A stretch of 63,906 nt of DNA, the filler included, from Octopus bimaculoides (Eukaryota): assembly GCF_001194135.2 (NCBI RefSeq). It is 6 parts of 6 records of this genome, joined end to end, with 100 filler letters (N's around TTAATTAATTAA, not from the genome) between each part and the next. Parts side by side here need not be neighbours in the genome. Positions count along the whole stretch, not along the records: positions 1 to 19,304 come from NC_068982.1; 5 more parts are not named here. One strand, given 5' to 3'. The translations under genes and the position numbers were made by a program. This document shows positions 1-63,906 of the stretch, piece by piece (position 1 is the first letter of the stretch; each line of letters begins with the position of its first letter). The notes below the pieces were generated by a model. That model saw nothing but the letters and a program-made list of their open reading frames with translations, made no database searches and was not told the DNA's origin.

Positions 1-228
1 TTCAGTTAGTGGAATAGTTTCATTTTTAAAGTGAAAGTATTTGACATGAGTGTTTTTGCTTCACTTTTGACACGTAATATTTAAATAGTGGAGGAGATAT
101 TATGTTGCCGTGGGCTCGAACTCTGCAAGAAGTTAAACATTTTTTTTTACTAAAACACAACTGGAACCCTAAGTAAGGCATGTGCAAAATTTGAATGAAA
201 TTGGTTGCGTAGTTCTCGAGTTTTAGGG

Positions 229-275
<47 letters not shown>

Positions 276-492
276 GACAGACAGACACACATTCTCATTT
301 TTATATATATAGATACTCTGGGTAATCATTAAGAAATATAGAGATAAACAATATAGTAATTAACTGTGTGTTTAAGTATCATATTAATATTGGGGTAAGT
401 ATGTTTATAAAAATTTAATAAGGGTGTATAAATTCATAAGTAAAAATAAGAAATGGATAGAGTTATAGATAAATTTATATATATTTTAATGC

Positions 493-543
<51 letters not shown>

Positions 544-546
544 TAG

Positions 547-740
547 ACGCAGGCATGGTTGTATGACACAGGCTTAGACGTGGCTGTGTGGTAAGAAGCG
601 TGCTTCCTTAGTACATGGTTTCCAGTTCAGTTCCACTGCGTGGCACATTGGGCAAGTGACTTCTACAATAGCCTCGGGCCGACCAAAGCCTTGTGAGTGG
701 ATTTGATGGACGGAAACTGAAAGAAACCCATCGTATATTA
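547..740 (+). mobile_element. tRNA-derived SINE, family A (CORE-like) head/body
   Basis: TGGCTGTGTGGTAAG (A-box-like), GTTCAGTTCC (B-box-like), then TTGGGCAAGTGACTTCTACAATAGCCTCGGGCCGACCAAAGCCTTGTGAGTGGATTTG. The same sequence recurs at 5406, 13833, 31581, 39650 and 40905. Confidence 0.85.
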
Positions 741-1009
741 CACTACCTGTCTTCGTCTTTTGCTTTTTTTGTGAATTCTCCCTATATATATATCACCAAA
801 TCTAACGATTGCTGGTAACCTGTTCGTAGCAGCACTCACTTAAACATGCATCACTCACATAAACACAAAGGCATATGCATACATACTACCGCACACACAC
901 ATGGATATACTACCCCACACACACACACACACCCACAAAGATATTACCACACACACACACAGAAACACATGAAGGTACTACGACGCACGCACGCACACAC
1001 ACTCACTCA

Positions 1010-1250
1010 CCTGCCTTGAATAAACACTTTCTCTATTTCTCTCCACTTCCGATCATTTCAGCCATGTAATCACGCACACTTCTTTTCCTTAGACTTTTTT
1101 CTTTCTCTACGGACGTTTCCTTTCACCGCTTTTTGACGGAGAGCCATGCTCGAAACATTACACACTCCTTCTTTTTCCGATCTTAAACTGAGCGTCAACT
1201 TAATGCTTGTACTGTGTACACTCTTTTGACTTTTATTGTTTTCATTTTCA
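1010..1250 (+). mobile_element. Probable Penelope-like element terminal (pseudo-LTR) remnant with a decayed minimal hammerhead
   Basis: TTGACGGA-GAGC-cat-GCTC-GAAACATTA at ~1133-1160 resembles the CUGANGA-stemII-GAAAC core of PLE minimal hammerheads, but the core is mutated. Pyrimidine-rich flanks. Confidence 0.3.
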
Positions 1251-1260
1251 TTTTTGATTA

Positions 1261-1336
<76 letters not shown>

Positions 1337-1378
1337 ACTGACAAGTAGGATTTAGATTATCCATAACCAATGGATTGA

Positions 1379-1430
1379 TCACTGCTGATGAGCTTTAATT
1401 CCAAGCGAAACTAGCTAGCTAGTATAGTGA
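1379..1430 (+). ncRNA. Type I hammerhead ribozyme (intact core)
   Basis: Stem I TCACTG(1379-84)/TAGTGA(1425-30); CTGATGA 1385-91; stem II GCTT(1392-95)/AAGC(1403-06) with a 7-nt loop; GAA 1407-09; stem III ACTAG(1410-14)/CTAGT(1419-23) with loop CTAG; predicted cleavage GUA after 1424. Confidence 0.88.
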
Positions 1431-1709
1431 CTTCGCTCGCAGTTATCAACCCCTGTCAGTACATAGACAATGTGCTTTTTGTGGTTATAAGGGTCTTTGA
1501 CTCTTTTTTTTTTTTTTGTCAATCTAGGTGCTACCCAACACACTCAGTCACAATCAGTAACAACTAAATTTTTCCTGTTAGGTTTTATATTGCATCTAGC
1601 CACCTTCGTTATTTTATAATTACCATTTTGCTGAATCACCCATTGATTCATATGGTAAATACTATATACAGACAGGTAGCATTTAGCTTAATCCTAAGTG
1701 ATACAGTAA

Positions 1710-1761
1710 TTACTGTTGATGAGCTTTAATTCCAAGCGAAACTAACATGCTAGTATAGTGA
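1710..1761 (+). ncRNA. Type I hammerhead ribozyme, second copy with C3U core substitution
   Basis: TTACTG/TAGTGA stem I; TTGATGA (1716-22); stem II identical to copy 1; GAA; stem III ACTA/TAGT with loop ACATGC; GUA site ending at 1755. Confidence 0.75.
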
Positions 1762-1944
1762 CCTAGCACACTGTGGAGAGATTATCTCCCCTGTCAGTAC
1801 GTAATGTGCATTTTATGGTTATAATTGTCTTTCACACTTGTTTTTAGCAATGTAACTGCTACCCTGCACCCTCAGTCATTATTAGTGATAATTGAAGTTT
1901 TCGTTTTTGGTTTTATATTGTGTCTAGCCACCTTCGTTATGTTA

Positions 1945-2016
<72 letters not shown>

Positions 2017-2829
2017 TGTGTGTGTGTGTGTGTATCAACTAATAGTTCATTTATCCGAAAAAAAGCAGTGAAAAACGTTAAAGCAGTAATATTTAGAAGA
2101 TTGTTTGTTGTGGCCATTGGTTTCGCATCTGTAAAGCGGTTAGCTCTATAAGCGACTCGTCTGACTCATTGACCGGAAGCACATAACCCTTATACAACTA
2201 GAGGGAGGAATACGTCAGAGTTAATTAATTTTGTAAACAAAAGGATTCAAGCCATAAAAAGCAACCTTCTAAGTATATATATATAAATGGAGTTAAACGC
2301 AGGTGTTATTCAAATTCCGACACATATTTCGAAGATATCACTGGTATAATTTCAAAGGAATAAAATGGTGTAAAACAATAAAATTTCTCTTCAGGGAAAT
2401 GAAGAAATTAAATTCGTCAATAAGACATTTTAATAGAAAATGATGGATATGTATAGTGATTAAGTGAACGCAAATAAGTTTGTTTCGAAAAAACGTTAGA
2501 TGATATAACGTTAAAGGTAGCCTGTAAAAAGAGGATAGGTTAAAGAAAGAAACCAAATAAATGAGAAGTATATAACTATATGTATATTAAATAAAACCAT
2601 ATAGACTTGGAAAAATATATTTAGTGAATGTGAAATTTAATGTTTAAATTTAATGTTTAAATATATAATGATAGATATCACTTATATGAACTAAAAGTGT
2701 GTTTCTGCCAATCTTTACATCGGTATGCACTCTCTATAACCGTGTTTACAAGGGGATTTTAGAAAAAATAATAAAAAATAGTTCAGAATTACAGAGAAGA
2801 CAGAATTCCTTGCCTTTGTCATAAGGTAT

Positions 2830-3166
2830 CGAGATTGAGAGACAGAAGATCGAAGAGCTAGGTTGGGAAAAATTCCTCATCCACCTTATTCTCCCGACCT
2901 TGCCCCAAAGGAGTAAGGTCGGGAGAATCATTTGTGGGGGACATAACTTTCGCAAGACAGGAGGAGGTCGAAACTGACATTTCAGAGTTATTCTCTTTGA
3001 AACCAAAAGAGTTTTACATTGATGGGATTAAAAAGCTTGTAAATAGATGGAAGTAAGTCATAGATAATCAGGGAAAGTACATTGATGATTAAATTTCAAT
3101 TAAATATAACGTTTGATCACTTGTTTTTTTATTCAAAATTCGGACAGAACTTATGGGATGACCTGA
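2830..3166 (+). mobile_element. Mariner transposase 3' remnant with right TIR
   Basis: Translates RQKIEELGWEKFPHPPYSPDLAP ... FARQEEVETDISELFSLKPKEFYIDGIKKLVNRWK*VIDNQGKYIDD*, with frameshifts. Ends in CGGACAGAACTTATGGGATGACCTGA (TIR-like). Confidence 0.85.
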
Positions 3167-3168
3167 TG

Positions 3169-3250
<82 letters not shown>

Positions 3251-3825
3251 CAATATTCCTACTATCCATGAGTGTAAGGCTAGATATGTATGTATTTTCA
3301 TTTATTTGTTTATTAATATTTACACAAATTTTAGCAATTATCCCTTTCCTCTCACACTCTCCCTCACTCTGTCCTTCTTCCTCCTCTCACCTCCTTCTCA
3401 CTCTCTTTCCTCCTCTTCCTCTCTCTTTTTCCCTATCCTCTCTCTTTCTCTTACAGTTCGCCTCATAATTTTCCGCTGTATCATTTTTCCTATTGATATT
3501 CTGTTTCATAAAACTATAAACTCTATGAGCTACCTTCCATTTCCTGTCATGTTTTTTAATCTACGCCATTTTAATTTCCTATACAATTTGTTGTTCTATC
3601 TTATAGCCTATTTGACTCTGTCAGCGTGCGTACATGCATATATACATACACAGATACATGCATGCATACATACATACATACATACATACATACATACATA
3701 CATACATACATACATACATACACACATACATACACAACATACATACACACATACGCATACACAAATACGTTTACATATATATATCCATATGATATATATA
3801 TACATATATATATATATACAAGCAT

Positions 3826-3906
<81 letters not shown>

Positions 3907-4241
3907 AGCATATACATGTATAAATAAGATCCGTGTATGTCTACACGTCTTTAGAATGTGTGGTGGGATATATATATACATATATATACATATATATATT
4001 ATATAATGTATATATACATATACATTGTATAATATATATATTACATGTATATAGATAAAATAGAGTATATATATATACATATGATATATATATAATATAT
4101 ATTTTAATATATGATATATAATATTTATAATGTATATATATATATATATATGAATATATTTTTGTATGTATGTATTATTGTGTGTATATATGTGCATGTG
4201 TGAGTGTGTATGCATGTGTGTATATATACGTTCATGGATGT

Positions 4242-4287
<46 letters not shown>

Positions 4288-4648
4288 GTTCGTGGATGTT
4301 GATATATATATATATCAACATCCATCAACGTCTACGTGTGGTTTAAGTGTGCAGTAGAATGAGACTTCTATCAGCTGCTCGAGAGACATAAATATAGCAG
4401 CAGACAGGTTGATATCATCAAACATAAATGGAACTTTTAAGTGTGTGTGTGAGCGTGTGTTTTTACGTGTGTGTCTAGAGAGACAGAGAGAGAGAGAGAT
4501 ACTAAATGTCGTAAACACTTAAATTACATTCGCAATCAAATACAGACATCAGCTTCCTTCTCTCTCTCCCTCTCTTATTCCATTTCTCTCTTTCTCTCTC
4601 TTTTGCAATATATGTGTATGTGTGTAAATATATATATCCATAAATACA

Positions 4649-4693
<45 letters not shown>

Positions 4694-5283
4694 TTATATA
4701 CATATATACATATATAGATTGATATATACATTCATGTATATGTACATTTATACATATTCATGCATATATATATTTGTATGTGTATGAATGCCTATGTATG
4801 TGCATTTCCATGTGTGTTTGTGTGTATAAACCCAGTGACAGTAGTAAGGTTCATAACTGCTAAAACAGCAGATTATCCAGTACATCTGTTCATCATACAG
4901 TGTATTAAAGCTATGTCAGTAGACTGGAGCTTATGCTACAGCAATTTATAACCATAGAAATATTCGAAACCTGCAGTGCAAGCCAACGAAATGCTGACAA
5001 ATTACACAATGTTTTCTTTACGTTTTAACTTTTACTTATTTCAGTCACTGACGAACAAATTGATTCCAATATTCATTTTTTAAGGCTGATACGTATTCTA
5101 CTGGTCTATATCGCCAAAGTTACGAGGACGTAAACAAAGCAACACCGGATGTTAAGCAGTGATGGGTGGACAAACAGAGATACAAATACACACACTCGCA
5201 CACATAGACATACATACACACATACACACTCATGCACACACAAACACACGCATATATATATATATATGTGTGAGTGTGTGTGT

Positions 5284-5560
<277 letters not shown>

Positions 5561-6266
5561 AGCACCGTGCCTACAGTAATTTGACTCGGCCATGAAAGTT
5601 ATGAACTGTTCAATAACTTTATCCTGGTGGTAAACTAACGACAGTAAAACAAGAGGAACAAAATCGTTATTACTTAGGAAATCTTCTTTGAACTGTTGAG
5701 TCCCCTGGTGATTACTGAGTAAATATATACCATGTGGATAGCAGGTTTCTTCACTTTTAGCAGTGAATGAGTGCATCTTGTGAGGGTTTCGTTACCATTT
5801 TGTGAGAGATAACAAAAAAGCAAACTAAATTTTCAATGATACCCAATACCCGATATGATGTTGGTCTCCCATGCTACTTTATTTAAGTGTAAGCACAAAT
5901 AAATACAGAATTATATTAAGATGGGTTCACTGATATTGTGGAAAAGTTGCCTAGTTGAAAAAGCTCGGTGTACGCAATTGCATCGTCATTAAATTAAAGT
6001 ACCCATTTGTGTCTAGACTAGCCATCTGGGATTAGCCATCTGGTGTACACATATCTAAAGGGAGTCATAGATGGGTATTTTAATTTATTTTTTTTAAACA
6101 TACTTTTTTGTTCTTCAGCTGGTTTTAGTCTGTAGCCATGTTTCTTGTAGAACTGCTTGGTTATAAAAATATAAAAGAATTCAATATAAACCCTAAAACT
6201 CTTTAGACTAGTGTGAAAATAAATCTATATACAAGCAGACACGTTTGCAGATATATACGGTATAGT

Positions 6267-6306
<40 letters not shown>

Positions 6307-6589
6307 NNNNNNNNNNNNNNNNGGAGGAGGAGGAGGAGGAGGAGGAGGAGGAGGAGGAACTCTCCCGGTGATGATGATATATGAATGTTCAGTAAAGAAG
6401 ACAAAACAATTCTAGTCAACTCAAAATGATAAAAGGAGGACAACATTCAAACACAGCCGCTGAACCGGAAAAAACATCACAAACCTACGAAACAAACAAA
6501 AGACTAGTGAAAATATATAAATACAGAACTGGTTATTTCCATATAAATACACTCAAGTAATTTATTCTATGTTTGTTATTTACAATATA

Positions 6590-6700
6590 GTTATGTAGTT
6601 GATAATTGCACCTGTGTATCTGTAGACCAGCGACTGCTTTACAGAAACGATTACAGATGGTACATGTCAAATTTATATTGAGTTGTATTGACACGACAGG
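6590..6700 (-). mobile_element. LINE ORF2 C-terminal C2H2-like zinc-finger remnant
   Basis: LTCTICNRFCKAVAGLQIHRC resembles the terminal CxxC...GLxxH finger of RTE-type ORF2. Confidence 0.5.
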
Positions 6701-6734
6701 ACAGACTTTTGCAGACTTTTCGCCCATCAAATTC

Positions 6735-6830
6735 CATTGCTATAATAGAAAAATACCTGCCGAAAGTGGTGTACCGTGGGATCGAACCCAGAAGTTGCGA
6801 AGTGAACATCCAAGCCACGCAGACATGCCC
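6735..6830 (-). mobile_element. SINE family A head, diverged
   Basis: TATAATAGAAAAATACCTGCCGAAAGTGGTGTACCGTGGGATCGAACCC matches the reversed family A head. Confidence 0.55.
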
Positions 6831-7256
6831 GTGGCTATGTAAAATAATACCTTCACTTTGAGAGAACTCATTGATGCTATGTTTGGAATATTTCGGTGTA
6901 TGTATGGATTTCAAATGAGTCACAGCTGAAATCGTATATGGAAGGGAAGAAAAGTAACGCTTTCATAGAATTGCCTCGTTTCACCCTCACTAATTTTTGT
7001 ATATTCTGTTGTTCTATTATTCTTTAATTGGTTTCTGCCAGAGATTGTGGCCATGCTGGAGCGCCGACATTAACGCCAGTGCTTGTTTATTTTAGAAGCG
7101 AGTATAGAGTAAAAAAAAGTATTAATCCTAACAGCGGCGCCCCCAGCATGGCCACAGTCTCTGACTTAAACTTATAGTATCCTTAAAATAAAACCAAAAT
7201 ATATATCTAATCACATTTAAGAATTTTGTTGTATGTAGAAATAATCAATCACAAAC

Positions 7257-9295
7257 CTCATCACAAATGGATTCTCCGTCTGAGAAGTTGGCAAAGTTCA
7301 CCACTTGGTCACCATTATCCCACAGGGCATATATTGAAGAACTTCTCTCTTCAGTTTCCTTCCTTGATGTTACACTCATGTGGTGGTAGGCCCAACTGAC
7401 GGTCCTTGAAAATCCGTAATCATGTGGCGATAATAGATTCGATACATCGTTAATTATAACTCGATAACTACGTGGATTTCCAAATTCGTTGTTAAACAGT
7501 TTGTTATAAAACAACAGATATTTCGGACTCGATGATTCATAATCAAACGTTGCTTTAGTCTCTGTTTCAATTAAAACACGAGTTAAACGTTTCTGAATGT
7601 GATAATTATTTTTGATCAATCCATCCCAAGGAACATGTGTTCGATACTGTTGTAAATTCCAAGTTTCAAATCGATTTTCTGTTCCTTTCACGTCTAAGTC
7701 AACTTTGTAGTGAAACAAATGATTATGTATATTAGCAATGGTGGTTTTGCTTATTTGTACCCCATATGGACTTTTATTCGGGCTGTAGGAAGTTACCAAA
7801 AGCTTACCTGTAGAATGTATCTGGACTTCAATGGCACCATTTTTATGGAATAAATAATCTATAATGTAGTCGTACGAAAGAAATGTCACAACAGTTCTTA
7901 GAACAAGAATTTTGTCGAGCAAAGCGTCAAAAAAAGTTCCATGCATTGTGTTAAATTTATGCCGACTAAGAGGAACCGTTGTAGACTGGTCAAAAACACA
8001 CAATGCGTTTTCCATTTTCTTCATCCCACCATCATTGGAGGAATAGATGTAAGGAGACAAAAAGGTTGCGTGATTTGGACAATCAACACCAGCGATAAGA
8101 CCTTTGCTTCTTGTACCAAATAAGGCTGTACCATCAATAAAATTTAGCATTATTCCTGCTGGACTAAATCCTGAATATAAAACAGCAATTTCTTGGAGAC
8201 TCATTTCGTAAACAATTTGTTCGTTCCAATAACGAATGTTAAGAATACGTAAGCCAACAGACGGAGTTATATGAAAATGAAATTTCCAATTTAAATAATG
8301 AATAGTTGATTGTTTTAATATTGTGTATGACTTCTTTGAATCGCTTCCACCCGATGATTCTTCCTTTTGCTCATATTTGTGGAAATCACTGAAAGGTTTT
8401 TCTTGGAAGACAGTTCTTTGGTAAAATCTAGTCGTGTTTTCGTTGGAAGTTTTATCATAATCCTGTATGAGATGCGTAAGACTATTATACATTTTATTGT
8501 CAAACCAAACTTTACCGACAGTCCAGTCAGATGGAGTTGGACTAGTTATGTCAGCCTCAAACTGAAAGTTTACAGGTGAAATATCGTAGATAGCTTTATA
8601 AGAAAACCCTAACCAGAGTAAACGACGTTTAGATTTACCGAGAGCTTCGGGTACAGGGGACAGGTAAAATTGCAAACAATGTGCTATGCAACTTATTGGA
8701 AGGGCATCATACTCTTTCAATAAGAAATCCCTGGTTTTATCTTCAACCTTTTTTATAATATAAAACTTCAGGTTCTTCATCTCCATGACAGTTATTGGCC
8801 GTTGATAAAATGGGATGGTCCGAATTTTATGCATGTAAGTAATATTCGAAAGAGGTCCTATAACATATTCCTCAACACAAGGAATAGGTTTATTTCCTCG
8901 AAATATTACGGCCTTAGCTTCACGGTTTGGTAAATATGTTTTTTCATTAAGATAGCGTAAAATATTTTTTTTCTCTGGCATTTTCAGCTCGATAAAATGA
9001 ATAAACGAATCACTGAGAAGAGCTTTCTTTGCAGTGACAATCGAGAGATTACTTCTCTCCTCCAAGAACTTCACGACCAACTCTATTTCATTTGGCAGCA
9101 GTTCATTGTACCACTCAGCTGTCTCTATCACGGGCTCAGCTGGTTTCTCTTCACCCATGTAACAGTTTCTTTCACTGCTGATTACAATCACTGCAATTAA
9201 TAACGACAAACTAACTGCGATCAAGACATAAGTTATCGTTCTCCAAAATTTAAGCGTTTGAGACAGGGCCATATCTTCTGTTCTCCAATTAAAAT
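7257..9295 (-). CDS. Copper-containing amine oxidase, membrane-anchored AOC3/VAP-1/AOC1-like; main coding exon
   Basis: Uninterrupted 675-codon ORF. N-terminal signal anchor ITYVLIAVSLSLLIAVIVIS; REAKAVIF; YEMSLQEIAVLYSG; active-site base FIDG; VDCP...LCVF disulfide pair; TPQ site TFLSYDY; copper ligands IHNHLFHYKVDLDV. Acceptor ttataatttcAG at 9297-9296. Donor GAG|GTTTGT at 7257/7256 (phase 0), at the position preceding the DLVAW..HIPH last exon of vertebrate AOCs. Confidence 0.93.
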
Positions 9296-9539
9296 CTGAA
9301 ATTATAAATCAAACACAGATCATGATTTCAGTATTTTGTAACTGAATAAATTAAATCATTTTAAATTTAGAAACGGAAGTTGGAAATTTCATTGATCTTT
9401 TAAATTATTTTTCTCTGGGCCTAGGACTCATGTGGCCGATTAATCGGTTTCCATGGCGTATAAGTGACTGAAATCATAATATTCACCCCTGAATGGTCTG
9501 TTGCAGAGTTCAATGTCAGCAATTTTAAAAGAAAGGACA

Positions 9540-9738
9540 AATCGATTTCGTCGACCCCAGTACTTAACTGGTACTTTATTTTATACTTTATTTTAACTGG
9601 TACTTTGTTTTATCATGCCCTGAAGAAATGAAAGGCAAAGATGAGCTCAGCAGACTTTGAATTCAGAATGTAAAGAGCCGAAAGAAATACCGCTTAGTAT
9701 TTTGTTCGACGTTCCAACGATTCTGCCAGCTCACGGCC
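9540..9738 (-). mobile_element. tRNA-derived SINE family B
   Basis: Reverse complement of GAGCTGGCAGAATCGTT...TTCTGAATTCAAA...CCTTTCATTTC...AAGTACCAGTT...CTGGGGTCGA, with a small internal duplication. Confidence 0.75.
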
Positions 9739-11223
9739 TTGATCTTTTACATATCATATATCTAATAGCACGTCTAGTTATTATTTCAGAAAGTATCCAC
9801 TTCCTATGGTAAACATATAACAATGAATAACTAACAATGATGAACCTTCGTCTGTAGAGCTTTTCATATGGTGAAACCAAATTCCTTTTACATACGCAGT
9901 TAAAGCCCTTTAAAATATGTATGACTATCACAGCTTTATACATCATCGCTTAACAAATATATGATTTTATGTCTCATTAAAGGAAGTTAACATTTCGTTA
10001 ATTTGTGTGAAGAACACCATACACGAGTTATAAAGATTCCAACAGTCGTATTTACAAGGTCTCCAGTTTCGGTTGAAATCGTCCCATTAACGTCGCTAAA
10101 CCTTTTAAAAGGCTCGCAAGACGGTTTCTTGAAACCAAGCCAACCAGCAAGAGACCTAGAGGTAAACCAAAAACGAGGTGGTTGGATAATATCCATAGTC
10201 TCAGTTGGTTACACTTGGGAATCCAACAAGAAAGTGTAATTACGACTGCTTTTAATAGGACCCTATGGAAGAGATGACTGAGGACTTTACCCTCAAGACC
10301 GTCTCAGGAATATTAGAAGATGAATGGATAGGCAATATTGTTTATAGATATATGGTGAATAATTAAAATATAGCGTTGAGTGTTATTTTTTGGGGATATG
10401 TAAAGTATGTGTGTGTTTACGGTGTTGTTCTGTGAAACCAGGTTCGCAGTTAACCATTGACCATCGTATAGTGTTTGAAAGACCTCTGTAGATTGAGGTC
10501 TTGTTGATGTCAAGTTGAACTGCTCTGATTTCTCCATTGCTTTTAAGAACGCGTAAAAGATAAGATCTTTAAAGTCATATTGGAAGGCATTGAGGTGAAA
10601 AGATAAAAGAGATCCAGGGTGATAAAAGGCATCATCATTTATCATCATTTTACATTGCCTTTGATTAGATGATGCACTCGGCCCAAAATATCAAAGGTCA
10701 CTGGTTTTTTATGCCAAAAGATAGCTTGGAGGAATTTTAAAATGTTAGAGGAAACGGATGCTTTCAGGAAGGAAACGGGTTGATGTGGATATCTTCGTTG
10801 CAACATCAGAAATATCAAAACAGCTAATTAATAGGAATTGGATGAGATATAAAATGAAAGCACCCATCAAGAATATTTGGAAGAAGGTTTTACTGATATC
10901 CTAATGATAGACATGGGAATCGTTTCACAGAATCTAGAGTTTTATAACTAAGTGGCAGTAGAGGGTGTATATACCATGCAATTTTGAAGGATGAGAGATT
11001 TATATCGTTAAAAAACCGTGCGCATTAATAAAGGATAGTAAAGAGGATTGCAGTTTAGAGCGGAGGTAGAATATATCGGGCAGTAGCTTGGTCTCTTTTA
11101 ACGTATTACGTCCATGTGGTACCACATTGTACATGTATGTGTGTGTACGTATATATATAGAGGGAGAGGGGGGAGGGAGAGAGGGAGGGAGGAAAAGAGA
11201 GAGAGAAAGAGAGAAAGAGATAA

Positions 11224-11280
11224 GGGCGCATGGCCTAGTGGTCAAGGCATTGCACTCACGATCTAGAGATCGTGACTGGT
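11224..11280 (+). mobile_element. tRNA-derived SINE family C head (truncated)
   Basis: GGGCGCATGGCCTAGTGGTCAAGGCATTGCACTCACGATC is a tRNA-like A-box head. Related copies at 12379, 53925(-) and 58420. Confidence 0.55.
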
Positions 11281-11344
11281 TTTAGAGTCAAGTTTTGACT
11301 GCTATCTCTAGCATGGTAGTATCTCTTAGATACCCTTAATTATA

Positions 11345-11393
<49 letters not shown>

Positions 11394-11469
11394 ATCTAAT
11401 AAAATAGAAAATTTCTATTTGAAAATCTTTACTCTAGAGTAAAGATTATTTGCCAATATAACGTGACAG

Positions 11470-11607
11470 TTGATTGTTACTGTTTTATGGTGAGCTTGCA
11501 GAGGGGAAACGTTATCGGCATAAACCTAAAAAAAGGTTTAAGGATGGCATAAGGACTGCTATGAAGTCAATTGGAATGGCTCCAAAAGATATAGAAGTCC
11601 TCGCTTC
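11470..11607 (+). mobile_element. RTE-clade LINE ORF2 C-terminal fragment
   Basis: LLFYGELAEGKRYRHKPKKRFKDGIRTAMKSIGMAPKDIEVLA matches the RTE post-RT motif (LYGEL..GKR..G.P.KR.KD). Runs into an N gap. Confidence 0.75.
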
Positions 11608-12378
11608 NNNNNNNNNNNNNNNNNNNNNNNNNNNNNNNNNNNNNNNNNNNNNNNNNNNNNNNNNNNNNNNNNNNNNNNNNNNNNNNNNNNNNNNNNNNNN
11701 NNNNNNNNNNNNNNNNNNNNNNNNNNNNNNNNNNNNNNNNNNNNNNNNNNNNNNNNNNNNNNNNNNNNNNNNNNNNNNNNNNNNNNNNNNNNNNNNNNNN
11801 NNNNNNNNNNNNNNNNNNNNNNNNNNNNNNNNNNNNNNNNNNNNNNNNNNNNNNNNNNNNNNNNNNNNNNNNNNNNNNNNNNNNNNNNNNNNNNNNNNNN
11901 NNNNNNNNNNNNNNNNNNNNNNNNNNNNNNNNNNNNNNNNNNNNNNNNNNNNNNNNNNNNNNNNNNNNNNNNNNNNNNNNNNNNNNNNNNNNNNNNNNNN
12001 NNNNNNNNNNNNNNNNNNNNNNNNNNNNNNNNNNNNNNNNNNNNNNNNNNNNNNNNNNNNNNNNNNNNNNNNNNNNNNNNNNNNNNNNNNNNNNNNNNNN
12101 NNNNNNNNNNNNNNNNNNNNNNNNNNNNNNNNNNNNNNNNNNNNNNNNNNNNNNNNNNNNNNNNNNNNNNNNNNNNNNNNNNNNNNNNNNNNNNNNNNNN
12201 NNNNNNNNNNNNNNNNNNNNNNNNNNNNNNNNNNNNNNNNNNNNNNNNNNNNNNNNNNNNNNNNNNNNNNNNNNNNNNNNNNNNNNNNNNNNNNNNNNNN
12301 NNNNNNNNNNNNNNNNNNNNNNNNNATATATATATATATATATATATATACATACATATATATAAACAAGTAGGCTGT

Positions 12379-12490
12379 TGGGCGTGCATGGCCAAATGGT
12401 TAGCGTGTTGCACTCATGATCGCAATATTTTAGTTTCAATACCTGAACCGAGTAGTGTGTTGTACTCTTGAGCGAGAATTTTCATCTAAA
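12379..12490 (+). mobile_element. SINE family C head
   Basis: GGGCGTGCATGGCCAAATGGTTAGCGTGTTGCACTCATGATCGC...GTTTCAATACC...GTGTTGTACTCTTGAGCGAG. Confidence 0.55.
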
Positions 12491-13059
12491 TCTACTTTGT
12501 GATCACTTCGACACCTGACACTGTTCATCTGTTCAAGCAACGTAGATTTGATGGAGGAAGTGAGTTATTGTACAGCACATACATTTCATTGTTATATTCA
12601 AATCCCGGACTACGAGAGACTACCATCTCACACACAGAAACATACACACACACACACACACACGCACACACATAGATAGAGAGATAGAGAGAGAGATATC
12701 AGTATGTAGTGTATATATGCTAACACCAAATTTACTGTAAGTGCTATTCAGTTATCTTATAATCATGAAGACAGAATTTTTTCTAAAGCTTAACCGAAAA
12801 CCAGACTCTTGTTGCAGGCGTCCTTTTGTTCTCCATGATGTAGGAAAGGGACAAACTGAACAATTCCATTTACTTCCAATATTTTCCTTCGTACACTTCA
12901 GAATTTTGATACAATTGTTGAATATAATCGGTTTAATCCGTGAAATCTGCTTATAGAATTCTCCTTTTCCAGTAGAAAAAAAATATTGTTTGTTTCCGAA
13001 GGAAATGGGGCGAAATGGCGGAAATATCGAAAATGTTAGTTTCTAATTTTGGCATAATG

Positions 13060-13706
13060 CCACCAAGTTCGGGTGGAGGTGATAAATCGATTACATCGAC
13101 CCCAGCGTTCAACTGATACTTATTTTATCGTCCCTGAAATGATGAAAGACAAAATCGACCTCAGCAGGATTTGAACTCAGGACATAAGCACGGACGAAAC
13201 ACAGCTTAGCATTTTGCCCAGTGAGCTAACAATTCTGCCAGTTCGCCACCTTAAATATCAAAGAATATTCTTTTCTACTCTAGGCACAAGACCCAAAATT
13301 TTAGTGGATGGACCAGTCGATTAGATCGTCGACCCCAGTATGCAATTGGTACTTAATTTATCGACTCCGAAAGGATGAAAGGCAAAGTCGACATCGGCAG
13401 TATTCAAACTCAGAATGTAAAGACAGACGAAATACCACTAAGCATTTTGCCCGGCGTCCTAACGTTCCTGCCAACTCGCTGAAGAATATTCTTTTCTCCT
13501 CTAGACACAAGGCCCGAAATTTGGTGGGAGGGGTCCAGTCGATTAGATCGACACCAGTACGCAACTGGTACTTAATTTATCGACTCCGAAAGGATGAAAG
13601 ATAAAGTCGACTTCGGCGGAATTTGAACTCAGAGAGTAAAGGCAGACGAAATACCGCTAAGCATTTCGCCCGGCGTCCCAACATTTTTGCCAGCTCACCG
13701 CCTTAA
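13060..13706 (-). mobile_element. Three head-to-tail copies of SINE family B
   Basis: Three successive ~210-bp homologous units, each followed on the + strand by (AATATC)(G/A)AAGAATATT. Confidence 0.88.
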
Positions 13707-13832
13707 TATCGAAGAATATTGAACAAAAAATATCGCGAGTTGTGTTTGTTTTAGTTAAACTATAAAATAAGGGGAGATATGTAATTCATACAGAAAGACA
13801 AACCTTTCAATAAATAATGACATGTTAAGTTA

Positions 13833-14001
13833 GGCGTAGACGTGTGTATGTGGTTAGAAGTTTGGTTCCCAAGTACATAGTCTCGAATTCAGTGTCCCAC
13901 TGCACAGCACCTTGGGTAAATGTCTTCTACTATATTCCTAGGCCGACTAAAGCTCTGTGGGTAGATTTGGCAGACGAAAACTGAAAGACGCCCGTCGTAT
14001 A

Positions 14002-14066
<65 letters not shown>

Positions 14067-14335
14067 NNNNNNNNNNNNNNNNNNNNNNNNNNNNNNNNNN
14101 NNNNNNNNNNNNNNNNNNNNNNNNNNNNNNNNNNNNNNNNNNNNNNNNNNNNNNNNNNNNNNNNNNNNNNNNNNNNNNNNNNNNNNNNNNNNNNNNNNNN
14201 NNNNNNNNNNNNNNNNNNNNNNNNNNNNNNNNNNNNNCGACTAAAACTCTTCAAGGCAGTACCCCAACAAGGCAGTACCCCAACAAGGCAGTACCCCAAC
14301 AAGGCCGTAGTCCAATGACCGAAACAAGTAAAAAA
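13833..14335 (+). mobile_element. SINE family A, full structure (head-(GT)n-tail) spanning a gap
   Basis: Head 13833-14003, (GT)n, N gap, tail GACTAAAACTCTTCAAGG...GAAACAAGTAAAA with a 15-bp unit AGGCAGTACCCCAAC triplicated. Confidence 0.8.
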
Positions 14336-14384
14336 AAAATGCTTTTTTTAATAAATAAAGATAAATAAAGAATCTACCACTCAC

Positions 14385-14421
14385 CTTGTACTACTTCACG
14401 ATACGGCGAGCGATAAACCAT
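14385..14421 (-). CDS. Probable first coding exon of the amine oxidase gene (MVYRSPYREVVQ)
   Basis: ATG at 14421, preceded by an in-frame TGA; perfect donor AAG|GTGAGT at 14385/14384. A phase-1 splice to the acceptor at 9295 gives D-F-N-W-R-T-E-D-M-A in frame with the 7257-9272 ORF. Confidence 0.55.
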
Positions 14422-15675
14422 AAGTGGAGGTCAATCTTTACTTGTTTCGTCACTGGATGATGATTTGGGTTGTTATAATCTTCCAACTTTTCTTCCTTAA
14501 TAACATTTCAATATCAACACTTGTGCGAGAATGGGTGAATCGTTTTATTGTCTCCTTTTCTTTCGTTCTTTTCTTCCTAATTTCCTTCCACTTTCATTTC
14601 CTCTTTCTGTGGGTATGGATGTGTTTTTATGTGTTCTTACGTGTGTGAGTGTGTGTGTGTGTACTTTCATAACTACATCTCACCTCATCTATTTATTTAT
14701 CAATTTTAAAAAATTAGTTTTCGAAAGTTATTCTTCCGTAACTTATTTCATAATGAATTAACAATCCGAACTAATATTAAATAACTTTCAACAAAAATTT
14801 TCACTAAATATTTGCATTTACATTTTTATGTAATCCAAGTCATCTTTGTAATTTTATTTCTTGCTGAAATCCCCTCAAAGTTTTTTTTTCCTTTTTTTTT
14901 GCTTTTGTTTTCCTTTTTTGGAAGGCGTTTTTCGCTTTTGCTTTTGTTTTTTGTTTTTGTTTTTCTCGTCAATATTTAATAAATAGAGGGAGAACGGGCT
15001 TATTTAATAGGAATTATTGAAATATTAAATCTTATTGCCTAAAGACTTCGGCTATTTTCGTTGTTATTGTTGTTGTTACTACTACAACTGCCGTTATGCT
15101 TCATTCATCGCCAATAATAAGACAAACCCAGTGTAAAATTTAGATGTCATAACGCTTGCATACACTTTTCGGGAGTATCTTCTACAACATCATGTTTTAG
15201 ATGATGTAAGAAGATGACACAAAGTATTCTAGTGATTTTTAAACGCAAACGATATTGACGAAAAAACAGACGTCATACTAATGTTTGTACAGAAAAATAA
15301 ACATGTAAATCAAATGATATACATAGACCAGAATCGCCAAGATAAGAGAGTGATTTGAATAACAGGGTTGGTGAATTTTAATTGAGAGCAATCTCTCTGA
15401 GTTTTGATACTAAGTCCGTGTTTGACTGACTATGAATAACGGGACTTCATCAGAGGAGATTTCCAACTCTTGTAGACACCATAATGAATTAATATCCATA
15501 GGCAGTTCTGATGAAATATATCTAGTAAATGCCAACTCTAAAATCTTTAATATATTCAATATAAATATATGCATCGTTTCCACCTGATGAGAGGCAGCTT
15601 TAGTCACAATTAAGTGAAAGCCACCAGTCAAAGAAAACCATGCTTATTTCTAAGGTTCTATATTGATAGAATTCA

Positions 15676-15730
<55 letters not shown>

Positions 15731-15754
15731 TCATTATTATTATTATTATTATTA

Positions 15755-15965
15755 TTGTTGTTTCAAATTTTGCTACGAGAGTAGCAATTGTTTGAAGGAA
15801 GGGGATGAGTCAATTACATCGACCTCAGTGTTCAACAGGTATTTATTTTATCGACCCCGAAAGGATGAAGTCGACTTCAGTGGAATTTGAACTCATAACG
15901 TAGCGACGGGCGAAATACCGCTAAGCATTACGTCCAGCATGCTAACGATTCTGCCAGTTCGCTGC
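15755..15965 (-). mobile_element. SINE family B with (AAT)n tail
   Basis: Reverse-complement family B sequence. Its tail meets a plus-strand (AAT)n at 15680-15729. Confidence 0.8.
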
Positions 15966-15972
15966 TTCGTAT

Positions 15973-17383
15973 ATTTTACCCCAGTGTCTCTTTGATGGCA
16001 TGCATTGCTCTCTCAATCAAAATAGGCTGGCCGTGGACTTTTGCAACTGGAATTGACACGGAAGATTGCCACGGTTGGCCTAAACACTGATCTGAAAAAC
16101 TCTGATGACTGAATGTTAAAACTTCTCTTAATGCATGAAAACAAGAAAGCATCATACTCAGTAACAAAACAGGCATAGAAATATCTAAGTGAATTCCAAA
16201 TACAACAAATCCCAGAATTAGACGTACTGGAAACAAGCACAGAAAAAGCTAAAGGTATGAAAACCCTTGCTAAAACTGTTGCTTTAGATATTCTTACTAA
16301 TAAATGGCAAGTAAAACCTCTCAATGGCAAATACCCAAAGAGAGCTAATAATGCTGATGTTCACAAGGCCCTTACCCATCAATTGTTAGTGTCTTCTGGC
16401 TTAAAATCAGAGACAGATAGGTTTATCATAGCAACCTAAGATCAATGCCTACCTACAAGAAGCTACCAGGCCAACATCTTAAAGAACAGCAACAGCTCAA
16501 TATGTCGGGTGTGTAAACAACAAAATGAAATCATCGAATATGTTGTCTCCAGGTGCAGTTTTCTTGTGTCTACAGAGTATCTCAGCAGGCATGATAGAGC
16601 GGCAAAGTATATTCACTTGGTAATTTGCAAACACATGGACCTGCCCCGTGATAGAAACTGGTGGGAATACAAACCAACTCCAGTGCTTGAAAATGATCAC
16701 ACCTCACTCCTTTGGAACTCTACTGTTCAAACTAACAGAAAGATAGATGCAAATATACCAGACATTATGTTGAAAGATCTCAGGCAAAAACATGCCTTCT
16801 CATCGATATGACTAACTCAATCGACATAAATACATCTGTCAAGACTTACCTAAAACCGAGCAAGTATAAAGATCTTGAAATAGAAATTGGCAAAATGTGG
16901 AACCTTCAGAATAAAACAATACCTGTTGTCATAGGAGCTCTAGGAATGATAGCAAAAGGAGCTGATTGTTACCTATCTCAGACACCGGGAAACCCAAAAT
17001 GGAAGAAATTCGAAAAATAGTGCTCATAGGAACTGCTCATATCCTAAGAAAAATATTGTCTATATAATCCCCAAAACATTTTAATCAGTAAACAGTATCA
17101 AAACACTTAAATGTACATAATAGCAAACACCTTTTACTGTCATCATATCATCACACTATCATCTTACCATCAAATTACTTTTAAAACAAACTTCTAATCT
17201 TCTTGTTTTGACAGGCATTCTCTAGAACAATATTCTGTGCAAAACCAAAAGTGTGGCACCATAGTCATAGCACCAATTTGAACTTCTAACTGCTGTCTCT
17301 CGAGGTCTCTGGGTGAGACTTGGAGTCAATTTGTACAAATACAAAGAAAAAGCCAAACATATAATAATAACAATAATAATAAC

Positions 17384-17450
<67 letters not shown>
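15973..17450 (+). mobile_element. R4/Dong-clade (RLE) non-LTR retrotransposon, 5'-truncated copy 1
   Basis: KWQVKPLNGKY..GLKSETDRFIIA; CCHC knuckle CRVCKQQNEIIEYVVSRC; RHDRAAKYIH; RLE motif NIPDIMLKD..LID...KYKDLEIEIGKMW..IPVVIGALG; 3' UTR, then (TAA)n. Confidence 0.88.
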
Positions 17451-17452
<2 letters not shown>

Positions 17453-17454
17453 CT

Positions 17455-18062
17455 CGAAAGTGTGACTTACATTGTTAGTGCTTGTGCAGAAAAAGTACAA
17501 GCATAAACACGACAGAGTAACCCAAAACCTCCACGGGCTACTATGCCGTAAATGTGGATATGTTACAGGTCCTTGGTACCAACATACACTGGAAAAGGTA
17601 ATGGACGAAAAGAAGAAGGCAAAAATCCTCTGGGACTTTGATTTCCATACAAACAAAGTGTTAGAGCACCGAAGGACAAATAAGAGTGCCTAATAATCGA
17701 CGTAGCAGCGCCAGGAGATAAACATATCATCATGAAAGAAATAGAAAATGTTGATAAATATGGAGACCTGAGAATTGAGATCGCTAAAATGTGGCAGCTA
17801 AGAGTCGAATATAAAGGTTATCCCTATTGTAATCGGAGCATTGGGTTCAATATCACCCAATCTGAAAAAACATCTGAAAACCTTAGAGACACCTTACAAT
17901 CTAGATGTATTGCAAATGTTGGCATTGCTTGAAACTGCACGCATATTGCGTAAAGTACTCTCTGTCTGAGGTCCTTGTTGTGACTTGACAAACAATACAA
18001 ACCCCCGGTAGACACAATATCTTCAATCAACAACCTCACGATATTGTATACTGTGCGACGTC

Positions 18063-18128
<66 letters not shown>
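17455..18128 (+). mobile_element. R4/Dong-clade copy 2 (5'-truncated, different subfamily)
   Basis: YKHKHDRVTQNLHGLLCRKCG..WYQH..KILWDFDFHT..IIDVAAPGD..KYGDLRIEIAKMW; distinct 3' UTR; ends in (TAA)n at ~18065-18128. Confidence 0.85.
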
Positions 18129-18129
<1 letters not shown>

Positions 18130-18133
<4 letters not shown>

Positions 18134-19135
18134 GCCACAAAACACGAACAAAACAAAAGACAGTTTCAGTCTTTAAGGAAGCTGACAAATACAAAAAAAG
18201 AAGTCATAGTACCTAACAACTATGAAGAAAAAGAAGAAACATCAAAAGCTGTAAAACAACTGAAATCCAAACTAAGACTAGAACAACAACGAATCATGAT
18301 AAAACGATGGCAAGAAAAGCCCCTTCATGGCAAATATTGGGTGAAGCTAAACAGAAAAGTAATAGAAAAAGCAAAACCCTAACAATGACGGAAAAGCTCA
18401 GGGCTCAAAGCAGAGACTGAAGGATTTTTAACTGCAGCACAAAATCAAAGCCTTCCCACCAGAAATCACCAAAAACACATAATGTAAAGAAATACAAGTA
18501 ACTGCAGAATATGTGGCGACGGAGAAGAAACAATAAATCATATTGTCTCTGGCTGCCCAGTCCTGGCTAAGAAGGAATATGTTCACAGGCAGGACAGAAT
18601 TGGGACCTATATGCACTGGAAGCTATGACAGCACTATGGAATAACAACAGAAAAAAGATAGTACATGCTAGAAAAGGTCACTGAAAGTGAGAAAGCAACC
18701 ATACTCTGGGATATGCTAATACACACGGATAGAGAAATTAAGGCCAATAGACCAGATATTGTTGTCAAAGATCATGAAGGAAAAAAATGCTTTCTAATTG
18801 ATGTACCAATACCAGCAGATGACAACGTTTCCCTAAAAGAAATGGAGAAACTTTCAAAATACAAAGACCTGGAAATAGAGGTAACTGAAATGTAGATCAT
18901 AGTACACGCATTAGTTATGATAAAGAAACATTCAGACGAAAACATAACAAAAACACCAGGATTTGCAGGTATATATAACATACAGAAAATAGCACTAGTA
19001 GGCAGCGCACACATCCTACGTAAAACACTTTCAATACAGTGAAAATAAGAGCACCACAACAAACACAGCATATACCCAAGGCACACAGAGCTGCGCTCAG
19101 TAGTGATAAAGCACGTGATAAAAATAAGACTACTA

Positions 19136-19194
<59 letters not shown>

Positions 19195-19260
19195 GGGAAG
19201 ATAATAATAATAATAATAATAATAAGGGAAGATAATAATAACAATAATAATAATAATAAC
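18130..19260 (+). mobile_element. R4/Dong-clade copy 3 (5'-truncated)
   Basis: WQEKPLHGKY..GLKAETEGFLTAAQNQSLPTRNH; CRICGDGEETINHIVSGC; ANRPDIVVKDHEGKKCFLIDVPIPADDNVSLKEMEKLSKYKDLEIE; ends in (TAA)n from ~19136. Confidence 0.9.
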
Positions 19261-19304
19261 GACATATATTTATATATGTATACATATAATCATGCGTATA
19301 TACA

Positions 19305-19404
19305 NNNNNNNNNNNNNNNNNNNNNNNNNNNNNNNNNNNNNNNNNNNNTTAATTAATTAANNNNNNNNNNNNNNNNNNNNNNNNNNNNNNNNNNNNNNNN
19401 NNNN
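19305..19404. other. Artificial scaffold linker (44N-TTAATTAATTAA-44N)
   Basis: Exactly 100 bp with a six-frame-stop palindrome. Identical structures at 39325, 53113, 58712 and 60957. Confidence 0.97.
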
Positions 19405-19716
19405 CCTTTGGAAATGTGCTGTAAATGAGAAGACCCGGCAAGCCAAGTAAGATCGTTGCCAGTGCCCCTGGACTGACTTGTGCGGGTGGCACATAAAAGA
19501 CACCATTTCGAGCGTGGCCGTTTTCGTGCGGGTGACACGTAAAAGCACCCACTACACTCTCTGAGTGGTTGGCGTTAGGAAGGGCATCCAGCTGTAGAAA
19601 CTCTGCCAAATTAGACTGGAGCCTGGTGTTGCCATCCGGTTTCACCAGTCCTCAGTCAAATCGTCCAACCCATGCTAGCATGGAAAGCGGACGTTAAACG
19701 ATGATGATGATGATGA
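19405..19716 (+). mobile_element. RTE LINE 3' end, internally shortened
   Basis: GAGAAGACCCGGCAAGC...TCAAATCGTCCAACCCATGCTAGCATGGAAAGCGGACGTTAAACG followed by a (ATG)n tail; shared with 20076(-), 26035 and 61057. Confidence 0.85.
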
Positions 19717-19815
19717 TATATATGCCGCCAACACAGTTTTCTTCAAAATATGAGTAGTTTATCCTGTTCATGGTATATTATTAGCATTATCCTGCATTTG
19801 ATAATTATATTATTG

Positions 19816-19851
<36 letters not shown>

Positions 19852-20075
19852 TATGTATGTATATACAGGTGCAGGCATGAATGTGTGCTAAGAAGCGATA
19901 TGTAATAGACTGCCTAAATAGCAATCTTGAGAAATTAGGCTTCTCAAAACCAGATAGCAGAAAGCTAATCCGAAGGCTATAGATCCAATCTATCACTGGA
20001 ACTATAAAAATCTGTAAAACTTTCCGGAAGTTTATCATTTAAATATATATATGAACTTGTCTAGATATGGAACAA

Positions 20076-20700
20076 TCATCATCATCATCATCATCGTTTA
20101 ACGTCCGCTTTCCATGCGGTACTGGCAACGGCCACGCTCAAAATGGTGCATCTCATGTGCCACCCGCACAAGAACCAGTCCAGGGGCACTGGCAATGATC
20201 TTACTTGGCTTGCCGGGTCTTCTCACGCACAGTACATTTCCAAAGGTCTCGGTCCGTAGTCATCGCCTCGGTGAGGCCCAATGTACGAAGGTCTTGCCTC
20301 ACCACCTCAGCCCAGGTCTTCCTGGGCCTACCTCTTCCACGGGTTCCCTCAACTGTTAGGGTGTGGCACTTTTTCACGCAGCTATCCTCCTCCATTCTCA
20401 CCACATGTCCATACCAGCGCAATCGTCTCTCTTGCACACCACAACTGATGCTTCTAATGTTCAGCTTTTCTCTCAAGATACTTACACTCTGACGGGTATT
20501 CACATTGACATTACACATCCAACGGAGCATACTGGCTTCATTCCTTGCGAGCTTACGTATGTCCTCAGCAGTTACAGCCCATGTTTCACTGCCATGTAGC
20601 ATGGTTGTTCGTACGCATGCGTCATACAGTCTGCCTTTTACTCTGAGTGAGAGTCCCTTTGTCGCCAGCAGGGGTAAGAGCTCTCTAAACTTTTGCATGC
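20076..20700 (-). mobile_element. RTE-clade LINE 3' fragment
   Basis: KFRELLPLLATKGLSLRVKGRLYDACVRTTMLHGSETW...RRLRWYGHVVRMEED...RGRGRPRKTWAEVVRQDL, then a deleted 3' UTR and (ATG)n tail. Confidence 0.92.
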
Positions 20701-20753
20701 GAATACATACATAAAACAAAACATGCAAATCTACACACATACATACATATACA

Positions 20754-20787
<34 letters not shown>

Positions 20788-21241
20788 CATACACCAAACT
20801 AAAAATACCCTGTTGTTGATGCTGAAATTCCAATGAAGGAGGCTTGGATCTAGGTTAGAAACTGACTCTTTCTCTATTGGCAAGAAATCTTGAAATAAAA
20901 TTGAATAATGACTCACACACACACACACGCACACACATACACACACAGACACATGCACACACACAAACACACACACACACACCATTGTCGTCATCATCAT
21001 CATCATCATCAGTTCATATGTCCGCAAAAGAAGCACTTTGAGTTTGATGAGTTGCCTATATGGTTAAGTGCTTTATAGGTGTGAACCAACGGTCACGCTA
21101 TGACTAGCCATAACAATTAACTTCCTAAAATAGATATATATACAGACACACACACACAGAGACAGAAAGATAGATAGATAGATACCTAGTACCTATCTAT
21201 CTAAGTAGAAAGATATATATGCATAATTATAGATGTGTGTA

Positions 21242-21327
<86 letters not shown>

Positions 21328-22893
21328 TATATGAAGGCAACTAGATCATTCACTACTGGGTTTCCATGGTTGTATTGCAGCGTATGCAAACACAAACATC
21401 TGTAGAGGAAATTGATTAGCATTGCACACATATAAAGTTGGTTCTATGTACAGTTAGTTCTCATGGAAACGTGTGAGAATAAGCAATAAAAATAGTGATT
21501 CAAGTTAAGAAAGCATTATTGTTCAAATCTGCCCAGTCAATTTGTTATTTTCACAACTGATTTGCCAATAGCTTATTTGATGCTTTACACAAGTATAACA
21601 ATATTTTCTCTTCTATAAACTGATTCTATAATTATTACTCTAAGAATTCATTTTCACTTATAATTTAATCTCTTTTTTTTACAATAAAATGGCAATGGGA
21701 GAGGAATGAACAGCTATTTTTTGTTTTACAATTGAAATTGTGATAAAGAATATCTTGTAGCAGGAAAGTTAATATTAGGAAAGACTGTAATAGTTTAAAA
21801 TTGAATAGGAAATGCTGTTTGTGCCAAGTAGCTTCTGGCTTTAATTTAAAATGGAACTCTTGAATGACTTAAAAATTTACAAAATGAATAGATCCATGCC
21901 ATTGCAATTTTAAAATTATTGTCTCTCAATGGAATTACTTTTCCTCTGAAGAAAAAGAAATGAACTAGAACTACAGAAACAAAAGCTGATTACTTGGAAT
22001 AATATGATAGATTTCTTTTTCAACCAGCTTTAATAAATATATATGAATATTTTTTAAACATGTTGTGTTCATCAAATACTTCTTATTTGTATATATATAT
22101 TTACAAATACATGGTCCAATAAAGAAAATAGTGATCAAAACTAAAACAGAAAGGATTTCTTCGAAGTAATAAAGAGCAATTAAAAAAAGAAGAAAAATGA
22201 GTGGCTAGCTATAATTTCTAAACTATTTTAAAGTGTTAGGAAGTGTAAACCTTTATCATAATTAATTTAAGAACCTTTTGTTATGTTCCAATACCAGCTT
22301 AATTATAAAAAGTGAATTATTTTACTATCTAAATTCTTGATTACTTTCAAAATTATTCAAAATGCAGAGATTTTCATGAGAAGTATAGTTAGAAAAGGGC
22401 TTGCAGCCATATTTCAATATAGGCTTATGTCCTGGATGGTAAAACACCGAGTTTAGTGTAGCGATTACTATGGTATGGTGTATTGTCTATCATAACTGAA
22501 GTGGAGGGAAGAGGGACATTATCAGCGGATCCAGTCTTAGCAAAAATATGTATACATATATACATCTAATAATGTTCCATGGAGTGTCATGGGCTGAAAA
22601 AATTTCAACTTCTTGCTTAATGCAAGCCCTTAGTAATCTAGTAGACTGTCTCAGTATTACGTGTCAAAAGTGAAACAATAAGATCTCTGTTGTAATGTGA
22701 GATAATAGTTTCAGTTTTAATACTTTCACTATGTATATAACATACACATAGTGAAACTATTATCTCACATTACATATATACGTGCACACATATATACATA
22801 TGTGTATATATATGTGTGTGTGTGTGTGCGTATATATATAGATGTATATGTATAGATGTATATATATATAGATTTATATGTATATATATATTA

Positions 22894-22969
<76 letters not shown>

Positions 22970-22985
22970 GCATATATATATATAT

Positions 22986-23530
22986 AAACTTACTTGGAAA
23001 TGGATGCATGGCATTCAATCAAATAATAATGTAATATATATATACACACACATGCATATATGGGTACAGGACGTCACCGACAGTTAACGACATGAAATAC
23101 AAAAACAAATGAGTTCAATACGCAAACGGGAGAAACAAATGGAAAACAGGAGAAGTAACACAAAGAATGTCCCTTCATCAGTTATCGGCTGTCTATCTAC
23201 TCCTCATTTTGAGCACTGAATGATAATATGAGTTTTCGAAGACAGTTGCTCCTATCAGTACCAAAATAGAATTTTGGATTTATGGAGGGTCAAAGTTGGG
23301 AACAAAAACAGGACAGAGGAGACATACAAGGAAACTGAACGAAAACAAACATGGAAAGTGTTAGACCAGAACGAGGGTAAAATAGCGAACGCTAGAGAAA
23401 TATTTTCTTTGAAAAGAAAGAAAGATAGAAGAGAGAGAGATAGAATACGTCCAGTCCTTAGGACAGTTCTGAAGGAAAAGGAAGATGGACAATGGTCATG
23501 TGTGAGCAACAAGAGAGAGAAAAAGAGAAA

Positions 23531-23576
<46 letters not shown>

Positions 23577-23661
23577 TAGAGAACAGTGAAGGATTTATGG
23601 AGGGTCAAATTTGGGAATTATTATTTGATTGAATGCCATACATCCATTTCCAAGTAAGTTT
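22986..23661. repeat. 45-bp inverted repeat pair (22986-23030 / 23617-23661) enclosing a 27-bp direct repeat pair
   Basis: AAACTTACTTGGAAATGGATGCATGGCATTCAATCAAATAATAAT versus its reverse complement, 1 mismatch. Inner GGATTTATGGAGGGTCAAA(G/T)TTGGGAA at ~23276 and 23591. Confidence 0.85.
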
Positions 23662-23759
23662 TTCTTTTTGGTGCAACTCTACTCTATACTGTTTTCTCCC
23701 ACATCCTTTTCTCTAATTACCTTTTTCTCCCCTTCACTGTTGTCCATGAAGTCATCAGA

Positions 23760-24585
23760 TATAAGTTATATATGATGAGGAAATGTCAATTTGTCAAAAA
23801 AGGCAAAAGAAAATCACTACATCAGATCTAAAAGGCTCTTAAACAAACTGAAAAATCCATTAGATTTGATTTAGTTTTTCTCAAACGAGAAAAACTTCGA
23901 CCAAGATCAAAAAGATAACAGAAGAAATGACAAATGGTTATGTGCAGACCTTTATGAAGTTCCAAGTGTTATGCATGCATAATTTCCTGCAACTTTCATG
24001 GTTTTAGGGGTTGTCAGCAATGAAGGGCATGTGATGCTTCCTTACTTCTTTCCACAAGGCCTTAGAGTTAACTCTGCCGCCTACATTGAGGTCCTGGATA
24101 TATTTGTTAATCCCTGAATAGACAGTTTATGCAATGGAAGGTCATATGTGTTTCAGTAAGACTCTGCACTATCACACATGGCTCTAGTAACACAGGAATG
24201 GTTGGCTGAAAATTTTAATGATCATATAACCCCTAACATTTGGCCTCCTAATTCCCCAGATCTCAATCCATTGGGCTATTACATGTGGAGCATTGTTGAG
24301 AGAGGTCAATGAACGTGCCCATAACACCAAAGATTCTTTGAAAGCTGGCATAATCAGAGAAATGTCCAAAATGAACCAGGACCACTTGATTTAAGCATGT
24401 AGATGATTTAGATCTCATATAGAAGCAGTTGTTGAAGCTGAAGGTGGCTTTATTGAATAACATTATAGAAAAGAAGGTTTATTTTTATCCTCCTAGCATT
24501 TTTTGATAAATAATATTATTATCTGTTATTATATATCTGTTTTTTATAAACATAAATCTGTTCTCAAATATCTTATGTGCCCTGT
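23760..24585 (+). mobile_element. maT / DD37D Tc1-mariner transposon remnant
   Basis: FFSNEKNFDQDQK..MVLGVVSNEGHVM..YVFQ*DSALSH..WPPNSPDLNPL(G)YYMWSIVE..IEAVVEAEGGFIE*; 37 residues between the second and third catalytic positions; ends GTGCCCTG-TA. Confidence 0.85.
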
Positions 24586-24596
24586 ATATATGTATG

Positions 24597-24710
<114 letters not shown>

Positions 24711-24712
24711 CA

Positions 24713-26004
24713 CATGAGAAAGTACCTAAAAGTAACTGGAAACATTCTCTGTGGGAAACCCCGTAGCAGTTCAGGCTTCTGCCACTAGAACCCACTTGGT
24801 GCAACCCTTAGACATCAGTCTGCCAACCAGCATTGTAGCATGAATCTGTACTGCCAAGTGGTGCATCTTTGTTTTGCAGTGCTTCTCCCCTGTTCGTTGA
24901 TTTTTGCAATGACTGAAATGATGGAACAGCATGCTTCTGTGAAATTCTGTTTTCTGCTGGGGAAAACGGCAGTCAAAACAGTTGTCATGTTTCAAACAGC
25001 TTACAAGCACACTACCATGAGCAGAACAGTAGTTTACGAGTGGTTTCACACTTTAGGAATGATCATTTGTTGTTTGAAGATGAACCTCGTTCAGGGTGAC
25101 CTCTCGAATGAATGAAGACATCAGGAAAATTCATGAACTGATCTTGGAAGCCCATCGCTGAGCAACTGACAAACTTTTTGATATGACTGGTGTGTTCTGG
25201 AGCTCCTGCCAACGAATTTTGAGCAAGGAAATGCAAGTGAAAAGAGTTTCAGCAAAATTTGTGCCTTACTTTCTCACAAAAGATCAAAAGCAGTCATGAG
25301 TGAATGCATGTCATGATCTGGAAGAATAGTTGAAAGTTGATCTGGACCTTTTTTTTTTTTTGAAGGTGATCACTGGTGCTACAGCTACGACCAGGAAATG
25401 AAGTAGCAATCAAATCAATGGAAGCATTCAATGTAACCCCACCCCAAAAAACCACATCAAGTGAAGTCCAATGTCAAGATTATGCTGATTTGTTTCATCA
25501 ATGTGAAAGGAATTATCCACACAGAATTTGTTCCTCCTGGTCAAACTGTTAACCAGATGTTTTACTTGGCAGTTCTGAAGCATTTACAAGATGTGGTGAG
25601 ATGAAAACACCTTGACCTCTGGCAGAGTGGAGAATGGTCATATCATGACGACAATGTGCCTGCACACACCGCCTTGAGTGTGAGACAGTTTTTGACCAGA
25701 AATGGCATGACCCTCACTTACCCAACCTCCCTACTCACCCATCTTGCTCCCTGTGATTTTCTTTTGTTCCCCTGAATGGAAAGTCCTTAAAGGAAAACGT
25801 TTTGCAGATGTGGAAGAAGTGAAGAAAAAACGAGGGAAGAATTAAAAGGCATCACTTCACAAGAGTTCCAGGACTGATTCAAACAATGGACCAATGCATT
25901 TCTTGAAATGGAGAATACTTTGAAGGTGGTAAAAGTGTAAACCTGTAAAACTAAGTGGACAAAATAACATTGCAAAATTCTGGTTTCTTTTGGGTACCTC
26001 CTCG
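24713..26004 (+). mobile_element. Full-length (~1.29 kb) decayed mariner (DD34D) with both TIRs
   Basis: MEQHASVKFCFLLGK..VYEWF..EDEPRSG..VSAKFVP..HDDNVPAH..PYSP(D)LAPCDF..GEYFEG. Left CATGAGAAAGTACCTAAAAGTAACTGGAA matches the reverse complement of right TTCTGGTTTCTTTTGGGTACCTCCTCG-TA. Confidence 0.88.
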
Positions 26005-26034
26005 TATATAAATATATGTAGCTGATAGTTTCCA

Positions 26035-27280
26035 CTATCTGGGTGACCAAGTTAGTTGTGGGGGAGGGTGCGCAGAAAGTGTAGCTGCTAGAATAAGAAT
26101 AGCTTGGGCAAAGTTCAGAGAGCTCTTACCTCTGCTGGCGACAAAGGGCCTCTCATTCAGAGTAAAATGCAGACTGTATGACGCATGTGTACGAACAGCC
26201 ATGCTACATGGCAGTGAAACATGGGCTGTGGCTGCTGAGGACATGTGTAAGCTCGCAAGGAATGAAGCCAGTATGCTCCGATGGATGAGTAATGTCAGTG
26301 TGCATACCCGACAGAGTGTAAGTATCTTGAGAGAAAAGTTGAACCTAAGACGCATCAGTTGTGGTGTGCAAGAGAGCCAATTGCACTGGTATGGTCATGT
26401 GGTGAGAATGGATGAGGATAGCTGTGTGAAAAAGTGCCACACCCTAGCGGTTGAGGGAACCCTTGGAAGAGGCAGGTCCAGGAAGACCTGGGATGAGGTG
26501 GTGAAGCATGATCCCCGAACATTAGGCCTCACCGAGACAATGACTTGTGACCAAGACCTTTGGAAATATGCTGTATGTGAGAAGACCCGGCAAGAGAAGT
26601 GAGACCAAAATCCAAGGCCTCTGCCAGGGATGTAGCCAGCCCACTTATGCGTACCATTCCTTCATTGGACACTAAACTCCGCTTGCGAAGACCTGTTGAG
26701 GCATGTGAAATCGAAATCGAACTAAATTCGATGACTGGCACCCATACCAACATCTCTTTCATTGAACGCTAAACTCGGCTTGCGAAGACCTGTTGGGGCA
26801 AGCGAAAACGAAATCATGATGGCACCTGTACCAGTGGAGCACTAAGAGCACTGTCCGAGTGTGATCGTTGCCAGAACACCAGCTGTCTGTTTTCCGTGCC
26901 GGTGGCACATAAATAGCACCATTTGATCGTGATCGTTATGAACCTCGCCTTCCTGGCACTTGTGCCGGTGGCATGTGAAAAGACATTCAAGCAAGATCGT
27001 TGCCAGTGCCACTGGACTGGCTCCTGTGGAGGTGACACGTAAAATACACCATTTCGAGCATGGCCATTGCCAGTACCGCCTGACTGGCCTTCGTGCCGGT
27101 GGCATGTAAAAGCACCCACTACACTCTTGGAATGGTTGCCTTTGGGAAGGGCATCCAGCTGTAGAAACTGCTAAATCAGATTGGAGCCTGGTGTAGCCAC
27201 CTGGTTCACCAGTCCTCAGTCAAATCGTCCAACCCATGCTAGCATGGAAAGCGGACATTAAACGATGATGATGATGATGA
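26035..27280 (+). mobile_element. RTE-clade LINE 3' fragment with complete ~650-nt 3' UTR
   Basis: ARIRIAWAKFRELLPLL..MLHGSETWAVAAEDMCKLARNE..WYGHVVRMDED..RGRSRKTW; 3' UTR with internal subrepeats; (GAT)n tail. Confidence 0.92.
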
Positions 27281-27334
27281 CATACACACACACACGCAGG
27301 CACACACACACACATGTATATGTGTGTGTGTGTG

Positions 27335-27510
27335 TTTATGTCCCGTAACTTACTGATTTGGTAAAAGCGACCAACAGAATAAATAACAGGCTTTATAAAA
27401 TAAGTACTGGGGTCAATTCATTTGACTAAAATTCTTCAAGGTGGTGCTATGCCCCAGCATGGCTGCAGTCTAATATCTGAAACAAGTAAAAGAGACTAAA
27501 AGATAAAAGA
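27335..27510 (+). mobile_element. SINE family A 3' tail
   Basis: GTGTTTATGTCCC..AAGTACTGGGGTC..CCCCAGCATGGCTGCAGTC..GAAACAAGTAAAAG. Confidence 0.7.
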
Positions 27511-29369
27511 TGACAACAGAGAAGGTTGATTGAATACTGACCTGATTAAATATACATAGGATTCCTTTGATGTGTTTAGGACAATGGGAAATGAAATGAT
27601 CCACTGAATGTGTCAATCATTCATCTTTTGATAGAGACATTTGAAAGTGACAAAAATATAAGGATACAACCAAACAGTTTGTTCTTGAATTTCTTGGAGA
27701 ACCAGATGAAGTTTATTCCAGCTTGACCTTTCTTCCACAATCTATGTCACCATAGAATAATTGTGATATCTCCATGAAGACATATGAGACCATGGAATGG
27801 TCACAGATATACAAAAACAGCATTTCTCAGTTGGGATTTCTAAGTACCCTTGGGTTCTGTGAGAAATGGTGGTAAATAAGCTAATTATATGCAAAAGCAA
27901 TTTTGTGTTATTATACAGGCATGGCATATTCCCTGAGGCAGGGAAATCTAAGGATCTGTAGGTAGTATGGAAACCCAAGAGGAAATATGACCTCTTACTA
28001 AAGAATTGTAGGGGGATTTGGTCTAAGTGAGTTTTTGGTTAAGACTCAATTTTTAAAATTCTTTTTGTGGCATCTGATGGACTTGGCACTGCTAGATTTT
28101 TCAAAGACAGTTCTAATATTTATTTAATCTCTTATGAATTTTAATTTTATGAAAGAAAAAGAAAAAGATGATAAAGATGTATAATTATTGTTATGTAGGG
28201 GTTCCTTGAGATATGGAATGTAAGAGTGAAAAAAGATGGGTAACATTGTGCTAAATGGTTGAGTTAAAATATTATTTTAAATCACAACACTAAGTCTGGA
28301 GTGGCACTTTCTCAGATATCATTTACTAAAACATGGTCATCTCAAGGGTGGTACTCATGTTGCACAAGCATATTTCATTATAATGATGTTCAGATGTCTC
28401 TTTATGGTGACCTCATTTGTCATCCCATCTACTGAAAGTTCTATAGTGATGGAAGAGTGGCAACAAGTGCAGATCTAATCAGCTGGATGTGCACAATAAG
28501 TTACAACTTTCGCCTGTCACCTGTTCTTCAAACCATGCAGATCTGCAACAGGACCAAATTATCATCAGAGAGGTTATGGATTGAAAGTCAGAAATGCCCT
28601 TGACAATGAAGAAGTACAAGGAGACCATTTGTACAAGTATGTGTCTGTGAGTGTATCTGTAAAGCTGGGCTACTGGAAAAGAAAGAAAAACAAGAATTGC
28701 TGTTATGTCCCTGTAACTGTCATTAGAAAGAGTTTCATGTTTTGTCTGTGGCTGATGATATGGGATTTGTATCAAGCTGTTCAGGAACAGTAATACACAG
28801 AAACCTAGATACATAACACCATGACCAAACACACACAGTACTGTAACACAACCCACACAACACCATAAACCGTCACAGACAGCAGCATAAACCAATGCAC
28901 ACTGCTATAATTCAATTCACATAGTACCACAAGCTGACCCACATAAACACGATAATCAATTTTTAAAAAATATATAAATATAGTTGCTTACTTTGGATTC
29001 TAGTTTTTGGTTTCCTTATTGGGTAAAAATTCAAAAGTGAAGAAACCATATTAAAAAGATATCTCATGCTGCAGTATCAAACTTGGTGCCACGTTCAGCA
29101 ATCACAAACTGTATGATGGCTTCATATTTTACGGAGTCTAGAAATAGGATTAAATTTTCTGCATTGGTTGGTCTTTGTCAAACTGGAAAATTAAAAGAAC
29201 ATGAAAGAATCGTAACTATAATCTTAGCTGGATTTCAGCAAAATATTACAACTATAGAATATTGGGACTTTGGAATATTGGCGCTAGAAAATATTCTTGC
29301 AACAAAACACTAGTACTATGGAATATTAGTACTATAGAATATTGGTACCTATAAAATACTGATGGTTGG

Positions 29370-29595
29370 TGCTATGTAAAAACACTTGTGCTGGTAGCAT
29401 GTAAAAGGCACCCACTACACTCTATAAAATGGTTGGAATTAGGATGGGCATCCAACCATAGAAACCATGCTAAAACAGACGATTGGTGACTGGACAGCTC
29501 TCTGCTGGCCAGTCAAACAATATAACCCATACCGGCGTGGAAAACGGATGTCAAATGATGATTATGATGATGATGATGATGATGATGATGATGTT
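29370..29595 (+). mobile_element. Decayed RTE 3' UTR fragment
   Basis: GTAAAAGGCACCCACTACACTCT..GGGCATCCAACCATAGAAACC..CGTGGAAAACGGATGTCAAATG followed by (GAT)n. Confidence 0.65.
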
Positions 29596-31275
29596 ACAGC
29601 ATAGCAATTTTACTGAATCTTAGTAAAACAAATTATTTGCACTACAATTTGATAACAGCTTTTTGTTGAAATGTATACACACACACACACACAACCATAT
29701 AAATTTATACAAATAACAGGCACAGACATTAGTATAAATATAAAAATCCTTCTAACATATGAAAAATGTTCAAAACACTTGGCAATCAATTATTTCAAAG
29801 TCAACAAATTTTGCCTCCTTCAGGGCATGTGAAGAAAGAATTTTTCTTTATGGAGCCAAGATCTAGACAATGAAGGAGATTCAAGCTCACCTCTATCAGG
29901 CTTCTTATGGGGGATCAAAATATCTATTGATATGAGCAGAAAACCAATGTTCGATAGGCTTTGTTGGCCTTTCAAATGTTTGATGGGCTTTGTCGGCCAC
30001 TGCTATTATGCTAAACAACAGATCATATCAGATGTATTTCTGGTGACTTATGCATTCTAATAGTGGATGGAGACCACTTAACTACACTGCAGTTATTGAT
30101 AGAGACACAACATGATATTGAGAACTTACTAAACCTAATGGGGAATAGAAATTCCTGGTGCAGCATTGTGAGATGCCTCTCAGTCACATCTCACAACGCT
30201 CATTTCTTAAAGAAGAAGGATATATAGTATGTGGTATAAAGTAATCTATAACATATATTTGGGAATATATAGTATCTAGTAAATAGTAATATATATGTGT
30301 GTNNNNNNNNNNNNNNNNNNNNNNNNNNNNNNNNNNNNNNNNNNNNNNNNNNNNNNNNNNNNNNNNNNNNNNNNNNNNNNNNNNNNNNNNNNNNNNNNNN
30401 NNNNNNNNNNNNNNNNNNNNNNNNNNNNNNNNNNNNNNNNNNNNNNNNNNNNNNNNNNNNNNNNNNNNNNNNNNNNNNNNNNNNNNNNNNNNNNNNNNNN
30501 NNNNNNNNNNNNNNNNNNNNNNNNNNNNNNNNNNNNNNNNNNNNNNNNNNNNNNNNNNNNNNNNNNNNNNNNNNNNNNNNNNNNNNNNNNNNNNNNNNNN
30601 GGTATTTGAGTACTCTTTTTTCCACCTTGTTGCACATTTTATGTGCTTACTCCGGTATATAGCAAATGATATATATTTGTGTAATAGATTGAACCAACTT
30701 TCATTCATGCTGCTAAAATCACACAAGAGATATGGAATTACTATGAAAGTGCTAAAATTCTTAAAATGGAATTAGCAGGAATCTGGAGCAATTTCATATA
30801 GCTATTCTACTTGAATGTGAGGTTGTGATAATGAAAACTGAAGTTTTAAAGAAGGGAAGTGAAATGTTTCACAGAAAATCATATAAGTATTATAATATAA
30901 ATGGAATCTCCTGTAAATGTCTTTATTCATAAGATAACTTTCATAAATTGTGGTGAGAGAAGATAGAATAAGATAGGAGAAAAAGAGAGGTGAAAAGAGA
31001 GTGAGAAAGAGAGAAAGAAGTAGATAAGAGAGAAAGTATTCTAGATAAATAAAGAAAATCAGTTTTCGATTAATCAAAAGATCATTATTTCAAATTCCTC
31101 TGTTGGTGTTTTCTGCTAAAGACGACAAAATTAGAAAAATAGCTTTGGAATACACTTCACATCTCAATGCTGCACACAATGGCCACAACTAGAATGGCGC
31201 TTCAGTTTTGATCAGTAACAAATCTCAATGGAAAATTGTTTGTTGTTCTTCAGCATGCATTTAGAATGTATGCAT

Positions 31276-31338
<63 letters not shown>

Positions 31339-31427
31339 CACACGTGCATATGTGTGTACATACACACATGCATATTTATATATATGGACACACACACACA
31401 CACCCACACACATACATACATACATAT

Positions 31428-32717
31428 ATTACATGGAAAAATATGAGCAAGAAAATTAATATTCTTAAGATTATAAACCTGGAAAATTACAGGACAAGTT
31501 ATTACACTTGGGAAAGTTCAGGACAACTTATTACATCTGGTAAAGTACAGAACAAGAAAATTTTTACTTAAAATATTGCAGCAGGAGTGGCTGTGTGGTA
31601 AGTAGCTTGCTTACCAACCACATGGTTCCGGGTTCAGTCCCACTGCGTGGCATCTTAGGCAAATGTCTTCTACTCTAGCCTCAGGCTGACCAAAGCCTTG
31701 TGAGTGGATTTGGTAGATGGAAACTGAAAGAAGCCCGTCGTATATATGTATATATATGTGTGTGTATGTTTGTGTGTCTGTGTTTGTCCCCCTAGCATTG
31801 CTTGACAACCGATGCTGGTGAGTTTATGTCCCCGTCACTTAGTGGTTCGGCAAAAGAGACCGATAGAATAAGTACTAGGCTTACAAAGAATAAGTCCTGG
31901 GGTCGATTTGCTCGATTAAAGGGGGTGCTGCAGCAAGGCTGCAGTCAAAGGACTGAAATAAGTAAAAGAGTAAAAGAGAGTAAATAGCTAAGGATAAAAT
32001 TACAAATAAAATATTTAGATTTAGAAAATATTAGCTTTTATTAAAACTAAAAATTTTATTACAAGTTATTATTTCTATTTGTTATTACTTGTTACTTCTA
32101 TTAAAAATTAAAATTAACTTAACATATTTTTTGCACTTTAAAAAGATTCATTTTTTAAATTACTAATTAATAATTAGAAATTTGAAGATAGGTTATAAAA
32201 AATAATAGTATTACATAATTAGTACAATAAATAGAATAATACAAAAATTACTTATATATTACAGTAAAATCTACCTTTAACAACAAATTCACAGTAAAAT
32301 TGCTTGAGTTATTGCTTAAATTATTGCCAAGTCTTCACATTTTTAGTCTTGACCCAATGTCTATTTTTTGTATAATGAATTTACCTATCATATATACTAC
32401 TCTACTTTGCATAAAACTTTAGCTATATTTGTACTTCTGGCTCTCATTTTTTAAGTGTTCTAGTGTGTTAATATTTTAACAAAATGATTGCACCTTTTTT
32501 AATTATGATGTTACTTTATAAATTAAAATCAAATAATTTTTAGTATTCAAATTTTATCTTTAGCTGCAATATTTTAAGTAAAAATTTTCTTGTTCTGTAC
32601 TTTATCAGATGTAATAAGCTGTCCTGAACTTTTCCAAGTGTAATAACTTGTCCTGTAATTTTCCAGGTTTATAATCTTAAGAATATTATTTCCCTAGCTC
32701 GCATTTTTCCATGTAAT
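31428..32717. mobile_element. Foldback/MITE-type element with long subrepeated inverted arms, left arm interrupted by a SINE
   Basis: 31428-31582 is the reverse complement of 32563-32717. The arms contain ~30-bp subrepeats (GGAAAATTACAGGACAAGTTATTACACTTG). Pairing resumes weakly after the SINE at ~31985. Confidence 0.85.
31581..31980 (+). mobile_element. Full-length SINE family A (~400 bp)
   Basis: GCAGGAGTGGCTGTGTGGTAAG..GGTTCAGTCCC..CORE-like block..internal TG microsatellite..tail ending GTAAAAGAGTAAAAGAG. Confidence 0.92.
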
Positions 32718-35379
32718 CTATGATTTTTCCAGGCTATGCTATTTTGCTAATTAATAATGTGTCAAATGTATCAATTAGCAGTGTCGTTGATAATTTTTTC
32801 CTTTACCTCAATGACGCCGATGACATATATTAAAAGTCCCCTTATAGAACCATATTCATAAAAAGTATAGAACTATATTATCACCCTCAAATTTGAGAAA
32901 CAAACACCCATAACTTTTTCTTTTAAAAAACTTCATTGCATGAAATTCCTCAAATTGAGCTCTATCATTTAAGTTTAGTTAAAATATAGTTTGTTTTTAA
33001 AATATAAAAGTTAATTATACATAAATCCAATTTTTTGCCTCACTTATATANNNNNNNNNNNNNNNNNNNNNNNNNNNNNNNNNNNNNNNNNNNNNNNNNN
33101 NNNNNNNNNNNNNNNNNNNNNNNNNNNNNNNNNNNNNNNNNNNNNNNNNNNNNNNNNNNNNNNNNNNNNNNNNNNNNNNNNNNNNNNNNNNNNNNNNNNN
33201 NNNNNNNNNNNNNNNNNNNNNNNNNNNNNNNNNNNNNNNNNNNNNNNNNNNNNNNNNNNNNNNNNNNNNNNNNNNNNNNNNNNNNNNNNNNNNNNNNNNN
33301 NNNNNNNNNNNNNNNNNNNNNNNNNNNNNNNNNNNNNNNNNNNNNNNNNNNNNNNNNNNNNNNNNNNNNNNNNNNNNNNNNNNNNNNNNNNNNNNNNNNN
33401 NNNNNNNNNNNNNNNNNNNNNNNNNNNNNNNNNNNNNNNNNNNNNNNNNNNNNNNNNNNNNNNNNNNNNNNNNNNNNNNNNNNNNNTATATATATATATA
33501 TATATACCTGTATACATACACCTGTATATATATATCTGTATACATACACATATATATACTTACACATATACACTCATGCATATCATCATTATTATACACA
33601 TACACACTCATGCATCATATTATTATCATGTTTACATTCACTTTTCATACAAGCCAGAGTTGGATGGGTCATTATGGTCCAAGTCAACTTTTATTGGGAG
33701 TTGCTGTGGTACCAGTATAGGAGGAATGGTTCCTTGTACACATAAAAATTTAGAGAGTACTCTGAACTAAAGAAATATGGACCAGGGAGAGCAAATATGT
33801 GAGAGTCATCAAGTCCCAGAAGGATGAAAGGTAATATTGACCCAACAGTATTTGGAATCAGAATGTAAAGAATTGGAAGAAATATAACAAGGCATTTTCT
33901 TTGATGTTTGTCTCCCTAATATGTCATTATTAGAAATAGGATACATTGGATAATACAGCCCTCGATAGACTGTGACCAATAAAACATAGAACAGTCTTGA
34001 CTGGAATATTTTTAGATTGTAAATCTGATTTTCAGGGCTGACCTAGGGCTAAGAAACAACAACAGCAGCAGCTATAAGTCAGAGATATCTTTGATTTACA
34101 TTTGACAAGCTGTAAATTATGGTGGTTTCCCTTCCTTCCTACCATTATTCAGCTCCCCTGCATTTGTCTGTAATAGATGGAAGCAGATAAATATCATTAG
34201 TAATAGTTGTAGCAACAAGCAAAGGGAAACTGATATAGATTGACAAGTTAGCAATTGGATTAATGGATATATCTCCTTAATGAACCAATTACGGCAGTAG
34301 ACCAATTAGGTAGAAATTATTAAAGAACATAAGTCAGTTCAGATTCTATGAACAGAGCTACAAAGAAGGAAGGAGCTTTTGTTGGTTGAAATTTAGGAAT
34401 AATTGTCAAAGTCATATTTTAAAACCTGTTTATGAGAAATGCCATTTGAAGTAAAATTATAAAAATAAAAGTCTTGTCTGATAATTTTTATTTTACCAGT
34501 TCTTGTTACGCTAATGAAAAATGTTTAGTGCCAAATCTTGTAAAAATCTAATGGTGTTTTTTTCTGTAAGACAGAAAAGCACACAAACATTAGAGGTTGA
34601 GGCATGTGAATTCTTCTTTTCTACATTATTACATCAAACGAATAAACAGTTTGATCAACTTCCAAACAATACTTCACAGATTTATCTTTCTGTCAGGTTT
34701 CAAGGTTATTTCACATAAACTAGTTCACACATCTATGAAATTTTCTGATGTTGAAAATGTCTTACATAAGTGTAGACATCAATGGTCGATTAACAAGTTT
34801 GTTTCACAGCCATGTAGCTCTAGGTTCAAGACCAGACCAGTGTGTGTGATCCTGAGTAACTGCCTCTACTATAACCTTGGGTTGATTAACACTTTGTAAG
34901 CAAAATCTGGGAGATAGAAACACTGCTGTGAGTGTGAGTGTATGATCAACCTCATTTTACATTTGCTTTTACATAGGCTATCATTAAGTAACAGTCCTTC
35001 TGATGAGTGTGAGTAGAAGACCAACCCCTTTCATGGTATAAGTTATTGATGATATTGGTGAATGTATAAAAAAAAAATAAAACTTTGTATTGGAATATCA
35101 ATACCTTCCTGTAGTTTGCCTCTGTTACAATGAAGGAACACCTGTAAGATATTTGCAAAGCATGCAGTAATGAAATAATCCATTGTAATTAACCCAGGTA
35201 GGTAACAACACTAGAAGAAGAAAAACAGTTTAAACTGTAGATAGAACTATTAAATTCCATTATAAAGTGTAAAAGGAATTATGTGTTCACAACACACCAA
35301 CAAACACTTCCTAAGAAGACTAACAAAAATGTATGAAAATTCTACTCTAAATAATGAAGGAAAACTAATAACCCTAAAA

Positions 35380-37900
35380 TATGAACTCAGAAAGAAATGA
35401 AAGAAAAACATTGTTTCCTGAAAAAAATCAAGTATTACAACAAACCAATATAAACCACAAGTTTATTTTTAACCTACAAGCTGCAAATGGAGGAAAAAAT
35501 ACCATAATGAAAAGAAGATATAAAAGAAGATATATATCTCAAGAAGAAATAAAAACCACTCTGGTCTAAGATTTGGAATGAAAATAATTATTTTAATGAG
35601 AATGCAACATGACTAGAGACAATAAATCGACAATACTACACCAACATTAACAGTAGAGCTTATGCAATCAGCACTGAAACTTTCATCAATGCAAAAAAAA
35701 ATATAAATAATAGGAAGACACTATGAAGAGGCCTCGTAGTTGACTACTGATATGAAATGTTGACATTTTATATAGAAAACCACTTAGACAGTGCTTCAAA
35801 AAGCTATGGAAAGCCAGATAGACATACTAAATTGGCTTGTCATAGAACAAGCCAACCTTTAAGCCAAGAATGAAAATACTACTTTGGCAGATAACTATGG
35901 GATTACAACCTATCTTAACATTATATATAAGCCGTACACTAGCTGCCTGAACCAAATCCTCCAAGATCATTGCAAGTCTAATGATGTAGATAATGACATG
36001 CAGGCTGATGTAAAGAAACATGTGTCAGACAACTTTTGGTAAAGTTGTTTGGCACAATAACTGAAGAAAAGAAAGCTACAGAAAGCTTGTGACAATATGA
36101 CTTGATGAAAAGTGTTTGATTCATTTCCCATTCATAGCTACTGAAATCATTATAGCTGGCAAATGTACCTACTGTCTTAGTTGCTGCTATCAAAAGGCTC
36201 ATAAAAACCAGGTCCACAATCCCCACACTTGTAATTTAAAGTGGAACAATTGTTTCTGATGTTATAAATATTTCAATAAGAATATTCCAAAGTGACAGTA
36301 TATTTGTGCTTCTATGTATTTTGGTTATAAATCCACTGCTATTTCTTCAATGAAAATCAACTGACAATGTTCTTGGGACTATGACAGCAAGAAACACTAA
36401 TATTCATAATTTTTTTATGGACGATCTAAAGTTCAATGCATAAAATATTCACATTGAAAAACAATTAGATTTAATCACATTTTTTTTTATGTAGGGGTAG
36501 AGTTTTGTCAAAAGAATGTTCATATCTAATAAGTGAAAGTGGGAAAACTGTTCATCAAACCCCAAATCTTTGTGTCAATGGTCTTCCTGTCTACCCATTT
36601 CCACAAAAAGAGTGCTGCAATTACCTTGAAATGTATTAATGAAAATATACCATACAAAGGTATTGTGAACACAAACACAAGAAAGAAAAGATATTACACC
36701 AAACTTAAAAGGATTATTAGTAGTCAGAGCTTCCCTCTTACAACAAGACAATATCTCACAATACATTTGTAGTACCTTTGCTGGTACCAACATTTGGGAA
36801 CCTTGACTGGTCTATAAAGTAAATTCACTTTATAGCTATTAAAACTTTCAAGATCTTGGCATTGACTTCAAATTCTACAGAAACAATGATACAGACAGAC
36901 TATATCTCAAGAAAAGGTAAGAGTGGCTTCCAATCAGCACAGACATCTTTTGAGTGCTGTATGATAATACTCTGACAGCACCTGCTAAATAATGGCAACA
37001 AAAATAATTAAGTGCATGTTAACCAAATACTTGAAAATGAAGTGAATAACATCCTGCAAGCTGGTAGTGAATTCCACACGAAACATTCACTTCCTGATGA
37101 CTTCCTCATATGAACCAAAAGTGTAGGATTCACATATCCTGGGAGACATCCTACATACCAAACAAATGTTATGTATGGATTCATCTCCTGTTAAACATGA
37201 AGAATATGATAATATTTTTTCTTTATTGCTCACAGGGGCTAAACATAGAAGGAACAAACAAGGACATACAAAGGGATTAAGTTGATTACATCAACCCCAG
37301 TGCATAACTGGCACTTATTTAATCAACCCTGAAAGGATGAAAGGCAAAGTTGACCTCAGTGGAATTTGAACTCAGAATATAATGGCAGATGAAATACCAC
37401 TAAGCATTTCACCTGGCGTGCTAACGATTCTGCCAGCTTGCTGCCCTATTATGATAATATTAACATGAAGTATAGCCTCTCATGGACTTGTGACTGTTAC
37501 ATCACATTCTATGCAAGAACAGAACATAACTACAAAGTATCTTATGAACAAATGAGACAGCAAAATTTTTAAGATTCCAAGATGAAGCCACTAATATCAA
37601 CTACACCAATCTAATGTGAAGGACATAACACATGTAATCAGCTGTTGCCCAAAAGCATCACTAAGGTGCCACATCCCACTCTGTAACATAATGTTAACTT
37701 AATATATAATGTCAGCAACAGGCAAAAACTGTACTGGAATAAATATAAACAACACCTCTGTTATTGAATACATACATATCAACACAAGGAATATTGGTGG
37801 AACATTTCCATCAAAGCTGCTACTGAATGCCTGTAGCTCCTCTACTATGATTATAAATGTACATTTTATGCCAATACTCATTGGTGCACTTGGTTAATGT
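35380..37900 (+). mobile_element. Heavily decayed R4/Dong-like LINE (RT region through RLE end)
   Basis: Degenerate RT motifs DLMKSV*FISHS*LLKSL*LANVP (D..KAFDSV.H.W), FFMDDLKF (YMDD, ~36413), KRYYTKLKRII.., and terminal MPILIGALG at ~37870. Interrupted by a SINE B copy. Confidence 0.55.
37230..37445 (-). mobile_element. SINE family B with CpG decay
   Basis: Family B sequence in which most CpGs seen in the 13490-13706 copy are TG/CA. Confidence 0.85.
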
Positions 37901-38176
37901 TTGCATGACAATCTGAAAAGCTAGGATTTTCAAGCAAAAATAGAAATCAGCTGACATGCACTTCAGAGATACAAACTCTAAGTAGAACAGTAAAAATATG
38001 CGAGACTGTCCTAAAGTTTCATATATAACCATTATTGTTGTTGTTATCAATATTCAATAGATGGAACTTTTCTTTCTTTAATAGAAATGAAATGAGCACC
38101 CATCTTCTTGGAAGAATTCTAATTAATCAAAAATAAAATGCATGCATGCATACCTTCATTTTATTTTTAATTAGAG

Positions 38177-38224
<48 letters not shown>

Positions 38225-38400
38225 GAGGACAGTACCATAAAGAAGTATCAATCACTTAACGTGGATGGAACTTATGGAAGAGGGAGACCCAGGAAGATAT
38301 GGGACAAAGTAACAAAGACTGATCTTAAGATGATGAACCTTACAGAGATGACAAGGGATTGAATTGATTGTCAATGTGCTGTGCATGAGAAGACTCATCC
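38225..38400 (+). mobile_element. Decayed RTE ORF2 C-terminus
   Basis: SLNVDGTYGRGRPRKIWDKVTKTDLKMMNLTE..AVHEKTH. Confidence 0.65.
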
Positions 38401-39104
38401 ACCACAGTAGAAACGATATCCAAAGCAAACTTGGTCATGCTTGCATGTGTGGATATCCTGCCTCACTTCTCTCTTGCTCTCTCTCTCTCTGCTCTATCAA
38501 GCATTACCCGTACATCTCATCTCTAAGACTCATCATTTCTCAGTTTATGATACTATTTGGTTGCTGTAATCACCTAAGAACAGGATAAGCATATCTTACA
38601 CCCACTTCCTTCCAATTACCTTCTCCCCACCACTCCAGAACGACTTCCATTCCTCATTATCATTCCTGCACTATTTCCACCAATCACTTCCTTTTTGTAC
38701 CTTCAGAAATTGCTCTCTCTCCTCTGCTGTACTCCATTGTTAACACTTCTCTCAATAATCTCACATATCTAACATATCCCACACAGAGCCACTCCTACAT
38801 CTCTCACCAACACTCACTACGTTCACCCCGATCTCCATCTCTAACGATCTCTCCTCCCACCTTGTATCTTGAGATGCAACCCATCACTACCTCTTTCCAC
38901 TGACCCTAAGATACAGAGTAGCTTTGTATCTCTGTTGCAAGAACCTCTCAACACCTAACACAGAATCATCATTTCTCCTCCCTCTCTCAAATACTAACCC
39001 ACTCCATTTAGTCCAGAAGGCTTTTTCCTATTTTTTCTTTTTCTCCCTCACCTTTTCCTTCTTCCTTTTCTCTTCCTTTCTTGCAAGTTACTTGGCAACC
39101 TCAT

Positions 39105-39293
39105 TAGAGCTGGTGGCACAAGAAAAGCACCTATTACAGTCTGTAAAGTGGTTGGTCTTAGGAATGGCATTCAGCTATAGAAGCAATGCCAAGGCTGACA
39201 TTGCAGCTCAACACAGCTCTACAGTTTGCCTGATCCTGCCAAACCATCCATCCAATGCCAGCCTGGATAATGAATGTTAAATGTTGATGACAA

Positions 39294-39295
<2 letters not shown>
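39105..39295 (+). mobile_element. Decayed RTE 3' UTR fragment
   Basis: GGTGGCACAAGAAAAGCACC..GGCATTCAGCTATAGAAG..CCATCCAATGCCAGCCTGGA..GTTAAATG. Confidence 0.5.
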
Positions 39296-39324
<29 letters not shown>

Positions 39325-39424
39325 NNNNNNNNNNNNNNNNNNNNNNNNNNNNNNNNNNNNNNNNNNNNTTAATTAATTAANNNNNNNNNNNNNNNNNNNN
39401 NNNNNNNNNNNNNNNNNNNNNNNN
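39325..39424. other. Artificial scaffold linker
   Basis: 44N-TTAATTAATTAA-44N. Confidence 0.97.
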
Positions 39425-39574
39425 GTACATACTTACATCTACATGTGTATATATATGCATATCAAGGTACAGGACGTTAGAACAATGAACTACAGACAAC
39501 GGAACGAACACATAGGAAAACGGAAAGCCACTTGGAATATTCCTTCATATATATATATATATATATATATAGTC

Positions 39575-39750
39575 TTCTTTCAGTTTCCGTCTACCAAATC
39601 CACTCACAAGGCTTTGGTCGGCCCGAGGCTATATATATTATATATATATAGGCGCAGGAGTGGCTGTGTGGTAAGTAGCTTGCTTACCAACCACATGGTT
39701 CCGGGTTCATTCCCACAGCGTGGCATCTTGGGCAAATGTCTTCTACTATT
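39575..39750. mobile_element. Two truncated SINE A pieces in opposite orientation
   Basis: 39575-39632 is a reversed body; 39650-39750 is a forward head ending at TCTTCTACTAT. Confidence 0.85.
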
Positions 39751-40050
39751 CTCTTCAAACAGCAAAGCTTCCTTTCCGAGGGCCTAGGTCGGCCAGGACG
39801 AAAATCTGTTGATTCTTTTCCTTGGCTTTTGAATTGCACAATAATTCTATTAACAGTAGCAAGAGGAATTTGAAGATTTTCGGCAAGTTTTCGCTGGCAA
39901 AGACCAGCCTCAGATCGCCCCACAAATTGACCCCTTTCAAAATCTGACAGTTCTGTTGAATTTTTTGTGCGTGGCATGGTTACTCTTCGCAAATGTTTAA
40001 TATAATGACACTTGGAATGAAAAAGAATAATTACATTGTAAATTTTGAAA
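39751..40050 (-). mobile_element. Tc1-like transposon 5' fragment (paired-like HTH)
   Basis: [65 protein letters not shown]. Confidence 0.85.
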
Positions 40051-40194
40051 ATTAAAGGTGTCTATTTACTTCCTGCATACTTCTATATGTGTACACACGC
40101 ATAAACATATATATATTATTAGCGCGCATGTATGTATATTTATCGGTCTCTGTCTCTCTCTCTCTATATATATACACACACACACATACACACA

Positions 40195-40248
<54 letters not shown>

Positions 40249-40826
40249 NNNNNNNNNNNNNNNNNNNNNNNNNNNNNNNNNNNNNNNNNNNNNNNNNNNN
40301 NNNNNNNNNNNNNNNNNNNNNNNNNNNNNNNNNNNNNNNNNNNNNNNNNNNNNNNNNNNNNNNNNNNNNNNNNNNNNNNNNNNNNNNNNNNNNNNNNNNN
40401 NNNNNNNNNNNNNNNNNNNNNNNNNNNNNNNNNNNNNNNNNNNNNNNNNNNNNNNNNNNNNNNNNNNNNNNNNNNNNNNNNNNNNNNNNNNNNNNNNNNN
40501 NNNNNNNNNNNNNNNNNNNNNNNNNNNNNNNNNNNNNNNNNNNNNNNNNNNNNNNNNNNNNNNNNNNNNNNNNNNNNNNNNNNNNNNNNNNNNNNNNNNN
40601 NNNNNNNNNNNNNNNNNNNNNNNNNNNNNNNNNNNNNNNNNNNNNNNNNNNNNNNNNNNNNNNNNNNNNNNNNNNNNNNNNNNNNNNNNNNNNNNNNNNN
40701 NNNNNNNNNNNNNNNNNNNNNNNNNNNNNNNNNNNNNNNNNNNNNNNNNNNNNNAAGAGAATAGTAGAAGACATTTGCCCAAGTATCTATCCAGTATAAA
40801 GTAGTTGGGTTCAGCATATTATCCTC

Positions 40827-40886
<60 letters not shown>

Positions 40887-40904
40887 CTATACTCGTGCTT
40901 TTTT

Positions 40905-41055
40905 TCAGTTTCTGTTTTGAAAACTCAATCACAAGGCTTTGGTCGGTCCGAGACTATAGTAGAAGACAGTTGCTTAAGGTACCACACAGTGGGATTGAAC
41001 CCGGAACTACGTCACTGGCAAGCAAACTTCTTGCCACCCAACTACGCCTGCGTCT
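40905..41055 (-). mobile_element. SINE family A head/body
   Basis: CACAAGGCTTTGGTCGGTCCGAGACTATAGTAGAAGAC..GGGATTGAACCCGGAAC..CTACGCCTGCGTC. Confidence 0.8.
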
Positions 41056-41455
41056 AATTACGTGGAGCGTCAACGAAGGATAGCTAAAGTTCTAGTAATC
41101 TGGAGGCAACGTTACGGTTTCCATTCCACTTAGAAGCTAATAGCTCTTGTACCTTCGAGTAAAATATTACTCGGGAAAGGTATGAACAACAAGACCAACT
41201 GAATTTCTTGACCCAGATAACTAGGCTGTTACACTTCGATATTGTATACCTAACTGAAACAACATTTTCCTTAAACAGCTCGTGGTAACTGGGGTGACTG
41301 GTACAAAAAAAAATTGCAAAACGGTATAAAGAACTAAAAATATAGGGTGAAAGACAATAACACCAAAGACATCAATATATAAGCCAAACAAACGACAGAC
41401 ATGTTTCAGACAGATACAACAACAAAGAAAGCAATAAACAACAGCAAGAACAGCG

Positions 41456-41486
<31 letters not shown>

Positions 41487-41773
41487 AAGCAACAACTGCA
41501 ACAGACAAAAAGGGCTAAAACCACGCCCTTCACAGACGCCCGTTGATATCTTTTGATATCGTGATGTAGATGAAGGGCAGAGAAAGGGCGGAGAAAGCCG
41601 ATTATTTACATATAATATATTTGGAAATATTTTAGGTCCCCTAGAAAAAAAGAGATGGAAGATGATGATGACGATGACGATGATGATGACGATGGAGACG
41701 ACGAATATATGATGATACGATAATGATGATGATATTATGGTGACCTTGTTTTTTACTATTTTTTAACTTCATA

Positions 41774-41806
<33 letters not shown>

Positions 41807-42942
41807 GTATATATATATATATATATTGAGTCTATAAAAAATTTTATAAGGCTGGGTATTTGCTGTCGTGTGTATAAATTATTGCAAAAGTTTCGCGATA
41901 TATAATTTATTTGAGAAGTAGAGAAAGGCGATATTTTATTTAAGAGGTACACGAATTTTAAGAACGGGGCGCCACTGTCTACGTTGAACTATGTCATTTA
42001 AAGAAAGTGAACGAAATGAACATGTGTCGTCTGAAGGGGTCGCCCTTGTAGGAAATACAAACTGACGTTTTGACGTGGTATATTGTAAGGAAATTGAGAC
42101 CGTTGAAGTATCTTTGAATATTTGTTCTTTCCATTGGCGTTTGGCAAAGTCAGTTGACGATTTTCCTTCGCAATAAAATCTTATTATAGCAAAGAGAAAT
42201 CCTTGTTTCATAGTCTCTATTTGACGCTAAATATAGTTAAGTTAGAATTTGGGAATTCTTAACATAACTAAAGACCTTTTGCTCTACGTAGTTTGGTGTA
42301 GACCAAAAACGAGGCGGTTGGTTACTTTTCATAATCTCATTTGCTCTTGTTAGGGAATCTAGCAAAAATTTTTAAGGAAGTTTGCTTCTGATAGGACCCT
42401 ATGGAAGAGGTGCCTGAGGTTTCTACCCCCACGACCCTCCCATGAATGGTTGGCGGAGAAAATGGGTGGATGTATGGAGTACTTTCGTTGTGTCTTTGCC
42501 ATCCCGGTTATAGCCCTTGAAGGCAGCGCTCCAGTATGGCCGCAATCAAATGACTGAAACAAGTAAAAGAATAAAAGTATATAGTGACAGATGGTGGGGA
42601 GAAACACATCAAAGCTGCATCACCAAACCTCGTCAGGCAGAACAAGAACCTCAGACATAGTAACAACAACAAATTAGAAAGAAATGGCAGTTAAAACTAA
42701 ATAGCAGCTATAACAGAAGCAACAAAAATACCCTTCTCTACTGAAACGAATATAAACCATTATCAATAGCAAGCTATAAATCTCCGATACGGCCTCCCAG
42801 CACTGACCGTCAGAATGTCATAAATTGCCGCTAGCAAACGCCATGTTGCATCCCACTTGCAGAAGAATTACCAGTGCAGTGTTACAGGTTATCAGATCGA
42901 GGCGGGAACTGTTAGATGATTGCAGGAGAGTGTGCATGTATC

Positions 42943-42991
<49 letters not shown>

Positions 42992-43429
42992 NNNNNNNNN
43001 NNNNNNNNNNNNNNNNNNNNNNNNNNNNNNNNNNNNNNNNNNNNNNNNNNNNNNNNNNNNNNNNNNNNNNNNNNNNNNNNNNNNNNNNNNNNNNNNNNNN
43101 NNNNNNNNNNNNNNNNNNNNNNNNNNNNNNNNNNNNNNNNNNNNNNNNNNNNNNNNNNNNNNNNNNNNNNNNNNNNNNNNNNNNNNNNNNNNNNNNNNNN
43201 NNNNNNNNNNNNNNNNNNNNNNNNNNNNNNNNNNNNNNNNNNNNNNNNNNNNNNNNNNNNNNNNNNNNNNNNNNNNNNNNNNNNNNNNNNNNNNNNNNNN
43301 NNNNNNNNNNNNNNNNNNNNNNNNNNNNNNNNNNNNNNNNNNNNNNNNNNNNNNNNNNNNNNNNNNNNNNNNNNNNNNNNNNNNNNNNNNNNNNNNNNNN
43401 NNNNNNNNNNNNNNNNNNNNNNNNNNNNN

Positions 43430-43482
<53 letters not shown>

Positions 43483-43611
43483 AGAATTAGCACATAAATG
43501 TGAGACAAGGTTGAAAAAATAGTCCTCGAATACCAGAGGTACAGTAATATGCTTTATTAAAAAGCAGCAAAAATATCAGCAAAACTGTTTTGTCGCTTGA
43601 CATTTTAAACT

Positions 43612-44060
43612 TTGAATGAATTCGGCACTGCCAAATCTAATCTGAGGAACTGCAGTTCCATGGATGAGATTTGCTGTCCGTTGGAAGGAGAATGTCTTGA
43701 AAAAGGTATTGCTTATAGAGCCAAAGTGCAAGTAGATGACTCGCAAGAATATAAAACATATACAGGGGCTTCAGAAAATTCATTTAAGACTCAATTCTAT
43801 TCCCACCGAAATTCTTTCCGATACACCGAGAACAGGATAGCGACTGGTCTTGGAAAGCATGTCTGGGAATTGAAAGAGAATGACACCCGTCCTTTCAATG
43901 TAACCTGGAAAATTTTAGAAAACACGTCAGCATACAGACATACAGCTTATAAAAGACCTATGAAATGTAACCCTTGCCTCTCAGAAAAAAGTTATTTATC
44001 CTGTTCCAGGATAAAAATGCTTTGAACCAGACACGCGAGCTCTTAAATTCCTGCAGGCAC
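43612..44060 (+). mobile_element. Penelope-like element GIY-YIG endonuclease C-terminal fragment
   Basis: CCPLEGECLEKGIAYRAKV..YTGASENSFKTQFYSHRNSF..LGKHVWELKE..VTWKILE..KCNPCLSEK. Confidence 0.88.
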
Positions 44061-44679
44061 GCCGCAAAGTTTAAAACGTCTATCGACAAAATACCGTATG
44101 GGTAAAATGTTTTGACTTTCGAAATATGTTTTTTTTTTACCGTCGCATTTGAAATTGACTTCACACCGTACAATTATTTTGCATCGCAACGCTAGTGAAT
44201 ATTTCGACTTCATTTTAAAGAAAGCCTTTGACTGTTTTACAAATTTAAGCTTAGGCTTCGCCGAGGTTTATTTTTAATTGTTTACTCGCGTATTTGATAA
44301 TATTATATCAAATTAATGTACAATTTCCTTATTTTTACATTTGAATATTATATATACCGGACAGTTTTTAAATTGTTTACGCATGTATGCTATGATGTAG
44401 ATATGTCTCTATATATTTATGTGCATGTATGTAATGTAGGTATGTATATGTATGTATATGCATGTATGTGTGTGTGCGTATACATATGTGTGTATATGTG
44501 TATATATATGTGTGTGTTTATATATGTTCTCTATGTGGACCGCTTGTTTGTTGTACCTTGTTTATCATTTTGTCCATGTTCTTTTGCAACGTCATGTACC
44601 CAGATATGTATCTATATGTACATGTAGATGAAGGTATGTACATACATGTACATATATATGCATATACTCATATATTGTT

Positions 44680-44714
<35 letters not shown>

Positions 44715-44719
44715 GCGTG

Positions 44720-44768
<49 letters not shown>

Positions 44769-45121
44769 NNNNNNNNNNNNNNNNNNNNNNNNNNNNNNNN
44801 NNNNNNNNNNNNNNNNNNNNNNNNNNNNNNNNNNNNNNNNNNNNNNNNNNNNNNNNNNNNNNNNNNNNNNNNNNNNNNNNNNNNNNNNNNNNNNNNNNNN
44901 NNNNNNNNNNNNNNNNNNNNNNNNNNNNNNNNNNNNNNNNNNNNNNNNNNNNNNNNNNNNNNNNNNNNNNNNNNNNNNNNNNNNNNNNNNNNNNNNNNNN
45001 NNNNNNNNNNNNNNNNNNNNNNNNNNNNNNNNNNNNNNNNNNNNNNNNNNNNNNNNNNNNNNNNNNNNNNNNNNNNNNNNNNNNNNNTATATATATATAT
45101 ATATATGTATATATATGCGTG

Positions 45122-45176
<55 letters not shown>

Positions 45177-45449
45177 TTGTGTGTATGTGTGTGTGTGTGT
45201 GTTTACATAAATGTCCGCGCGTATGTGTTTATGCGTAACTCAGTGTGTGTGTGTGGGTGTGTGTGTGTGTGTGTGTGTGTGAGTGTGTGCTCGCTTGCAA
45301 CTATGATCGAAACAGCCGTTCCAATCTAAATTATAAATAATTAATTGAACAAGAACTGAATGAAAGAAAAGAAAACGAGAGAAAACAAAAAAGACTGATT
45401 TAGTAGTTAGCTTTGACACTTCAATAGTAATACAGGCGAGATGTCCTGG

Positions 45450-46260
45450 TTTGTATGTTTATGTATGTCAGTCTGTGAATGTCAGTGTGTACATGTATAC
45501 ATATATATACGTGTCAACGTGTATATGTGTGTATATATGTGTCAACTTGCATGTTTGTATTAGTGTGTGCGTGTGTGGGTTAGCGTGTGTGTATGTGTGT
45601 GTTAGCGTGTCTATGCTAGTTTGTGTGTGTGTGTATGTGTTAACGTGAATGCGTGTTAGCGAGTGTGCATGGGTATGTGTGTGTGTGTGTTAGCATGAAT
45701 GTGTGCTAGCGTGTGTGTGTGTGTGTGTATGTATGCGTATCATTGTGTGTGTTAGTGTGAATGTATGTTAGCGTGTGTGCATGTGTGGGTGTGTGTTAGC
45801 GTGAATGTGTGTTAGCATTTATACATGTTTGTGTTTATGTGTTAGCGTGTGTGTATTGGTATTTGTGTGTTAGTGTGTTTTTGTGTGTGCGCCAGCGTGA
45901 GTGTGTGTGTGTATGTGTGTGTGTGTGTGTGCGTGTGTGTGTGTGTGTGTATGTGTGTGTCTGTGTGTTAGTGAATGTGCATGTGCGTGTGCGTGTGCAT
46001 ATGTGTGTGTGTTAGCGTGTGTGCATGTGTGTTTGAGTGTTTGTGTGTGTGTTTTGTGTGTGTTAACGTGAATGTGTGAGAGCGTGTGCGCACGTATTTT
46101 TTGTTTGTGTGCACATTTATGTGTATGTGTGTTAGCCTGAGTATGTTTTAGCGTATGCGCATGTGTGTTTGTGCGTGTGTGTGTGTGTTTGTGCGTGTGT
46201 AGGTTATCATGAATGTGCGTTTGTGTGTTTGTTAGAGAGAGAGCGAGAAAGTGTGCGAGT
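45450..46260 (+). repeat. Degenerate (GT)-derived minisatellite with recurring GTTAGCGTG(AATG) motif
   Basis: About 15 GTTA(G/A)(C/T)GTG-type motifs embedded in imperfect (GT)n. Confidence 0.75.
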
Positions 46261-46275
46261 GAGTTTGTTATGGTA

Positions 46276-47130
46276 CAGGGTGCTCGGGCAATATTTGACG
46301 ACTTATTTTCTCTCTTCTTTTTAAATTTTATTTTAGGAACAACTTTGATGTATTGGTGAACACTCAACAGCATTGGAGAGCATAAGGATTAATGTTGCAG
46401 TCGAGAAAAAGCTGACATGGAGGACTAAAAGACATCTGAATATTGGAAAAGCGTTAAGTGTATCATAAGGATTCCCGCCGGGTATCAAAACGCCGACATT
46501 ATAACTGCGGCTCAGTACTGTGTGAACACTGCAAAGGCTGTAAGACGTGACATGAGCAGCTACAGCGGAGCCTATGGTGTTCTGACTGCGTCTGCGAGCC
46601 GGGATTCATCTAACAAACGCAGGGACAGGGTCTTATACTTAATTGAGACGGCTATGTGAAGCTGTTAGAAACTGTCCTTAAACCCTGTCTGGAGAGGGTT
46701 GCTGTTGGAATAGGATTATGCTTCTTCCGAAAAATCAGGAGGGGTTATTGGAGAATTACTACTATTTCACCAGCACCAGTTTCTGGCCTCCCAATTCTCT
46801 CAGTTGCAACCCCAAGGATTATTATGTCTATGAGCGGTTGAGAAAGTTAACAACCGCTCTGGCTGCAACACCTAGGCTGAGCTGGTGGCCAAGGACAAGG
46901 AGGTGTTCGAAGATCTTCCTTTAGTTACAGTGAGGAACGCATGCACCAGGTTCCGGAACCGTCTTGATGCCGTGGTAGAAGCTTATGGCAGCTACTTTGA
47001 GTAACCTGTTATCGCTCAGCCATAATATAGTTGATAGTATTTTACTTTTTAAAATACTTCTATTTTTCGACGAGGTATTGTATTTTCTTTTCCTTTTATG
47101 CAAACAGTCAAATTTAAGACCAACACCCTG
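46276..47130 (+). mobile_element. Internally deleted, decayed maT-like (DD37D) transposon
   Basis: YVKLLETVLKPCLERV..FWPPNSLSCNPKDYYVYE..RFRNRLDAVVEAYGSYFE*. Ends TA-CAGGGTG (46276) and CACCCTG (47130), with partial TIR similarity. Confidence 0.75.
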
Positions 47131-47714
47131 TTTATCTGTATCGATGCTTGCATGGGTGCTTCGGTGTGTATATGTGTTTGTATGGAAATTTTCGAACAAC
47201 ATTCTTTGCATTGATGTTTATGATAACAAGGAATTCTCAACATTTATTCCAGGGGAGCTTGTTTTCGAATGGCAATTTATATATTTATGTATATTTTTCA
47301 CCCTCAGGTGATCAAGCAAGCTTATTATTAGAGTGTTCGAACTATGATCATCCAAACTTATTACCATACAATGCTTCCAGAACTGCATTCTCCTGTGTCT
47401 ATTTTCTTCTAAGACAGTAGTGTTTTTACTTAATAGGATATAGTTGCTATTTCTAACGTCTACGCTGGCCACGCAGAGCCTTTTTTCTTAGTATTTTTCT
47501 TTGCATGCATTTTGTATTAGGAGTCACGGAAAAAAAAGTAGAGAAACGTTGGAATCTATTCAGAATCCGACAACTCTCTTTTTGTTGTAGTTGTTTCGAG
47601 TGGTGAGCAATTCAAGTAGGAGATTATCTAAATTTATTCTTTGGAAATTCCATGTTGAAAAACATTGCTTACTGCTTACTTAACATCAGAAGGTCTAGTC
47701 TGTGTTGTCGTGTG

Positions 47715-48100
47715 GTTGCTTCTGAGCCTCAATGACCCTGAGAGATATGCCAGCGGAGTGCAAGCTCCCCGGAAGGGCTTCTCATACTGGACAGATCAAA
47801 AGACTGAAGCCATGCTGATATGGGCCACAACTTCTTTGTAAAGCCTCCGCTCTTGACTAAAAAATAAAATAAGAATCAGATTTGAAGAATCATCGATGAC
47901 AGTTCAAAACAAACAAGATTTGAGAGAAGAAAGCTTTACCACAAGAAAACATGACGCTGTACAGCAAAATCTGGAATGAAACTGCGAGGAAAGAGCAAGG
48001 AATCAACTGGAGCGAAGCTGAAAAGAACCCAAATTTGAGAACAGCGGAGAAATGTTGTCGATGGCCTATGCTCCAAATGGAACAAAGAGCTTAAGTAAGA
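47715..48100 (+). mobile_element. RTE-type element: 5' UTR joined to ORF2 3' end
   Basis: CCTCAATGACCCTGAGAGATATGCCAGCGGAGTGCAAGCTCC resembles an RTE/Expander 5' UTR (recalled similarity). Followed within ~300 bp by ..EQRRNVVDGLCSKWNKELK* and a TAAG tail. Confidence 0.5.
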
Positions 48101-48900
48101 ATACTTTGCCTGTGAGGCTGGAAACATAAATGACCTCGTTTCATTATCTTCACTAAAATCTCCATCATCCTATTTAAGTTTCGCCGTTTCCTCTTCAAAA
48201 GAGAATAAGTAAACTCTTGAACTCGCAACTAAAGTTACCTCTATATAAGACACCAAAGCTTTACAATTAAGCCACAGAGATATCTATGACTTATAATCTA
48301 TATGATAATATATTATTAAATAGAGGTATTATTTCTCTTACGTTTATTTATGCGCGTGTTTTTTTTTTATGTCTGCTCCTTATTTAAAAATTATTTATTA
48401 GTTTAATTATAACCATAAAATTGTTCGTACGAGGATTTATTTTAGCTTTCTTGGGTTTACTTGAACCGAGTAAAAGAATGAGAAATTAAACAAAAATTCT
48501 AAAAGGTGATATTTTGAAATGCAGAATTAAAACAGCTGCAGAGTATTTCATTTCTTAATCTTGGATAATTCCAATTTCCGAGATGATGAATATTTTAATC
48601 TGTAGGATGAAAGTAAAGAAGCTGAAATCTTTCAGCAGCCGACATTTCGGCAACAAAAATGGTTGTTATATCTATTATAAATGTCCCAGCTTCCTGCACA
48701 TTTACACTCCCACACACACTCACACACACGCACATACGCATATACACACACATACAAACAGACACATGCACATACACGCACATACACAAGCACATACACA
48801 CGCATACACAAGCACATAGACATAAACGTATTTGTCAATATACACATGCAGTCATACACACCTATGTATATGTGTGGGCATATATGCGTGTATGTGTGTG

Positions 48901-48943
<43 letters not shown>

Positions 48944-49489
48944 ACGTACATACACACATACACAAACACACACGCACGCACACACACGCGCACGCACGCG
49001 CACATATACACACATGTAAACAAGTATTTCTATGCAAAAATATTACTCTTGTACATAGCAATTAGCAGAGGGCTCAATAAATATGATAAAATATTAGGTT
49101 TATTGTAATAATATTAGGAGATATATGAATATAGACAAAATAAAAAAAAGAGTGGGAGTTACTGTCATGAAAGAATTGTGTGTTGTTTGTCGAGGAGATT
49201 AGGAGATAGAGCAAAGAAGGGGTGATGAGAGAAAGGAAGATATGCGAAGACTGTGTATACGAAAGAATTACCGTCCAAATATGTGAGCAGTACAATTATA
49301 TAGGTCATACTTAACATTTGAAGTTGAGGGTAATGCAGCAGAAGCCATGGATCTTTTAGTCATGAACGCTTTTATCGATATTGTTAATGCGAAATCGTTG
49401 TAGATCATCAGAAACTCCGAAACCTAGTATTTTTCTACAAGTTACGAGTTTTCGCCGTTTACCACACGCGGGAAAAGCCAAAGGTGCAA

Positions 49490-49650
49490 GATTTAGGATA
49501 GCAATTCGTTCAAGTTCCACTGAGGTCGATTTTACCTTTCATTCTTTCGTGATCAATAAAATAAGTATCAGCTGAACGTTTGGGTCGATATAATCGAGTT
49601 AACCACTTCGTTGAAACTGCTGGCATTGTGCCAATATTTGAAATCAATAT
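49490..49650 (+). mobile_element. SINE family B (diverged)
   Basis: GTTCAAGTTCCACTGAGGTCGATTTACCTTTCAT..AAAATAAGTATCAG..GGGTCGATATAATCGA..GGCATTGTGCC. Confidence 0.7.
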
Positions 49651-50544
49651 TTTGTTTTCTTTCGCAATTTTCTGAATTCACAGATCCAGTATTTAAGTTT
49701 TTTTCAAATTTCATATCAATATTCTGTTAACGGCATTAGGAAAATAATAAAAATAGTATAATCCCTTTTCCCCGTATTGTAAAAACATGAGGATTGTACA
49801 AAAGGAAACACAACATTCTACCATACAAACCAATGTAAGGAAGGGTGCAATGATTATTGGCCTCAATTTTTATTATCACTTATGAATAGGCATAGATGGT
49901 TTTTAATAATATCCTTTAAACAGACCCGTCGTTGATACCCTTAAAAATTCTCCACCCCGAACAGAAATACAAATACAAACATACCCAGCATCCTTTAAAA
50001 ACACACACAACATAGAAATTAAAAAGAAAGGGCTTCATCAACTCAAATGAAAAAATAGGGCTATCTTATCAGTAGGGTGAATTATGCGAACCCCAAAACT
50101 CACTATTATGATTTAATATGAAGGAGAACGAAAGAGGGTGGGAAGAACTACTGAAGGCAGAAGGAGAAAGTGAAGAAGGGTGTAGTGGGGATGGGGGTGG
50201 CGCAAACTGAAGAAGCACGGGCTGTAATCTTAAGTGGAAGATAAGTACGAGTGAAGCTCTTAATAAGTAGCAGCAACAACAATAATTGCAAAATTCTGTT
50301 GTTTTTATCAGAGGCGTGAAACCTTCGGATTTTTGGTAGGGATCAAAAGAAACGGGGAAATTGTGACGATTATAGAATTTCTCAAGGGTATTGCATTTAA
50401 GGTGTATATGAAGTAAAAGTTTCCCAGCCGGGAATCGAAAGCGGTTCGTGCGTACGGTTCGCTGAAAATAGCATCTAATTTACAGCACCAGGTGCTCACA
50501 AATACAAAAATAATAATAATAACAACAGTAACAATAACAATTAT

Positions 50545-50680
50545 TATAATGATTTCAAATTTTGACACGAGGCCAGCAAGTTCGGGGGTGGGGTTAAGTC
50601 TATTACATCGGCCCTAGTGCTCAACTGGTATTTATCTAATCGATCCCTAAAGGATGAAAGAAAGGCAAAGTCAACATCAG
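50545..50680 (-). mobile_element. SINE family B 3' half
   Basis: CACGAGGCCAGCAAG..ATTACATCGGCCCTAGTGCTCAACTGGTA..AAGGATGAAAG..GGCAAAGTCAAC. Confidence 0.7.
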
Positions 50681-51084
50681 AGAAAGAATTGAATCGCAAT
50701 TGTTTCATAGATTGCGCCACGATATTGCATTACTCACCACTGAAAAAACATTCAGTCCATCACAATCATAAATTGAATGAATTGTTTCAATTATAAGCGT
50801 TCTGCAGAGAATGTTGGTTAGCAATTGGCAGCCAGCAATTAAGGATCTTTACAAACCATAAACTAAACGCAATGAAAATAATAGCAACAATAAAAAAAAA
50901 AACTTCGGGGACTTACGTTTTTAAGCTTGTTTTAAATTAATCTAAAAGTCAGGCATCTTGGAAGAGTTTGATCTAGACTTATGATCACGAGAACGCAAGT
51001 ATAATCTCACTGGGTTTTATCCAGATATGAATAAGTCAGGCCCATGATTGTTTCATTTAAGTTATTTATGTATTATTACAGAAT

Positions 51085-51290
51085 TGCCTAAGGCGGCTTG
51101 TAGCAGAATTATTACCGCAAAGAGCTTAGCAGCACTTCATCCTTCTTTATGTTCTCGGTTCAAATTCTGCCAAAGTCGACTTATCCTTTCATCATTTCGG
51201 AGTTGGGAAAATTAGTACCAGTTGAGCTCTGGGGTCGATGTAATCAACAAGTTTCCTTTCATAAAATTTTATACCTTGTGCACCACTGTG
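51085..51290 (+). mobile_element. SINE family B
   Basis: AAGGCGGC..GCAGAAT..GTTCAAATTCTGCC..AAAGTCGAC..AGTACCAGTTGAGCTCTGGGGTCGATGTAATC..CCTTGTGC. Confidence 0.75.
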
Positions 51291-52229
51291 CGAAAACGTT
51301 TTACTGAATCTCCTGTGGTTGACTGTTGCATGAAGAACTTGTAGCTAAGTGCGGACTGACAGAAAATACTCAGCCAAAAGGAAACTAACGTTAATGACGA
51401 CTGGACACAGAAACATTTAGTTGAGAAGCAAGCTACCTATCACGCTGTGATTAATTATTTGGACTAAAGTGTTCAATTTCTTACTCTACTTTTGCATGTG
51501 CGCAATTCATCAAAGCTACTGCTGGCGGTTAAATTGTTCTCAACAAATGAACGAGGGACCGACGAAAATACTAAACAAATTTCGAAAGATATTGGGAATG
51601 AAGATCCAATCAGTATCCTTTCTGATAATATTGTGCAAAAGGTTGAGACATAGAATTTTGTCTCAAATCTTTTTTCACAACGGCAGTACAAGTCCTCTAG
51701 AAAAATCGAAATGGGAATTTGGGAAAGCACTCTTCTGTCGAAAGTACGCGTTCGTAACAGACGTGTAGTTTGTGACCGTAGTCGCAATATTGTCTTTTAT
51801 CACTCAACGCCTTTGATCAGATGAATATATTCGAGACAAGTGAATATTGCTTTTTAAGGCGATCAACAAACGGAATACGTTATCAGAAAACAGTTTTATT
51901 AAGAAAAAAATTTGCAAATGACATTAATTATTTGATAGCTTACTTTCTATCATTTCCAGATTCAATGAGAGGGCGCTTCAATTTGTTTTTCTCATATTGC
52001 AAACATGTCGTTCCTAATATTTTTATCATCAAAGTCCCCATTACGGGGGTTAATTTTCTCACAGCCTCGGTTTTTTTTTGTTTTTTTTGTATTTTACCTA
52101 TATTCTTGTAGGGTTTGTCTCCTGAATATGTTGGGTTTCATTTCTGGGTTTCATTAACTAACAACAAATCCGTTTTCCCAGTTCATATACATACATATAT
52201 ATATACTGTGTATGTGTATACATACATAC

Positions 52230-52271
<42 letters not shown>

Positions 52272-52479
52272 TCGCATACATATATTCATAGATGCATAAT
52301 TTTTATACTTGCAAAGACACACACGCACACACACGCACACACACTCCCTCTCTCTTCCCATCTCTCTCCCTCTCTCTTCCTATCTCTCTCGCTCTCTCTC
52401 TTCCCATCTCTCTCCCTCTCTCTTCCCCTCTCTCTCTCCCTCTCTCTCTCTCCCTCTCTCTCCCTCTCTCTCCCCCTCT

Positions 52480-52543
<64 letters not shown>

Positions 52544-53044
52544 CTGTGTGTGTAAATATATGGAATGTATATGCATGTGCTTTATGTGGGTGCTGTTAGC
52601 GTTGGTGATGTTTATGCACATTAACTATCAGAGCGGCATACGATTGTTTAAGTGTGACGTCACTAGTGCGATTGTGCAGTCTATAATTCCTTTGGCTTTT
52701 GATGAAATTGCTATGACTGAAATTTGTGAGTGCATTGTCTATGTTGGATAGAACGTGCAGTAAAAGTGTGTTTGTCAGGCAAGTAACTGTCAGGGGTGCG
52801 TTTCAAGCCTCCTTTCTATTGCGACTAAATACTAAAGATATTCCAAGCATGTAAGATGTTTTGTCTTTATTTTATTTTATTCTATTTTACAGAAATAGCT
52901 ATCATTTCACGCCCTAACCAAGTGTAATACAAGTTCTTACATACATACATTCGTGTAAACATACTTACTCACACAAGTTTACATATTTGCATACGTACGT
53001 GTGTGCATGAATTAACGTATACATGCAGACACGTATGTATGCAA

Positions 53045-53092
<48 letters not shown>

Positions 53093-53112
53093 GGTTAATT
53101 TAAGTTATGTAT

Positions 53113-53212
53113 NNNNNNNNNNNNNNNNNNNNNNNNNNNNNNNNNNNNNNNNNNNNTTAATTAATTAANNNNNNNNNNNNNNNNNNNNNNNNNNNNNNNN
53201 NNNNNNNNNNNN
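53113..53212. other. Artificial scaffold linker
   Basis: 44N-TTAATTAATTAA-44N. Confidence 0.97.
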
Positions 53213-53840
53213 ACAAAAAATGGGACAAGAGCGCAAAACATCCAGACAGTCGAGTTCCAGATTATCTTTGCAATTTCGGCTGGTTATACTCGAGATTGCT
53301 CTAATCTGGCCAGCCCCAAGGAAAAACTAAACTAAAAGCACTAGATTCCTTGGAAGGAAGCAGTGTATGTATACGAAAACAAGGACGGAAAAAAATCTGA
53401 GAAATGGTACACGAATACAAATGCAAATAACAGGACATTAACAACAGGTGTCTTTCGATTAAGGACGAATTAAATTAAGCTGGCGTGTGTGGAAGTAAAG
53501 CCTTACGGCAGGGACATAAGAGATGACAGGCATGAGAAGGAATATAGATGTTATACTGAATTTAAAATGAGTGCTCTTTGTATATAAGGAGCGGAAGTAT
53601 TGTCTATCAATGTTTATCAATTTTGGATTCCATTATAAAGACAATACTTTTGTGAAACGATCGTAAGATGCGTTAAATCCTTAACTTTTAAACTATTGAA
53701 TTTTAAACTGTCATATTTTACATGTTTATACATATTTACATATATGTATATATATATTTTTTAATACAAAAATATTTTACACATATATCTTTGTGAAGAG
53801 TTTTTTTATATTGATTTCCTGCTATTATTTCACAATATAT

Positions 53841-53875
<35 letters not shown>

Positions 53876-53924
53876 CATGAACCGTCCCGTCGTTAGACAT
53901 TACCTGTACAGGTGCAACTGAGTG

Positions 53925-54055
53925 CCACATGTCACATGTCGGAATGATCGCAGAGCAACGTGAAATGAAGTGTTTTGCTCAAGAACACAACTCAACACCC
54001 GGTCTGAGAATCGAAACCACACAATCTTGAGTGCAACACTAAGACATGCGCCTTC
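53925..54055 (-). mobile_element. SINE family C head
   Basis: GCAACGTGAAATGAAGTGTTTTGCTCAAGAACACAAC..GAATCGAAACCAC..GAGTGCAACACTAA..CATGCGCC is the reversed tRNA-like head. Confidence 0.65.
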
Positions 54056-54059
54056 ACAG

Positions 54060-54095
<36 letters not shown>

Positions 54096-54107
54096 GATAT
54101 ACATGTG

Positions 54108-54153
<46 letters not shown>

Positions 54154-55521
54154 NNNNNNNNNNNNNNNNNNNNNNNNNNNNNNNNNNNNNNNNNNNNNNN
54201 NNNNNNNNNNNNNNNNNNNNNNNNNNNNNNNNNNNNNNNNNNNNNNNNNNNNNNNNNNNNNNNNNNNNNNNNNNNNNNNNNNNNNNNNNNNNNNNNNNNN
54301 NNNNNNNNNNNNNNNNNNNNNNNNNNNNNNNNNNNNNNNNNNNNNNNNNNNNNNNNNNNNNNNNNNNNNNNNNNNNNNNNNNNNNNNNNNNNNNNNNNNN
54401 NNNNNNNNNNNNNNNNNNNNNNNNNNNNNNNNNNNNNNNNNNNNNNNNNNNNNNNNNNNNNNNNNNNNNNNNNNNNNNNNNNNNNNNNNNNNNNNNNNNN
54501 NNNNNNNNNNNNNNNNNNNNNNNNNNNNNNNNNNNNNNNNNNNNNNNNNNNNNNNNNNNNNNNNNNNNNNNNNNNNNNNNNNNNNNNNNNNNNNNNNNNN
54601 NNNNNNNNNNNNNNNNNNNNNNNNNNNNNNNNNNNNNNNNNNNNNNNNNNNNNNNNNNNNNNNNNNNNNNNNNNNNNNNNNNNNNNNNNNNNNNNNNNNN
54701 NNNNNNNNNNNNNNNNNNNNNNNNNNNNNNNNNNNNNNNNNNNNNNNNNNNNNNNNNNNNNNNNNNNNNNNNNNNNNNNNNNNNNNNNNNNNNNNNNNNN
54801 NNNNNNNNNNNNNNNNNNNNNNNNNNNNNNNNNNNNNNNNNNNNNNNNNNNNNNNNNNNNNNNNNNNNNNNNNNNNNNNNNNNNNNNNNNNNNNNNNNNN
54901 NNNNNNNNNNNNNNNNNNNNNNNNNNNNNNNNNNNNNNNNNNNNNNNNNNNNNNNNNNNNNNNNNNNNNNNNNNNNNNNNNNNNNNNNNNNNNNNNNNNN
55001 NNNNNNNNNNNNNNNNNNNNNNNNNNNNNNNNNNNNNNNNNNNNNNNNNNNNNNNNNNNNNNNNNNNNNNNNNNNNNNNNNNNNNNNNNNNNNNNNNNNN
55101 NNNNNNNNNNNNNNNNNNNNNNNNNNNNNNNNNNNNNNNNNGACAGAACAAGTAACCAATTCCCAGTCATTTCAAATGAAATTGGTTTTCATGGATTTTA
55201 TTTAATCTAGGTGATGAGTTCGTGCCGCTTGGAGAATTGTTTAGGTGTGTTGGGCAGGGTTGGATTGGGTGAAGGACTTGTAGGAATGCAATACAGACAC
55301 ATACACTCATATGATACATATACACTCTGTATCAATATATATCGGTTTTTATGACTTCGTTTACGTTTGTGTACACACACACACATACGCGCGCGCGCGC
55401 GCACACATTCATGAATATGAATATATCTATATGTGTGTGTGTGTGTGTGTGTATAAAAGAGAAAGAGCATAGCTGTGCCTTTATACGCGCACCCCTCTCC
55501 TCCCTCTCTCTCTGAGTGTAT

Positions 55522-55572
<51 letters not shown>

Positions 55573-56603
55573 GAGAGAGATAGATAGATAGATAGATAGA
55601 TATACATACATANNNNNNNNNNNNNNNNNNNNNNNNNNNNNNNNNNNNNNNNNNNNNNNNNNNNNNNNNNNNNNNNNNNNNNNNNNNNNNNNNNNNNNNN
55701 NNNNNNNNNNNNNNNNNNNNNNNNNNNNNNNNNNNNNNNNNNNNNNNNNNNNNNNNNNNNNNNNNNNNNNNNNNNNNNNNNNNNNNNNNNNNNNNNNNNN
55801 NNNNNNNNNNNNNNNNNNNNNNNNNNNNNNNNNNNNNNNNNNNNNNNNNNNNNNNNNNNNNNNNNNNNNNNNNNNNNNNNNNNNNNNNNNNNNNNNNNNN
55901 NNNNNNNNNNNNNNNNNNNNNNNNNNNNNNNNNNNNNNNNNNNNNNNNNNNNNNNNNNNNNNNNNNNNNNNNNNNNNNNNNNNNNNNNNNNNNNNNNNNN
56001 NNNNNNNNNNNNNNNNNNNNNNNNNNNNNNNNNNNNNNNNNNNNNNNNNNNNNNNNNNNNNNNNNNNNNNNNNNNNNNNNNNNNNNNNNNNNNNNNNNNN
56101 NNNNNNNNNNNNNNNNNNNNNNNNNNNNNNNNNNNNNNNNNNNNNNNNNNNNNNNNNNNNNNNNNNNNNNNNNNNNNNNNNNNNNNNNNNNNNNNNNNNN
56201 NNNNNNNNNNNNNNNNNNNNNNNNNNNNNNNNNNNNNNNNNNNNNNNNNNNNNNNNNNNNNNNNNNNNNNNNNNNNNNNNNNNNNNNNNNNNNNNNNNNN
56301 NNNNNNNNNNNNNNNNNNNNNNNNNNNNNNNNNNNNNNNNNNNNNNNNNNNNNNNNNNNNNNNNNNNNNNNNNNNNNNNNNNNNNNNNNNNNNNNNNNNN
56401 NNNNNNNNNNNNNNNNNNNNNNNNNNNNNNNNNNNNNNNNNNNNNNNNNNNNNNNNNNNNNNNNNNNNNNNNNNNNNNNNNNNNNNNNNNNNNNNNNNNN
56501 NNNNNNNNNNNNNNNNNNNNNNNNNNNNNNNNNNNNNNNNNNNNNNNNNNNNNNNNNNNNNNNNNNNNNNNNNNNNNNNNNNNNNNNNNNNNNNNNNNNN
56601 NNN

Positions 56604-56637
<34 letters not shown>

Positions 56638-56769
56638 AAACAATTATGCTATATTATTTATATAAATATAAAGTGTTTCGCCTTCTCCCTTTCTTATTCC
56701 ACTTCACACTTCTACCACCCTCTCTCACCCACCCTTTCTCCTTCGTCGTTCAAAGTTTAAAGCCAAACA

Positions 56770-57810
56770 CCTTCGATGTCACGTCTATTTTGTCTTTAGA
56801 TTTGTGTCGGTTTCTACAAAGAAACGCCGTAGTTAATTTAACATTACGCACCTGCCATATGACGTCTCATGCTTGTCACGTGATCGCGCGCGCGCGCAAA
56901 CGCACTCACGTACACACAGTCACACAGACACATACAAGTACTGCACCGAGTCGCATATGTTTCTGTACAAATTCGTTATGATGCCAGCCTCCATGCCATG
57001 CATCGTTATCTGTAGAGTTATACGTATGACGCCATAGATATGACCTCACATGAAGAAAAGTAAATGGATAATCCGTCAATTCCAGTTGTTCTCTGAATTA
57101 AACTGTTTGAATTAGCGATTAACTGGTTGAGTATACTACATACATGTACACCCTCAACTTAATAATTCTCAGGTGGAGTCGGTGAGTGACAAGGATGGCC
57201 TTTTGAATTACAGCTTAAGTTCAAGCGGTAGGCTTCCGCACAACTCCGTCTCCCCCAGCTCTTTGGCTAAAACACTGGCTCTATTATTCCTCACAGTGGG
57301 ATTGAAACGGGGACTTTAAGTCAACTTCTTAACCACTCGGTCAAAACGCACGCATGCTCAGTGATGTTGTGTCACTTCATACTGATACATATTTACCCAC
57401 GTGAAGTCAAGTTAGCGATGTAATACAGTGTTGTTATATACTTCTAGAATGCTGTCACATATCCGTCATGCGATGCCACTCACATTTATTGTATGACATC
57501 ACACGCATACACTTGTAACCTCATATCGCCAATGTCATATACCTACACTAGGATGTCACTTACCTGTCATGTGACGTCACACTCACGTACACACTGACCT
57601 GTTACGTCGAAAACGCACACACAAACATGCATGCACTCACGACCACACACAAGCAACTGGGATGTGACTTCGCCCATTTCATACGTCTTTGATAGAATGA
57701 TACAATGATAACTATCATGCTGACATCACGCAAACATACACAATTATGTGACGTCACACATCAACACGCGCGCGCGTGTGTGACATCATTGCAAGTCATG
57801 AGAAAATCCT
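56770..57810. promoter_or_regulatory. CRE/ATF-like motif-rich block (candidate regulatory element or cryptic repeat)
   Basis: Perfect GTGACGTCAC at 57571-80 and 57748-57, plus many TGACATCA, GATGTCAC, TGACGTCT and CACGTG variants. CpG retained. Confidence 0.3.
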
Positions 57811-58368
57811 TTACCTGGTCTCATATCAGACGCCGCTATTTTAGAAATGAATAAGGAAATTCTAGAAACCCAGTGTCTTGAATAAAAGGCAGGATAGTCA
57901 CAGCTGGAACGCAGTTGGTCATAAGGCTGTCAGCTTGAATAGAGATGACCTATCAAAAATCAATAAATCGATGCTACATCCCACGTAATAATAGCTTAGT
58001 CCATCATTGACTCAGGTCCTCCAAACCAAGATCAAAAGGTTGCTTTCAATACGTGTGTCCATAATTTTTTTTAATCATTTAAATTTTACCACAAGTCTAA
58101 TTGTGGTAAAACAACTGCCTCGGACTCTCACTGACATACATACTTTTGACATCGTATGAGCTCTCTCAATGAAATTAGCATTTCTACATTATCATCATAT
58201 CCTTTTATCTTCTATTTTATAGATTCTCGTTTTTTCCATTAATTAATATTTAGATTATAATTAATCGAATGCCCTTTCAATCACAACACTTTTGCTATTT
58301 ATTGAACACCACTAAGCCTTTTCTTCTCACTGTTATGAAGTTATTCAGTGGGTATTACTATATATATG

Positions 58369-58399
<31 letters not shown>

Positions 58400-58419
58400 T
58401 ATGTATGTATATATGCCAT

Positions 58420-58680
58420 ATCATGGGTTCGGTTCCCAGACCTGACGACGTGTTGTGTTCTTGGGGAAAATATTTCATTTCATGTTGCTTCAGTTCTCCC
58501 AACAGTAAAATCGTAAACGGATAATCCTTTGACAGACTAGCTTTACGATTAGGGGTAATTTTGGCATGCTCACCGAGCCAGTAGGGGAGGAGGCATCAGT
58601 CAGATGCTAAAACGATGCAAAGCGCATTGTCACCAGCGATGTATAACAATATCCAATAGTCTGATCGATACCATGATATT
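58420..58680 (+). mobile_element. SINE family C body (diverged)
   Basis: GGGTTCGGTTCCCAGACC..GTGTTGTGTTCTTGGGGAAAATATTTCATTTCATGTTGCTTCAG..AAACGATGCAAAGCGCATTG..GATGTATAACAA. Confidence 0.55.
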
Positions 58681-58711
<31 letters not shown>

Positions 58712-58811
58712 NNNNNNNNNNNNNNNNNNNNNNNNNNNNNNNNNNNNNNNNNNNNTTAATTAATTAANNNNNNNNNNNNNNNNNNNNNNNNNNNNNNNNN
58801 NNNNNNNNNNN
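58712..58811. other. Artificial scaffold linker
   Basis: 44N-TTAATTAATTAA-44N. Confidence 0.97.
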
Positions 58812-60956
58812 CTAACCTTAAAACTAACTCTAACCCTAACCCTAACGCTAAACCTAACCGCAAAACCCTAACTCTAACCCTAACCCTACCACTGATCCTA
58901 AGGCTAATCGTAACCCTAACGCTAAACGCTAACCCTAAACGCTAAACGCAAAACGCTAAACGCTAACCGCTAAACGCAAACCGCTAACAGGTAACCGCAC
59001 ACAGGTAACCACTATCAGATAACCGCTAACCGCTAACCCCTAACCACTAAACAGCTGNNNNNNNNNNNNNNNNNNNNNNNNNNNNNNNNNNNNNNNNNNN
59101 NNNNNNNNNNNNNNNNNNNNNNNNNNNNNNNNNNNNNNNNNNNNNNNNNNNNNNNNNNNNNNNNNNNNNNNNNNNNNNNNNNNNNNNNNNNNNNNNNNNN
59201 NNNNNNNNNNNNNNNNNNNNNNNNNNNNNNNNNNNNNNNNNNNNNNNNNNNNNNNNNNNNNNNNNNNNNNNNNNNNNNNNNNNNNNNNNNNNNNNNNNNN
59301 NNNNNNNNNNNNNNNNNNNNNNNNNNNNNNNNNNNNNNNNNNNNNNNNNNNNNNNNNNNNNNNNNNNNNNNNNNNNNNNNNNNNNNNNNNNNNNNNNNNN
59401 NNNNNNNNNNNNNNNNNNNNNNNNNNNNNNNNNNNNNNNNNNNNNNNNNNNNNNNNNNNNNNNNNNNNNNNNNNNNNNNNNNNNNNNNNNNNNNNNNNNN
59501 NNNNNNNNNNNNNNNNNNNNNNNNNNNNNNNNNNNNNNNNNNNNNNNNNNNNNNNNNNNNNNNNNNNNNNNNNNNNNNNNNNNNNNNNNNNNNNNNNNNN
59601 NNNNNNNNNNNNNNNNNNNNNNNNNNNNNNNNNNNNNNNNNNNNNNNNNNNNNNNNNNNNNNNNNNNNNNNNNNNNNNNNNNNNNNNNNNNNNNNNNNNN
59701 NNNNNNNNNNNNNNNNNNNNNNNNNNNNNNNNNNNNNNNNNNNNNNNNNNNNNNNNNNNNNNNNNNNNNNNNNNNNNNNNNNNNNNNNNNNNNNNNNNNN
59801 NNNNNNNNNNNNNNNNNNGCTAAAACCGCTAATCCGCTAAACCGCTAAACCGCTAATCCGCTGAACCGCTAAAACCGCTAAATCGCTAAACCGCTAAACC
59901 ACTAAACCGCTAAACCTTTAAACAGCTAACAGCTAGCCGCTAACCGCTAACCTCTAAACAGTGAAACCGCAAAACTGTTAAACCGCTATACCGCTAAACC
60001 GTTAAATCGCTAAACCGCTAAAGCCCTAAAACCGCTAAACCGCTAAATTGTTAAACCGCTAAACCGCTAAACCGTTAAACCGCTAAACCGTTAAACCGCT
60101 AATACGCTAAACCGATAAACCGATAAAACCGCTAAATCGCTCAACCGCTAAACTCCTAAAACCGCTAAACCCCTTAAACCGCTAATTCGCTAAACCGCTA
60201 AACCGCTAACCGCTAAATCGCTAAACCGCTAAACCGCTAAACCACTCAACCGCTAAACCCAAAGCCTAACTCTAACCCTAACCTTAAAACTAACTCTAAC
60301 CCTAACCCTAACGCTAAACCTAACCGCTAAACCCTAACTCTAACCCTAACCCTACCACTAATCCTAAGGCTAATCGTAACCCTAACGCTAAACGCTAAAC
60401 GCTAACCCTAAACACTAAACGCAAAACGCTAAACGCAAAACGCTAAACGCTAACCGCTAAACGCAAACTGCTAACAGGTAACCGCACACAGGTAACCACT
60501 ATCAAATATCCGCTAACCGCTAACCCCTAACCACTGAACAGCTGAACCGCTAAACCGCTAAACCGCTAAACCGCGAAACAGCTAAAACCGATAAACCGCT
60601 AAACCGCTAAACCCTAACCCTAACCCTAACCTTAACCCTAACCGTTAAACCCTAACCCTAACCCTAACCCTAACGCTAACCCTCAGCCTAACCGTAACCC
60701 TAACGCTAAACGCTAAACGCTAACCCTAAAGGCTAAGCGCAAAACGCTAAACGCTAAACACTAAACGCTAACCGCTAACAGGTAACCGCACACAGGTAAC
60801 CACTATCAGATAAACGCTAACCCCTAACCACTAAACAGCTGAACCGCTAAACCGCTGAACCGCTAAACCGCTGAACCGCTAAACCGCTAAACCGCTAAAC
60901 CGCTAAAACCGATAAACCGCTAAACCGCTAAATCGCTAAAGCGCTAAACCCCCAAA
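58812..60956 (+). repeat. Telomere-derived higher-order satellite (CCCTAA / CGCTAAA / CCGCTAAA blocks)
   Basis: Runs of CCCTAA, variant heptamers/octamers, and a landmark CAGGTAACCGCACACAGGTAACCACTATCA at 58988, 60475 and 60779. Confidence 0.9.
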
Positions 60957-61056
60957 NNNNNNNNNNNNNNNNNNNNNNNNNNNNNNNNNNNNNNNNNNNN
61001 TTAATTAATTAANNNNNNNNNNNNNNNNNNNNNNNNNNNNNNNNNNNNNNNNNNNN
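60957..61056. other. Artificial scaffold linker
   Basis: 44N-TTAATTAATTAA-44N. Confidence 0.97.
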
Positions 61057-61751
61057 CGTGAGAAGACCCGGCAAGCAAAGTGAGACCATAATCCGAGGCC
61101 TCAGCCAGGGGTGTAGCCAGCCCACTTATGTGTACCTTTCTTTTATTGGACACTAAACTCTGCTTGCGAAGACCTGTTGAGGCAAGTGAAATCAAAATCA
61201 AACCAAATTCGACAACTGGCACCCATGCCAACCTCTCCTTCATTGGACAGTAAACTCTGCTTGTGAAGATCTTTTGGGGCAAGTAAAAGCGAAATCATGA
61301 TGGCACCTGTACCAGTGGAGCGCTAAGAGCACCATCCGAGCATGATCATTGCCAGAGCAGCTGTCTGGCTTCTGTGCTGGTGACACGTAAATAGCACCAT
61401 TTGAGCGTGATCGTTACCAGCATTGCCTCACTGGCACTTGTGCCGGTGGCACGTGAAAGACATTCGAGCGAGGTCGTTGCCACTGCTGCTGGACTGGCTC
61501 CTGTACAGGTGGCACATAAAATACACCATTTTGAGCATGGCTGTTGCCAGTACCACCTGACTGGCCCTCGTGCCGGTGGCACATAAAAGCACCCACTACA
61601 TTCTCAGAGTGGTTGGCGTTAGGAAGGGCATCCAGCTGTAGAAACTCTGCCAAATCAGATTGGAGCCTAGTGTAGCCATCTGGTTCGCCAGTCCTCAGTC
61701 AAATCGTCCAACCTATGCTAGCATGGAAGGTGGATGTTAAATGATGATGAT
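61057..61751 (+). mobile_element. RTE LINE 3' UTR (complete)
   Basis: Colinear with 26580-27275 from GAGAAGACCCGGCAAG to the (GAT)n tail. Confidence 0.9.
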
Positions 61752-61903
61752 NNNNNNNNNNNNNNNNNNNNNNNNNNNNNNNNNNNNNNNNNNNNNNNNN
61801 NNNNNNNNNNNNNNNNNNNNNNNNNNNNNNNNNNNNNNNNNNNNNNNNNNNNNNNNNNNNNNNNNNNNNNNNNNNNNNNNNNNNNNNNNNNNNNNNNNNN
61901 NNT

Positions 61904-61934
<31 letters not shown>

Positions 61935-62399
61935 AAATAAAAAAAAAACGAAGAACAAACACAAAAAAGACCACGTGAGGACGTGGTACAAGTAAAGTAT
62001 TAGCAGACACTGTGTATATTATTAATGTGGTGCTCCTGTGGGGATGGGGTGTGTGGTATGTGTAGCGGTGTCATATGTATAATTTTTTCTGGGTGTGTGG
62101 GTATATATAGCTGCATTGTTTGGTCTGTTTTCTTTCTGTAAAGGATAAAGTTGTGGGGTGGGTATGTTAGCATGTGTTGTGTAATGTGTGTGTGTGGGGG
62201 GGCTGTGTATATGCAGGGGTACGATTTGTATGAAGGGGTAAGTGTTGGAGGAAGGGGAGACAATTTATTTTGTGGGGTGTCCACCTTATAGGGGTGTGTG
62301 CATGTCTGTACATGGGTGCCTTGATGTGTGCTTTGGTCAAACTCTTTTTGCCAGGCTCAAGGTCATTGGTGGAAGGTCATTTGCAGAAGGCCGAGGTAG

Positions 62400-62850
62400 G
62401 GGACCTGTGGTTGCAGTCATGATGGGGCGCGCAGGTACGATAGAATGTATTTCCTTTCATGCAGGCAAGGATTAAACATCTCACGCCTGCCATTCAGGTA
62501 AGCATCCAAGCATTGGGTACCTTTTAAAATTGCTCTCTTCTCAGTCAGGCATGATCTGCACTTCCTGCTGCTATTGAAGTATGGTTTGCATCTTTCTAGG
62601 ATCTTCCACTTTATGCTATACTCCATGGTGCTTTTTTTCAAAGTCCAGACGTGCTTGGCTAAGGTTGTAGCATTACATCTCTCTGGAATGTTGAATGAGG
62701 ACTTGTGGTTATCAAAGCAGGTTCTGAAGGGGGCCTTCCGTTGCCTCCACATACTTCTGCATGCTCAGTTGTCCATTAGGTCCTATTGTTGTTAGTTCTG
62801 CCTCGTAAACAGCTGTTTCCGTATTGCCGTGACCATTTAGTGGACAAGTT
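62400..62850 (-). mobile_element. Penelope-like element GIY-YIG C-terminal fragment
   Basis: PFRTCFDNHKSSFN..TTLAKHVWTLKK..YSIKWKILERCKPY..KCRSCLTEK..LNGRREMFNPCLHERKYIL. Confidence 0.88.
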
Positions 62851-63218
62851 GTGTTACCCTTGCTTGGGCATCCTGCCTCAGCCTTGAGTCTGGGTCTACC
62901 TACTAAATGTTTTTACATTAGGTGCACAGCTAAAGGATAATTTCAGGGTATGTCTATTATTTTATTGAACTTATTAATACAGGGGAAGTGGCTATCAACT
63001 AAACTAAGGAAGACCTTACCTACTCTGCTCTTAACATTTAAAGAGAATGGCAGTGTGAACCACAGTACTTTCTGGTGGTGCTTTTTCTTGTGGTGGGGGT
63101 GAGTGGGTCTGGCATGTAACTGATATTATCATTGAAACCACTGGCAGCCAGAGCCCAGTTGTAGTATGGGGTGGCAGCATCAAATAATCTCTTTACTTAA
63201 AGACAAGCTGGAGATTAT

Positions 63219-63296
<78 letters not shown>

Positions 63297-63858
63297 AAAT
63301 ACCTTCATGACTCACAGTTTTATTCTGAAGAAGTATGTTATAAAGGTTGAAACATTTTCCTGGACTCTCAAGTATAACAAAATGAAAGCACAAATATACA
63401 TGTATATTTGTGTATATATGCGTGTCGGTGTATGTGTGTGCATGCATACACATACACACATATGTTTGTGTATAAATATATGTATGTGTAAATAGATGTA
63501 ATATGTTTGTATAATTACAATTGTAAGTTTATACTGATTGATGTTTATGAATCTATCAGCTTTATTTTCAGATTAAAACCCATCCTTCTCATTTTTTTCT
63601 CCAGTTTTTGGAATAACACTTTAAAAATATATTTAGTCAATACAACAGAAACTTCATTTCTGATACTTAAACCATAAGAGAGAAAGATTAATATAATTGA
63701 CAGGTTTTGTATATTGAAAACAGTATAATCATTATTATGTGTGCTTGTGTGTATGTCTACATCTATTAGTCAGCTCGTCTGTCTGTCTTTATCGATCTCA
63801 GTTTGTCTGTCTATATACATATATATCTATATACATATACATATATACATATACATGC

Positions 63859-63906
<48 letters not shown>

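What the first reader, a model, noticed from the sequence alone, without database searches (positions are those of the whole stretch)
1340..1945. Hammerhead-ribozyme-delimited ~331-nt tandem repeat: a candidate cephalopod non-LTR retrozyme
Seen in sequence: two homologous units, each with a type I hammerhead fold. Predicted GUA cleavage sites fall after 1424 and 1755, exactly 331 nt apart. The ribozyme core and stem II (GATGAGCTTTAATTCCAAGCGAAACTA) are identical between copies while the intervening sequence has many substitutions and indels, which suggests selection on the ribozyme or concerted evolution. Established: animal non-LTR retrozymes (newt satellite 2, schistosome SM-alpha, cnidarian and bivalve families) are 150-400-nt tandem repeats with type I hammerheads that self-process into linear and circular monomer RNAs and spread using autonomous retroelement RTs, with Penelope-like elements proposed as partners. 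Inference: this is such a family in an octopus-like genome, lies in a probable intron of the amine oxidase gene on the opposite strand, and is not a standard SINE. I cannot tell whether the family is already catalogued.
Basis: partly seen in the sequence, partly recalled or inferred. Interest (0 to 1): 0.88.

Follow-up and report, generated by a model that had tools for sequence, protein, structure and literature searches.

The report
Decayed hammerhead-ribozyme tandem repeat in octopus
An intron of an Octopus bimaculoides amine oxidase gene holds two diverged tandem copies of a 331-nt non-coding unit, each with a hammerhead self-cleaving RNA motif, which is most likely a dead copy of a known kind of small mobile element (a non-LTR retrozyme) and is not a new kind of system.

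Summary
There are 1.83 tandem units: 1340-1670 and 1671-1944, 78-81% identical, period 331. Each carries a type I hammerhead motif with GUA cleavage sites after 1424 and 1755.

Copy 1 (1379-1430) has every canonical core base and helices of 6, 4 and 5 bp. No motif of that quality turned up in 55 Mb of shuffled sequence. Neither copy reaches an Rfam gathering score (best 21 bits against 56).

The unit is non-coding, 35% G+C and not tRNA-like. It sits between two (TG)n arrays, antisense in the last intron of the O. bimaculoides copper amine oxidase gene.

This anatomy fits an old, decayed dimer of a non-LTR retrozyme. In that model the RNA is cut by its hammerheads, ligated into a circle, and copied back by Penelope-like-element enzymes.

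I found no second copy, no empty orthologous site and no transcript. Family membership, mobility and cleavage are therefore untested; no octopus genome could be searched by DNA.

Verdict: a probable new member of a known kind, of modest interest.

The parts
1264..1335 (+). (TG)36 microsatellite directly abutting the 5' end of the repeat
   Evidence: TRF 100% matches; sequence read
1340..1670 (+). Unit 1, the full 331-nt monomer
   Evidence: Alignment A1; the repeat finder D16 and D18
1379..1430 (+). Hammerhead 1, type I with all core bases canonical. Helix I UCACUG/UAGUGA, core CUGAUGA, helix II GCUU/AAGC with loop UAAUUCC, then GAAA, helix III ACUAG/CUAGU with loop CUAG. Cleavage is predicted after A1424.
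   Evidence: Descriptor hit. Energy of the hammerhead fold is -8.4 against an MFE of -10.3 kcal/mol. Weak Rfam hammerhead matches. The homodimer MFE is a double hammerhead with a 14-bp palindromic helix III, -34.0 against -20.6 kcal/mol for two monomers.
1425..1755 (+). Predicted 331-nt monomer RNA that would be released if both ribozymes cut
   Evidence: Coordinates. As a circle the MFE is -60.0 kcal/mol, z=-1.0 against shuffles, G+C 35%.
1505..1519 (+). T15 run inside unit 1 (TTGTTTTT in unit 2); a variable homopolymer that would terminate Pol III
   Evidence: Sequence; alignment
1671..1944 (+). Unit 2, 3'-truncated (274 nt); it lacks the last ~57 nt of the unit
   Evidence: Alignment A1
1710..1761 (+). 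Hammerhead 2, degenerate. C3 is U at 1716 (UUGAUGA). Helix I keeps 6 bp through a C-G to U-G change. Helix III is 4 bp plus an A.C mismatch, with a palindromic CAUG centre. The GUA site ends at 1755.
   Evidence: Found only by the relaxed descriptor. Hammerhead fold energy -3.7 kcal/mol. No Rfam match at E<=10.
1945..2033 (+). (TG)44 microsatellite directly abutting the 3' end, on the same strand as the upstream array
   Evidence: TRF; sequence
7257..9305 (-). Large exon of the host copper amine oxidase gene; the repeat lies about 5.3 kb into the following intron, antisense
   Evidence: tblastn 99.6% identity to O. bimaculoides XP_014772217 residues 10-692; Pfam Cu_amine_oxid domains

Best explanation
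This is an old, decayed genomic copy (a dimer of 1.83 units) of a non-autonomous retroelement of the non-LTR retrozyme type, carrying a hammerhead ribozyme.

In the live family, a + strand transcript of tandem units would be cut by the type I hammerhead in each unit, here after A1424 and A1755. That releases a 331-nt RNA with 5'-OH and 2',3'-cyclic phosphate ends. A host tRNA ligase (RtcB type) joins the ends into a circle. A Penelope-like element (PLE) reverse transcriptase and endonuclease then copy the RNA back into DNA as tandem units, here into a (TG)n microsatellite.

Shown here: the tandem anatomy, the complete hammerhead 1, the microsatellite flanks, the lack of coding capacity, and the antisense intronic position.

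Inferred from published families: transcription, cleavage, circularisation and PLE-mediated integration.

At this locus hammerhead 2 carries C3-to-U and a weakened helix III, and the units differ by about 22%. The locus is therefore probably not a source of circles today. Helix III of hammerhead 1 is a perfect 14-nt palindrome, A(CUAG)3U. The ribozyme could therefore fold alone (5-bp helix III) or as a double hammerhead between neighbouring units.
For: - Copy 1 has all canonical core bases, helices of 6/4/5 bp and type I topology.
- No motif of that quality occurred in 55 Mb of shuffles or in 172 kb of real octopod DNA.
- Helix I of 6 bp and helix II of 4 bp are the canonical metazoan type I sizes (PMC4209133).
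- The motif recurs at a 331-nt period in a non-coding unit of 35% G+C. This matches the published definition: ~150-450-bp tandem repeats, dimers to multimers, G+C below 45-50%, no LTR, PBS or PPT (PMC7229834).
- A period of 331 nt, not ~3 kb, argues against a tandem of an autonomous PLE.
- The hammerhead is more conserved than the rest of the unit (90% against 75%, p=0.023).
- Both loop III variants (CUAG, CAUG) are palindromic. The predicted homodimer of hammerhead 1 is exactly a double hammerhead, as in newt and PLE hammerheads (PMC4209133, PMC7229834).
- (TG)n arrays on the same strand flank both ends, as expected for an insertion into a microsatellite. A microsatellite insertion bias is reported for PLE endonucleases (PMC8557442).
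- PLEs exist in octopods. An RT-thumb plus GIY-YIG remnant, followed by a degenerate hammerhead-like motif, lies in the O. sinensis copy of this same gene. PLEs are annotated in O. vulgaris (PMC13282606).
- Non-LTR retrozymes co-occur with PLEs and resemble their pLTRs (bioRxiv 10.64898/2026.07.22.740005).
Against: - No other copy of the family was found anywhere I could search.
- No Rfam gathering-level match.
- The hammerhead is not the unconstrained MFE fold.
- The circular monomer is not unusually stable, z=-1.0.
- No recognisable loop 1 / loop 2 tertiary-contact bases.
- Hammerhead 2 is mutated at a catalytic position.
- The T15 run would stop Pol III.
- No empty orthologous site could be recovered, so insertion is inferred, not shown.
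- K2P of 0.26 between units exceeds the ~7-11% intron divergence from O. vulgaris. The element should therefore predate that split, yet it could not be located there.
Confidence: 0.6

Rival explanations
1. A single hammerhead-bearing fragment landed here once, for example a solo retrozyme monomer or a 5'-truncated end of a PLE. It was later duplicated in place by slippage or unequal exchange between the surrounding TG arrays. On this view the tandem arrangement says nothing about rolling-circle or circular-RNA copying.
For: There are only 1.83 units. The units are 22% diverged, which fits an old local duplication. The region is dense in microsatellites. Solo monomers are common in published families (bioRxiv 10.64898/2026.07.22.740005).
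Against: The duplication junction (1650-1675) carries no TG repeat or other obvious substrate for exchange. Head-to-tail units each carrying a hammerhead are the typical product of the retrozyme cycle (PMC7229834).
Confidence: 0.2
2. It is a piece of the pseudo-LTR or 3' end of an autonomous Penelope-like element, not a separate non-autonomous family.
For: PLE pLTRs carry type I hammerheads (PMC4209133). Retrozymes and pLTRs are sequence relatives (bioRxiv 10.64898/2026.07.22.740005). The single metagenome hit to a loosened version of this hammerhead pattern lies in a ~3-kb RT-encoding PLE-like element (L004), although that similarity was imposed by the pattern.
Against: A profile of 80 PLE-like RTs found no RT or GIY-YIG coding remnant in the window; the best hit near the repeat had E=8.3. 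The period is 331 nt, not the element length. Metazoan PLE hammerheads are usually minimal, with helix III of 0-2 bp, helix II of 6-8 bp and helix I of 4-5 bp (PMC4209133). This one has 5, 4 and 6 bp.
Confidence: 0.1
3. It is a host-serving ribozyme or regulatory RNA of the amine oxidase gene.
For: It is intronic. A few conserved intronic hammerheads exist in amniotes (PMC7229834, introduction).
Against: It lies antisense to the gene, so the pre-mRNA does not contain the ribozyme. It was not found in the O. vulgaris, O. sinensis or Argonauta loci held. One copy is mutated at C3.
Confidence: 0.03
4. It is a chance hammerhead-like motif in an ordinary minisatellite.
For: Rfam scores are far below gathering. 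The MFE fold is not the hammerhead.
Against: No comparable motif occurred in 55 Mb of shuffles. My analytic estimate is about 0.2 such motifs per 2.7-Gb genome on both strands. The motif is the best-conserved block of the unit.
Confidence: 0.02

Closest known systems
Metazoan non-LTR retrozymes (Cervera and de la Pena 2020, PMC7229834): coral, mussel and axolotl families, including the ~330-bp newt/axolotl repeats
   Same: A type I hammerhead in each unit of a short head-to-tail repeat. The unit is 331 nt; the axolotl Rtz_331 unit is 330 bp. Low G+C, no coding capacity, no LTR, PBS or PPT. Helix I is 6 bp and helix II is 4 bp. The centre of helix III is palindromic, allowing a double hammerhead.
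   Different: Only 1.83 units at a single known locus. Helix III is 5 bp, longer than the 1-2 bp of amphibian motifs. No recognisable loop 1 / loop 2 contact bases. The second ribozyme is mutated at C3. Expression and circles are untested.
Hammerheads in pseudo-LTRs of Penelope-like elements (Cervera and de la Pena 2014, PMC4209133; Craig et al. 2021, PMC8557442)
   Same: Type I topology, a palindromic helix III, an association with retroelements, and insertion into microsatellites.
   Different: No RT or EN coding sequence here, and a period of 331 nt. PLE motifs are minimal (helix III 0-2 bp, helix II 6-8 bp, helix I 4-5 bp). The octopod PLE remnant I found (L002) carries a different motif, with helix II GAGC/GCUC and loop GUAG.
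Schistosome SM-alpha and cave-cricket pDo500 hammerhead repeats (from my own knowledge and the introduction of PMC7229834)
   Same: Dispersed or tandem short repeats with type I hammerheads in invertebrates.
   Different: No sequence similarity was tested or claimed. SM-alpha is SINE-like with a Pol III promoter, whereas this unit has no tRNA-like part and contains a T15 run.

Membership tests
Hammerhead ribozyme, type I | Conserved core: C3 U4 G5 A6 N7 G8 A9, G12 A13 A14, A15.1-U16.1 and H17, with a G10.1-C11.1 pair | tested here: met
   Copy 1 (1379-1430) has all of them, with a GUA site. Copy 2 fails at C3 (U at 1716). The only natural variant reported is the paired change U3-A8 (PMC4209133), and here position 8 stays G.
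Hammerhead ribozyme, type I | Three helices around the core, with helices II and III closed by loops and helix I open | tested here: met
   Helices are 6/4/5 bp in copy 1 and 6/4/4 bp in copy 2. Fold energies are -8.4 and -3.7 kcal/mol, within 2 kcal/mol of the MFE.
Hammerhead ribozyme, type I | Score at or above the gathering threshold of an Rfam hammerhead model | tested here: not met
   No hits at gathering. The best scores are 21.0 bits (gathering 56.3) and 15.8 bits (gathering 52) for copy 1, and nothing for copy 2.
Hammerhead ribozyme, type I | Tertiary contacts between loop 1 and loop 2 | tested here: inconclusive
   Loop 2 is UAAUUCC. Beyond 6 bp of helix I there is no closing stem conserved between the two units (read). 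Two copies are too few to judge.
Hammerhead ribozyme, type I | Self-cleavage at the predicted site | not testable with these tools
   This needs in vitro transcription with Mg2+.
Non-LTR retrozyme | A type I hammerhead in each unit of a 150-450-bp head-to-tail repeat | tested here: met
   Period 331 nt, 1.83 units, a motif in each. The second motif is degenerate, so the locus fails the preprint's 'active' criterion of an intact hammerhead in all units.
Non-LTR retrozyme | Low G+C; no coding capacity; no LTR, PBS, PPT or tRNA-like part | tested here: met
   G+C is 35%. There are stops in all six frames. ARAGORN finds nothing. No Rfam RNA gene.
Non-LTR retrozyme | Many dispersed copies in the genome with conserved ribozymes | tested here: inconclusive
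   None in the 19-kb window or in 153 kb of octopod loci. No octopus genome could be searched by DNA.
Non-LTR retrozyme | Expressed as linear and circular monomer RNA | not testable with these tools
   No transcriptome search by DNA was available. Exact-ORF look-ups found nothing.
Non-LTR retrozyme | Autonomous PLE partners present in the same genome | tested here: met
   An EN+ PLE remnant lies in O. sinensis L002 at 47986-47066 on the minus strand. PLEs are annotated in O. vulgaris (PMC13282606). O. bimaculoides itself was not examined directly.
Penelope-like element pseudo-LTR | Adjacent RT/GIY-YIG ORF, with a repeat period equal to the element length | tested here: not met
   No PLE RT or EN hit in the window. 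The period is 331 nt.

The most novel reading that the evidence does not exclude
Octopus genomes carry a still-active retrozyme family not yet described in cephalopods. Its ribozyme has helix III expanded into a (CUAG)3 palindrome, so it can cut either alone or as a double hammerhead. Its copies are placed specifically into (TG)n microsatellites by a PLE endonuclease. That would make it a tractable system for asking how retrozyme circles are reverse-transcribed and targeted.
Probability: 0.15. Interest if true: 0.5.

Novelty: new member of a known kind. Interest (0 to 1): 0.3.

Why it matters
If the family is confirmed genome-wide, it would extend hammerhead retrozymes to cephalopods. Cephalopod genomes are repeat-rich, and their repeat annotations so far list PLEs but no ribozyme elements (PMC13282606 mentions neither hammerheads nor retrozymes). 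The clean (TG)n-element-(TG)n structure would also be a concrete hint that retrozymes use the microsatellite-biased integration of PLE endonucleases. As a single decayed locus, it matters little for the host gene, because it is antisense in an intron.

Tried and rejected
- Rfam at gathering score: nothing.
- Tandem Repeats Finder: did not report the 331-nt period.
- Exact scan of JGI metagenome contigs for the 26-nt core: 0 hits.
- Loosened scan of the same collection: one hit, L004, a ~3-kb RT-encoding PLE-like element. Its similarity to the octopus motif is imposed by the pattern, so it is not evidence of homology.
- Viral contigs: one ordinary phage hammerhead (L007). Nothing for the non-ribozyme block TCTAGCCACCTTCGTTAT.
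- Orthologous loci:
  - Argonauta hians L001, O. sinensis L002 and O. vulgaris L003 hold no copy.
  - Synteny with O. vulgaris holds from window 7300 down to 3165 and breaks at a (GATA)n array.
  - O. sinensis has an assembly gap just after the exon.
  - No empty site could therefore be read.
- Route to octopus PLEs:
  - A profile of L004-like RTs found a PLE remnant in L002.
  - Its relatives in the protein collection sit on unnamed ENA contigs that carry neither octopod SINEs nor the unit.
- Exact look-ups of two ORFs inside the repeat in public assemblies: none.
- Full-text search for the ribozyme sequence in papers: none.
- Literature search for hammerheads or retrozymes in cephalopods: nothing specific.
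- A rod-like, unusually stable circular fold: rejected (z=-1.0).
- A SINE reading: rejected.

Full report
**What is there**

Window 1336-1944 lies between a (TG)36 array (1264-1335) and a (TG)44 array (1945-2033). It consists of one full unit (1340-1670) and one 3'-truncated unit (1671-1944).
- The units align at 81% mean column identity with several indels.
- Over 269 ungapped columns, p-distance is 0.22 and K2P is 0.26.
- The repeat finder recovers the two halves at spacings of 331 and 328 nt (D18 and D16).
- Tandem Repeats Finder does not report the period.

**The ribozyme motif**

The 27-nt pattern YTGATGAGCTTTAATTCCAAGCGAAAC occurs exactly twice in the window, with none in 200 shuffles.

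Copy 1 (1379-1430) reads UCACUG-CUGAUGA-GCUU[UAAUUCC]AAGC-GAAA-CUAG[CUAG]CUAG-U-A | UAGUGA.
- Every canonical core base is present.
- G10.1-C11.1 and A15.1-U16.1 are in place.
- Helices are 6, 4 and 5 bp.
- Helix I is open, which makes it type I.
- Cleavage is predicted after G1422-U1423-A1424.

Copy 2 (1710-1761) keeps helix II and the GAAA.
- It begins UUGAUGA, so core position 3 is U (window 1716).
- Helix III is reduced to 4 bp plus an A.C mismatch.

C3 pairs with G8 in the active fold (established structural knowledge). The natural variant reported is the double change U3-A8 (PMC4209133). U3 with G8 is therefore expected to be strongly impaired.

**Is it more than chance?**

A descriptor scan I wrote finds copy 1 under strict rules and copy 2 only when position 3 may be Y.

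| Sequence scanned | Helices >=6/4/4 bp, loops <=10 nt | Relaxed descriptor |
|---|---|---|
| 1,500 dinucleotide shuffles of the window (55 Mb, both strands) | 0 | 3 |
| 153 kb of real octopod DNA from other loci | 0 | 1 (loose, long loops) |

My back-of-envelope estimate for a motif of copy 1's quality is about 0.2 per 2.7-Gb genome. On the other side:
- Rfam gives nothing at gathering score.
- In E-value mode only weak matches to copy 1 appear: RAGATH-1-hammerhead 21.0 bits (E=0.56) and HH9 15.8 bits (E=0.64).
- The unconstrained MFE fold of the 65-nt stretch is not the hammerhead.
- The hammerhead fold lies within 2 kcal/mol of the MFE: -8.4 against -10.3 for copy 1, and -3.7 against -5.2 for copy 2.

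I conclude that the motif is a genuine hammerhead by descriptor, but it is not certified by any curated model.

**Conservation between the units**

The 52-nt hammerhead is 90% identical between the units and the rest is 75% identical (47/52 against 163/216, Fisher p=0.023). Other conserved blocks are CCCCTGTCAGTAC (1450-1462) and TCTAGCCACCTTCGTTAT (1595-1612). With two copies this is only suggestive.

**Helix III**

In copy 1 the segment ACUAGCUAGCUAGU is a perfect palindrome. The predicted homodimer of the 52-mer is exactly the double hammerhead: a 14-bp intermolecular helix III, helix I formed in trans, and both helix II hairpins kept. Its energy is -34.0 kcal/mol against -20.6 for two monomers.

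In copy 2 the centre has changed from CUAG to CAUG, which is also palindromic. By my count, one in three double changes would keep that property.

Small palindromic helix III loops and dimeric action are the hallmark of metazoan type I and PLE hammerheads (PMC4209133, PMC7229834). Here the helix is long enough that monomeric action is also plausible.

**Nature of the unit**

- All six frames are full of stops.
- G+C is 35%.
- ARAGORN finds no tRNA-like part.
- No Rfam RNA gene matches.
- As a circle, the 331-nt monomer folds to -60.0 kcal/mol, not notably better than shuffles (z=-1.0).
- Unit 1 contains a T15 run (1505-1519), which is TTGTTTTT in unit 2.

**Context**

- The large ORF at 7245-9272 on the minus strand is a copper amine oxidase exon.
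- Residues 10-692 of O. bimaculoides XP_014772217 match window 9305-7257 at 99.6% identity. The window is therefore O. bimaculoides.
- The final exon (residues 692-749) is absent from the window. It lies 46 kb downstream in O. sinensis and 32 kb downstream in Argonauta hians.
- The repeat therefore sits about 5.3 kb into the last intron of that gene model, on the opposite strand. The host pre-mRNA does not contain the ribozyme.
- Neighbours are ordinary repeats: an octopod SINE at 548-740 and a mariner transposase remnant at about 2790-3090.
- No PLE coding remnant is present in the window.

**Search for relatives**

- None in the window, and none in the orthologous loci of Argonauta hians (L001, 54 kb), O. 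sinensis (L002, 76 kb) or O. vulgaris (L003, 22 kb).
- Synteny with O. vulgaris runs from window 7300 to 3165 at 79-96% identity. It then breaks at a (GATA)n array.
- O. sinensis has an assembly gap next to the exon. An empty or filled orthologous site could not be read.
- Collection scans gave no relative. An exact metagenome scan found nothing.
- A loosened pattern hit one contig, L004. It is a ~3.0-kb tandem or circular RT-encoding PLE-like element with a minimal hammerhead, A[CUAG]U as helix III.
- That hit shows the pattern picks out real PLE hammerheads. The similarity is by construction, so it is not evidence of homology.
- An EN+ PLE remnant (RT thumb plus GIY-YIG) followed by a degenerate hammerhead-like CTGTTGAAGAGCGTAGGCTCGAATC lies in the O. 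sinensis intron. Octopods therefore do carry hammerhead-bearing PLEs, though of a different motif family.
- No octopus genome could be queried by DNA. Copy number, arrays and covariation remain unknown.

**Interpretation**

The anatomy meets the structural definition of a non-LTR retrozyme: a type I hammerhead in each unit of a 150-450-bp head-to-tail repeat, low G+C, and no coding or LTR features (PMC7229834).
- The 331-nt period argues against a tandem of an autonomous PLE.
- Same-strand (TG)n on both sides is what an insertion into a microsatellite would leave.
- PLE endonucleases show a microsatellite insertion bias (PMC8557442).
- A 2026 preprint ties retrozymes to PLE pLTRs (10.64898/2026.07.22.740005).

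The most likely mechanism is the published one: transcription of tandem units, hammerhead cleavage, ligation to a circle by a tRNA ligase, and PLE-mediated reverse transcription and integration. Only the DNA anatomy is shown here; every RNA step is inferred.

The 22% divergence between units and the C3-to-U change indicate an old, inactive copy. That divergence exceeds the ~7-11% intron divergence from O. vulgaris. Either the element predates that split, or the units were already different when inserted.

**Rivals**

- A local duplication of a solo hammerhead-bearing fragment (0.2).
- A PLE pseudo-LTR fragment (0.1).
- A host-serving ribozyme (0.03, contradicted by strand).
- Chance (0.02).

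**Novelty and score**

I found no report of hammerhead repeats or retrozymes in cephalopods in the searchable literature. Such elements are known 'from molluscs to arthropods' (PMC7229834), so this is a probable new member of a known kind. With one decayed locus and no family evidence, interest is modest (0.3).

Noticed in passing
L004 1-3210 (JGI metagenome contig Ga0335396_10039955): A ~3015-nt unit with a ~195-nt terminal direct repeat, so tandem or circular. It carries a minimal type I hammerhead at about 366-410 (helix III is 1 bp plus a CUAG loop), an ORF with no Pfam match (507-1283) and an RT ORF (1562-3205). More than 120 relatives all sit on 2-6-kb contigs of metagenomes and sequencing-run assemblies, which suggests a large group of small PLE-like elements.
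   Followed up: partly
L002 47986-47066 (-) and about 46520-46495 (-): In O. sinensis, inside the same amine oxidase intron, there is a frameshifted EN+ Penelope-like remnant (RT thumb plus GIY-YIG). About 550 nt further on is a degenerate hammerhead-like CTGTTGAAGAGCGTAGGCTCGAATC, with helix II GAGC/GCUC.
   Followed up: partly
window 2790-3090 (+): Remnant of a mariner-type transposase C-terminus (..HPPYSPDLAP.. read by eye), directly next to the (GATA)21 array at 3165-3250 where synteny with O. vulgaris breaks.
   Followed up: no
window 548-740; also 9511-9743, 13029-13706, 15779-15971: Two SINE-like families. The first has many copies in all three octopod loci fetched and is often preceded by a (GATA)n or (TG)n array. 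The second occurs as three adjacent ~225-nt copies at 13029-13706.
   Followed up: no
window 16509-17020, 17472-17932, 18665-18895 (+): Short ORFs sharing a ...KYKDLEIE..KMW... motif, each followed by an (ATA)n or (AAT)n array. They look like repeated 3' ends of a retroelement ORF, but have no Pfam match.
   Followed up: partly
window 6307-6322, 11608-12325, 14067-14237: Runs of N (assembly gaps) inside the piece. ORFs listed across them are artefacts.
   Followed up: yes
window 7245-7257 (-): The 675-aa ORF reads through the splice donor (..ICDE|VCD*). The O. vulgaris annotation (CAI9717539, 675 aa) appears to have taken this read-through as the protein end. The O. bimaculoides and O. sinensis models splice to a distant last exon.
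   Followed up: partly
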